This document shows, one piece after another, positions 1 to 40,795 of a stretch of DNA of 40,795 nucleotides; positions within the stretch are counted from its first letter, which is position 1, and every line of letters begins with the position of its first letter. This DNA is from a virus (taxonomy: Duplodnaviria; Caudoviricetes), in the IMG/VR virus record IMGVR_UViG_3300023210_000076, positions 1 to 40,795 of that record; one strand, 5' to 3'. The notes beneath the pieces were generated by a model that ran no database searches, was not told the DNA's origin, and was given only the letters and a program-made list of their open reading frames with translations. The translations under genes were made by a program, and so were the position numbers.

Positions 1-738
1 GCCTTCATCTAGATCTATTTCATAGCCCTCATCATTGACAGCCGTTAATATATCATCGTACATAGGATCATCATCGTCAATAGATTTGCCGTCGACGAAA
101 ATATAGGTCATTCCATCATCTGTTGTTAATTCCCATTCTTTATTGCCATAAGTACCAGATGCTGTTCTATTTCTGCCATCAACCTCTCCGTCAAAGACTG
201 CAATTTTGGACCCTGTTCGTTTTAGTTTTTTCTTCTTCATTACAGCTTTCGTATTGAATGTACCGCCGCTTTTTTCTGCAACTCCATCTTCTAATCCTTT
301 TGACAATGCATATTTCACAATTGCATCATCGATTATTTTTGATAGTTCATCTTTTTTTTCTTTAGTCATTCCGTCATCTGTATTATCAAGTTCATTTGGA
401 TTAACGATACTAGTAGAAGTTTCAGAATTTGGAAAACTCAGCGAAGTCTGTAAGGTTATTATATCCCCGGTAACTGGAGTAAAGTTCAGAACTTTACGCA
501 ATGCCGAGATATTGTCTACATCTCCCGCGATGCCTTTAGCTTCAAACGTTGTTCCGTTTGGAATGTCAGGACCAGATATTGTACCATTGTATTCGAAATA
601 TGGAAGCTTTAGAAATGAGTCCTTTAGAGTTTCATGCTTTGTTATTTTCACTTTGTATGGTGATTCAAATAATATCGAAGCATCGTTACTTCTAGCCTTA
701 CCTTTAAATAATCGCTTATAATTTTCTTGCAGGTTCAT
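1..738 (-). CDS. Hypothetical protein, putative internal head protein (3'-truncated by window edge; not in ORF track)
   Basis: ATG at 738 preceded by AAGGA; frame reads MNLQENYKRLFKGKARSNDASILFESP... and appears open to position 1; N-terminal LxE motifs. Confidence 0.75.
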   Translation of the reverse strand, partial: MNLQENYKRLFKGKARSNDASILFESPYKVKITKHETLKDSFLKLPYFEYNGTISGPDIPNGTTFEAKGIAGDVDNISALRKVLNFTPVTGDIITLQTSLSFPNSETSTSIVNPNELDNTDDGMTKEKKDELSKIIDDAIVKYALSKGLEDGVAEKSGGTFNTKAVMKKKKLKRTGSKIAVFDGEVDGRNRTASGTYGNKEWELTTDDGMTYIFVDGKSIDDDDPMYDDILTAVNDEGYEIDLDEG

Positions 739-748
739 TTTCTTTCCT

Positions 749-1033
749 TCAACTTAATAAATCTAATAATATTTTTGCAGCTTCAGCTTGCTCTTCAGGC
801 TCAGCATCAATATATGATCTTAATTCACTATATGCATCTTTAATATTTTTATCAGTGCTAGCCTGTACATCATCGTAGAAGTCACCCATTTCATCTGTAA
901 TATTATCTGTCATATTATTACCAGCTGATGATTGATCATAAATATATTGCACAGCATTTCTGAAGTCTTTATCCAATGCTAAATTAACTTCGTTTAGACG
1001 GTACCCACCTATTCTTCTAAATGTTTCTAACAA
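749..1033 (-). CDS. Small acidic hypothetical protein, putative internal head protein
   Basis: 94 aa ORF with TTG start, basic leader then RLNE; upstream ATATTTAT motif at 1064-1071; start uncertain. Confidence 0.65.
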   Translation of the reverse strand: MLETFRRIGGYRLNEVNLALDKDFRNAVQYIYDQSSAGNNMTDNITDEMGDFYDDVQASTDKNIKDAYSELRSYIDAEPEEQAEAAKILLDLLS

Positions 1034-1074
1034 TGGTTTTTTATTTTAATTCCTTTATATGATATAAATATACA

Positions 1075-1461
1075 TTACAAATCGATTCTACGCATTAGTT
1101 CCAATGAAATCGGTCTTAAATCGTCATCTGATGTTAACAGCAATGTATTTTCGTATGCCGGCCAATTTATTATAAATGTTTTATCCAGCACTCCATTATT
1201 TGCCTTTCGGATTATCACATTCAAAGCATTAACCGTATATAATGTATTAGTTTCTTTTTTTCTATGTATTGATATTGTGTTTGGTGTCTTTGCAAAAGCA
1301 CCTCTTTCAATATTATAAGTTAAATATAAATCACTTTTATTGTCATCATCTGCAAAAACAAATATGCGACGCTCTGCTACCGTATAAGACTTAGTGATAT
1401 AATCTGATATCAAATCTAAATCCTTTCTATGAGCGAATGTGCATAATAACTGTGTTTTCAA
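1075..1461 (-). CDS. Hypothetical phage protein
   Basis: 128 aa ORF packed between neighbours (KTQLLCTF...IHRKKETNTLYTVNALN); no recognisable catalytic motif. Confidence 0.75.
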   Translation of the reverse strand: MKTQLLCTFAHRKDLDLISDYITKSYTVAERRIFVFADDDNKSDLYLTYNIERGAFAKTPNTISIHRKKETNTLYTVNALNVIIRKANNGVLDKTFIINWPAYENTLLLTSDDDLRPISLELMRRIDL

Positions 1462-1471
1462 TTTATAATCC

Positions 1472-2887
1472 CTAGTTTAATCCTTCGGCTGCGGAAGCAA
1501 ATCTACCTACCGGTCTACCAGAATATGACATTCCTACTGAATGAGCTCCTTGAGTTGCTCCGCCGCAGATGCATTCATCAGTCGGTACAAAATACATTGT
1601 CCGTTCATCCGATACATAAAATATAACTCCTTTGCCATCTGCATGGGCAATTCCCTTTAATCTCATCTCACGATCTAATTCTTCTTGTATTTTCATCATT
1701 GCTTCGGATTCATTATTAACATTGCCATATACATTATCTAAAGATTCGATGATGCTCATTTTGCCGGATTTTATAGGTTTGGATAATGCCGGTAGAACTC
1801 GTTTAACATTAAACTCTTTTGTACCCATACCCACATCCTTCCTCATGACATTAGCTAATTCTGAAGTGGCGAATGTTGTCATACCTAATCTAATATACTC
1901 GTTCTTATTCGTTATTAGCTCTTTAACATGCCATGGATCGCCATTGATACTAACATCATGTGTTGCATTTGCTCCGCCTAATTCCCCTCTATCGAACATC
2001 AAAGGTATGATAAATTCACCACGGCCCATCTCCGTTCCTTTAGATCCTCCTCGAGCCGTTCCGATATCAGCAATGCCAGCGAATGACTCTGGTATTTTAT
2101 AGCCTTTATCACCGCCGGTGGTTGGTAATTGGGCTAAACTAAATAAATGGGTTTCTAGTTCATTTGCTGGTATATTATATATCTCATCGACTACTTCATC
2201 TATATACCTGGCTGTATATGTAGCTGATGCAATATCATACAATGTAAAATATAATTTTTGTAATTTTTCGGGTGAAATTTTTCCTTCGACTGTATCTAAC
2301 CATTCCTGCCAATGGTCCTCTTCTGCAAATTTTCCAATCTCGCGGTTAGGTTTGGTTACCAATCTACCCGTTGCAGTTTTTACTTGTCTAGACATTGGAC
2401 TAAAATCTTTCTTATTCATGTCCTTTTCTAAATATCCGGTAATTTTATCAACCTCTGATTTATTAAGTTGGTATTTTTTACCTCCTATTGTAATTAACGC
2501 CTCTCGTATATTAACTGGCTTCGCATCATTAAATGCCTGATCGAGCTGATCAACTTCTGTTAAATTTTCTAATCCACCAGTCTTCTCAAGTTCTTCAAAA
2601 TAATCATCTATGTTTTTATAATTATCATGAACATTGTCCCATTCATCTTCCAGTTCATCTATTAACTGATCTAACTCTCTTGGTGATTTATCTTCAAATT
2701 TTGGGTTACTCATTACGAATCGCTCAATCTCATCTCTATCCGATGATCGGCTGAATTCATTTAATGAAATGCCATGTTTAGCCAACACTTCATCTAATAT
2801 ATCTAATTCGGTTTTTGTGTATGGTGCATCGGCATACCCTTTCGGTAGTTCGTAAAACCATTCTCTTACTAATCCATCTATATCCAT
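1472..2887 (-). CDS. Hypothetical protein with C-terminal PD-(D/E)xK nuclease-like region
   Basis: 471 aa; acidic N-terminal part with several L/I/V-x-E sites; C-terminal MGRGEF...HDVSINGDPWHVKE resembles a restriction-endonuclease-like core; upstream ATATTTAT at 2905-2912. Confidence 0.5.
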   Translation of the reverse strand: MDIDGLVREWFYELPKGYADAPYTKTELDILDEVLAKHGISLNEFSRSSDRDEIERFVMSNPKFEDKSPRELDQLIDELEDEWDNVHDNYKNIDDYFEELEKTGGLENLTEVDQLDQAFNDAKPVNIREALITIGGKKYQLNKSEVDKITGYLEKDMNKKDFSPMSRQVKTATGRLVTKPNREIGKFAEEDHWQEWLDTVEGKISPEKLQKLYFTLYDIASATYTARYIDEVVDEIYNIPANELETHLFSLAQLPTTGGDKGYKIPESFAGIADIGTARGGSKGTEMGRGEFIIPLMFDRGELGGANATHDVSINGDPWHVKELITNKNEYIRLGMTTFATSELANVMRKDVGMGTKEFNVKRVLPALSKPIKSGKMSIIESLDNVYGNVNNESEAMMKIQEELDREMRLKGIAHADGKGVIFYVSDERTMYFVPTDECICGGATQGAHSVGMSYSGRPVGRFASAAEGLN

Positions 2888-2911
2888 ATTGCAAACTCTT
2901 TTTAATAAATA

Positions 2912-4261
2912 TTACGTAGTTCTCGAAGTCACGTCTTTCATACCCTGATAATTAATCCCGGCTTTTATTTTAACTGGAAATTTACCATCTACTGAGATTG
3001 TATTCTTAATGTCGATCAGAAACTGCTTTCCATCATCTAAATTATAATCGAACAGTAATGAATCATATGTATATAAAATTAACTTGCTTTTATATGATTG
3101 TATCATTTCATTTACATCATTTATTATATGTAAATTATGTTCTGTCTCTCCGGCTTGGAGTTGATAATTGAATAATTTATTTGGATTCATTTCATGTAAA
3201 TGTTCTGCAAACATCGGCCGTTTAAATCGCTCTGTCTTAATAAATCCATAACGTTTATAAGCCTTCCATAAACTAGATACATATTGTTTCACTTCTCCAA
3301 AAAACGGTATCTCTGCAAAGTCTTTATCTATACCTCCATATAACAATCTAAACGTTATCTGCTTTGATTGCCCATATTGTTCTTCGGTTAATGCATCTAC
3401 ACCAAAATATTGCTTTCCGAAATACTCATGTATAGAGCCATCTGGTAAATCAAAATCTATTATATCGGCTATCAACCGTACGTGAAATGCATCATAATCT
3501 AATTCCAATAACATGCCATGTTCATGTCGTGATACAAATGAGGCACGGCTGCCATCTTCTTTATTCAAGGCAGCATAATTAACTCCACCGAACTTGTTAG
3601 ACGGTCTGCCGGTTGATGTATATAAATTATATTCGGTGTATACTTTACCATTTTGTATTCCATTGGCTTGAAACTTTTCTGTATATACATTAGCATCTAC
3701 ATGTAATCCATTTTGTTCTATTGCAAAGAAATTATCAATAGCATATGCATCATATTGTTTAAAATAAGGCGTCATTTCAAATGATGTATATGACTTCATG
3801 AATTCCTTTCTCATTGATGTACATCGTTCAATATGCCTGGTTATTGGTAACCAATCATTTGTATTTGTTTCATTATGCCACCAACGATTCCATATATCAT
3901 GTGCCATGGTATTTGTCTCAGTTAATGGTAACATTTTATGAGTTTGCCACCATGCCATTAAGTCAGCATCATAGCATTGCTTGGAGAAGAAATTACCGAA
4001 GCGCTTCTTGGCTAGTACAAAGATATCACCCTGACTTGTAACCTGTTGCAGACGTTCTATATCCTGGTTCATACAGTCCTTATGACGGAATGGTAATATA
4101 AAGTCTAGATCATCCTTAATACTATAAATGTATATAAATGATAACCGATTATTAACATAATGTTTAAACGCATCTGAATATACTGGTATCCAGAAACTAT
4201 CTGAGTCAGATATGGATTTGGTTAGGTATTCGAAATCATTATCACATTCTACAATTATCAT
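2912..4261 (-). CDS. polA: Divergent family A DNA polymerase (PolA-like, short)
   Basis: TSTGRPS (motif 2), LELDYDAFHVRLIA (motif A), KQITFRLLYGG (motif B), NYQLQ (motif 6), LILYTYDSLLFD (motif C). Confidence 0.85.
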   Translation of the reverse strand: MIIVECDNDFEYLTKSISDSDSFWIPVYSDAFKHYVNNRLSFIYIYSIKDDLDFILPFRHKDCMNQDIERLQQVTSQGDIFVLAKKRFGNFFSKQCYDADLMAWWQTHKMLPLTETNTMAHDIWNRWWHNETNTNDWLPITRHIERCTSMRKEFMKSYTSFEMTPYFKQYDAYAIDNFFAIEQNGLHVDANVYTEKFQANGIQNGKVYTEYNLYTSTGRPSNKFGGVNYAALNKEDGSRASFVSRHEHGMLLELDYDAFHVRLIADIIDFDLPDGSIHEYFGKQYFGVDALTEEQYGQSKQITFRLLYGGIDKDFAEIPFFGEVKQYVSSLWKAYKRYGFIKTERFKRPMFAEHLHEMNPNKLFNYQLQAGETEHNLHIINDVNEMIQSYKSKLILYTYDSLLFDYNLDDGKQFLIDIKNTISVDGKFPVKIKAGINYQGMKDVTSRTT

Positions 4262-4266
4262 ACCTT

Positions 4267-4296
4267 AATATAAGTATAATTTTTCAATAAACCAAA
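4267..4296 (-). promoter_or_regulatory. Bipartite promoter TTTGG-N18-TTATATT upstream of polymerase
   Basis: Same elements and 18-nt spacing at four loci; resembles Bacteroidota -33 TTTG / -7 TAnnTTTG consensus. Confidence 0.65.
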
Positions 4297-4297
4297 T

Positions 4298-5026
4298 TTA
4301 TACAGGGAAAAGTATTCGATCAACACCAGAAATTTCTTTTGGTCCTTCATATGGGACTAAATCTTCACGTATATGATATAGTCCTACAAAATTACTACCA
4401 GCGCTATTATTATATTGGCCTCCGGATGTATATCGATTATCTATAGGCATATCATATTTCACTAACAAAAATTCGGTTGGGTCGGTAAATAAATATGTTC
4501 CGACACCGGGGATTGTTTTTTCGAGTTCAGCTAACACGTTAAGATTCCAATCTAGTACATATTCTGGATCACCGGTTATTCGCCAAAGGCATTTATCACG
4601 TCGATATACATATTCATTTAAGCCGCCTAAATTAAATCTGTTTAATGTTTTAAACTGTTCTTTATCGACTTCGAAAATACGATGCGGTTCATTACGTTTT
4701 TGAACTACGTATCTTTCAACGAATCCATTTAGGTATTCTTCTTGTAATATAATTTTATAATAGATCTCCGGTGGTGCATAATCTGTAAATAATTTACGAG
4801 AGACTTTAAGATATGTCTGGCATATAGGGTTTTGTAATGGCTCAATAAATTTAATCAATTCTTTGCTGGTCTTGGGATTATATTCTGCATCTGAATAGAT
4901 TGCACCTGTTTTATATATATGATAATCTCCTACATATTCTTTGAGAGTATCCGTATACATATATTGAGAACCCCGAGTTGATTCTGTCCTCACTGATCCA
5001 GGTAATGCTAATAAAGGTCTTTTCAT
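4298..5026 (-). CDS. Hypothetical protein, probably baseplate-associated
   Basis: 242 aa, last gene of baseplate operon; repeated YVGDYHI / FVGLYHI modules at N- and C-termini. Confidence 0.55.
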   Translation of the reverse strand: MKRPLLALPGSVRTESTRGSQYMYTDTLKEYVGDYHIYKTGAIYSDAEYNPKTSKELIKFIEPLQNPICQTYLKVSRKLFTDYAPPEIYYKIILQEEYLNGFVERYVVQKRNEPHRIFEVDKEQFKTLNRFNLGGLNEYVYRRDKCLWRITGDPEYVLDWNLNVLAELEKTIPGVGTYLFTDPTEFLLVKYDMPIDNRYTSGGQYNNSAGSNFVGLYHIREDLVPYEGPKEISGVDRILFPV

Positions 5027-5038
5027 GGGTCTTCCTAA

Positions 5039-6769
5039 TTATCCAACTAATCTGGCTACTGTTTGTATCTGGGTAGTCCAATCTTGGTTTTGTACTGTAT
5101 GTGTAACTCTAGTGACAGTAAATGCTGTATTATTTGCCCAATTAGTACCTGATAAACTGGTCATAGCAATTGCATGGCCAAATTCAATCCCAGCGGTTCC
5201 ATTTATTGTCAACGATAATCCGATTGGATATGCTTTAGAAGATTTACTGACTAGATCACCTACTGGTGCATCTGCAAGTGCTTTCCGCAATACACCTCCA
5301 ATTGCTCCGGTATCACTGTAACCGCTTTGCACTAATTTGTTTTTTGCATCCGTTATATCAGCAGGGGTCGGTGCTTTAGCTGATTTAACACCAGGATCGC
5401 CTGCAACACTACCATTTGCAAATGCCTCCGCTTGAATTCCTTGTGGTATATCACCACTAAATGTAGCAGAACGAACGCCCCCTTCTCCGGAAACATCATC
5501 ATATACAGTAGAGCCGACTTCAGTTTCTTTATTTTTCATATTAACAATACAAGGATTTGGATTACCAGCAGCTGTATCCGGATCATTCATTACTATCAAA
5601 TCTATAAAGCCTCCGGTACTTTCTTTTATCAAACCAAACAATGCGGAGAAAAATCCTTCGATATCTAATCTCGTGCCCGGGGATGCTGCATCAGCAGCTT
5701 TTTTTGCTGCAGTGTCTTGATTACCGGTTGATAGATTGCTCATTATAGCCATTAGAGCTGACATTGATATCATTATTTTTTTACAGTCACCATCACCCAT
5801 ATCTGCAACTTGCGCAGTACTAGTACTAATAGTATTCGGCACTCCTAATATAGACTTTATCATTCCTACTACACCAGCATCTGCAGGCGAACCATAATCA
5901 GAGACAGTATTCAATGGAATCAGCACACGTACTGGATCAGCTGATATTAAAGGAATTCCTCCGGGTAATGACGTTTCAGTTGAGCCGGCTTTGAGATACT
6001 TCATATCAAACATTCCTCCGGCAAGTCCATTATTTATTTCTGTTATGAGATGGCCTAATGTTACATAATACAATGCATTCTTAAAACCGATGAGGCCGGT
6101 GGTACCACCGGCATCTCCGCTAGCTTGTAAATTCGATGGTGCCATAAACAAGACAAATTTACCGGGGACACCATTACCATGATCCAATGCAGCAGAAAAA
6201 GGGTTTGTTTTACATGCTTTAAAAATTTGATGGGCTATTATGTCTAGGAAACTAGTTGCTTTTGTTGTCTCTGATTCCCATACTCCGTTTTTATAAAAAT
6301 CCTGACCACCACCTGGATTATTACCGGCGACATCTTTTTTCATCAACTCCAATCCTTTACCTACTCCGGTAACGGTTACAGTCCATTTCCCGGTTTTATC
6401 ATTTGAAAAACTATGTTTATATACGGTTACTTCTTTCGATACACCTCCAACGGTAACAGTTATAGGCTTTCCTATTCCAGCATCTCCGTTAATAATACCA
6501 TTGAATGCTCCTGATGTATATGCGGTTGCTTGAAATTCAGCTCTTGTCAATGCCCCGGCATCTCCTTCCAATATTATCTTTGCATAATTTAGTATTGTAT
6601 CCGGTCTTCCCTGACCAGCACCGGTAGCTAAAAACGGCGAAGATGATCCACCACCGCCTACTCCTACTGAAGCAGTGCCATTCGGGCGCCTACCATATCC
6701 TTTCGAATAAACTCCAGCACCGCCAGTTGGTGGTGGCGCTCCGCCGCGTACAAATACATTCTGAGCCAT
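5039..6769 (-). CDS. Putative baseplate hub protein (gpD/gp27/Mu gp44-like)
   Basis: Follows LysM gene; C-terminus LSLTINGTAGIEFG...FTVTRVTHTVQNQDWTTQIQT matches the pattern of hub C-terminal barrels. Confidence 0.6.
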   Translation of the reverse strand: MAQNVFVRGGAPPPTGGAGVYSKGYGRRPNGTASVGVGGGGSSSPFLATGAGQGRPDTILNYAKIILEGDAGALTRAEFQATAYTSGAFNGIINGDAGIGKPITVTVGGVSKEVTVYKHSFSNDKTGKWTVTVTGVGKGLELMKKDVAGNNPGGGQDFYKNGVWESETTKATSFLDIIAHQIFKACKTNPFSAALDHGNGVPGKFVLFMAPSNLQASGDAGGTTGLIGFKNALYYVTLGHLITEINNGLAGGMFDMKYLKAGSTETSLPGGIPLISADPVRVLIPLNTVSDYGSPADAGVVGMIKSILGVPNTISTSTAQVADMGDGDCKKIMISMSALMAIMSNLSTGNQDTAAKKAADAASPGTRLDIEGFFSALFGLIKESTGGFIDLIVMNDPDTAAGNPNPCIVNMKNKETEVGSTVYDDVSGEGGVRSATFSGDIPQGIQAEAFANGSVAGDPGVKSAKAPTPADITDAKNKLVQSGYSDTGAIGGVLRKALADAPVGDLVSKSSKAYPIGLSLTINGTAGIEFGHAIAMTSLSGTNWANNTAFTVTRVTHTVQNQDWTTQIQTVARLVG

Positions 6770-7056
6770 TATTTATCCTTTTCTGCTTTTTCTAATTGAA
6801 TATCAAAATAATCTAGATTTTTTGGAATGCGTAATTGCAGTCCAACCGGGACTATCATTGACCCAGGCCGTAAATCATTTGTAATTGCAATGATCCACCA
6901 AAACTCAGGCTTGTCATAAAATTCTTTAGCTAATAAATCAAAACGATCTCCTTCACGAGAAAATATATATTCATCATCTGCTTGTACTGGGGGCTTTTCA
7001 AAACGAGCTGTTTTGTATCGAGCCTTATCTTGTTCTGTAAAATGATATCTATCCAT
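6769..7056 (-). CDS. LysM-like baseplate protein (P2 gpX / T4 gp53-like)
   Basis: REGDRFDLLAKEFYDKPEFWWIIAITND...PVGLQLRIP LysM/gpX signature. Confidence 0.85.
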   Translation of the reverse strand: MDRYHFTEQDKARYKTARFEKPPVQADDEYIFSREGDRFDLLAKEFYDKPEFWWIIAITNDLRPGSMIVPVGLQLRIPKNLDYFDIQLEKAEKDK

Positions 7057-7058
7057 AA

Positions 7059-9803
7059 TTAACTTCCATATAACACATATCCGTTGCCGGCTGCTGGTTT
7101 AACATCTCCTAGATAAATCAAGCCGGCGCTTACATTTGTATACATTGGCAGGCCATCGTATGTATCTGCTTGGTCTCCTGCTAGAGCCCATGGTGTTTCA
7201 TTATCCCAATCATATGATAATGATTCTAATAACATTGGAACATTATTATACAACGTTCCTAGAGTAAGAAATACTCCTTGGCCCCATGGACCGCCACCAT
7301 AACCCGGAGTTGTAAGATCGGCTAATGCCTTTAGTTTTTCATAAGGTGGTTTATCGGAAAATTCATATACTACTTTAAAGTTTAATTGAATTTTTCTTTC
7401 AAATGATGTATATAAATATCTAGGATCTGCTCTGTTTTGATCTGGCTCTGAAGTATATCCTGGAGAGAAATTATCTGATATGTTATCTATATATGCATTA
7501 AATTCAATGTCATTAAATTTAAGCATTAATATCTCACCGGTGTTGACAGCTTTATTATATTCTTGTTTTGTCGAGTCTATTTCGGCGCCGGCGTTTAAAA
7601 AATCTACAGTCTGGAATCCTGTGGTCCCATCACTTTTTATCCGAGCTGAATATGGTTGTCTATCCTTTGTTACCTTTCGTATCTCACCATAAGTCATTGT
7701 CTTATATATCTGCAATGCGCTATTACCTGGCATTAATGTACTATCATGAGATGCTGGATTAGCCTGAACCTGGTTTAATGGCACTGGATTTTTAATGCCG
7801 TCAAAATCAGATTCTATTCGTTTAGAAGCAAGTTCATCAGCTCCAGATTCGCCATCTGTTATATTACCGCCTACATATGGTTTATACTTTTCATTATCCG
7901 GTCCAAATTTCCGGAAATCTATATCAGTCTTTTTAAATTCTTTACGGTCATATGCTGCTTGGCCAATTGACTTATATTCTAATTCACTAGTTCTGCCAGA
8001 ATCCAGATTTTCAGATTCTTGGCCAGTTGCCCATTTTCCTGTAAGTGGATCTCTTTCTTGTACGTAAACACTATCATTGGGTCCGTCATTAACAGCTCTA
8101 TTTGAATTTCCACGACCATTAAACTGGCCGGTAGCACCATCCGGGGCTGTTGCGCCTTCTTTAACATCTTGCCGTAAATTACGGAGCATGTTTTCTTTAA
8201 CTTCAACTGTACCAGGTGAATGTCGATATCCTGTTGGTTCTATCAAAGTAAATGGCTCATATGGATCTACGTCATAATCACCTAATCCGTTTTTTGATAG
8301 TCTACTGGATCTGAAGTCTACTAGTTTAGCACGCGCGGCTTTAGAATCCTTGCGTAAATCATTTCCTTGTTGTATAGCATCAAAGGACTCTGGCCTTCCA
8401 TTTAATCTAGGATTGGCTACATCATCAAAGATCGGATGGGTTTTCGTAAAAGTTGCTCCTTTAACAAGCAACATGTTATTTTTAAAATGTCTTCTATCGT
8501 CTATAATGAATTGACCATAAGCACCAGTAAGGATATTATCATTATCTGTATATGGTTTTGAATAAGAATATGGAATGAAATCAGATATAATATCTATATA
8601 TTTCTGTGTTACCGGCCGGCCAAACTTATCACCGATTGTTATTTCTTGTTGATCTCCAGGTTTTGTAACGGACCATCTACGTACTGCATTTCCCTGTACA
8701 TCAAATTCTCCATCATTAAATGCAATCGATGTAGGACCAAATCGAGCAGCTAATTGTGGTATGGAAGCTCCTATACCAATTGAACTATCTCCAAATGTTC
8801 CAGATTTATTTAATAAATCTCTATAAATTAATACTAATCGGTTATCTAGAGTTGGATCAACGAGTGTCCCATCCTGTAATATACCAATATTTCGTTGTGC
8901 GATGATATCTTCGTAATTCGATGGTGGTGATGGCGGAAACGGTAAATACCCAGGTGTATCTATATCACTCTGTCCATGACTACGTATCTGCTTCCCTTTA
9001 CTTCCTGCAGATGCTGCTATTGTCTTTAAAAAGTTAGCTACCTGAAATACTTTTGATGAATTGGCATGTATCGGTATTTGAACTAATCCAGTCGAATCTT
9101 CTCTGTTAGTATTCATTAAATGGAGCAGTTGTTGCTTTCCAATCCATTGAATACCTTTAGTGCTCAGTAAAAATTTTGACATACGCTCAACGTCTATTGC
9201 TGCTCGTCTAGTTGCTGTAATAATTCCACCTCTAGGTAAATCTACTTGGGAGCCTTTGACTCCTTTTTTACCCCATACTTCCGGATCTGATGAATCATTT
9301 TTCTGAATACCTCTTAGTATATATGGCTGTTCTGGTGTGCCGGTTGGGTTCCATGCTTCTTCACGTACTTTGAATTTATTGTACATGTCATCGATTGGAG
9401 ATTTTTTTGTATATGTATCTGCCAATCCACTGTTTGTTAAAGAATTATATATATTACCGTATTTATTTTTAAAATGAAATCCAGTCCGGGGCTTATCAAA
9501 TTTATGGACTTGTCCTTTAGGACCTATAGGAAATTGCGAACCTATACCTAACTGATTTAATCTACTAGATGTTCCATGAAATGATGTAGTTGCATTATCA
9601 ATATAAAATTCATTGGCCGATGTTAAAGGCAATGATGATAATCGAAAACCATTATTATCAAATCCGCGAGGTAATGCCGAAAAACTAGAATCATCATTAC
9701 TTGCAAATCTAGTTGATTCGCGGCTAGCGTTTGGGAGATATCCTACAGGCTTGCCATTTGACGAATACCATGATAAATCTGATTTTAAATCTGTTAATGC
9801 CAT
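7059..9803 (-). CDS. Large baseplate protein with C-terminal tail-tube-initiator-like domain
   Basis: 914 aa directly after tape measure; C-terminal FNAYIDNISDNFS...RADPRYLYTSFERKIQLNFKV...LTLGTLYNNVP...SLSYDW...PW is tube-fold/initiator-like. Confidence 0.6.
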   Translation of the reverse strand: MALTDLKSDLSWYSSNGKPVGYLPNASRESTRFASNDDSSFSALPRGFDNNGFRLSSLPLTSANEFYIDNATTSFHGTSSRLNQLGIGSQFPIGPKGQVHKFDKPRTGFHFKNKYGNIYNSLTNSGLADTYTKKSPIDDMYNKFKVREEAWNPTGTPEQPYILRGIQKNDSSDPEVWGKKGVKGSQVDLPRGGIITATRRAAIDVERMSKFLLSTKGIQWIGKQQLLHLMNTNREDSTGLVQIPIHANSSKVFQVANFLKTIAASAGSKGKQIRSHGQSDIDTPGYLPFPPSPPSNYEDIIAQRNIGILQDGTLVDPTLDNRLVLIYRDLLNKSGTFGDSSIGIGASIPQLAARFGPTSIAFNDGEFDVQGNAVRRWSVTKPGDQQEITIGDKFGRPVTQKYIDIISDFIPYSYSKPYTDNDNILTGAYGQFIIDDRRHFKNNMLLVKGATFTKTHPIFDDVANPRLNGRPESFDAIQQGNDLRKDSKAARAKLVDFRSSRLSKNGLGDYDVDPYEPFTLIEPTGYRHSPGTVEVKENMLRNLRQDVKEGATAPDGATGQFNGRGNSNRAVNDGPNDSVYVQERDPLTGKWATGQESENLDSGRTSELEYKSIGQAAYDRKEFKKTDIDFRKFGPDNEKYKPYVGGNITDGESGADELASKRIESDFDGIKNPVPLNQVQANPASHDSTLMPGNSALQIYKTMTYGEIRKVTKDRQPYSARIKSDGTTGFQTVDFLNAGAEIDSTKQEYNKAVNTGEILMLKFNDIEFNAYIDNISDNFSPGYTSEPDQNRADPRYLYTSFERKIQLNFKVVYEFSDKPPYEKLKALADLTTPGYGGGPWGQGVFLTLGTLYNNVPMLLESLSYDWDNETPWALAGDQADTYDGLPMYTNVSAGLIYLGDVKPAAGNGYVLYGS

Positions 9804-12470
9804 TTATCTTATTCCTCTATTATATGATTGCTGTGCAGTAACTGAATCGGATAATGCTTTACCGTCCATATTAACTTGAGGTGCCGGCATTTGTTGTATC
9901 GCAGCTATAAATGCTTGAGTCATCTTATCATAATCAATACTTACTCCACCGCCACCTTTTGGCTCTGATCCGGGTACTTTTTCTGCCGGGGTAATTGTTT
10001 CGCCGGCATGTACTTTTGCAACTCCTGTATTTCCGACTGTTCCTCCGGTTGCATAACTAGCTCCTCTAGAGGCCATTCCTTCCATGGAATTATCTGGTGG
10101 CGCTGGTTCTGTTGATCCTTCTCCACTACCGCCGTTTAATCCCGGGATTAAAGATGTTCCAACGGCCATGGCCGCTCCACCTAATAGTCCTTTAACGCCT
10201 ACACTTTTAGCAAGGCCTCCCAATCCACTAGCAATACCTTTAATACCACCCTTAAGTCCGCCCATTATCCCTGATATCCCTCCTTTTAAGGAACCAAACA
10301 TCTTTTTTAGACTACCTTTTTTAAATAGACCAGTAAGACTACCTTTAATACCTTTTAGTTTATCTTTAAAGCTTGTAGCCGTTTTACCAGATTTGTCTAA
10401 CTCATCTTTCAATCCGGCGGCTTCATCTTTAGTTGCTTTAACTTCTTTTTTCAGGCCAAGCATGTTTTTAACAGCGGATGATATTTTTGTGACAATACCG
10501 CCGAATCCACCGGAGCCACCTGTTAATTTAGTCCAGATCCACATTGTAGCCATATACATCACAATACCTCTTAATAAAGTCGAGAATATTCCCATTCCAT
10601 TAAACAAGAATCCAAATATCTTTCCAATTACTTTAAGTGGAATAGCTACTAATTGAAGCAATGGCGCAAATGTTCCAAAAATACCACCAAGTGCTTCCGC
10701 AAGTGGCATTAATGCTGTTTTCAGTGATGTGATCAATTCTTGAAATGATGCAGTGGCTTTTTCTGCATTACGTTGCTTTACAATTTCAGCTTTAATTTGT
10801 TTCGCGCTCATACTAGCTAAATCAGCTGCTGATTTATTTAGGCCATTAGCGGCTGCCATTTCTTCCTCGGTTAATTTACCTCTATGCTTTTGGATTGATA
10901 GTCCTTTTGCAATTTCATCAACTTCCATTCCAGTTGCTTCTGCTAATTTCTTTTTTGCGTGCACGCCAAGCTTATTAAATTCTTCAATTGAACCTACTTG
11001 TTCTAATACTGAAGCAGTAGCCTCAACAATTTTTCCTTCCAATGCTAATTGACGAGCCTTATCTAAATTAATCTGTTTTCCGGTTAATGCTGAGAATTCA
11101 AATTGAGCTGTTAATGAAGTCTCTATATCTAATAACTTATCAGATACTTTAGCTGCTATTCCTAAATCAACGCCGAGCTTAGCCGCTTCAACAGCTGCCT
11201 TGCCGATTTCTTCTGCAGTGCCGCCCATATATACCTGCGCTGCTTTAGAATTTTTACTTATATCAGCCATAACCGCGCCAACATTGACGCCGGCTTTAAT
11301 AGCAGATGCTGCTATCTCATCTTGAGCATCTGCAGCGGATTGAGCAGTCTCGCCCATTGACATGAATGTTGATTGGAGGTCAGCTGCTACTTTATTACCA
11401 TATCCAAATGCCTTACCTGATTCAGCTACTTGCTGTGCTACACCAGTTGCTAATCGACCCATGGATCCCATTGAGGTCACCATTTCTTGCTGTACAGCTA
11501 GTATATCTTCTGATGTTGCTAATTGCCTAGCTAAAGGATTACCTACATAATGTTCTGTCTCGCGGATTAAATTTCTTGTCTCGGCTACTGTCATACCAGT
11601 TGATTCGGCCATTTCACGCTCTTTCTTCTCTGCTTTACTTAACATGGTAAATAAAAGTGCTCCGGCGGCTACAACTAATAATAATGGATTCACCATTAAT
11701 GCTGTATTAAATGCCTTTACTGCAGCTGTAAGTCCACCCATCCTAGTTCCGCCTTGAGCGATATGAGCATTCATAGCTACAAATCCGGCGTTTATACCTT
11801 TCTCTAATGATGCGGATACATTATCCAATCCTAAAGCTTTTGAGAGAAATCCACCGCCAGGTAGTTCATCGAACATGTCTGCAACTGAGTCGCCTAGTTT
11901 GTTTGCTGATTCATGTGCCTGGTCAAATGCACCTTTCATTTGCTCGTATTTAGCAGTACCTATTACTTTTGATTGTTGGTCTAGAGCACCGGATGTTGCT
12001 TGCAAGATAGTCAAGTTCTCTGATAACAACCTTCCTTCTAAGGTTCTACCATCAACACCTTCCTGTAATAATTTAATCTCGTCAATTTTTTCGTTAACTA
12101 GTTTTTTATTGATGTCTAGAGTATTAGCATCCATGGTAAACAAAGAACTTTTTGTGCCTAACACATCTTTAGCCATTGTACTAATAGATCCTTCAAGGTT
12201 TAGTATTTGCTTGTCTCTAGCTGCTTGTTTCTCTTTGTTTGCTAAAATCTTTTCTTCTAGTATTTCCCGGCCTTCAACTTCTTTATGGATTTTCTTCGCG
12301 GCTGTAATGGCAGTGTTCATCTGGGCAACAGATTTAATTTGGCCGTCTAGTACTTTTTGCTGTAGGTCTGCAGTCTGAGATATTGTCAGATTTAACTCTT
12401 CAGCCTTTGTCTGAATTGCCTCTGCTAACTTTGCTTGTTCAGCTGAAAATTGTTCTGGTTTCTTTGCCAT
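9804..12470 (-). CDS. Tail tape measure protein
   Basis: 888 aa Ala/Gly-rich helical protein with hydrophobic segments (NPLLLVVAAGALLF), C-terminal YATGGTV...AKVHAGETITP motif; downstream of tube and chaperone. Confidence 0.85.
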   Translation of the reverse strand: MAKKPEQFSAEQAKLAEAIQTKAEELNLTISQTADLQQKVLDGQIKSVAQMNTAITAAKKIHKEVEGREILEEKILANKEKQAARDKQILNLEGSISTMAKDVLGTKSSLFTMDANTLDINKKLVNEKIDEIKLLQEGVDGRTLEGRLLSENLTILQATSGALDQQSKVIGTAKYEQMKGAFDQAHESANKLGDSVADMFDELPGGGFLSKALGLDNVSASLEKGINAGFVAMNAHIAQGGTRMGGLTAAVKAFNTALMVNPLLLVVAAGALLFTMLSKAEKKEREMAESTGMTVAETRNLIRETEHYVGNPLARQLATSEDILAVQQEMVTSMGSMGRLATGVAQQVAESGKAFGYGNKVAADLQSTFMSMGETAQSAADAQDEIAASAIKAGVNVGAVMADISKNSKAAQVYMGGTAEEIGKAAVEAAKLGVDLGIAAKVSDKLLDIETSLTAQFEFSALTGKQINLDKARQLALEGKIVEATASVLEQVGSIEEFNKLGVHAKKKLAEATGMEVDEIAKGLSIQKHRGKLTEEEMAAANGLNKSAADLASMSAKQIKAEIVKQRNAEKATASFQELITSLKTALMPLAEALGGIFGTFAPLLQLVAIPLKVIGKIFGFLFNGMGIFSTLLRGIVMYMATMWIWTKLTGGSGGFGGIVTKISSAVKNMLGLKKEVKATKDEAAGLKDELDKSGKTATSFKDKLKGIKGSLTGLFKKGSLKKMFGSLKGGISGIMGGLKGGIKGIASGLGGLAKSVGVKGLLGGAAMAVGTSLIPGLNGGSGEGSTEPAPPDNSMEGMASRGASYATGGTVGNTGVAKVHAGETITPAEKVPGSEPKGGGGVSIDYDKMTQAFIAAIQQMPAPQVNMDGKALSDSVTAQQSYNRGIR

Positions 12471-12473
12471 ACT

Positions 12474-12749
12474 TTATCTCTTACGATTAGCCTTATCTAA
12501 TGCCTTTCGGGTTTTCGCTGCACGTTTCATCATATCTTCTATAGTTTCCATATGAGTATACATACTTGATAACGCGGCTTGGTATTCTGGAAAGTCTTTT
12601 TCTTCTTTCGCAGCCTTCTTCATTATTTTTTTAAACTTGCTACCGAACAGAAGTCGCATTAATGCATTACCGATTGATCTTTCATTAAGTTGCTTGTCTA
12701 GATTATTAATTTGGTGGAGTCGCTTATCCTCAAATTTATTTAGTTTCAT
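12474..12749 (-). CDS. Small basic helical hypothetical protein
   Basis: 91 aa ORF, upstream ATATTTAT motif (12768-12775) and AGGA; QLNE site after a 23-aa leader. Confidence 0.7.
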   Translation of the reverse strand: MKLNKFEDKRLHQINNLDKQLNERSIGNALMRLLFGSKFKKIMKKAAKEEKDFPEYQAALSSMYTHMETIEDMMKRAAKTRKALDKANRKR

Positions 12750-12783
12750 AGCCTATCCTATTTATTAATAAATATGACAAATG

Positions 12784-13008
12784 CTAGAATCTGGGTGGTC
12801 GTGCTCGTGATGAATTAGTGTTTTGTGCTTTATTTGCCTTTTCTTGGGCTTTGTTCTGATCTTCGTAAAATTTATTAATTTTGTGTATATAGTATGTACG
12901 CAAATACACTGGCATATCTAATACATCTTGATATGAAAATCCTTTACCATGAAAGACTAGATCAAATATTTGATCGTATACGATTACCTTATAACTTGCT
13001 GTCAGGCC
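12784..13008 (-). CDS. Frameshift extension of tail assembly chaperone (gpT/gp51-like domain)
   Basis: 74 codons GLTASY...GFSYQDVLDMPVYLRTYY...; no good start or SD of its own; begins exactly at the T7 run of the upstream gene. Confidence 0.7.
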   Translation of the reverse strand, partial: GLTASYKVIVYDQIFDLVFHGKGFSYQDVLDMPVYLRTYYIHKINKFYEDQNKAQEKANKAQNTNSSRARPPRF

Positions 13009-13858
13009 AAAAAAAGTCCAATCCGATGCTAACCGTACTACGAAAGGGCTCTCCATCCTCCTCATCGATACAATCAACTTCTAAATTTATATCTGGCGTT
13101 ACTTCACTTACCTTAGTTCTTATTGCACGTGCATCTATTGCAAATAATTCATTATCTACAAAATGACGAATAGTTTTTGTTTCTGCATCCCCATCTACTG
13201 ATGTTATTAGATGTTTTAACAAAGTGGTCATTTGAGCATCTTTCCTAAGCTTTGTCAATCCTTTAAGTTCTGAATCGATTTTTTTCTGAATTCCATGAGT
13301 TAATAATTGTACCGTAACCTGTCGTTTAGATGCAGGTAAATCAACTATAAACGTACCATCAGACTTTTCTAACGCTTTCCAATCTATTTCCTTGTCGCCT
13401 AATTTGGTCAAGTCAACCGTTATTTTTTGACTTTCTCCGGATGGGTTCATTACCTCGAGGTCATAATCTTTTCCATACCCTAATATTCTAGCTGCTATCA
13501 TTATTGCATTTTTATCGCCTAATAACAGGTCATGATAATCAATATTTGATACAATTAAAGCTTTGAATAATTTATCTAATACGATACCTTGTTTAATATA
13601 TGATTGGTTAGTTAAGATATCTTCTTCTCTAGCTGTCATATATTTCATCTCAATTTTACCTGTAGCTAATTCACTTCCCTTAGGATATAATATGCCGCGG
13701 CTTGGAAGTTCAATTACTTCTGTCGGAAATTTAGATTCTGGGGTGCTGTTAGTTTCTGTATTTGTCTGTGCATGCTTGGCGATTGCTAATGCCTTTAAGT
13801 CTGCATCGGAAACTGTTGTACTTTTTTTTGTTGGGTAATCATCGTTAACTGTTGCCAT
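12989..13858 (-). CDS. Tail/baseplate hub assembly chaperone (T4 gp26-like)
   Basis: FPTEVIELPSRG...MKYMTAREEDIL...DLLLGDKNAIMIAARILGYG...DFFWP; lies between tube and tape measure; SD TAAGGAG. Confidence 0.8.
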   Translation of the reverse strand: MATVNDDYPTKKSTTVSDADLKALAIAKHAQTNTETNSTPESKFPTEVIELPSRGILYPKGSELATGKIEMKYMTAREEDILTNQSYIKQGIVLDKLFKALIVSNIDYHDLLLGDKNAIMIAARILGYGKDYDLEVMNPSGESQKITVDLTKLGDKEIDWKALEKSDGTFIVDLPASKRQVTVQLLTHGIQKKIDSELKGLTKLRKDAQMTTLLKHLITSVDGDAETKTIRHFVDNELFAIDARAIRTKVSEVTPDINLEVDCIDEEDGEPFRSTVSIGLDFFWPDSKL

Positions 13859-13904
13859 TGTTCTCCTTATAACTTATTTCTTTTATATAAATATGCCGGA
13901 CAGT

Positions 13905-13929
13905 AAAAAGCCCCGCGTAAGCGAGGCTT
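13905..13929 (-). terminator. Rho-independent terminator after tail tube gene
   Basis: Minus strand AAGCCTCGC-TTAC-GCGGGGCTT-TTT. Confidence 0.85.
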
Positions 13930-13952
13930 AATTTAATATTTACAAATTTCAA

Positions 13953-14441
13953 TTAGAATTGAAGGATTGCATAATCATATTTCAACGTTAATTCAATATT
14001 AACTGGATCTTCTGTTGCCCAGTCCATATCTCCAAATGTTGCGGATGATATGAAAGCACCTTTCAATGTCCATTCTTCAACTTTATCTCCTACAGGTCCT
14101 AATGAATTAAATGTGATATCCTTTTTATAAAAATCGGAATAACCATCTCTACCTGTTACTGATTCATGGTGTAAACGTACCCATTCCATTACTGCCTGCG
14201 CTCCCGAAGGAACAACTGGATCATATAATGTTACTGTTACATCTTGCCATCTTGATTTGCCTTTCAACTTTCTTTCAACGTTGATGTGATCAAGAATGAC
14301 TTCACCCTGGTCGATTGACGGTCTCGAAGCAGCTTTAATAAGATATGAAGGGATACCTTCAATATACATGATAAACCTGTTTGCCATCTTCGGTTCATAC
14401 GCTGTATAAAATATCTCGGTTGGGTCTAATAATTCTGCCAT
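13953..14441 (-). CDS. gp19: Tail tube protein (T4 gp19-like)
   Basis: YEPKMANRF...WQDVTVTLYDP...QAVMEW...YKKDI...VEEWTLKGAF...LTLKYDY; downstream of sheath. Confidence 0.92.
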   Translation of the reverse strand: MAELLDPTEIFYTAYEPKMANRFIMYIEGIPSYLIKAASRPSIDQGEVILDHINVERKLKGKSRWQDVTVTLYDPVVPSGAQAVMEWVRLHHESVTGRDGYSDFYKKDITFNSLGPVGDKVEEWTLKGAFISSATFGDMDWATEDPVNIELTLKYDYAILQF

Positions 14442-14493
14442 CTAATTTCCTCTTTTAATTTTTTATCTATTTAATATAAATATGCTGTTCACC

Positions 14494-16239
14494 TTATTCT
14501 GGAAACGCTGCTCCGGTTGGTAATATGTTAAAGTCAATGATAATGAATTCAGCAGATTTAGCAGGTTGCAAATAAATTGCTCCTCTCATCTCATTTCTAT
14601 CCACTACATCCGGTGTATTATTTGTTTCATCCATTACTACCTTAAATGCATAAAGACCTTGTCTTTGCTGAACATTTTCAAAATATGGATTAACAATTGA
14701 TAAGAATCTATTTCTAGTTGATGCTGTATTGTTTTCAAATACCAAAAACTTAGTAGATGATGCAACAAATTTCTTAGCAGCAATTAATAGACGTCTTACA
14801 TTAACACGATCCAAAGCAGATGCTTTTTTCTGTAATGTTTTCTGACCCCATATACATACACCTGTATTAGGAAAAGTTGCAATTGGATTAACTGCCGCTT
14901 CATATAATGTATCTCTATTTGATTGAGTCAATTTTCTTTCTGTTTGTACAGCAATATCAATACCACCTCTATTTAAACCAGCTGGTGCATACCATGGTGC
15001 TGCCACTCTATCATTAAAGGCATATACACTAGGTATTAATGTAGATGCTGGAACCCAAACGTTTCTTCCTAGGTCAATATCTGGTATTTTTACCCATGGC
15101 CAATACTCAGCAGCATAATTTGTATCACGAGCATCTGCCTTACCGGCTGCTGTTGATAAAGTTGCTCCGTATTCAACCGGATCAATTAATAGGAATGCAT
15201 CTGATCTATTTTCAACCATATTCAATGCGGTAGTTAATACAACAGCATGATTTGAATAATTATCCATTAGTCCAGGTACTGATAATAAATTAATATCATA
15301 TTCATCTTGGTTACCTAATAAATAAATTGCATCTTGATAAGAAGTCTTTCCTTCTCCCGCAACTGCTAAATTAAATCCTTGAGTATTTGTATTGCTAATA
15401 TTTTCATTAAACTGAACTGGATGTTGTACCGCTCCATCAGAGCCATTTGCAAATGTTCCAGATACTGCAGCTGGTAATGATGATGATAAAGCATTATCAC
15501 GTATATTACCATTTACATCTAAATAATTATATGTTGTTCTATTAACAGCTACTCTTACATATTTTGATCTATTAACAAATGAACCAGATAATTGAAGGAA
15601 TGGATCTGCTGTTCCGGAATCTTTCAATGTATATGACTGATCGCCAATAACACGAGCAATATAATTATTTGAATTAGGATCTAATGTCAAATTATTGTAT
15701 TGTTCTACTATGGTTTTTCTTTTGCTGGTATCATCACCACGTCTAATTAACAATGTAAATGTACCTTTTGTATTACTTACATTTGATACTTCCCATCTCA
15801 AATTATTTACTGACCCGGATGCTAATGAATTATTTATTCCTTCTGGTCCTACACTGTTATTTTCATCACCATCAGATAATGTCGTCAATGTAAATGCATT
15901 GGTATCAACACCTGAGCATGTCACATCTGCATTTGCAGGTCCATATCCTCCTGCTAAAATTCTTATCACTGTTAATGTATCAGAATACTTTAAATATTCT
16001 TGAGCCATGTAATTTGTTAGGTACTTATACTTTTGCTCAGTTGCTCCAGAACCTGATGTAAATGCACCACCAAACGTTTGCAGATATTCAGAATAACTAG
16101 TAACAACAGTTGGTATTCCAGCCGCTCCTTTTTGAGTAGGACCGATAACCGCGGCACCTATTGCAGCAATTCCTGCAGGTAAAAACGATTGATCGACTTC
16201 ATTTGTAAATACGCCTGGTGAGACAATTCTTTCAGCCAT
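14494..16239 (-). CDS. gp18: Tail sheath protein (T4 gp18-like)
   Basis: SPGVFTNEVD N-terminus; YWPW, PWYAPAGLNRG, WGQKT, LDRVNVRRLL, FENN, DETNNTPDVVDRN, PAKSAEFI motifs. Confidence 0.95.
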   Translation of the reverse strand: MAERIVSPGVFTNEVDQSFLPAGIAAIGAAVIGPTQKGAAGIPTVVTSYSEYLQTFGGAFTSGSGATEQKYKYLTNYMAQEYLKYSDTLTVIRILAGGYGPANADVTCSGVDTNAFTLTTLSDGDENNSVGPEGINNSLASGSVNNLRWEVSNVSNTKGTFTLLIRRGDDTSKRKTIVEQYNNLTLDPNSNNYIARVIGDQSYTLKDSGTADPFLQLSGSFVNRSKYVRVAVNRTTYNYLDVNGNIRDNALSSSLPAAVSGTFANGSDGAVQHPVQFNENISNTNTQGFNLAVAGEGKTSYQDAIYLLGNQDEYDINLLSVPGLMDNYSNHAVVLTTALNMVENRSDAFLLIDPVEYGATLSTAAGKADARDTNYAAEYWPWVKIPDIDLGRNVWVPASTLIPSVYAFNDRVAAPWYAPAGLNRGGIDIAVQTERKLTQSNRDTLYEAAVNPIATFPNTGVCIWGQKTLQKKASALDRVNVRRLLIAAKKFVASSTKFLVFENNTASTRNRFLSIVNPYFENVQQRQGLYAFKVVMDETNNTPDVVDRNEMRGAIYLQPAKSAEFIIIDFNILPTGAAFPE

Positions 16240-16304
16240 TATTTTGCTCCTTATTAATAATTCTTAATTTCATATAAATATTGAATAATATCGTCAAACT
16301 ATCA

Positions 16305-16577
16305 TTAGGTTGCAACAAATTCGCCACTTTCAACATTTAATGTACCCGGGCCATAAGTTTCATTTAAAGATGATACCATTACACGTTCGTTCTCTTGTAA
16401 TTCTAGATATCTAGACTCTAATTGTTCTTTATGGGATTTGAGATCGATTAATCGCCTTTCAGATATCATAATTTCCATTTCGGTCTGCCCAAATTCGAAT
16501 ATTAAATCTGTACTCGAACTTCTTAATTGTTCGATCTTTTCCATTTCTTCTTTTGTAATAACTTTGTTTTCTGACAT
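16305..16577 (-). CDS. Small coiled-coil hypothetical protein
   Basis: 90 aa heptad-rich, C-terminal YGPGTLNVESGEF; ATATTTAT motif and AAGGA upstream. Confidence 0.7.
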   Translation of the reverse strand: MSENKVITKEEMEKIEQLRSSSTDLIFEFGQTEMEIMISERRLIDLKSHKEQLESRYLELQENERVMVSSLNETYGPGTLNVESGEFVAT

Positions 16578-16624
16578 AACTTTTTTCCTTTAAATTGTAT
16601 ATTAATAAATATGCAGTAACGTGG

Positions 16625-17446
16625 CTAACAATCCGGCGGCGGATCTGTTATATTTGCGTTAAAATTAGTGGTTCCATATTCATCGCCAAAAGTAACTTTC
16701 TTAACTGAAAATTGTTTTTGCAATCCGGATAATCGTAATTCATATGGCATTAACATTGAGCCTTTAACTGTCAATGGTAGTGTTGCTCTAACGATTCGAT
16801 CTTCTCCTATTGAGTTAATCGTTTCAAAACTATAATCAGATATAAAGGTTGGAAATTTCCAAGTTGTTCCCCAAGCAAATCCATTCAATGGCATTATCTG
16901 TTCTATTATAGAATTCATTTGATCTGTATATTCAGTCCATATTAATATATCATATGATACGTCTATAAACTCCGGTACCGGGGATATATAAAATTCTTGG
17001 CTAGGCTTCACTCCTTGGGTTACAGCGAATCTATTATATTGATTTTTCAGAGTAAATTTATTTCTATATAAATAATTATTACCCGATGGGTTTTGATTCA
17101 CTCCTAATGTTTTCAATGTATCACGATCTGTCATTGAATTACGTCGTATTGATAATGATGGCGTTAATGCTTTGCCGCGGTCATCAAACATATATCCACG
17201 TGATTGAAACTGTGCCCATTTTTCTCCATTTGCATAAAATACCGGGACGTCAATTGTTTTATTGTTTTCTATAATTTGGGGTTGTATTATTTCTTCGATA
17301 TATGACATTATTGCCGAATCAATATCAATTATTGTACATTTCGGTGTTTTTATTGCGTCGTTATCGCGACGAATCTGACCAGCATTATTTACTTTCGGAT
17401 TCTTTCCAAATGATGTATATGTCTTATTTAATTCTGGTTTGCTCAT
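16625..17446 (-). CDS. Tail terminator / sheath stabiliser (T4 gp15-like)
   Basis: VPVFYANGEKW, P.LSIRR, P...DVSYDILIWT...QMNSIIEQI; third gene of neck triad before sheath. Confidence 0.65.
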   Translation of the reverse strand: MSKPELNKTYTSFGKNPKVNNAGQIRRDNDAIKTPKCTIIDIDSAIMSYIEEIIQPQIIENNKTIDVPVFYANGEKWAQFQSRGYMFDDRGKALTPSLSIRRNSMTDRDTLKTLGVNQNPSGNNYLYRNKFTLKNQYNRFAVTQGVKPSQEFYISPVPEFIDVSYDILIWTEYTDQMNSIIEQIMPLNGFAWGTTWKFPTFISDYSFETINSIGEDRIVRATLPLTVKGSMLMPYELRLSGLQKQFSVKKVTFGDEYGTTNFNANITDPPPDC

Positions 17447-17979
17447 AAGTTTTTAGGTATATGGTTTGATCTATTAATTCCACTACGTAGTTCCTGTATA
17501 TTTAAACTCGATTTTCTTGTTACATGAGTCTCACATACTATAGATAAATTATATCCAAATTCTCCTCGCTCACCTAACGTAAAGCCTAAATCTAAGCTCG
17601 GATTTTTACCACCAAAGAATTCAGAAGATGACACATTATCTATTTCATGATACTCTCCATTGTATTGGATTATATCACCTACCTCCATTATAATATTTAT
17701 ATCTTTCAAGTCGTCTCTCAAAAAGCCGAAAGTTACGGTACGAGATACATCGCCGCCATAATCATCTAATAGACTAGATTTTGTATCTCGTAAAATCAAT
17801 GAATTTATTTTCATTGCTGCATAATAAACTTTATTATCAGATTCATCATAGATATTTCGTTTACTAGCTTCGAGGTCTAATTTATAGAATCCAACTTCTG
17901 TGTCAATGTACTTATTAATCAATTCACGATTAACAGATCTAATCAATGACGCGTCCCTTGCTGATCCAAATAAAGCCAT
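17443..17979 (-). CDS. Neck / head-closure protein (T4 gp14-like)
   Basis: NIYDE, EVGDIIQYNGEYHEIDNV beta-rich pattern; synteny after gp13-like gene. Confidence 0.65.
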   Translation of the reverse strand: MALFGSARDASLIRSVNRELINKYIDTEVGFYKLDLEASKRNIYDESDNKVYYAAMKINSLILRDTKSSLLDDYGGDVSRTVTFGFLRDDLKDINIIMEVGDIIQYNGEYHEIDNVSSSEFFGGKNPSLDLGFTLGERGEFGYNLSIVCETHVTRKSSLNIQELRSGINRSNHIPKNL

Positions 17980-17982
17980 TTG

Positions 17983-19146
17983 TTATCCTATATATATTTT
18001 CATTGGAATTTTACTGAACTGCGATAATAGCGAATCTGCTTCTGCTTGTTTTCTTTCCAATTGTGATTGCCTAGACATTGTATCCAGTATCTCTTTTAAC
18101 TCCGTTATAAGACTCTCTCTATCCGTCTGAGCCCCTGATATTAGGTCCGTTCCATTTAATGTTATTTCAGCATTAGGAATTGGTAATGATGAATATTTAC
18201 TACGAACCCAACCTAATGTTTCTTTTGTTAATGCTAAAGTATATCTACGAATCCAATCACGACCAACTGAATTGATTTTGCAATATTCTATATTTTGATA
18301 TGGTACATTTGAAAAGTCAGATATTGTCCCGGTTGCTCCTTTTAATGGATTGCTCCGATCGGCCTTTTTAATATAATCAAAATGTATTTTAGTAAACGAT
18401 TGACCATTGGGTATCGGAAAAACTCTTATTCTATCATTTGACATTTGAAATGAATATGCCGATCTCCGGACTGTATCATTTATCTCAATGGCCTGTAACC
18501 TTAACAAATCAGCAAATACAGGCATCATCATAAATGACACACCTGGTGAATAAGCACCAAAACCAAATGCATCTAACATATGCTGAGTTCCTATACCTGT
18601 TCCAATAAACGGGTCAAAGAAACGAGCCAACGCCGGAGGGGCTTCATGATATACTCTTTTAATTTCTATTGCATCTGTTCCGGCCGTTCCTGCTTCTAAT
18701 AATACAACTGTGGGGTCTGATAGGTCATATATTTGCTGGCCTGATGTCATTGCTATACTACCAGTATAATATGTTACATTTCCACCGGAACCGGCTTCCG
18801 TTCCATATTCTTCTGCTAGTTCGATTAATCCGCCCATGGATGGGGATACTTTTTGGCCCGATAAATTAGAGCCGGTTGCTGATCCATAAAGGTTCAACAT
18901 ATTATCTCTAATATTATATGTATTTACTTGTGCTCCGTATTCTGTAACCGCCTCTTCGAAACATGTAAAAAATTGAATGTCTTGTAATTCTATATCTGAT
19001 AATGGATGCCCTAATCTTTGAGCACACCAAACCGCTATACCATCCGCTTCAGATTGAAAAGTGGTATCATTATCGTAAAAGCCGAATGGAGTATCTCCAG
19101 GAAAGAAAGACGATGAACCCGGCCATATTGGAATGTTAACTGCCAT
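17983..19146 (-). CDS. gp13: Neck / head-tail adaptor protein (T4 gp13-like)
   Basis: RLGHPLSDIEL, WIRRYTLALTKETLGWVRSKY..LP...ITLNG, C-terminal PMKIYIG. Confidence 0.8.
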   Translation of the reverse strand: MAVNIPIWPGSSSFFPGDTPFGFYDNDTTFQSEADGIAVWCAQRLGHPLSDIELQDIQFFTCFEEAVTEYGAQVNTYNIRDNMLNLYGSATGSNLSGQKVSPSMGGLIELAEEYGTEAGSGGNVTYYTGSIAMTSGQQIYDLSDPTVVLLEAGTAGTDAIEIKRVYHEAPPALARFFDPFIGTGIGTQHMLDAFGFGAYSPGVSFMMMPVFADLLRLQAIEINDTVRRSAYSFQMSNDRIRVFPIPNGQSFTKIHFDYIKKADRSNPLKGATGTISDFSNVPYQNIEYCKINSVGRDWIRRYTLALTKETLGWVRSKYSSLPIPNAEITLNGTDLISGAQTDRESLITELKEILDTMSRQSQLERKQAEADSLLSQFSKIPMKIYIG

Positions 19147-19206
19147 ACTAGTTTCCTTTTATATAAATATGAAACTATTTACGAAATATCAACAGAAAGT
19201 ATTCTT

Positions 19207-19860
19207 TTACTTTATCAATACTTGATTTACACATCCTCCAAATAATAATTGTTTGGTAGTTACATCATATTCATTAGCTAAATTGTGTAACATAGCATCC
19301 TCACCATAACCATTAAACATATGTTCATATAATATAGCTCCTGGTTTCATTTCTCTGAGTATTTTTTTATACATCTCCTCTCTCTTTTCTTTATCTTTAA
19401 AGATGGTGTATATTAGTATTACATCATAAGCATCGTATGTTATATCCATACAATCTTTATGGTATAGGTTTAATGAATTACTCCAAAACATAGAAAGATG
19501 TTGTTCAAACTTGTCAATTAATTCTTTATCATACTCAACGCCATAATAGCCTACATGCTGTAAAGTGCCCCAATAAGATAAATTTAAGGCGAGATTATTA
19601 GATGCATTGAAGTCTTCATATATCTTCAATTGTTGAGATATGTTGTATAGAGTTGTTCCTAATCCAAACCCAACGTCACATATATTTAATGTTCCTTGTG
19701 GTTTTAGTAAATTGGAATTGAATAATGAGTCGATAAAACCCTCATACCTATCTTGTTGTCCTTCTACATAACCAAATTCATCCCCTGTTTTTATTTTAAT
19801 ATCTTTGTGGGGGTTTATTATATTGGCTATATTTTTGTAAGTTGTAACCTTTTCATTCAT
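19207..19860 (-). CDS. Class I SAM-dependent methyltransferase
   Basis: ICDVGFGLG (motif I), YYGVEYD (motif II), D...YDVILIY, MKPGAIL. Confidence 0.8.
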   Translation of the reverse strand: MNEKVTTYKNIANIINPHKDIKIKTGDEFGYVEGQQDRYEGFIDSLFNSNLLKPQGTLNICDVGFGLGTTLYNISQQLKIYEDFNASNNLALNLSYWGTLQHVGYYGVEYDKELIDKFEQHLSMFWSNSLNLYHKDCMDITYDAYDVILIYTIFKDKEKREEMYKKILREMKPGAILYEHMFNGYGEDAMLHNLANEYDVTTKQLLFGGCVNQVLIK

Positions 19861-19871
19861 GTATAACTTTT

Positions 19872-22800
19872 TTATTGTGATCTATCTCCTAATGCCCATT
19901 TTACTACTGATACTTCAGCTCCTAGTATTACAAATGGGTCAGTTTCTGCTTCTATTCGTATAAACACTATATCCTCTTCGTAAAAGCCACTTATATCTAA
20001 TCCTTCTGTTTCAAGACTCCACGGCTTATCAGTAACTGTATCTATCGTAATGTCTTCAAATGTTCCTGCTGTTGATGTTATTGTAGAAGTATTAGCTGCT
20101 GTTCTAGCTATGGGTGTCTTCCCACCTGCAGGATCATTTACTAAAACACCTTGAACATCTTGAGCTATATAATTAATTCGAGTGGTTTGATTGGTATTTC
20201 CGGAGAGGGATTCAGCACTTGCCTGTAATCCAAATACTCTTACTTTCAATGGGTACGCTGTACAGGTTCCTTTGGGTATTGTTATTTGGAATGTTACCGC
20301 CCTTCCCGTAGTATCTATAAAGGAGTTTTGTAAAGCTTGAGGCCATGATGCTTCATCACCAGTACCGGTACCTACTGTAAAGTTTCCATTTCCAATTTTT
20401 CCATCTTCACCCCATATGTTACCCGTTGCTAAAATTGTTTGTCTGAATAAAGCCTTTCCTCTAAATGATAATTGACCCTTTGGATTAATTAGAGTTGTAT
20501 TTGGTGTATATATAAATTGTTCAAATACTGGAGATGTTGTGATTGGGTTGACTAATCTAATCCTGCCCCATCTTGCATCTATACCAAAGTTTGATGATGT
20601 CGCCCATACATTTGTATTAACATTTGCAATAATTTCTTCTTCGGCGTCATTATGGGAGAATATATTATTAGCATAGTTATACCCTTCTTCACTTGATACA
20701 GCTTGTGCCCCATCGATGTTTTCCCAAGTTGAAGCTGTTGTGAATATTTCTAAAGTTACATCTCCTGGTGAGTATGATCCGGTACTTACTTGTTTATATT
20801 CTAATCCTGTAAAGTATAGAAATTGATCTGCTATATTTGGTGATTTTTGCTTGTTTCCAATGTACATATAATCTCCACTTGCTGAGTAAGCGAAGTCAAA
20901 AGTGGAGGAGTCTTTTGATGTGGCTGCTACAGTTAATGATTGTGATACTCCACCTGAACCTGATGCCCAAACCTCCATACCTTTATTATAAGGTAATCCT
21001 TCTCCTGCACCTAGTGTAAATCCTTTATTTGCATGTCCCACCTCTATATCACTATAAACTCTAAATGCAGGCTTTAGTTTAATACCATCATCTTGAAAAG
21101 TAAAGGAATGCTCAGAGCTAACAAACTCAGGTGGGGCTGATATTTTTAGTGCTTCCATGTGAGCTGCCACAAATACTACATTACTGTCTGAGCCAGAAAT
21201 GCCTGTGTCTATTGTTAAGTGTTTTGGTACGTTGCCATCAACATACACATTCATAGCTTGAATATCGTAGGGTTGTCCTGCTATATGAAATGCTTCTTGA
21301 ACATTGAATAAGTTAGTTCCTAGAATTATACTTGTTCCACCTTCCATATAGAAGCTTGATGATATGTTAGGATTACCTGCATTAGTGTTAATTGCTTGGA
21401 GTCTTCCAGCTTCAACATGATATATTTTATCTATGTTTCCACCTACTGGTATGTGAATTCCATCACAAGCAAATATTCCTCCTTTGATATATAACAGTTT
21501 GTCAAAATCTCCACCTCCATATCTTATTTCATTATAAATTACCTTTGAAGTTGCAGATGTCTCATCTATTTGAAATCCTATACTATTACCCTGTCCTTTT
21601 AGTGTTACATCGTATATAGTTCCAGTTCCTACATTATCATAAGATATTCCTGGGAATGCTCCACTTGGACATACTAAAGTAAACCCTTCTAATCTTGAAT
21701 TTACTTCTTGTGTTATAAATGTAGCACTATTATTAGAAGCTGATATTGTAGTAGAATTTAATCCTGCAAATGACTTTAATGTTACTCCTGATGATAATGT
21801 AAATGGAGGTTCGATGTAAGTACCAGGTTCCATTATTATTGAATCACCTGAGGTTGCTGCTGCTACTGACGCTGAAACACTTGCCCAAGGTCTTTGTAAG
21901 TTACCTTTAATTGCTGTTGAATCGTCTCCAGCTGGACTAACCCATAATGTGTTTGTTACTGTTACTGGTACGTCTGTTAAGTTGCTACCGTTTCCATTAA
22001 AGCTTCCACTAAATGAACCACTATTAACTTGTGCAGAACTACTAACTACACCACTTGGTAATGTAGCAGTGATACCTGTTAAGTTTGTTCCATCTCCTGA
22101 AAAACTTCCACTAAAGCTTCCGCTGTTACTACCGGCACTGCCAGTGTCTACTGTAATGGGGAACGTTGTACCATCACCTTTTGTAAATGTTATAGTATTT
22201 AAACTAATGGATGCTGTAGCTATTAATGACCCCGTTACAGAACCCGGAATGGTGATGCCTGTTAATTGAGAACCATCACCACTAAAATAAGCTGCTGATG
22301 CTGTGCTTGCAAATATTACATCTCCTGTTGTTAGTGAACCTGATATTGTAACTAAACTATTATTATTTCCAATTCTAAGTTGATTTTCTAATGCCGTTGA
22401 TCCTAAACTACCTGATCCTATTATAATATTAGAACCACCTGTCGTTATATTTTGACCAGCAAAATATCCTATAGCTATATTATTATCTCCAGTAGTTAAT
22501 CCATTTAAAGCAGCATATCCTATTGATGTATTATTTATGGCGTTGGTTATAGCAGTTGCCATATTAGACCCTATAAGGGTATTATAACTATGGTTACCTG
22601 TATCACCAGAATGGCCTGTTGCTGTTCCATAACCTAAATAAACATTATATGAACCATTTCCATACCTAGAAGTATAATTTCCTATAGCAACTGTTTGGGA
22701 ATGGTCAGCAAATTCTCCAGCATAAGAACCCATAAATAAATTATTAGATTCTGTATTTGTATCTCTTTTACCTGCATGGTACCCAATTGTAATATTATTA

Positions 22801-23126
22801 TCTCCAGTAGTTAATCCATTTGCAGCATTTTTTCCTATTATAATATTATTTTCAGCCCCAGACTCTAATGAAGCTCCAGCATTTTCTCCTATTACTGTAT
22901 TGCTTAAAACACCTTTTCCATGGGGAATAAATGATCCTGATATTGTTAATGAACCCGTTATTACAGCGTCTCCTGTGAATGGGAAAGGGCTGCTAGCAGG
23001 TAGATTCGTTAAACCTGAACCATCACCTTCAAATGAACCACTAAAAGAGCCAGATGCATTTAATTCGTTTGCGGTTATTATTGTTCCGCTAAATGGTAGA
23101 ATGTTATTTACTTTTATTGTGCTCAT
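19872..23126 (-). CDS. Tail fibre / tailspike with beta-roll repeats and pectin-lyase-like domain
   Basis: 1084 aa; SGSFSGSF.GDGS.LT repeats, N-x-x-IG repeats, WVSPAGDD...PWASVSASVAAATSGDSIIMEPGTY beta-helix cap. Confidence 0.75.
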   Translation of the reverse strand: MSTIKVNNILPFSGTIITANELNASGSFSGSFEGDGSGLTNLPASSPFPFTGDAVITGSLTISGSFIPHGKGVLSNTVIGENAGASLESGAENNIIIGKNAANGLTTGDNNITIGYHAGKRDTNTESNNLFMGSYAGEFADHSQTVAIGNYTSRYGNGSYNVYLGYGTATGHSGDTGNHSYNTLIGSNMATAITNAINNTSIGYAALNGLTTGDNNIAIGYFAGQNITTGGSNIIIGSGSLGSTALENQLRIGNNNSLVTISGSLTTGDVIFASTASAAYFSGDGSQLTGITIPGSVTGSLIATASISLNTITFTKGDGTTFPITVDTGSAGSNSGSFSGSFSGDGTNLTGITATLPSGVVSSSAQVNSGSFSGSFNGNGSNLTDVPVTVTNTLWVSPAGDDSTAIKGNLQRPWASVSASVAAATSGDSIIMEPGTYIEPPFTLSSGVTLKSFAGLNSTTISASNNSATFITQEVNSRLEGFTLVCPSGAFPGISYDNVGTGTIYDVTLKGQGNSIGFQIDETSATSKVIYNEIRYGGGDFDKLLYIKGGIFACDGIHIPVGGNIDKIYHVEAGRLQAINTNAGNPNISSSFYMEGGTSIILGTNLFNVQEAFHIAGQPYDIQAMNVYVDGNVPKHLTIDTGISGSDSNVVFVAAHMEALKISAPPEFVSSEHSFTFQDDGIKLKPAFRVYSDIEVGHANKGFTLGAGEGLPYNKGMEVWASGSGGVSQSLTVAATSKDSSTFDFAYSASGDYMYIGNKQKSPNIADQFLYFTGLEYKQVSTGSYSPGDVTLEIFTTASTWENIDGAQAVSSEEGYNYANNIFSHNDAEEEIIANVNTNVWATSSNFGIDARWGRIRLVNPITTSPVFEQFIYTPNTTLINPKGQLSFRGKALFRQTILATGNIWGEDGKIGNGNFTVGTGTGDEASWPQALQNSFIDTTGRAVTFQITIPKGTCTAYPLKVRVFGLQASAESLSGNTNQTTRINYIAQDVQGVLVNDPAGGKTPIARTAANTSTITSTAGTFEDITIDTVTDKPWSLETEGLDISGFYEEDIVFIRIEAETDPFVILGAEVSVVKWALGDRSQ
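22477..22821. repeat. Exact 30-nt direct repeat within fibre gene (22477-22506 and 22792-22821)
   Basis: atattattatctccagtagttaatccattt twice, encoding NGLTTGDNNI. Confidence 0.85.
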
Positions 23127-23133
23127 GGGGTTC

Positions 23134-23388
23134 CTATAATATTACTAATGTAGAATCTGTTTCTATAATTAAATTTATTGATTGGCTTACTGATATTGGG
23201 CTTGCTAACATTCCGTTATATGTAGCCGGAACTGTTTGATCTGCAGTAAGTATTTGTCGGTTTAAATACAGACTCGATTGTATATCATTTGTTATATCAG
23301 CAGACGAAGCGGTAACACTAGTAGTTACGTTTAGACTATTCAATGACGCATCCGATCCGGATACGACGACTTTTTTCCAATTCGGCAT
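23134..23388 (-). CDS. Short tail-fibre-related protein
   Basis: 84 aa; N-terminus MPNWKKVVVSGS paralogous to MAEWKKVAVSGS of 23838-24776; SD TAAGGA. Confidence 0.65.
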   Translation of the reverse strand: MPNWKKVVVSGSDASLNSLNVTTSVTASSADITNDIQSSLYLNRQILTADQTVPATYNGMLASPISVSQSINLIIETDSTLVIL

Positions 23389-23401
23389 ATTATTTCCTTA
23401 T

Positions 23402-23466
23402 TACATTGCGGTTAGATACATACATTAATGCCATGCATACGCCTACTTCCTTGCGGCCAACAATAT
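23402..23466 (-). ncRNA. Candidate structured cis-regulatory leader RNA (three-way junction)
   Basis: GC-enriched island between promoter motif and SD; ATATTGT.GG/CC.GCAATGT closing stem, CC-GCAA-GG GNRA hairpin, GTATGCAT/ATGTATGT stem. Confidence 0.5.
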
Positions 23467-23488
23467 TATTATTTAATATAAATATATG

Positions 23489-23641
23489 CTATTTACGTTT
23501 AGTTGGTTTTGGTTTGGATTTTAAATCTATTTCTTTTTCAATTTTAGATTGTAAATTTGCTAGTAATCTAGCATCCGTTCCTTTAATTGTAATAACATCC
23601 AATGCATGTCGCATTAATTGTAATTCTGGTATATTGTACAT
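23489..23641 (-). CDS. Small hypothetical protein (50 aa, missed by ORF track)
   Basis: MYNIPELQLMRHALDVITIKGTDARLLANLQSKIEKEIDLKSKPKPTKRK; fills the gap 6 nt after the upstream stop. Confidence 0.75.
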   Translation of the reverse strand: MYNIPELQLMRHALDVITIKGTDARLLANLQSKIEKEIDLKSKPKPTKRK

Positions 23642-23647
23642 AACTTA

Positions 23648-23821
23648 TTATTTTATATATTGCTGTTGTAATTTATATACAATTGTATATAACTGTTCTA
23701 ACTGTTCTCCTTTGAACTGACATTCTTTTATTAAATTTAATAGAAATTCAATATCTGATTTAGTTAGTGATGTAGGAACTACGTCCTGTTTTTGTTTTTT
23801 TACTTGATTTATTAAACTCAT
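23648..23821 (-). CDS. Small helical hypothetical protein (57 aa; start revised to MSLINQ)
   Basis: ATG at 23821 preceded by TAAGG and not overlapping the upstream gene. Confidence 0.7.
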   Translation of the reverse strand: MSLINQVKKQKQDVVPTSLTKSDIEFLLNLIKECQFKGEQLEQLYTIVYKLQQQYIK

Positions 23822-23837
23822 AACCTTACTTATTATT

Positions 23838-24776
23838 TTATGCATATATCCATATATCGCCATCATCTGTATCTATGTGCATTGTACCATAACCATTTCC
23901 AGCCCCTCCATATACAGGTGCCGTAGATGCTGCGGTATGGCCTGTACCGGTTTGTATTGTACCAACATATACATCCGGGGTAAATGTCGGAGATACTGCA
24001 TCATATGAAGAAGTCAATCCCCATCTGTTTGTATTTGAATCATATGCAAGTGCTTTACCAAATCCTTGAGTATCTTGTTGTACTACAATACCACCATCAC
24101 CAACTGTAGATGATCCGGATGCTAACAATACAAATCGATCTGCTACTGCTAAATTAGTTGTTTCTTGGAACGAAGCTGTCCCTTCAACGACGATATCACC
24201 TTGAAATAATGTATTAACCGATGATATAGTAATCAATGTCCCATTATCTGAAATATTTGAATCTACAAATGAATCGCCATCCCATTTTGTTAAAGTATTT
24301 GTTGATAATGTATCGGAGCCGGACACTTGTACTGATGCTGCTGATGAACCATTATATGTAAATGATGTAATTCCGGTACTGTTTGATATTGAATTATCTA
24401 ATGTAACAGCGCCGGTGAATGATCCTGTAAATGATCCTGTCGCGCCTATACCATCAATTTGGGTAACAGTATCGCCTAAATTTATTGTAGTCGATCCAAT
24501 CGTAACTGATGAATTTGCTAATGTAGTATTTGGAATACTAGCTAGATCGAATGTAATCGTATCATTGACAACACTACCTGATATAGTTAATCCTGTATCT
24601 GCTGATCCGGTAACTATATTAAAACTTGATGTAGCCGAACTAGCTATTAATTCAACTCCATTGATGGATGCTGTGCCAAATGACATGCCAGACATTACAG
24701 ATGTCAAATACCCCGCGTCATTATCGAACTGTGATACACTACTGCCCGAGACTGCTACTTTTTTCCATTCTGCCAT
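23838..24776 (-). CDS. Tail fibre / virion structural protein
   Basis: 312 aa Ser/Thr/Gly-rich beta protein; TGSFTGSFTG, GDIVVEGTAS...NLAVADRFVLL fibre-like motifs. Confidence 0.7.
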   Translation of the reverse strand: MAEWKKVAVSGSSVSQFDNDAGYLTSVMSGMSFGTASINGVELIASSATSSFNIVTGSADTGLTISGSVVNDTITFDLASIPNTTLANSSVTIGSTTINLGDTVTQIDGIGATGSFTGSFTGAVTLDNSISNSTGITSFTYNGSSAASVQVSGSDTLSTNTLTKWDGDSFVDSNISDNGTLITISSVNTLFQGDIVVEGTASFQETTNLAVADRFVLLASGSSTVGDGGIVVQQDTQGFGKALAYDSNTNRWGLTSSYDAVSPTFTPDVYVGTIQTGTGHTAASTAPVYGGAGNGYGTMHIDTDDGDIWIYA

Positions 24777-24820
24777 AATATTCCTTTATTCTTTTATATA
24801 AATATGTTTATCAATTGAAT

Positions 24821-25564
24821 TCAATCCAGTCCTACGAACATAGATGTTGATGTAAAATATAATCCTCCGTTAGGTGCAGGATTATTTAATTCAATGGACT
24901 GTGTTGCAAATATTACAACTCCGCTTTGAGATACTGCTAATATTGGTGCATATGATGTATCTCTAATTAAAAACATCGTTGGTGCATTATTTGTTATTGT
25001 AACCGCTCCGGATTCCTGCACGCGCATTGTATTGAAACTAGATGATTTTATTAGAAATATATCTCCGCCTGTCCCGTTAATGTCTAATGAACCGGTTATC
25101 TCCGCATCACCTGTAAATGGAAATGTACCTCCGATACTAACTATAACACCTGAAGATGTAATGGATGTACTGACACCGCTACCTACAAAATTTATAAGTG
25201 ATGCAGATGTCGTTAATTCTATGCCTTCATCTAATATCTGTATTGTATTAGAGCCTGATGCTCCTGTTGGTCCTATAGGTCCTTGTGACCCCGATGGTCC
25301 ACCTGCCGGTCCAATAGGACCTCTTTCACCTGCAGGTCCAGCAGTACCGGTGGCTGATATTATTATATTTTGATTTACCGGGGAAGATACAGATACTGAT
25401 TTGCCTGTCTTGTTATCTGTAATTGTTAAAGCTGGAGCTGTAGTTTCTATAACGGGCTCGATGACAGTTATTGTGGGTTGTACAGTCTGTATAACCGTAG
25501 ATGTATCAACTACCGGAACAGGTGTTTTACTCGATTCTTGTATTATTATTGAGTTGTCGCTCAT
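24821..25564 (-). CDS. Collagen-like tail fibre / virion protein
   Basis: G-X-Y tract GTAGPAGERGPIGPAGGPSGSQGPIGPTGASGS; FPFTGDAEITGSL module. Confidence 0.7.
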   Translation of the reverse strand: MSDNSIIIQESSKTPVPVVDTSTVIQTVQPTITVIEPVIETTAPALTITDNKTGKSVSVSSPVNQNIIISATGTAGPAGERGPIGPAGGPSGSQGPIGPTGASGSNTIQILDEGIELTTSASLINFVGSGVSTSITSSGVIVSIGGTFPFTGDAEITGSLDINGTGGDIFLIKSSSFNTMRVQESGAVTITNNAPTMFLIRDTSYAPILAVSQSGVVIFATQSIELNNPAPNGGLYFTSTSMFVGLD

Positions 25565-25567
25565 TCA

Positions 25568-25969
25568 TTATACCGTAGTTACTTGTTTAGTTAATTGAAC
25601 CCTACCTTCTAATAAACGCGTTCTTATTTGGCCATCGGTTATTTCTAAATCATAATAAGCTTCAGAAAATGAAAGATTATTTGTTACGTCATGGCCGATG
25701 TAAACGCCGATGCTACCAGATACCTGAGCCGTTGTTAAATTACTTCCTGATAAACTAATAAATGAAGATCCGGAGTATTTATTATAAACATCTCCTAAAC
25801 TAGATGTTAATGTTGTATATAACGTATTCCCGCCTTTTGCATTACGTATCTGCATTGCAGCAGTATATCCAGATAAATCTACGGCAGTTCCGCTCGCATC
25901 TTTATACACTATTTGAAAATCGGTAGTCGCGCCTTGTTCTATCACGAATGAATATTTTCCAGATGCCAT
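25568..25969 (-). CDS. Fibre-attachment / BppU-N-like virion protein (start revised to MASGKY)
   Basis: IEQGAT...VDLSGYTAAMQIR...YYDLEI...RLLEGRV pattern; AAGGA and ATATTTAT (25987-25994) upstream of ATG 25969. Confidence 0.65.
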   Translation of the reverse strand: MASGKYSFVIEQGATTDFQIVYKDASGTAVDLSGYTAAMQIRNAKGGNTLYTTLTSSLGDVYNKYSGSSFISLSGSNLTTAQVSGSIGVYIGHDVTNNLSFSEAYYDLEITDGQIRTRLLEGRVQLTKQVTTV

Positions 25970-26022
25970 GTCTATATCCTTTTGATATAAATATGTAACA
26001 AATGGCACTTTAAGCTTTTAAA

Positions 26023-27366
26023 CTAAACATTTCTGCCATTTTCATAAACATGTTTCACGGTTGGAAATCTTAAACTTATACCACCTTCTTGGTTTTTTGT
26101 TTCTTCAAAGTATTGAATGGTAATTGTCTTACCAATTAATTGTTCTGGATTGGCTTGGTATCTTATTCTTTGTTCTTGATTCCAACCAGATCCAACTGAG
26201 ACTTTATATCCTTTATGCTCAATAATAACATTTGCTAACATTGGCATTACTACTTCCTTACCTTCTCTAATTACTCTATGGTCATCAAATTCAACATCTA
26301 ATACTTCATATTCGGCATCATGGAACTTTTTACATTTTAATAAGTTTTTAGATCTCTTACCTTCATAAGTAGAATCTTTTCTTAACATAACTCCTTCATA
26401 TCCATTTACATCGGCATCGGTCGTCATTTCTAATAAATGCTTGATATCTTTTACTTCTATCTGAGGTAATATACTTAATGTTTTTGTATCACTAAATACT
26501 CCGTCTACTTCTGGTAATCTCTGTAACCTTTCTGTTAATGATATATTACCTTCTTTTGAATCAAATTCTTCGATTGATATACAATCAAATATAATATATT
26601 TTGGATTTTTAATAGTATGATCTTTTCTTTTGATTTGTTTCATTATTCCTTGAAAATCTTCATTTCCATTTTCATCCATCATACAAATCTCCCCGTCTAA
26701 TACAAAGTCATTATGCCAACTTATTTCATCACTGATATATAAAATATCATCTAATACTTTTTGTAAGGTCGTAAACTCATTTCCTGCTCTAGAATAAGCA
26801 TTTATTTTATTTCCTTCCTTTCTTATAATACATCTTACACCATCCAATTTTCTAGACGCTAACCAAACTTCATTTTCGAAATCACAAAATTTAGGTTCAT
26901 ATTTGGTTGCTAAGGCAACATCAAAGGATGGAATTAAATTTGGAATGACTTTATTAATAACTGATTCAGAAGCTCTAATTTCTAAGTTTCTATCAATAAT
27001 AGAATAAAATAAATCTTCGAATTCCGGATAGGCATTTATATATGAAACAAACATCATGATAGCTTCATGTCCGGTGAAAAATCTTTCATTTAAGTCTTTT
27101 AATATATTGAAGAAAGAATCATTTGGATTATCACCCACTATAGCGGTAAGTACATCATCGGCTAAATGACTCATTTTTTTACAAGTCTTACTAGTTATAT
27201 AATACTTCTTATATGGATCATAGGTATAATTTAACGCCTCTGTAATGAATTCATCATCCTTTACTGAATCAATTATAACCTTTTTCTCTATTAGCGATGA
27301 AGTAGCTTTCATATCATCTACAAATTTTTGTAATCTTTTTAAATTTTCGGTTTCTTTATATTTCAT
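26023..27366 (-). CDS. lig: ATP-dependent DNA ligase
   Basis: SRKLDGVRC (motif I KxDG), LDGEI (III), FDCI (IIIa), EGVMLR (IV), LLKCK (V), SLRFP (VI). Confidence 0.95.
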   Translation of the reverse strand: MKYKETENLKRLQKFVDDMKATSSLIEKKVIIDSVKDDEFITEALNYTYDPYKKYYITSKTCKKMSHLADDVLTAIVGDNPNDSFFNILKDLNERFFTGHEAIMMFVSYINAYPEFEDLFYSIIDRNLEIRASESVINKVIPNLIPSFDVALATKYEPKFCDFENEVWLASRKLDGVRCIIRKEGNKINAYSRAGNEFTTLQKVLDDILYISDEISWHNDFVLDGEICMMDENGNEDFQGIMKQIKRKDHTIKNPKYIIFDCISIEEFDSKEGNISLTERLQRLPEVDGVFSDTKTLSILPQIEVKDIKHLLEMTTDADVNGYEGVMLRKDSTYEGKRSKNLLKCKKFHDAEYEVLDVEFDDHRVIREGKEVVMPMLANVIIEHKGYKVSVGSGWNQEQRIRYQANPEQLIGKTITIQYFEETKNQEGGISLRFPTVKHVYENGRNV

Positions 27367-27413
27367 ATCTCTTATTTTGGTTCTAAATCGAAAGCATCTC
27401 TCTCAATCTTATA

Positions 27414-27451
27414 ATATAAATATAAGGTAAATAATCCGTAAGTCCTAATTT
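27414..27451 (-). promoter_or_regulatory. Bipartite promoter upstream of ligase (repeat copy 1)
   Basis: AAATTAGGACTTACG-N9-CCTTATATTTATAT; same blocks at 28152-28189. Confidence 0.8.
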
Positions 27452-27464
27452 TTTTCATGCTTTT

Positions 27465-27959
27465 TTAATTAAACATATAACTCATTAAACGCTCTTTTTC
27501 TGCTAAAAATAATTTTGCAAATTTAGGATCATGTTCTAAAATTGATTCTGAATTATGTTCTATGTCATATCTTTTTATCTGCTTGGCTCTTTTAGATACA
27601 TATGCCAATCTCAATGCTTCCATTTCCTTTCTATATTTTCTATTATGATCAGGAAAAGCTTCTTTGGTATATACATCAGTTAATTCAACAACTAATGATA
27701 AAATATCTTCTGCACTTTCAACACTAAATGTTTTATGCAAAAACGCTCTCATTTCTGAATGAGTAACTTTAGTATCTTCCAAAACATCATGGAGGTAAGC
27801 AGCACTGGTCATATTATTATCTTCATATCTTTCATGAACTCGTTCTGCAACTGCAATTGGATGAGTAATATAACCTTCTCCGGTATATTTTCTTATTTGG
27901 TCTTTATGAGCCTCTGCTGCAAATTCTAATACACTTATGCTTCCTACGAAAATTTCCAT
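27465..27959 (-). CDS. HD-domain hydrolase, SpoT/MESH1-like small alarmone hydrolase
   Basis: AHKDQIRK, YITHP, AAYLHDVLEDT, V.ELTD, IKRYDIEHN motifs. Confidence 0.8.
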   Translation of the reverse strand: MEIFVGSISVLEFAAEAHKDQIRKYTGEGYITHPIAVAERVHERYEDNNMTSAAYLHDVLEDTKVTHSEMRAFLHKTFSVESAEDILSLVVELTDVYTKEAFPDHNRKYRKEMEALRLAYVSKRAKQIKRYDIEHNSESILEHDPKFAKLFLAEKERLMSYMFN

Positions 27960-28135
27960 AACTTCTTTTCTAATTTATTAACTAATCCGATTGCATCTTG
28001 AAACTTAAATCGAGCTGCATCACTGGTGCGATTTGCTTTCCAATGCATACGTTTCTTTTCTTTGAATTGTTTCGCTAGCTTTAATTGGTTAAGCAATGCT
28101 CGATGTTGATTTCCTAATTCTTGATGATGATTCAT
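27944..28135 (-). CDS. Small basic hypothetical protein
   Basis: 63 aa ORF directly behind a bipartite promoter, overlapping the HD gene start. Confidence 0.65.
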   Translation of the reverse strand: MNHHQELGNQHRALLNQLKLAKQFKEKKRMHWKANRTSDAARFKFQDAIGLVNKLEKKLWKFS

Positions 28136-28151
28136 ATCTCTTATTTCTTAT

Positions 28152-28189
28152 ATATAAATATAAGGAGAATATATCGTAAGTCCTAATTT
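28152..28189 (-). promoter_or_regulatory. Bipartite promoter upstream of 63-aa ORF/HD operon (repeat copy 2)
   Basis: AAATTAGGACTTACG-N9-CCTTATATTTATAT. Confidence 0.8.
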
Positions 28190-28209
28190 ATTTGAAGCTT
28201 TCTGCCAGT

Positions 28210-28236
28210 AAAAAAGGGTGACCGAAGTCACCCTTT
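28210..28236 (-). terminator. Rho-independent terminator after major capsid gene
   Basis: Minus strand AAAGGGTGAC-TTCG-GTCACCC-TTTTTT, cUUCGg tetraloop. Confidence 0.92.
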
Positions 28237-28283
28237 AATTCAATTGCTAATTAGTATTTGTTAAATAAATTAATTATTAACTA

Positions 28284-30005
28284 CTAAATAGTATCCAAAC
28301 CAGCTACAAACACTTTACCATAAAATTCTGGACGAACCATTTTCTTAGCATAACGTGTCATCACACCTTTTCTCGGAGTGAAGTTATCTGGATCATATAC
28401 CAATGGAGTCATGATAAGCGGTACATACGGAGCATAAACAGCACCTGTCTCTAGGAACTGAGATCCTCTATATCCCATTAATATAGCATTCTCAGTCATA
28501 TAAGGATTCTTATATACTTGGAATCTATTATTAATAGCACCTACTTTTTGAACACCCATTGCAAATTGCATCTTATCACCATCTGTATCGGCAGCATATC
28601 CAGGAATTGATTCAAGGATAGTTGCTACAGTAGGAGAACATACTAGGAAGTTTGCACCGCCACGTAATGTCAACTGATGAATTTTATTTGATACTTTTTG
28701 GATTTTAGTTCCTAAAGTTTGGAACCATGTTCCTTGGTTGTATGCTTGAGCCGTTGCATTTGATTGGACGAAGCTGTTAGAAGCTGCATCAAAATCATAT
28801 CCAATCTTAGCAGACCAACGTTCAGTTGTTTGAGCATTTTGGATTAACATATCTAAAATTTCCAAATCAATCTCTTGCGAAATATATTCAGATAACATAG
28901 ATGTCAATTCAGCTTCTGCATCAATTGAATGATAAGCATTTAAATCTTGAGCAAATTCTGGAGACCAGATAGCTTTCAATTTTCTTGTCTTAGCAACAAT
29001 TGCTTCAGATCTCATTTCAAGGTTAATCTCTGGGATGTCCAAAGTTGTACCAGTATTGTTACCGATAGCAGTTGGATCTTCAAAGTCACCTCTAGTGATA
29101 TCTGTTGGTTGTTTTTGGTAAGTTACAATAGCATCAGCTAAATCTGAATCAGCATCTACTAGGAATTCAATATGACCTTTGTCTTTTGAAATTCTTGTAA
29201 ATTCTGGATACACACCATCGATGTTAGTTGCAGTTACGTTGAATGCACGAACACCACGAAGATCTGGATTAGATAACGATGATGTTGGTATAGACAATAC
29301 TGTAAATGGACCATTTGCATTAGATACTACAGAACCAGAAAGTTCAGCATTATAATTAGTATACCAATCAAATTGAACTCCTGTTAAGTTACCACCTGAT
29401 GTAAATGCACCAGTACCTACAGCAACAGACCCTGTTCTTGCAGAAGTCACAGCATCAGCCAAAGCCAATGTTGATGAAGTAACGTCATTGATTGTATAAC
29501 CAAAACGTCCAGATCCGTAAAGACCTTCAGACGGAGCTGCTCCACCTGCTGCATCAGTTCCAAGACCACCTGCATCAGTAATACCAAATACAGAATCTCC
29601 TTGTGACGTACGTCCTTGACCTGTTAAAAAGTCATTTCCGCCGGCAGTTCCGTTACTTCCTTGAGCAGTACCATATTTAAAGTCTAAGAAAAATACTAGA
29701 CCAGATGGTAAGTTCATAGGTTGCACTGATACAAAGTCTTTCGCTGCTATTTCAGCAAAGATTCTACGTACCAATGGTAGAGCAACACCAGCCCATTCTT
29801 CTGCGTTAGCATCAGTTCCGGTTGAGTTTGCTTCTGAGACAAGTTGTTTAGCTTGGTTCTCTAATAGAACGGCCATCCCTCGTCTTTCGACCTCATTATC
29901 AATACCTTCCAATAAACCGGTTCTATACCACTTTTTTTCAAGTTGTATAGCTACGTTATTTTGGTTGGCACCTGTGTCATGAGGTAATAAAGAATTAATA
30001 TTCAT
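28284..30005 (-). CDS. gp23: Major capsid protein (T4 gp23-like)
   Basis: LLENQ, LPLVRR, VQPMNLPSGLVF, AKTRKLKA.W..E.AQDL.AYH.IDAEAEL, YAPYVPL, FTPRKGVMTRY. Confidence 0.96.
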   Translation of the reverse strand: MNINSLLPHDTGANQNNVAIQLEKKWYRTGLLEGIDNEVERRGMAVLLENQAKQLVSEANSTGTDANAEEWAGVALPLVRRIFAEIAAKDFVSVQPMNLPSGLVFFLDFKYGTAQGSNGTAGGNDFLTGQGRTSQGDSVFGITDAGGLGTDAAGGAAPSEGLYGSGRFGYTINDVTSSTLALADAVTSARTGSVAVGTGAFTSGGNLTGVQFDWYTNYNAELSGSVVSNANGPFTVLSIPTSSLSNPDLRGVRAFNVTATNIDGVYPEFTRISKDKGHIEFLVDADSDLADAIVTYQKQPTDITRGDFEDPTAIGNNTGTTLDIPEINLEMRSEAIVAKTRKLKAIWSPEFAQDLNAYHSIDAEAELTSMLSEYISQEIDLEILDMLIQNAQTTERWSAKIGYDFDAASNSFVQSNATAQAYNQGTWFQTLGTKIQKVSNKIHQLTLRGGANFLVCSPTVATILESIPGYAADTDGDKMQFAMGVQKVGAINNRFQVYKNPYMTENAILMGYRGSQFLETGAVYAPYVPLIMTPLVYDPDNFTPRKGVMTRYAKKMVRPEFYGKVFVAGLDTI

Positions 30006-30018
30006 TTTAATCTCCTTG

Positions 30019-30939
30019 TTATTTAAGATTAGCTAATTTCTTCCAACGTGCAGCAAGAGCATTACCTTCAGATAATATCTTTTTAGGTGCTGTCGATCTC
30101 GTTGCTTTAGAAGCATAGCTTTCTTTGACGATCTTTCGTCTTGTTTTGTTAACAGTGAATGATTCAGCTAATGTTCCGAAAACCAATTTAACTTCTCTGA
30201 GCGATTTTGCTCTATCGAAGTTTTCGATTACTTTCATTTTCTGAGACTCACTTAGTGGGTAGTTCCTAAACAATTTGTTTGAGAACAATAATTTTGCATT
30301 TAAAAGATTAACTTCGTTGATCTTACTTTTTAAGAATCTGATGACTTTATAAGCTTCTTCTAAATCAGCTTCAACTTCAGCTTCTTCAGTTTCTTCAACT
30401 TTTTCTTCTTCACCTTCTTCTTCACGTAATGCTTTAATAACTTCTTCAAGTGATACATCAGCATCATCTTCTTCGGTCATTTCAACTTCATCTTCATTTT
30501 CAGTCATATCTAATTCTTCTTCTTCAGATACGCCCATATCCGGTTCTGCGGATACTTCTTCATCATCCAATTCACGTAGAATGGCTTCAAGTTCTAAATC
30601 ATCTTCTTCAGACATTTCATCTTCGGCATAATCGCCTTCTTCAGACATTTCATCTTCAGCATAGTCGCCTTCTTCAGACATTTCATCTTCAGCATAGTCG
30701 CCTTCAGCAACTGGTTCTTCAACCTCTACTTCAGGTGCAACTGGTTCTCCAACCGCTACTTCCATGTCTTCTTCTTCTTCGATGTCCATTTCCATGTCTT
30801 CTTCTTCTGATAATTTTGCAGATAACATACTCTGTAATCTTGGGGTGAATGCTTCTTCTAATGCAATTTTTGCATTTGCTAGTGCTGTTTCCCTTACGGC
30901 TTTTGCGTCAGCAATTGCTTCTTTTAATAAATCTTTCAT
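30019..30939 (-). CDS. Prohead scaffold/core protein
   Basis: Highly acidic coiled coil directly upstream of capsid gene; many LxE sites; C-terminal RWKKLANL. Confidence 0.8.
   Translation of the reverse strand: MKDLLKEAIADAKAVRETALANAKIALEEAFTPRLQSMLSAKLSEEEDMEMDIEEEEDMEVAVGEPVAPEVEVEEPVAEGDYAEDEMSEEGDYAEDEMSEEGDYAEDEMSEEDDLELEAILRELDDEEVSAEPDMGVSEEEELDMTENEDEVEMTEEDDADVSLEEVIKALREEEGEEEKVEETEEAEVEADLEEAYKVIRFLKSKINEVNLLNAKLLFSNKLFRNYPLSESQKMKVIENFDRAKSLREVKLVFGTLAESFTVNKTRRKIVKESYASKATRSTAPKKILSEGNALAARWKKLANLK
30603..30701. repeat. 3 x 33-bp tandem repeat in scaffold gene (EGDYAEDEMSE)
   Basis: Units at 30603, 30636 and 30669; two identical, one with 2 synonymous changes. Confidence 0.92.
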
Positions 30940-30964
30940 AGATTTTTCTCCTAGTATTTAATTT

Positions 30965-31040
30965 GGAATAAGTTTATTGGAAACTTAATAATAATTGATT
31001 AATATATTATTGAGTGACTACGTATTGAACAGTAGTATCT
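30965..31040 (-). promoter_or_regulatory. Structured 5' leader of scaffold/capsid operon
   Basis: Hairpins ACTAC-TGTTCAATAC-GTAGT and TAAGTTT-CCAAT-AAACTTA between promoter motif (31051-31058) and AGGAG. Confidence 0.5.
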
Positions 31041-31219
31041 TGATACAATAATAAATACCGATGTGGAGACTTAAACCAGCGTATTAGCTAGTCTTTTTTA
31101 GAGAATTTTTGTAAAATAAATAAATGTAGCTTATTTATCATAACCAGGCTAATGAATATTAATAACCCTGATAGTATGTTTATTATGATTATTTCGGATA
31201 ATGGTATTGAGTTCACTCG

Positions 31220-31474
31220 TTAAAAAGCTTTCTCGTCGTTTATTTTTTGTATATATCTAGCATGGCTTAGTTCACGACGACGTCTAACAGATTCTTTTAT
31301 ATATTCTTTACGATCTCTATAATCTTCGATAACACCAGCATCTTTAACAGCACGTTTCCATTTTCCAATGGCTGCGTTAATATCACCATCTGGTCTTCTT
31401 TTAGTTGGAACGACTTTTGTTCCTAATGCATGACCAGGAATTATAGAATCTAGATGTCTTGTATGTTTACTCAT
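31220..31474 (-). CDS. rpsU: Phage-encoded ribosomal protein bS21
   Basis: DINAAIGKWKRAVKDAGVIEDYRDRKEYIKESVRRRR matches the bS21 pattern (I..AL..FKR.....G...E...R..Y.KPS..RR); C-terminal ARYIQ. Confidence 0.85.
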   Translation of the reverse strand: MSKHTRHLDSIIPGHALGTKVVPTKRRPDGDINAAIGKWKRAVKDAGVIEDYRDRKEYIKESVRRRRELSHARYIQKINDEKAF

Positions 31475-31500
31475 ATAACTTATTTTTGTTTATTTTATAT

Positions 31501-31530
31501 AATATAACAATTTATTTTCAATTGTCCTAA
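31501..31530 (-). promoter_or_regulatory. Bipartite promoter TTAGG-N18-TTATATT upstream of bS21
   Basis: Same elements and spacing as upstream of polymerase, ligase and HD operon. Confidence 0.65.
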
Positions 31531-31535
31531 TATTA

Positions 31536-31973
31536 TTAATACTTTCTTTCGTCTACATCATCTTCTTCTGTAATCGCAGAGCCTACTTTATAATACTTGT
31601 TAAGTACTGTACCCATATCATCATATGCAGATTCTAATCTTTGTTGTAGACCTGTCATTTCTTTTGATGTCTTTTCGAATACTTTATAAGCTTCGCTCAT
31701 TTGTTTCATGTGCCGAGATACGGTTACATTATCAAACCAATGTTCTGATTCTTGTAACGTCAATGCTTCTGCTTGTTGTACAATATTATTAAGTGTTTCA
31801 GCAACTTCTTCTAAAGTAGAATTTCTATATACCATTTCTCCTAGGCGGTGGTAATTAGCAACGGATTCTAAAAATGCTTTTTTGTCTTGTTTTTGCATTT
31901 TTGGATTTTCTTCTTCGCCAACATACTTTTCATTTAAGATATGTTGCATTAATTTGTTTTCCCATTTTTTCAT
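31536..31973 (-). CDS. Hypothetical helical head-cluster protein
   Basis: 145 aa coiled coil, leader ending ILNE; coupled stop/start at 31973. Confidence 0.7.
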   Translation of the reverse strand: MKKWENKLMQHILNEKYVGEEENPKMQKQDKKAFLESVANYHRLGEMVYRNSTLEEVAETLNNIVQQAEALTLQESEHWFDNVTVSRHMKQMSEAYKVFEKTSKEMTGLQQRLESAYDDMGTVLNKYYKVGSAITEEDDVDERKY

Positions 31974-32500
31974 TACGCATTTCCTTTTTTTGCACGTTGC
32001 AATGCTTTATATAAACCATCTAGATTTTTTTCTGCAGATTGTATATATCGTGATGCTTGATTTCTTAATTGTGATATCCGCATGTCACCCGTCTCTTCTT
32101 CATATTGATCAATACCACCAGCAACCATTTGTTCTAAATCACGAACTTCTTCTACTACTCTATCAACTTCTTCTATATATGTTTGCAATATAGATTGTAA
32201 GTCAGGAGCATCTTCAATACCAAATTCTGCTCGAGGTGCTTCATCCATAGTCTCTGTCATGACATGAACCATTACATTAACGCCATGCTTTCTTTTATAT
32301 TCTTTAGCGGCTTTAGTAGCTTTTTGTATGCTATTATATTTAATTGCATCTTTAACATCATCAGTAGTTCCATCTGCATATTCAGGTTCATATGTAACGA
32401 AGTTACCTGGTCCATTTAATAACGTCCAGAACTTACCTTCATTTAAAACTCTACTACTCTTAAAATCTTTTATCCATTTATATGAATCGAATTTGCTCAT
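31973..32500 (-). CDS. Hypothetical protein, putative internal head protein
   Basis: 175 aa, leader MSKFDSYKWIK...VLNE; SD TAAGGA. Confidence 0.65.
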   Translation of the reverse strand: MSKFDSYKWIKDFKSSRVLNEGKFWTLLNGPGNFVTYEPEYADGTTDDVKDAIKYNSIQKATKAAKEYKRKHGVNVMVHVMTETMDEAPRAEFGIEDAPDLQSILQTYIEEVDRVVEEVRDLEQMVAGGIDQYEEETGDMRISQLRNQASRYIQSAEKNLDGLYKALQRAKKGNA

Positions 32501-32509
32501 CTGTTATCC

Positions 32510-32767
32510 TTAAAATTCTATTTCTGGTGGAATGTTTCCTAACTGGTCTGGAATAGTACCAGTACCTTTTTTGCCTTGTGCATTAAATGGTCCATGTAGG
32601 CTAGCATGAGATGCATCTTCCAAACTATTAAATACAGACGCATCAGCAATTGGATTACCAAGCTGTGCATTTTCTGCAGGAGATACATTTGCTCCTAAAA
32701 TAGTCCCCGTACCTTTTTTGCCGGGATTTATCGGTCCATATGCCGATATTAAATCTGATAATGCCAT
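32510..32767 (-). CDS. Small Gly/Pro-rich protein with internal duplication
   Basis: 85 aa; GPINPGKKGTGTI and GPFNAQGKKGTGTI; QLGN twice. Confidence 0.65.
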   Translation of the reverse strand: MALSDLISAYGPINPGKKGTGTILGANVSPAENAQLGNPIADASVFNSLEDASHASLHGPFNAQGKKGTGTIPDQLGNIPPEIEF

Positions 32768-32768
32768 A

Positions 32769-33377
32769 TTAAAACTCCGTTATTATACTTGTTATTATAT
32801 TATTCACGCTTGAATACTTTTTAGCAATTACTTTACTTACCGATTCATTTACCGGTGATAGAAATGCTCCATGGGTAGATGGATTAGAAACAAAGTCAAA
32901 TGCTATTAATTCAAAGTCAGGTTGTACTTCAACAGTACCATCACCTTCGCGCATTACTTCTTTAACAGAACCCATACCTCTAGATGATATACCTAATTTA
33001 ATACCCGACTTAAATAATTCCTTTAAAATATTACCAGCCGGGGTTGATAATACTTCTACAGTACCGACAAGGTCATTTCCTTGCCAATCCATTCCTAGAA
33101 CATTATGAGATACGTTATTCAAGTTAACAACGGATGAATCTGGATGATCTAATTCTCCTAATGCTCTTCTTTCTTTAACATATGTATCTGCATATTTATG
33201 CGCTTCTCGCATTAATATTTTTTTTGGATAAACTCTACCGTTATGATTTTTTGCTTCTGCTCTTTGTAATACACCTGATACTACTAGCCGGCCTCCATTC
33301 TTTGTCAATGATTCGTTTATTTGATGCGGTGATACTTCAAATAAAGAATAATCTACTAAAAGTTGTCTATTATCCAT
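32769..33377 (-). CDS. gp21: Prohead core protease (T4 gp21-like)
   Basis: NHNGRVYP, ALGELDHP, VSH, TPAG, GISSRGMGS, DFVSNPS motifs. Confidence 0.95.
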   Translation of the reverse strand: MDNRQLLVDYSLFEVSPHQINESLTKNGGRLVVSGVLQRAEAKNHNGRVYPKKILMREAHKYADTYVKERRALGELDHPDSSVVNLNNVSHNVLGMDWQGNDLVGTVEVLSTPAGNILKELFKSGIKLGISSRGMGSVKEVMREGDGTVEVQPDFELIAFDFVSNPSTHGAFLSPVNESVSKVIAKKYSSVNNIITSIITEF

Positions 33378-33534
33378 TTTGTACTCCTTTAATAAATAAA
33401 CCGGAATTTATGAAAGCACGTTCATTATCAAACCGCTTTCGTTCATCGGCATATTTTCTTTTCTGTTCAGTTAAAGTCAATTTTTGATTTTCTTTAGCTT
33501 TGACAAATTGCTGCCATGTTCTATCTGGTATCAT
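33370..33534 (-). CDS. Small hypothetical protein (54 aa, missed by ORF track)
   Basis: MIPDRTWQQFVKAKENQKLTLTEQKRKYADERKRFDNERAFINSGLFIKGVQNG; ATGA overlap upstream, 8-nt overlap with protease, AAGGAG SD. Confidence 0.75.
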   Translation of the reverse strand: MIPDRTWQQFVKAKENQKLTLTEQKRKYADERKRFDNERAFINSGLFIKGVQNG

Positions 33535-34169
33535 TGTGATAACTCCTTTAATCTATTTGATATACGTGTCATACGTTCATTTATCTTTGCAAACCGTACT
33601 CCGGTTGATTTCCAAAAATGATTAGACTGTACGCCCATTTCCGTTTTTAATCGCAAATTGTTTTGTACTATCCTTTCCATTTCTTTTAGCATTTTATTAA
33701 CTTCATTGATACCTCTGTTAACTTTTTGCTGCGGAGTAGATGTAGGATCTTTTTTATACTCTCTATATGATATTGCTTCATTAACCTTAGATTTAATACC
33801 GTACATATCGGACATCATTTTTTTATAAGCAGATTTAGATTCAAATTTTTGTGTAGGCTTCATCTTTTTAAATATACGATTTGTTTTAGGAACTCTTTTC
33901 ATTCCTCCTTGGTCTATAGTATCATCATCTACTTTGCCAAATGCATTTGGAGTCATATATTCGCCACCGGCTGATGCAGTAGAATTCATTTCATCTAATT
34001 CGTCATCTTCTGATTTGCTAATTGCCTTTCTACGCTTCTTCAAATATTCATCTGACGCATCCACTTCGCCGTCATTGTCTATGTCATCATCTTCTTTTCC
34101 AACCGGGTCAAGTGTTGATTCGCTGATCAATGCCTTAAAGTGCTTTTCTATCTCATCTACTAATTTCAT
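33531..34169 (-). CDS. Hypothetical head-cluster protein with Dx[DN]xDG motif
   Basis: 212 aa; LDPVGKEDDDIDNDGEVDASDEYLKKRRKAI segment; LxE-type sites (LISE, LDE, VNE). Confidence 0.7.
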   Translation of the reverse strand: MKLVDEIEKHFKALISESTLDPVGKEDDDIDNDGEVDASDEYLKKRRKAISKSEDDELDEMNSTASAGGEYMTPNAFGKVDDDTIDQGGMKRVPKTNRIFKKMKPTQKFESKSAYKKMMSDMYGIKSKVNEAISYREYKKDPTSTPQQKVNRGINEVNKMLKEMERIVQNNLRLKTEMGVQSNHFWKSTGVRFAKINERMTRISNRLKELSQ

Positions 34170-34465
34170 TATTGTTGCCTTTTAAGTACATATATAACAG
34201 ATGCTGTTCCGCCAGTAATTTTTGATACAGATAATTCAATAACATCATTAGGTAAATTAGCAGCTAATATAGTTCCACCTCCAGATAAATGTATTGTAGC
34301 ACCACCAGGAGTTTTCATTACGACTGCACCATACCCATAATTTGATCCTGACAAGTCTAATTGACCACTAGTATAAGTAAGTACTGATGTATATCGGCCT
34401 GGATGGCCATGCGTTTCAAATTGGTTTATTTGAGACCCTGATGGTATTGGATATGGTCCGCTCAT
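34169..34465 (-). CDS. Small beta-rich putative virion protein
   Basis: 98 aa, Gly/Ser/Thr-rich, two SGS motifs; overlaps both neighbours. Confidence 0.6.
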   Translation of the reverse strand: MSGPYPIPSGSQINQFETHGHPGRYTSVLTYTSGQLDLSGSNYGYGAVVMKTPGGATIHLSGGGTILAANLPNDVIELSVSKITGGTASVIYVLKRQQ

Positions 34466-35307
34466 TTTTTACCCTTTAATTTTTTCAATTCATCTATAAG
34501 TTCGTAATATCGTAACATTGTTAATACGTCTTTATCTTCTGTGATATGTTTTTTTGATAAGCTCGATAACAATTTAACTACCTCTGTAATTTTTATACGC
34601 ACTACTTTACTAGGAATTGTTTGTTTCAATGATGTTAATTCTTTTTGGATGCCTCGCGATTGTGTATTAATATATTTTTTTAATTTCTCTGAATTCGTTA
34701 CATTATTAATATACTCTTTAAGAATGCGTTTCTGTGCCGGCGTTAAATGTCCGTATTTTGTATTGAATTTATCTATTAACATTTTTGATGCTAATATTCT
34801 AATATCATCATTCTCGTTGATTAATTTGTTTTTTGTTTCTTGCAATTTTTTAGTTGACTGGACATGTTCCATTACAAGAAATTTATTACGTAAATATTTT
34901 GCTGGCTCATCTGCTTCTGCATGTTCAAAAATATTATATACAGATGCATGCAATTTATAATTAGTAACACGTGATTTAAAAAACGATTCAATATTGAAAT
35001 GATCTTTAATCTGCTTAATGAGATTATATTTTTCACGTTTCAATGCACTTTCATTCAGCGTTCTACGTGCTGCTATCGCGGCATCGATGAATTTAGAAGC
35101 TAATGATTCTTTAATAAATGTATCATTTTGAATTGAATGATATAATTTTAGTTCTTTACCAAGTTCTGTATTTCCTCTAAAATGCTTATTTAATATATTT
35201 AAAGCTGCAGTTTTCGAGTTATTCATTGTCTCAACAGCTACTTGTCGTACAAGTAACTCAAATATCAATCCGGTATTCTTTACCTTTGAATGTTTTATCT
35301 TTTTCAT
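34462..35307 (-). CDS. Hypothetical head-cluster protein downstream of portal
   Basis: 281 aa basic helical protein, KIKHSKVKNTGLIFELLVRQ N-terminus; ATATTTAT at 35348-35355. Confidence 0.75.
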   Translation of the reverse strand: MKKIKHSKVKNTGLIFELLVRQVAVETMNNSKTAALNILNKHFRGNTELGKELKLYHSIQNDTFIKESLASKFIDAAIAARRTLNESALKREKYNLIKQIKDHFNIESFFKSRVTNYKLHASVYNIFEHAEADEPAKYLRNKFLVMEHVQSTKKLQETKNKLINENDDIRILASKMLIDKFNTKYGHLTPAQKRILKEYINNVTNSEKLKKYINTQSRGIQKELTSLKQTIPSKVVRIKITEVVKLLSSLSKKHITEDKDVLTMLRYYELIDELKKLKGKK

Positions 35308-35379
35308 GTAAAAGCGCCCTGTTAACTAGTAGTACACATCGTTTTTAATAAATATATGTTTTGACATAAATACCGCCTC

Positions 35380-37269
35380 TTAATCATCAAGTAATTGGGA
35401 TTCGTCTAACATCGTTCCGGTGTCTTCTATGGAACTACTTTTGTCTGCTAACGTCTCTTGTATTATTTGATTATTTTTTGTATTTTGATTTAATCCAGAA
35501 TTACGTAACATATCTACAAAAGCTTTATTTTCCGTACTCAATGCAGAGGTTTTATATTTATGTTCTAATGGTGATTTATCAGTATTAAATGAACCGCCTA
35601 ATTCTTTTGCTCCTAATGGATCACGTCCATGTGGACTATCATGTGTTCCCCAAGCCCCGCCGGTACCTTTTGGTCGGCCTGTTCCTGGTACATGTTCTTG
35701 TTCCATACCTGGTAATATATCTGTCTTAGTTGCAACATGCATTGAAGCTATATCATGAGGCGTACCAAAACTCATATTTGATTTCTTTGGATCATTGCCT
35801 TCAGATTTAATTTGTTCTCTACGGAATGCTTCTTTTTGATCTTGTACAACACGTTCTTTCTCTTCTTGCCATTCCTGAGCTGATAAGTTAAATATATTTT
35901 CATATATCCATTGTTCTGAAAATAACATTGATTCTTTCATATTATTAGCTAACCCTATTTGGGATTCTAATAATTCCACCATTTGCTTTTTATAGATCAA
36001 ACTAGGATTTTCTAATTTCAATGTAAAATCAACTAAATCCTCATCAGTAAATCCTTGAGAGTATAAATGTACTATTGCAATTTTAGTAAGTTCCGAAACA
36101 AATATTTTTTGTATTCTTTCTATTGTTCTAGCAAATCTTACATCTTCAGCTGCCAATGTCGCTTTCCCTTCAACACCTTCATCATATCCCAAAAACGCTT
36201 TAGGTATTTTTAAAGCTGCCATCATCTTATTACGTAAATATTCTATATCTTCAATTTGACCATCGTTAGTCAATCCAGCCAATGTATCAATTTCAGTTCC
36301 GGATTCAGAGCCACGTACAGGAAGATAATAATCTTCCATCATATTTTCCATATTAAATTTAAGATTATATTCACCTGTCTTATCATCCATATATGGAATC
36401 TTTTTCATTTTGGACATAATCGTCTGCATATGATTATCTACTTCCGCTGGTGGTATATTACCTACATCTATTTTAAATATCCTTCTTTCCGGGGCACGCA
36501 TGATTCTCTGTATTAACATAGCATCTTCCATCAATGAAAGCTGTTTATATATTTTACGAGCTGATTCGATCATTGATTTACCATATGGCAAGAAATTGGT
36601 ATCTGATAATAATCTAAAATGAGCTACTTCAAAGTTTTCAAATGTTTGCATCGGTTCTTTTTGAGAACTTGCATACGACATATGTGTTCCTTCTAATACA
36701 AATCTATAAGCATATGGATTCTCTACATCATATCCTTCTTCTCTTCTAACTTCATATGATGATAATGGTACTACATTTACAATACCTATTTCTTCTTCAA
36801 TATCTAAATGCAAAAAGAAGTCTCCGTATTTACATGCATTACGAATCCAAGGCCATAAATTGTAATCAATATTTAATATATCATAAAATAAATTCCTTAA
36901 TACTTTTTGTATTTCAGCATTAGGTGATGATATTGTCAATGTATCGCCTTCTGTATTCTGTACTGTTGCTTCATCTGCATATATGTCCAATGCGGATGCT
37001 AATATAGGGTCCATATCCATTGCCTCATAATCAGTAAATAATTCTAATTTTGATTGATGAAAATTATAAGTTTGATTATATGTTGCGAAACCAGATTGGC
37101 CTCTATGTAATCCAGAGAACCTATCTACGAAGTTATTATTTCCAGCTGCGCCAGTTGATTGTAATTTATTAGCATCAACTACTTTTAATCGATTTTTTGC
37201 TACGCGTCTTACTACTACATTCGTCGAGAATAATCTACGTAGTCGTGCTTGTAATGAAGTATCTGCCAT
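35380..37269 (-). CDS. gp20: Portal protein (T4 gp20-like)
   Basis: QLSLMEDAMLIQRIMRAPERRIFKIDVGN, MEDYYLPVRG...TEIDTL.G, DIEYLRNK...ALKIP. Confidence 0.95.
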   Translation of the reverse strand: MADTSLQARLRRLFSTNVVVRRVAKNRLKVVDANKLQSTGAAGNNNFVDRFSGLHRGQSGFATYNQTYNFHQSKLELFTDYEAMDMDPILASALDIYADEATVQNTEGDTLTISSPNAEIQKVLRNLFYDILNIDYNLWPWIRNACKYGDFFLHLDIEEEIGIVNVVPLSSYEVRREEGYDVENPYAYRFVLEGTHMSYASSQKEPMQTFENFEVAHFRLLSDTNFLPYGKSMIESARKIYKQLSLMEDAMLIQRIMRAPERRIFKIDVGNIPPAEVDNHMQTIMSKMKKIPYMDDKTGEYNLKFNMENMMEDYYLPVRGSESGTEIDTLAGLTNDGQIEDIEYLRNKMMAALKIPKAFLGYDEGVEGKATLAAEDVRFARTIERIQKIFVSELTKIAIVHLYSQGFTDEDLVDFTLKLENPSLIYKKQMVELLESQIGLANNMKESMLFSEQWIYENIFNLSAQEWQEEKERVVQDQKEAFRREQIKSEGNDPKKSNMSFGTPHDIASMHVATKTDILPGMEQEHVPGTGRPKGTGGAWGTHDSPHGRDPLGAKELGGSFNTDKSPLEHKYKTSALSTENKAFVDMLRNSGLNQNTKNNQIIQETLADKSSSIEDTGTMLDESQLLDD

Positions 37270-37296
37270 TCTATTTTCCGTTTAATAATAAATATG

Positions 37297-38868
37297 TTAA
37301 AGCAACCATTTCAGGTCATCGTCATCCTTACCTGTTTTCCAATCCCATGATTGGTTCTGATTTGGATTGTTTGTATATACACTTTGGTATTTTCCTACAT
37401 GGTTTAGTGTTTTTCTAGATAAATCCATTCCTTGTTGATGTAACCGTAATGCTGTATCTCGTATCCATAATGCAATACCAAATGCAATTATAAGATCATC
37501 ATTATATCCTCGCTGGGCTTCAGCTCTAGAACCATTCCATATAAATACATACATTTCATCTGTCAATCGTTTAGATTTTATAATAGGTGATTTTTCTCTA
37601 AAATATGTTTCAATTTTAGAAATGATTAATGGTCGTGTTTTTGTTGTAGTTGAGAAGCCTGGTACTTTTTGTGACTTATTTTTTAAATCATAGCCTTTAG
37701 CCAAATGTACATTTTCATCTATATATGCATCTTGTTTATAAGAATAATATAAATTCTCATATCCTTTATCGATTAATACTTGTATGACAGCCCAGCCTAT
37801 ATTTGCATTTTCAATTACCAATAATGCATTATTCCATTCTGTCGCTACTGAATGTAACATATTGCCATATTCAGTAGTTCCTATCTTTCCTTTATATTCC
37901 GCTACTTGTGTAACTGATTCTATTTCAATTACATGGAATGCAGAATAATCAGCTCCGTCCCCTCTCGCGACATCAGCTACTACTGCATATGCTTTTGAAT
38001 AATCTGGATAATCCCATAACCAATAATTCCCATCAAATCCTCTTTTTTCTTTTGGATCTTCAACATATGTTTGTTCATACCATTGAATGATAGGACCGTC
38101 AATTATTGTATGACCAGATGTTATAAAATCACAATCACATTCTTGCGCTGCAGATTTTTCTCCTAATAATTGAGTTTGCTCGTCCCGCCAAGTCTGATCT
38201 CTTTCTGGATGTGCTGTCCAATGCAATTTAATACTATTAAATTTTCCGCCGGAGATTGCCTCGCTCCATGTTTTATGAAATAAATTTCCAGTTCCGTTTG
38301 GAGTCGAGAGCATGATAGCTCCACCACCTGTCGCAAGTGTTTGCTGAGCTGCTGTCCATATTTCATCAATCCTATCAATGAAAGCAGCTTCATCCATAAC
38401 CAATAGTGATAGTGCTTCTGATCGGCCGGCTGTACCTGTACTAGAAACTGCCTTTACTTGAGAACCATTTTTGAAACGCAGTGATAATTTATTATCTTCT
38501 AATGTTTTTCCTTTTAACCACGAAGGTAGATTATCATGCATCACTCTTACTTTAGTTACCAGATTCTTTGCAACGTCTTGTGTAGTTGCAATTACCAGGC
38601 AATTGAAATCTTCTTTGAATATCATGTTCCATAAAATATAACCAGCTGATAACGTTGAAATTCCTAACTGCCTAGATTTTAAAATTATATTATATCGATT
38701 TTCTTTCATTGAAGTTAATGTATCTTCTTGAAAGGGGTATAGATTGAAAAACATTTTACCTCTAGTAGGATGTTGTATGACACAATACTTTTTCATGAAA
38801 TGTGTAGGATCGACAGCACATTTCTTATACTCTTCTTGTATTATTTCTTTTAACGATTTTTGCGGCAT
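37297..38868 (-). CDS. gp17: Terminase large subunit (T4 gp17-like)
   Basis: LYPFQ, KSRQLGIST (Walker A variant), LLVMDEAAF (Walker B), STPNG, QECDCDF, ADVARGDGADYS, NDDLI nuclease motifs. Confidence 0.95.
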   Translation of the reverse strand: MPQKSLKEIIQEEYKKCAVDPTHFMKKYCVIQHPTRGKMFFNLYPFQEDTLTSMKENRYNIILKSRQLGISTLSAGYILWNMIFKEDFNCLVIATTQDVAKNLVTKVRVMHDNLPSWLKGKTLEDNKLSLRFKNGSQVKAVSSTGTAGRSEALSLLVMDEAAFIDRIDEIWTAAQQTLATGGGAIMLSTPNGTGNLFHKTWSEAISGGKFNSIKLHWTAHPERDQTWRDEQTQLLGEKSAAQECDCDFITSGHTIIDGPIIQWYEQTYVEDPKEKRGFDGNYWLWDYPDYSKAYAVVADVARGDGADYSAFHVIEIESVTQVAEYKGKIGTTEYGNMLHSVATEWNNALLVIENANIGWAVIQVLIDKGYENLYYSYKQDAYIDENVHLAKGYDLKNKSQKVPGFSTTTKTRPLIISKIETYFREKSPIIKSKRLTDEMYVFIWNGSRAEAQRGYNDDLIIAFGIALWIRDTALRLHQQGMDLSRKTLNHVGKYQSVYTNNPNQNQSWDWKTGKDDDDLKWLL

Positions 38869-38895
38869 ATTCTATTAATATATAAAAAATTTCTC

Positions 38896-39306
38896 TTATT
38901 TCAAAATTAAAACCATGAAAAGTATTATCGAGGCTCCAGCACCTGCTAATATCCCATCGCGTTGACGTTTATATTTTTTTGCGAGTTGTCTCTGAAGTTC
39001 TATTTGTTCATCTTTTGTAGAAACTGTTTGATTCAGTAATCCTATTTCTGTTTCAAACGTTCCTTGTTTTTCTTGATATACAGTTACAACACTATCCTTT
39101 AAAGATAATTGTTCCCGTAATGTTTTTTGAATTTTTTGCTCGAGTATTAATTGTTTAATTGCGAGCTCTCCAGATTCTATATCTTGTATTGCTTGAACAA
39201 GATATTGTTTAGGTAAGCATATTAGACTATCATTGGTATCGATTTGCGAAATACCGGGTAATGTCGTTGCTAGTAAAATTACTGATATTATCAAATTTCT
39301 CAGCAT
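38896..39306 (-). CDS. Coiled-coil membrane protein, spanin-like candidate
   Basis: N-terminal signal-like segment, coiled coil, C-terminal hydrophobic anchor; overlaps upstream gene by 77 nt. Confidence 0.5.
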   Translation of the reverse strand: MLRNLIISVILLATTLPGISQIDTNDSLICLPKQYLVQAIQDIESGELAIKQLILEQKIQKTLREQLSLKDSVVTVYQEKQGTFETEIGLLNQTVSTKDEQIELQRQLAKKYKRQRDGILAGAGASIILFMVLILK

Positions 39307-39586
39307 AATCTTCTTTTAATTTTTCTATCTCGGCTTCTTTTGCCAGGATATTAGTTTGTAACACATATAATGAATCATTTAATGATATGATATTATCATC
39401 TAACAATTGTCTTTCGTTTTGAACTTCTTCTATCTCAATTGATAAACTATCAACTCGTTGTTGTAATTGTTCATCTTGTATCATGATAACCTGATCCGAT
39501 TGGTTCATGAACATGTATGTTAATCCTATTGACATAAGAATTATAATTGCAATTAATATTAATGTAACTTTATCTATTTTCATCAA
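39230..39586 (-). CDS. Inner-membrane-anchored coiled-coil protein, i-spanin-like candidate
   Basis: N-terminal TM (VTLILIAIIILMSIGLTYMFM) followed by a long heptad region. Confidence 0.55.
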   Translation of the reverse strand: MMKIDKVTLILIAIIILMSIGLTYMFMNQSDQVIMIQDEQLQQRVDSLSIEIEEVQNERQLLDDNIISLNDSLYVLQTNILAKEAEIEKLKEDYAEKFDNISNFTSNDITRYFANRYQ

Positions 39587-39591
39587 TCAAA

Positions 39592-40795
39592 TCATCCTTT
39601 AATTGCATCCCATCCTTTTTTAACAAGGTCTGTAACTATTGGTGCTATTTCTGTGGCGGTAAGATCTCCAGCTTTAATACCATCAATCATTGATATAGAA
39701 GTATCATGAATACTACTCTTTAATGCATTTGCAATATCTATTACTACGTTCGAATCTTTTGCATTTGATAATACATCTGTAAGTTTTTCTTTTGCTTCTA
39801 CCACGCTAAAACCGTGAGAGAAAAATCCATATAAAGCAACGCTTATCATTGTACATGTATATAATACATTAGCCGCTCTATCAGCTTTATCATATGCTTC
39901 TTTATATGATAATCCTACATCAGTCACTTCTTCCGAATCCATCCCAAGTTTACCCTTTAACCAATTCCATCCTTTTTTAACGCCAATTTTAGCTTTTGTA
40001 CCTAACCACATTGCTCCTGCAATTACATGTTTAAAGGGTATAAGAAATAGTTCATGTAGTTGATGTGCTGCCTTACCAATTGATCTTCCGAATGTCGTAT
40101 CAAATGTAGCTTCATACATAATATGTAATACATGCTCATCGACATACTGTGTTTCTGTACCATCTACATTAAATTTCGCAGCATGATATTTACCAACTTC
40201 GTCTGGGCTTAATCCTTTTATAACAGTATCGACATTACCAGCTGGATTCTTTCCTTTTATAGACTTAGCACGTGCCTTTACATTATCTTTATGAGTAAAT
40301 TCGGCTATACGTTTAAATACCGCATCCACGTATTTTCCATCATCTCCGGAGAGTCCAAGTGTCTTGACAATTTCTGATTTAGGAGGAATTGGATATTTTC
40401 CAGTTTTTTTATCTTTATTCTTTTTTGCGTATTTGTAAAGTTTATTAGTAAGTTTTGTCGTTGCTCTTTTTTCTGGGGATGCGTCTTTTTGCAAAAAACT
40501 ACCAACCCAATCCGCAACATTTCCGACTAATTTTAATATACTCGGTGCTGCTAATGTAGCGGATACAATTGGACCTAATTCATTTAAAGCAGTGCGTACT
40601 TCTTTTACTAATTCATCCGGTTCTGCATCAGGATCATCCAGAGCTTTAACATCAAGGTCTTGTGGTTTAATATCCATTTTACCTTTAGTTAATTCTTTAG
40701 TAACCTGTGCAATAGCTTTTGCTACATCTGAATCTGACATTTCACCGGCTTCTGAAATACCAGTTATTGGTCGTACAAAATTACATAAATTATTC
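39592..40795 (-). CDS. Hypothetical protein with hydrophobic helices (probably 5'-truncated by window edge)
   Basis: 382 aa from Met at 40740, but the frame has no stop up to the window end. Confidence 0.65.
   Translation of the reverse strand, partial: NNLCNFVRPITGISEAGEMSDSDVAKAIAQVTKELTKGKMDIKPQDLDVKALDDPDAEPDELVKEVRTALNELGPIVSATLAAPSILKLVGNVADWVGSFLQKDASPEKRATTKLTNKLYKYAKKNKDKKTGKYPIPPKSEIVKTLGLSGDDGKYVDAVFKRIAEFTHKDNVKARAKSIKGKNPAGNVDTVIKGLSPDEVGKYHAAKFNVDGTETQYVDEHVLHIMYEATFDTTFGRSIGKAAHQLHELFLIPFKHVIAGAMWLGTKAKIGVKKGWNWLKGKLGMDSEEVTDVGLSYKEAYDKADRAANVLYTCTMISVALYGFFSHGFSVVEAKEKLTDVLSNAKDSNVVIDIANALKSSIHDTSISMIDGIKAGDLTATEIAPIVTDLVKKGWDAIKG

What the first reader, a model, noticed from the sequence alone, without database searches (positions are those of the whole stretch)
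23402..23466. Compact three-way-junction RNA in the leader of the tail-fibre operon
Seen (minus strand): ATATTGTTGG CC-GCAA-GG AAGTAGGC GTATGCAT-GGCATTA-ATGTATGT ATCTAA CCGCAATGT. It has a closing stem, a GNRA hairpin, an AAGU linker and a second stem. It sits between the ATATTTAT motif (23478-23485) and the SD TAAGGA, and is GC-richer than other spacers. Inference: a cis-acting translational operator or riboswitch-like element controlling fibre synthesis. I cannot match it to a family I know.
Basis: partly seen in the sequence, partly recalled or inferred. Interest (0 to 1): 0.7.

Follow-up and report, generated by a model that had tools for sequence, protein, structure and literature searches.

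The report
Phage leader RNA masking fibre start
A small three-armed stretch in front of one tail-fibre-like gene is kept, with compensating base changes, across hundreds of aquatic phage sequences and matches no catalogued RNA family; its fold is predicted to cover the gene's start signal, so it likely limits how much fibre is made, probably under the control of a phage protein that is not yet identified.

Summary
Real and conserved. The 64-nt element (23403-23466, minus strand) folds no better than shuffles alone, but it is one copy of a widespread phage RNA family. It has a near-invariant three-way-junction core, covarying stems and no Rfam match. 80 of 80 loci picked by protein alone carry it. 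It occurs once per complete genome (3 of 3) and precedes MP[NS]WKK fibre-like genes, not their paralogues (0 of 42). No cellular gene context turned up. The window is a bS21-encoding T4-like phage related to Flavobacterium phage immuto. In this copy the P3 loop GGCAU is complementary to the start AUGCC. One clade swapped the loop to ACUCACU and gained AGUGAGU before the AUG (18 of 18, against 1 of 256 others), which supports a loop-to-start-region pseudoknot. Best reading: a translational OFF operator, probably stabilised by a phage protein (0.5); riboswitch about 0.12. Expression, ligand and direction of control are untested. This scan found the family before on other DNA, including the loop-start pairing. 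It may be among Fremin 2023's anonymous candidates, whose alignments I could not read.

The parts
23478..23485 (-). ATATTTAT, likely a late promoter (TATTTATA differs from the T4 late promoter TATAAATA at two places); the start it predicts lies near 23471
   Evidence: 21 matches against 13.3 expected, 18 on the coding strand; within 60 nt of the RNA in 124 of 162 copies; promoter function and start site inferred
23457..23466 (-). P1 5' strand: AUAUUGU, bulged U (23459), GG
   Evidence: the second G-C pair becomes A-U in 30 of 30 genuine hits
23449..23456 (-). P2 hairpin CC-GCAA-GG; length and loop vary in the family
23446..23448 (-). Junction strand AAG (AAG in 160, GAG in 2 of 162)
23413..23445 (-). 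P3: U-A, A-U, G-C, 2-nt 3' bulge (23416-23417), G.U, C-G, then the upper stem
   Evidence: A-U/G-C swap 37/125; C-G becomes U-A in 3 of 162
23426..23432 (-). P3 loop GGCAUUA; GGCAU (23428-23432) is complementary to AUGCC at the start codon (predicted pseudoknot)
23403..23412 (-). Junction A (23412), CC and P1 3' strand GCAAUGU
23395..23400 (-). SD-like UAAGGA, outside P1 in this copy; not a family feature
23134..23388 (-). 84-aa ORF starting MPNWKK; its first bases AUGCC (23384-23388) are the predicted partner of the P3 loop; the immuto homologue is annotated 'putative tail fiber-like protein'
   Evidence: no PHROG or Pfam family
19872..23126 (-). 1084-aa fibre- or spike-like ORF that follows 7 nt after the 84-aa ORF
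   Evidence: phrog_4636 tail spike, E 8.9e-11, best stretch residues 76-188
23489..23641 (-). 50-aa ORF (S2), likely paralogue of S1; present in 59 of 120 loci
   Evidence: (probability 81%, E 1.2e-5)
23648..23821 (-). 57-aa ORF (S1), predicted helical hairpin of no known family; present in 117 of 120 loci; candidate binder or fibre chaperone
23838..24776 (-). 312-aa paralogue starting MAEWKK; no such RNA in front of it
   Evidence: 0 of 42 such starts

Best explanation
It is a conserved three-way-junction RNA in the leader of one fibre-like gene that likely works as a translational OFF operator: when folded it is predicted to hide the initiation region, and a phage protein probably binds the near-invariant junction to hold it shut. 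Shown by calls: the fold's stems covary, the junction and bulge bases hardly vary, and the element has one fixed place before MP[NS]WKK genes. Inferred: (1) It is transcribed whole from the upstream promoter-like word. (2) Masking takes three forms: short-armed copies bring P1 up to about -12; long-P3 copies such as this one pair the P3 loop with AUGCC or, in one clade, with a spacer word; long-P2 copies bury the start of the SD in P1 and pair the P2 loop with UGCCA. (3) The fold is only marginally stable and so needs a partner. (4) The partner is most likely the fibre's own unassembled N-terminal module (feedback repression) or the 57-aa protein encoded just upstream; I cannot tell these apart.
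For: Covariation. Out-of-sample test: changing the 3' C of a pair that was invariant in the alignment to U in the search pattern returned 30 genuine copies among 37 hits, all 30 with A instead of G on the 5' side. Place: 58 of 60 and 77 of 80 protein-selected loci have it directly upstream, and the other 3 of the 80 have a GIY-YIG-like gene in between. 88 of 120 pattern-selected hits are followed by MP[NS]W[KRN]K, 4 more are genuine and 28 are chance-like. RNA strand: 76 GNRA loops and 0 reverse-complement GNRA loops; 116 of 917 outer P1 pairs are G.U. Masking: all 78 long-P3 variants have a loop complementary to the initiation region (60 GGC[AG] to AUGCC; 18 ACUCACU to AGUGAGU). AGUGAGU stands in 18 of those 18 spacers, in 1 of 256 others and in 0.6% of shuffles. 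The same stem carries either loop. 78 of 95 long-P2 variants have a GGC- or GGU-type loop, and all 78 have Pro codon CCA or CCG, whereas the codon is free in the swapped clade. P1 reaches -12 in 101 of 118 short-armed copies and in 0 of 78 long-P3 copies; -12 and -13 are initiation determinants in Bacteroidia (PMC9976891, passage). Marginal stability: the median predicted probability of the junction-closing pair is 0.27 in 162 copies. One copy in each of 3 complete genomes. Only phage-like contexts in GTDB. Precedents: T4 gp32 and gp43 operators (PMC3014915, passages); P22 scaffolding protein autoregulation (bioRxiv 2022.12.13.520362, one passage).
Against: There are no expression, probing, binding or reporter data. 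The groups are not independent samples: the loop swap appears to be one clade (one event; it was not on the tree), the long-P2 group is one or two clades, and the marker tree is weak (14 of 113 branches starred). The majority group (98 of 162 before targeted scans) has no loop complementary to the start (mean run 2.4 against 2.6 in controls), and 17 of 95 long-P2 variants lack one. A few loops mismatch (2 GGCU, 1 GGCAAA, 3 GGCAUU). L457 has the swapped loop without the partner word (contig end, no fibre ORF seen). L083 and L351 have about 118-130 nt between the RNA and the fibre start. L060 has an MPNWK start without the RNA. S1 has no obvious RNA-binding signature, and the fibre's N-terminal motif is shared with a paralogue that lacks the RNA. 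Nearest-neighbour energies underrate junctions, so marginal stability is weak evidence.
Confidence: 0.5

Rival explanations
1. A ligand-free brake or timer. The fold alone dampens initiation to set a low fibre copy number, shields the 5' end, and in the promoter-less clade is melted by the ribosome finishing the upstream S1 gene (translational coupling).
For: The masking evidence is the same. P1 begins 5-6 nt after the promoter-like word in 61 of 124 copies, close to the predicted start. In the long-P2 group only 1 of 29 has that word, and the upstream stop lies 6-17 nt before the junction in the group's rows. T4 has protein-free inhibitory leader structures.
Against: A plain brake needs pairing, not fixed letters, yet 17 positions were invariant in 81 copies (the set was partly chosen by pattern), the junction strand is AAG in 160 of 162 and the bulge positions are fixed. 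In T4 gene e the late start removes the 5' strand, whereas here the promoter-like word lies upstream of the whole fold.
Confidence: 0.22
2. A phage-specific translational riboswitch. A metabolite, ion or signalling nucleotide binds the junction and docks the loop on the start codon, tying fibre synthesis to the state of the host.
For: A compact core with near-invariant junction and bulge bases, variable arms and a loop-to-initiation-region pairing is the layout of translational riboswitches (recalled). McCown 2017 leaves open that phages use undiscovered classes.
Against: No copy stands before a cellular gene: 3 genuine hits among 8 in 185,579 genomes, all in phage-like context (exact pattern only), and in 151 Bacteroidota genomes only the phage contig and one weak coding match (34 candidates scored per genome). 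It has one gene partner only, with no metabolic link. Riboswitches are rare in phages. No similarity to any Rfam family.
Confidence: 0.12
3. A ribosome-recruiting or entrapment element that raises or gates initiation through the 30S subunit, possibly through ribosomes carrying phage bS21.
For: The window encodes bS21, as do 4 of 5 near-complete carriers tested. Bacteroidia ribosomes ignore SD sequences, so other initiation aids are plausible. The distance to the AUG is narrow (12-25 nt).
Against: Immuto has the RNA and no bS21 match. The element stands before one gene only, not before the major structural genes. Pairing over the AUG, SD or -12 region points to repression.
Confidence: 0.08
4. 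It is not a translational element: a DNA site for swapping fibre genes, a self-cleaving ribozyme or processing signal, or a separate small RNA.
For: The fibre sequence after the first 12 residues is highly variable, and endonuclease-like genes insert right after the element. Invariant junction bases also occur in ribozymes (recalled).
Against: G.U pairs and GNRA loops occur on one strand only. The loop swap is matched by a word in the initiation region. There is one copy per genome, no ribozyme family match and no room for a terminator between the element and the AUG.
Confidence: 0.06

Closest known systems
T4 gene 32 and gene 43 translational operators; E. coli rpsO (S15) pseudoknot operator (PMC3014915, passages)
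   Same: A structured leader of a T4-like phage gene, with a pseudoknot near the start and likely protein-dependent repression.
   Different: It has a three-way-junction core; the pseudoknot partner is the start codon or spacer itself; the regulated gene is a virion fibre rather than a nucleic-acid-binding protein; no binder is known.
T4 inhibitory initiation-region structures (gene e, I-TevI; PMC3014915, passages)
   Same: An RNA fold over the initiation region of a late gene, next to a late promoter.
   Different: In T4 gene e the late start removes the 5' strand. Here the promoter-like word lies upstream of the whole fold, and the junction letters are conserved.
P22 scaffolding protein (gp8) translational autoregulation (bioRxiv 10.1101/2022.12.13.520362, one passage)
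   Same: An assembly protein whose N-terminus is implicated in control of its own translation.
   Different: It is a different phage group and a head protein rather than a fibre; no shared RNA structure was tested.
Glutamine-I (glnA) and c-di-GMP-II riboswitches (Rfam RF01739, RF01786; accessions taken from earlier notes)
   Same: A small multi-stem leader; glutamine-I has a similar-looking GGAAGUA run (recalled) and occurs in two cyanophages.
   Different: No Rfam match at E up to 10 in the window or at the motif in 20 relatives; no cellular copies; the gene context is a fibre gene.
Anonymous viral candidate RNAs of Fremin, Bhatt and Kyrpides 2023 (PMC10690425)
   Same: The same kind of source (IMG/VR intergenic regions) and size range (median 65 nt).
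   Different: Could not be compared: the alignment files were too large or unreadable here. The readable tables gave no hit for six motif words or six context terms.
bS21-encoding Bacteroidetes phages (Chen 2022, PMC9723584) and Immutovirus
   Same: The host phage group: a bS21 gene among the head genes, and a T4-like capsid 56% identical to immuto.
   Different: The paper's main text has no occurrence of promoter, motif, noncoding or tail fiber; it does not describe this RNA.

Membership tests
Any Rfam 15 family (including riboswitches, ribozymes, r-protein leaders, GP20 motifs) | Covariance-model match at the gathering score | tested here: not met
   0 matches in the window. At E up to 10 only an SD-driven 14-bit DUF2815 match. 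9 weak matches in 20 relatives, none over the motif.
Glutamine-I or c-di-GMP-II riboswitch | Match to the family model | tested here: not met
   Not listed at E up to 10.
Riboswitch (any class) | Selective small-ligand binding that changes expression | not testable with these tools
   Needs in-line probing and reporters.
Riboswitch (any class) | Association with genes related to a ligand in cellular genomes | tested here: not met
   only phage-like fibre context; these searches are limited in sensitivity.
Protein-bound translational operator (T4 gene 32/43, rpsO type) | Conserved structure at or over the initiation region of one gene | tested here: met
   (by comparison of sequences; not probed).
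Protein-bound translational operator (T4 gene 32/43, rpsO type) | Bound by a specific protein, usually the gene product, with repression | not testable with these tools
   No RNA-protein tool; co-occurrence only.
T4 gene e-type inhibitory structure | Late transcript start removes the 5' strand of the structure | tested here: inconclusive
   The promoter-like word ends upstream of the first P1 pair in all 124 copies that have it, 5-6 nt upstream in 61, which argues against; no start site was mapped.
bS21-encoding Bacteroidetes phages (Chen 2022) | bS21 gene among the core structural genes | tested here: met
   PF01165 at 31220-31474, E 3.5e-10, between the capsid and prohead protease genes.
bS21-encoding Bacteroidetes phages (Chen 2022) | Placement in one of the five TerL clades | not tested
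   No TerL tree was built.

The most novel reading that the evidence does not exclude
A phage-only riboswitch or host-state sensor: a small molecule binds the invariant junction and docks a loop on the start codon, so that the phage sets the dose of a host-recognition fibre by the physiology of the cell it is leaving. It would be the first riboswitch class found only in phages and the first to control a virion part.
Probability: 0.12. Interest if true: 0.92.

Novelty: new variant of a known kind. Interest (0 to 1): 0.68.

Why it matters
It is a common, uncatalogued structured RNA (about 1,300 stored IMG/VR stretches match the core pattern, about three quarters of the sampled ones genuine) in large aquatic phages of Bacteroidota. 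It appears to control a fibre gene after transcription. One fixed core is joined to three interchangeable ways of hiding the start region, including a natural whole-loop swap. A cultured carrier (immuto) and a tractable related host (F. johnsoniae) make ligand and mechanism directly testable. It also bears on how translation is regulated in a phylum whose ribosomes ignore Shine-Dalgarno sequences.

Tried and rejected
Single-sequence folding gave no support. Rfam gave nothing at either threshold. BLASTN of the leader against cultured phages gave only short chance matches, and tblastn of S1 only one weak hit. RNA-seq: two metatranscriptome runs held 6% of the words, and their two short contigs lie in the upstream 312-aa gene, none over the leader, which is no evidence either way. 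S1 structure: a helical hairpin (pLDDT 83) with best Z 4.9 and no match of Z 5 or more among 48,161 chains; the Atlas gave only unnamed viral clusters; 682 homologues, and none of the 120 listed has a Pfam family. No S1-fibre complex model was obtained, so that link is open. Phage bS21 as a required partner was rejected because immuto lacks a match. Pairing of the junction's own GGC with AUGCC was rejected because the GA/UC clade keeps AUGCC without compensation. A universal loop-AUG pairing was rejected: short-armed copies score at control level. Promoter distance does not correlate with P1 length (rho 0.13, p 0.15, n 117). A glutamine-I likeness (recalled) was not supported by Rfam. The careful tree did not finish; the quick tree (116 rows, 70 columns) is weak. 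Literature searches that found no description of this RNA: 0 papers; 0; 3 unrelated; 10 listed. The library lacks most subscription journals; Fremin 2023's alignment supplements were unreadable; Weinberg 2017's supplements were not searched.

Full report
Observation. The quoted sequence is at 23403-23466 on the minus strand, between the stop of a 50-aa ORF and the AUG (23388) of an 84-aa ORF starting MPNWKK. The element is 41.5% G+C; the whole spacer is 30%, below four of the other 14 spacers of 40 nt or more. The window alone therefore proves nothing.

Host genome. The window is a 40.8-kb linear viral record with T4-like capsid, portal, terminase, sheath and tube genes and a bS21 gene at 31220-31474. 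Its capsid is 56% identical to Flavobacterium phage immuto and 60% to Microcystis phage Mel-JY01. Chen 2022 predicts Bacteroidetes hosts for bS21 phages (PMC9723584; passages and part 2 of 6 read). The host of this phage is inferred, not shown. 'Fibre' rests on the immuto annotation of the homologue and a tail-spike PHROG match in the next ORF; the 84-aa ORF itself matches no family.

The family. Of 60 viral loci found with the 84-aa protein, 58 show the motif directly before the match. L052's match is the paralogue and its motif lies downstream; L060 has none. A core pattern independent of the protein gave 120 hits of an estimated 1,300 stretches: 88 followed by MP[NS]W[KRN]K, 4 more genuine (two with an endonuclease-like ORF next, one with a long spacer, one cut short) and 28 chance-like. 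I aligned 81 of the 135 distinct parsed copies. RNAalifold gave P1 with a one-base bulge, P2 stacked directly on it, an AAG strand, P3 with a 2-nt bulge and a single A. For this structure 95.9% of 1,454 cells pair, 11 of 18 pairs change on both sides, and the score is 0.45 against 0.17 in 500 shuffles and at most 0.11 when slid; the shuffles ignore relatedness. A better test came from outside the alignment: immuto has U where all 81 had C. A scan with that U gave 37 hits, of which 30 are genuine and all 30 have A in place of G on the 5' side. A second such pair, C-G, becomes U-A in 3 of 162 copies. A covariance model found the RNA in 80 of 80 loci chosen by the fibre's N-terminus alone, 77 directly upstream and 3 with a GIY-YIG-like gene between (these were the best 80 of 532). 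It occurs once in each of 3 near-complete genomes and before 0 of 42 starts of the non-proline paralogue. Of 122 four-base P2 loops, 76 are GNRA and none is the reverse complement, and 116 of 917 outer P1 pairs are G.U; this points to RNA on the coding strand.

Not in cells, not in Rfam. An exact pattern over 185,579 GTDB genomes gave 8 hits; 3 score 55-65 bits and all 3 sit between an S1-like gene and an MP[NS]WKK gene in metagenome bins. The model on 151 Bacteroidota genomes found one of those contigs and one 26-bit match inside a gene, with only 34 candidates scored per genome. Rfam gave nothing relevant for the window or for 20 relatives.

Masking of the start region. The core ends 12-25 nt before the AUG (median 17; 132 copies). 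After three targeted scans for long arms, 274 distinct variants fall into four groups (long arms are over-sampled, and before those scans the split was A 35, B 29, C 98 of 162). A (60, this window): long P3, loop GGC[AG], complementary to AUGCC. D (18): the same kind of stem with loop ACUCACU; all 18 have AGUGAGU starting 9-14 nt before the AUG, against 1 of 256 others and 0.6% of shuffles. No long-P3 variant falls outside A and D. B (78): long P2 with a GGC- or GGU-type loop complementary to UGCCA; all have an SD-like word, whose start lies inside P1 in 23 of 29 counted, and Pro codon CCA (76) or CCG (2), while the codon is free in D (CCA 9, CCU 5, CCG 4). Wobble-keeping changes occur (GGCG, GGUA). 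C (118): short arms and no complementary loop, but P1 reaches position -12 in 101, against 0 of 78 in A and D. Bacteroidia initiation depends on adenines at -3, -6, -12 and -13 and on low structure, not on SD pairing (PMC9976891, passages). Against this reading: D is apparently one event and was not on the tree, B is one or two clades, A is scattered among C on a weak tree, and the groups were first defined by the trait itself. 17 of 95 long-P2 variants lack the loop word. L457 has the D loop without its partner at a contig end, and L083 and L351 have long spacers. The pseudoknot is predicted, not probed.

Transcription. ATATTTAT occurs 21 times against 13.3 expected, 18 on the coding strand and mostly shortly before starts. 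TATTTATA differs at two places from the T4 late promoter TATAAATA. With T4 spacing (recalled) the start would fall at or just before P1; the word ends 5-6 nt before the first pair in 61 of 124 copies and 11 nt before it in this window. Group B mostly lacks the word (1 of 29) and follows the S1 stop closely, so coupling is possible there. RNA-seq gave no cover of the leader.

What could bind it. The junction strand, both bulge positions and several pairs hardly vary while the arms are free, which suggests a recognised surface (inference). The junction-closing pair has a median predicted probability of 0.27. S1 lies upstream in 117 of 120 loci and S2 in 59, none of them in group B; the two are likely paralogues. 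S1 is a predicted helical hairpin without an informative fold match. The fibre N-terminus has invariant M, P, W, K and S in 96 aligned starts. Phage bS21 is not required, as immuto lacks a match. By analogy with T4 gp32 and gp43 (PMC3014915, passages) and P22 scaffolding protein (one passage), I favour a phage protein holding the leader shut (0.5) over a ligand-free brake (0.22), a riboswitch (0.12; phages rarely carry known ones, PMC5473149, passages), a ribosome-recruiting element (0.08) or a non-translational role (0.06).

Novelty. Eight literature searches found no description. Weinberg 2017 passages show nothing similar (supplements not searched). Fremin 2023 screened IMG/VR and could hold this RNA as an unnamed candidate: I read part 1 of 5 of the text and searched four table files without a hit, but the alignment files could not be read. 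PMC2115188 was seen only as reference-list passages. After my analysis I found that this scan had reported the family on other DNA at least ten times, twice with loop-start pairing; these are unchecked notes and not independent support, and their short listings do not mention the loop swap. Verdict: a real, uncatalogued RNA family, a new variant of the phage translational-operator kind, with the mechanism untested; interest 0.68.

Noticed in passing
window 31220-31474 (-): Phage-encoded ribosomal protein bS21 among the head genes; also in 4 of 5 near-complete carriers tested, not in immuto.
   Followed up: partly
L275 489-1205 (+); L165, L193, L508; L071 1240-1485 (-); L360: GIY-YIG-like and HNH-like ORFs (family names by recalled motifs) start at the AUG right after the RNA, with the fibre gene pushed downstream where the locus shows it (L071, L275). 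Those in loop-pairing groups (L360, L508) keep AUGCC; two of three in short-armed copies do not.
   Followed up: partly
window, 18 minus-strand sites, e.g. 24798-24805, 25987-25994, 28154-28161: ATATTTAT(A) shortly before many starts; looks like a variant of the T4 late promoter for this phage group.
   Followed up: partly
window 23489-23821 (-): Two small paralogous helical-hairpin proteins of no known family; S1 has 682 homologues; possible fibre chaperones.
   Followed up: partly
window starts listed: 17 of 43 listed starts have an SD-like word, although the predicted host group ignores SD sequences; may relate to phage bS21 or a different host. No control was run.
   Followed up: no
window 23134-23388 and 19872-23126 (-): The fibre-like gene is an 84-aa ORF followed by a 1084-aa ORF, whereas many relatives have one long ORF after the RNA; lengths range from under 70 to over 1000 aa.
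   Followed up: no
L083 1533-1650 (+); L351: Copies with about 118-130 nt, possibly structured, between the RNA and the fibre start.
   Followed up: no
L220, L225, L226: Phage contigs binned into GTDB genomes labelled Pelagibacter, Bifidobacterium and Flavobacteriales; likely mis-binned or infection-derived.
   Followed up: partly
window 2912-4261 (-), 27465-27959 (-), 26023-27366 (-): A family A DNA polymerase-like ORF, an HD-domain protein and an ATP-dependent DNA ligase lie within the structural gene region.
   Followed up: no
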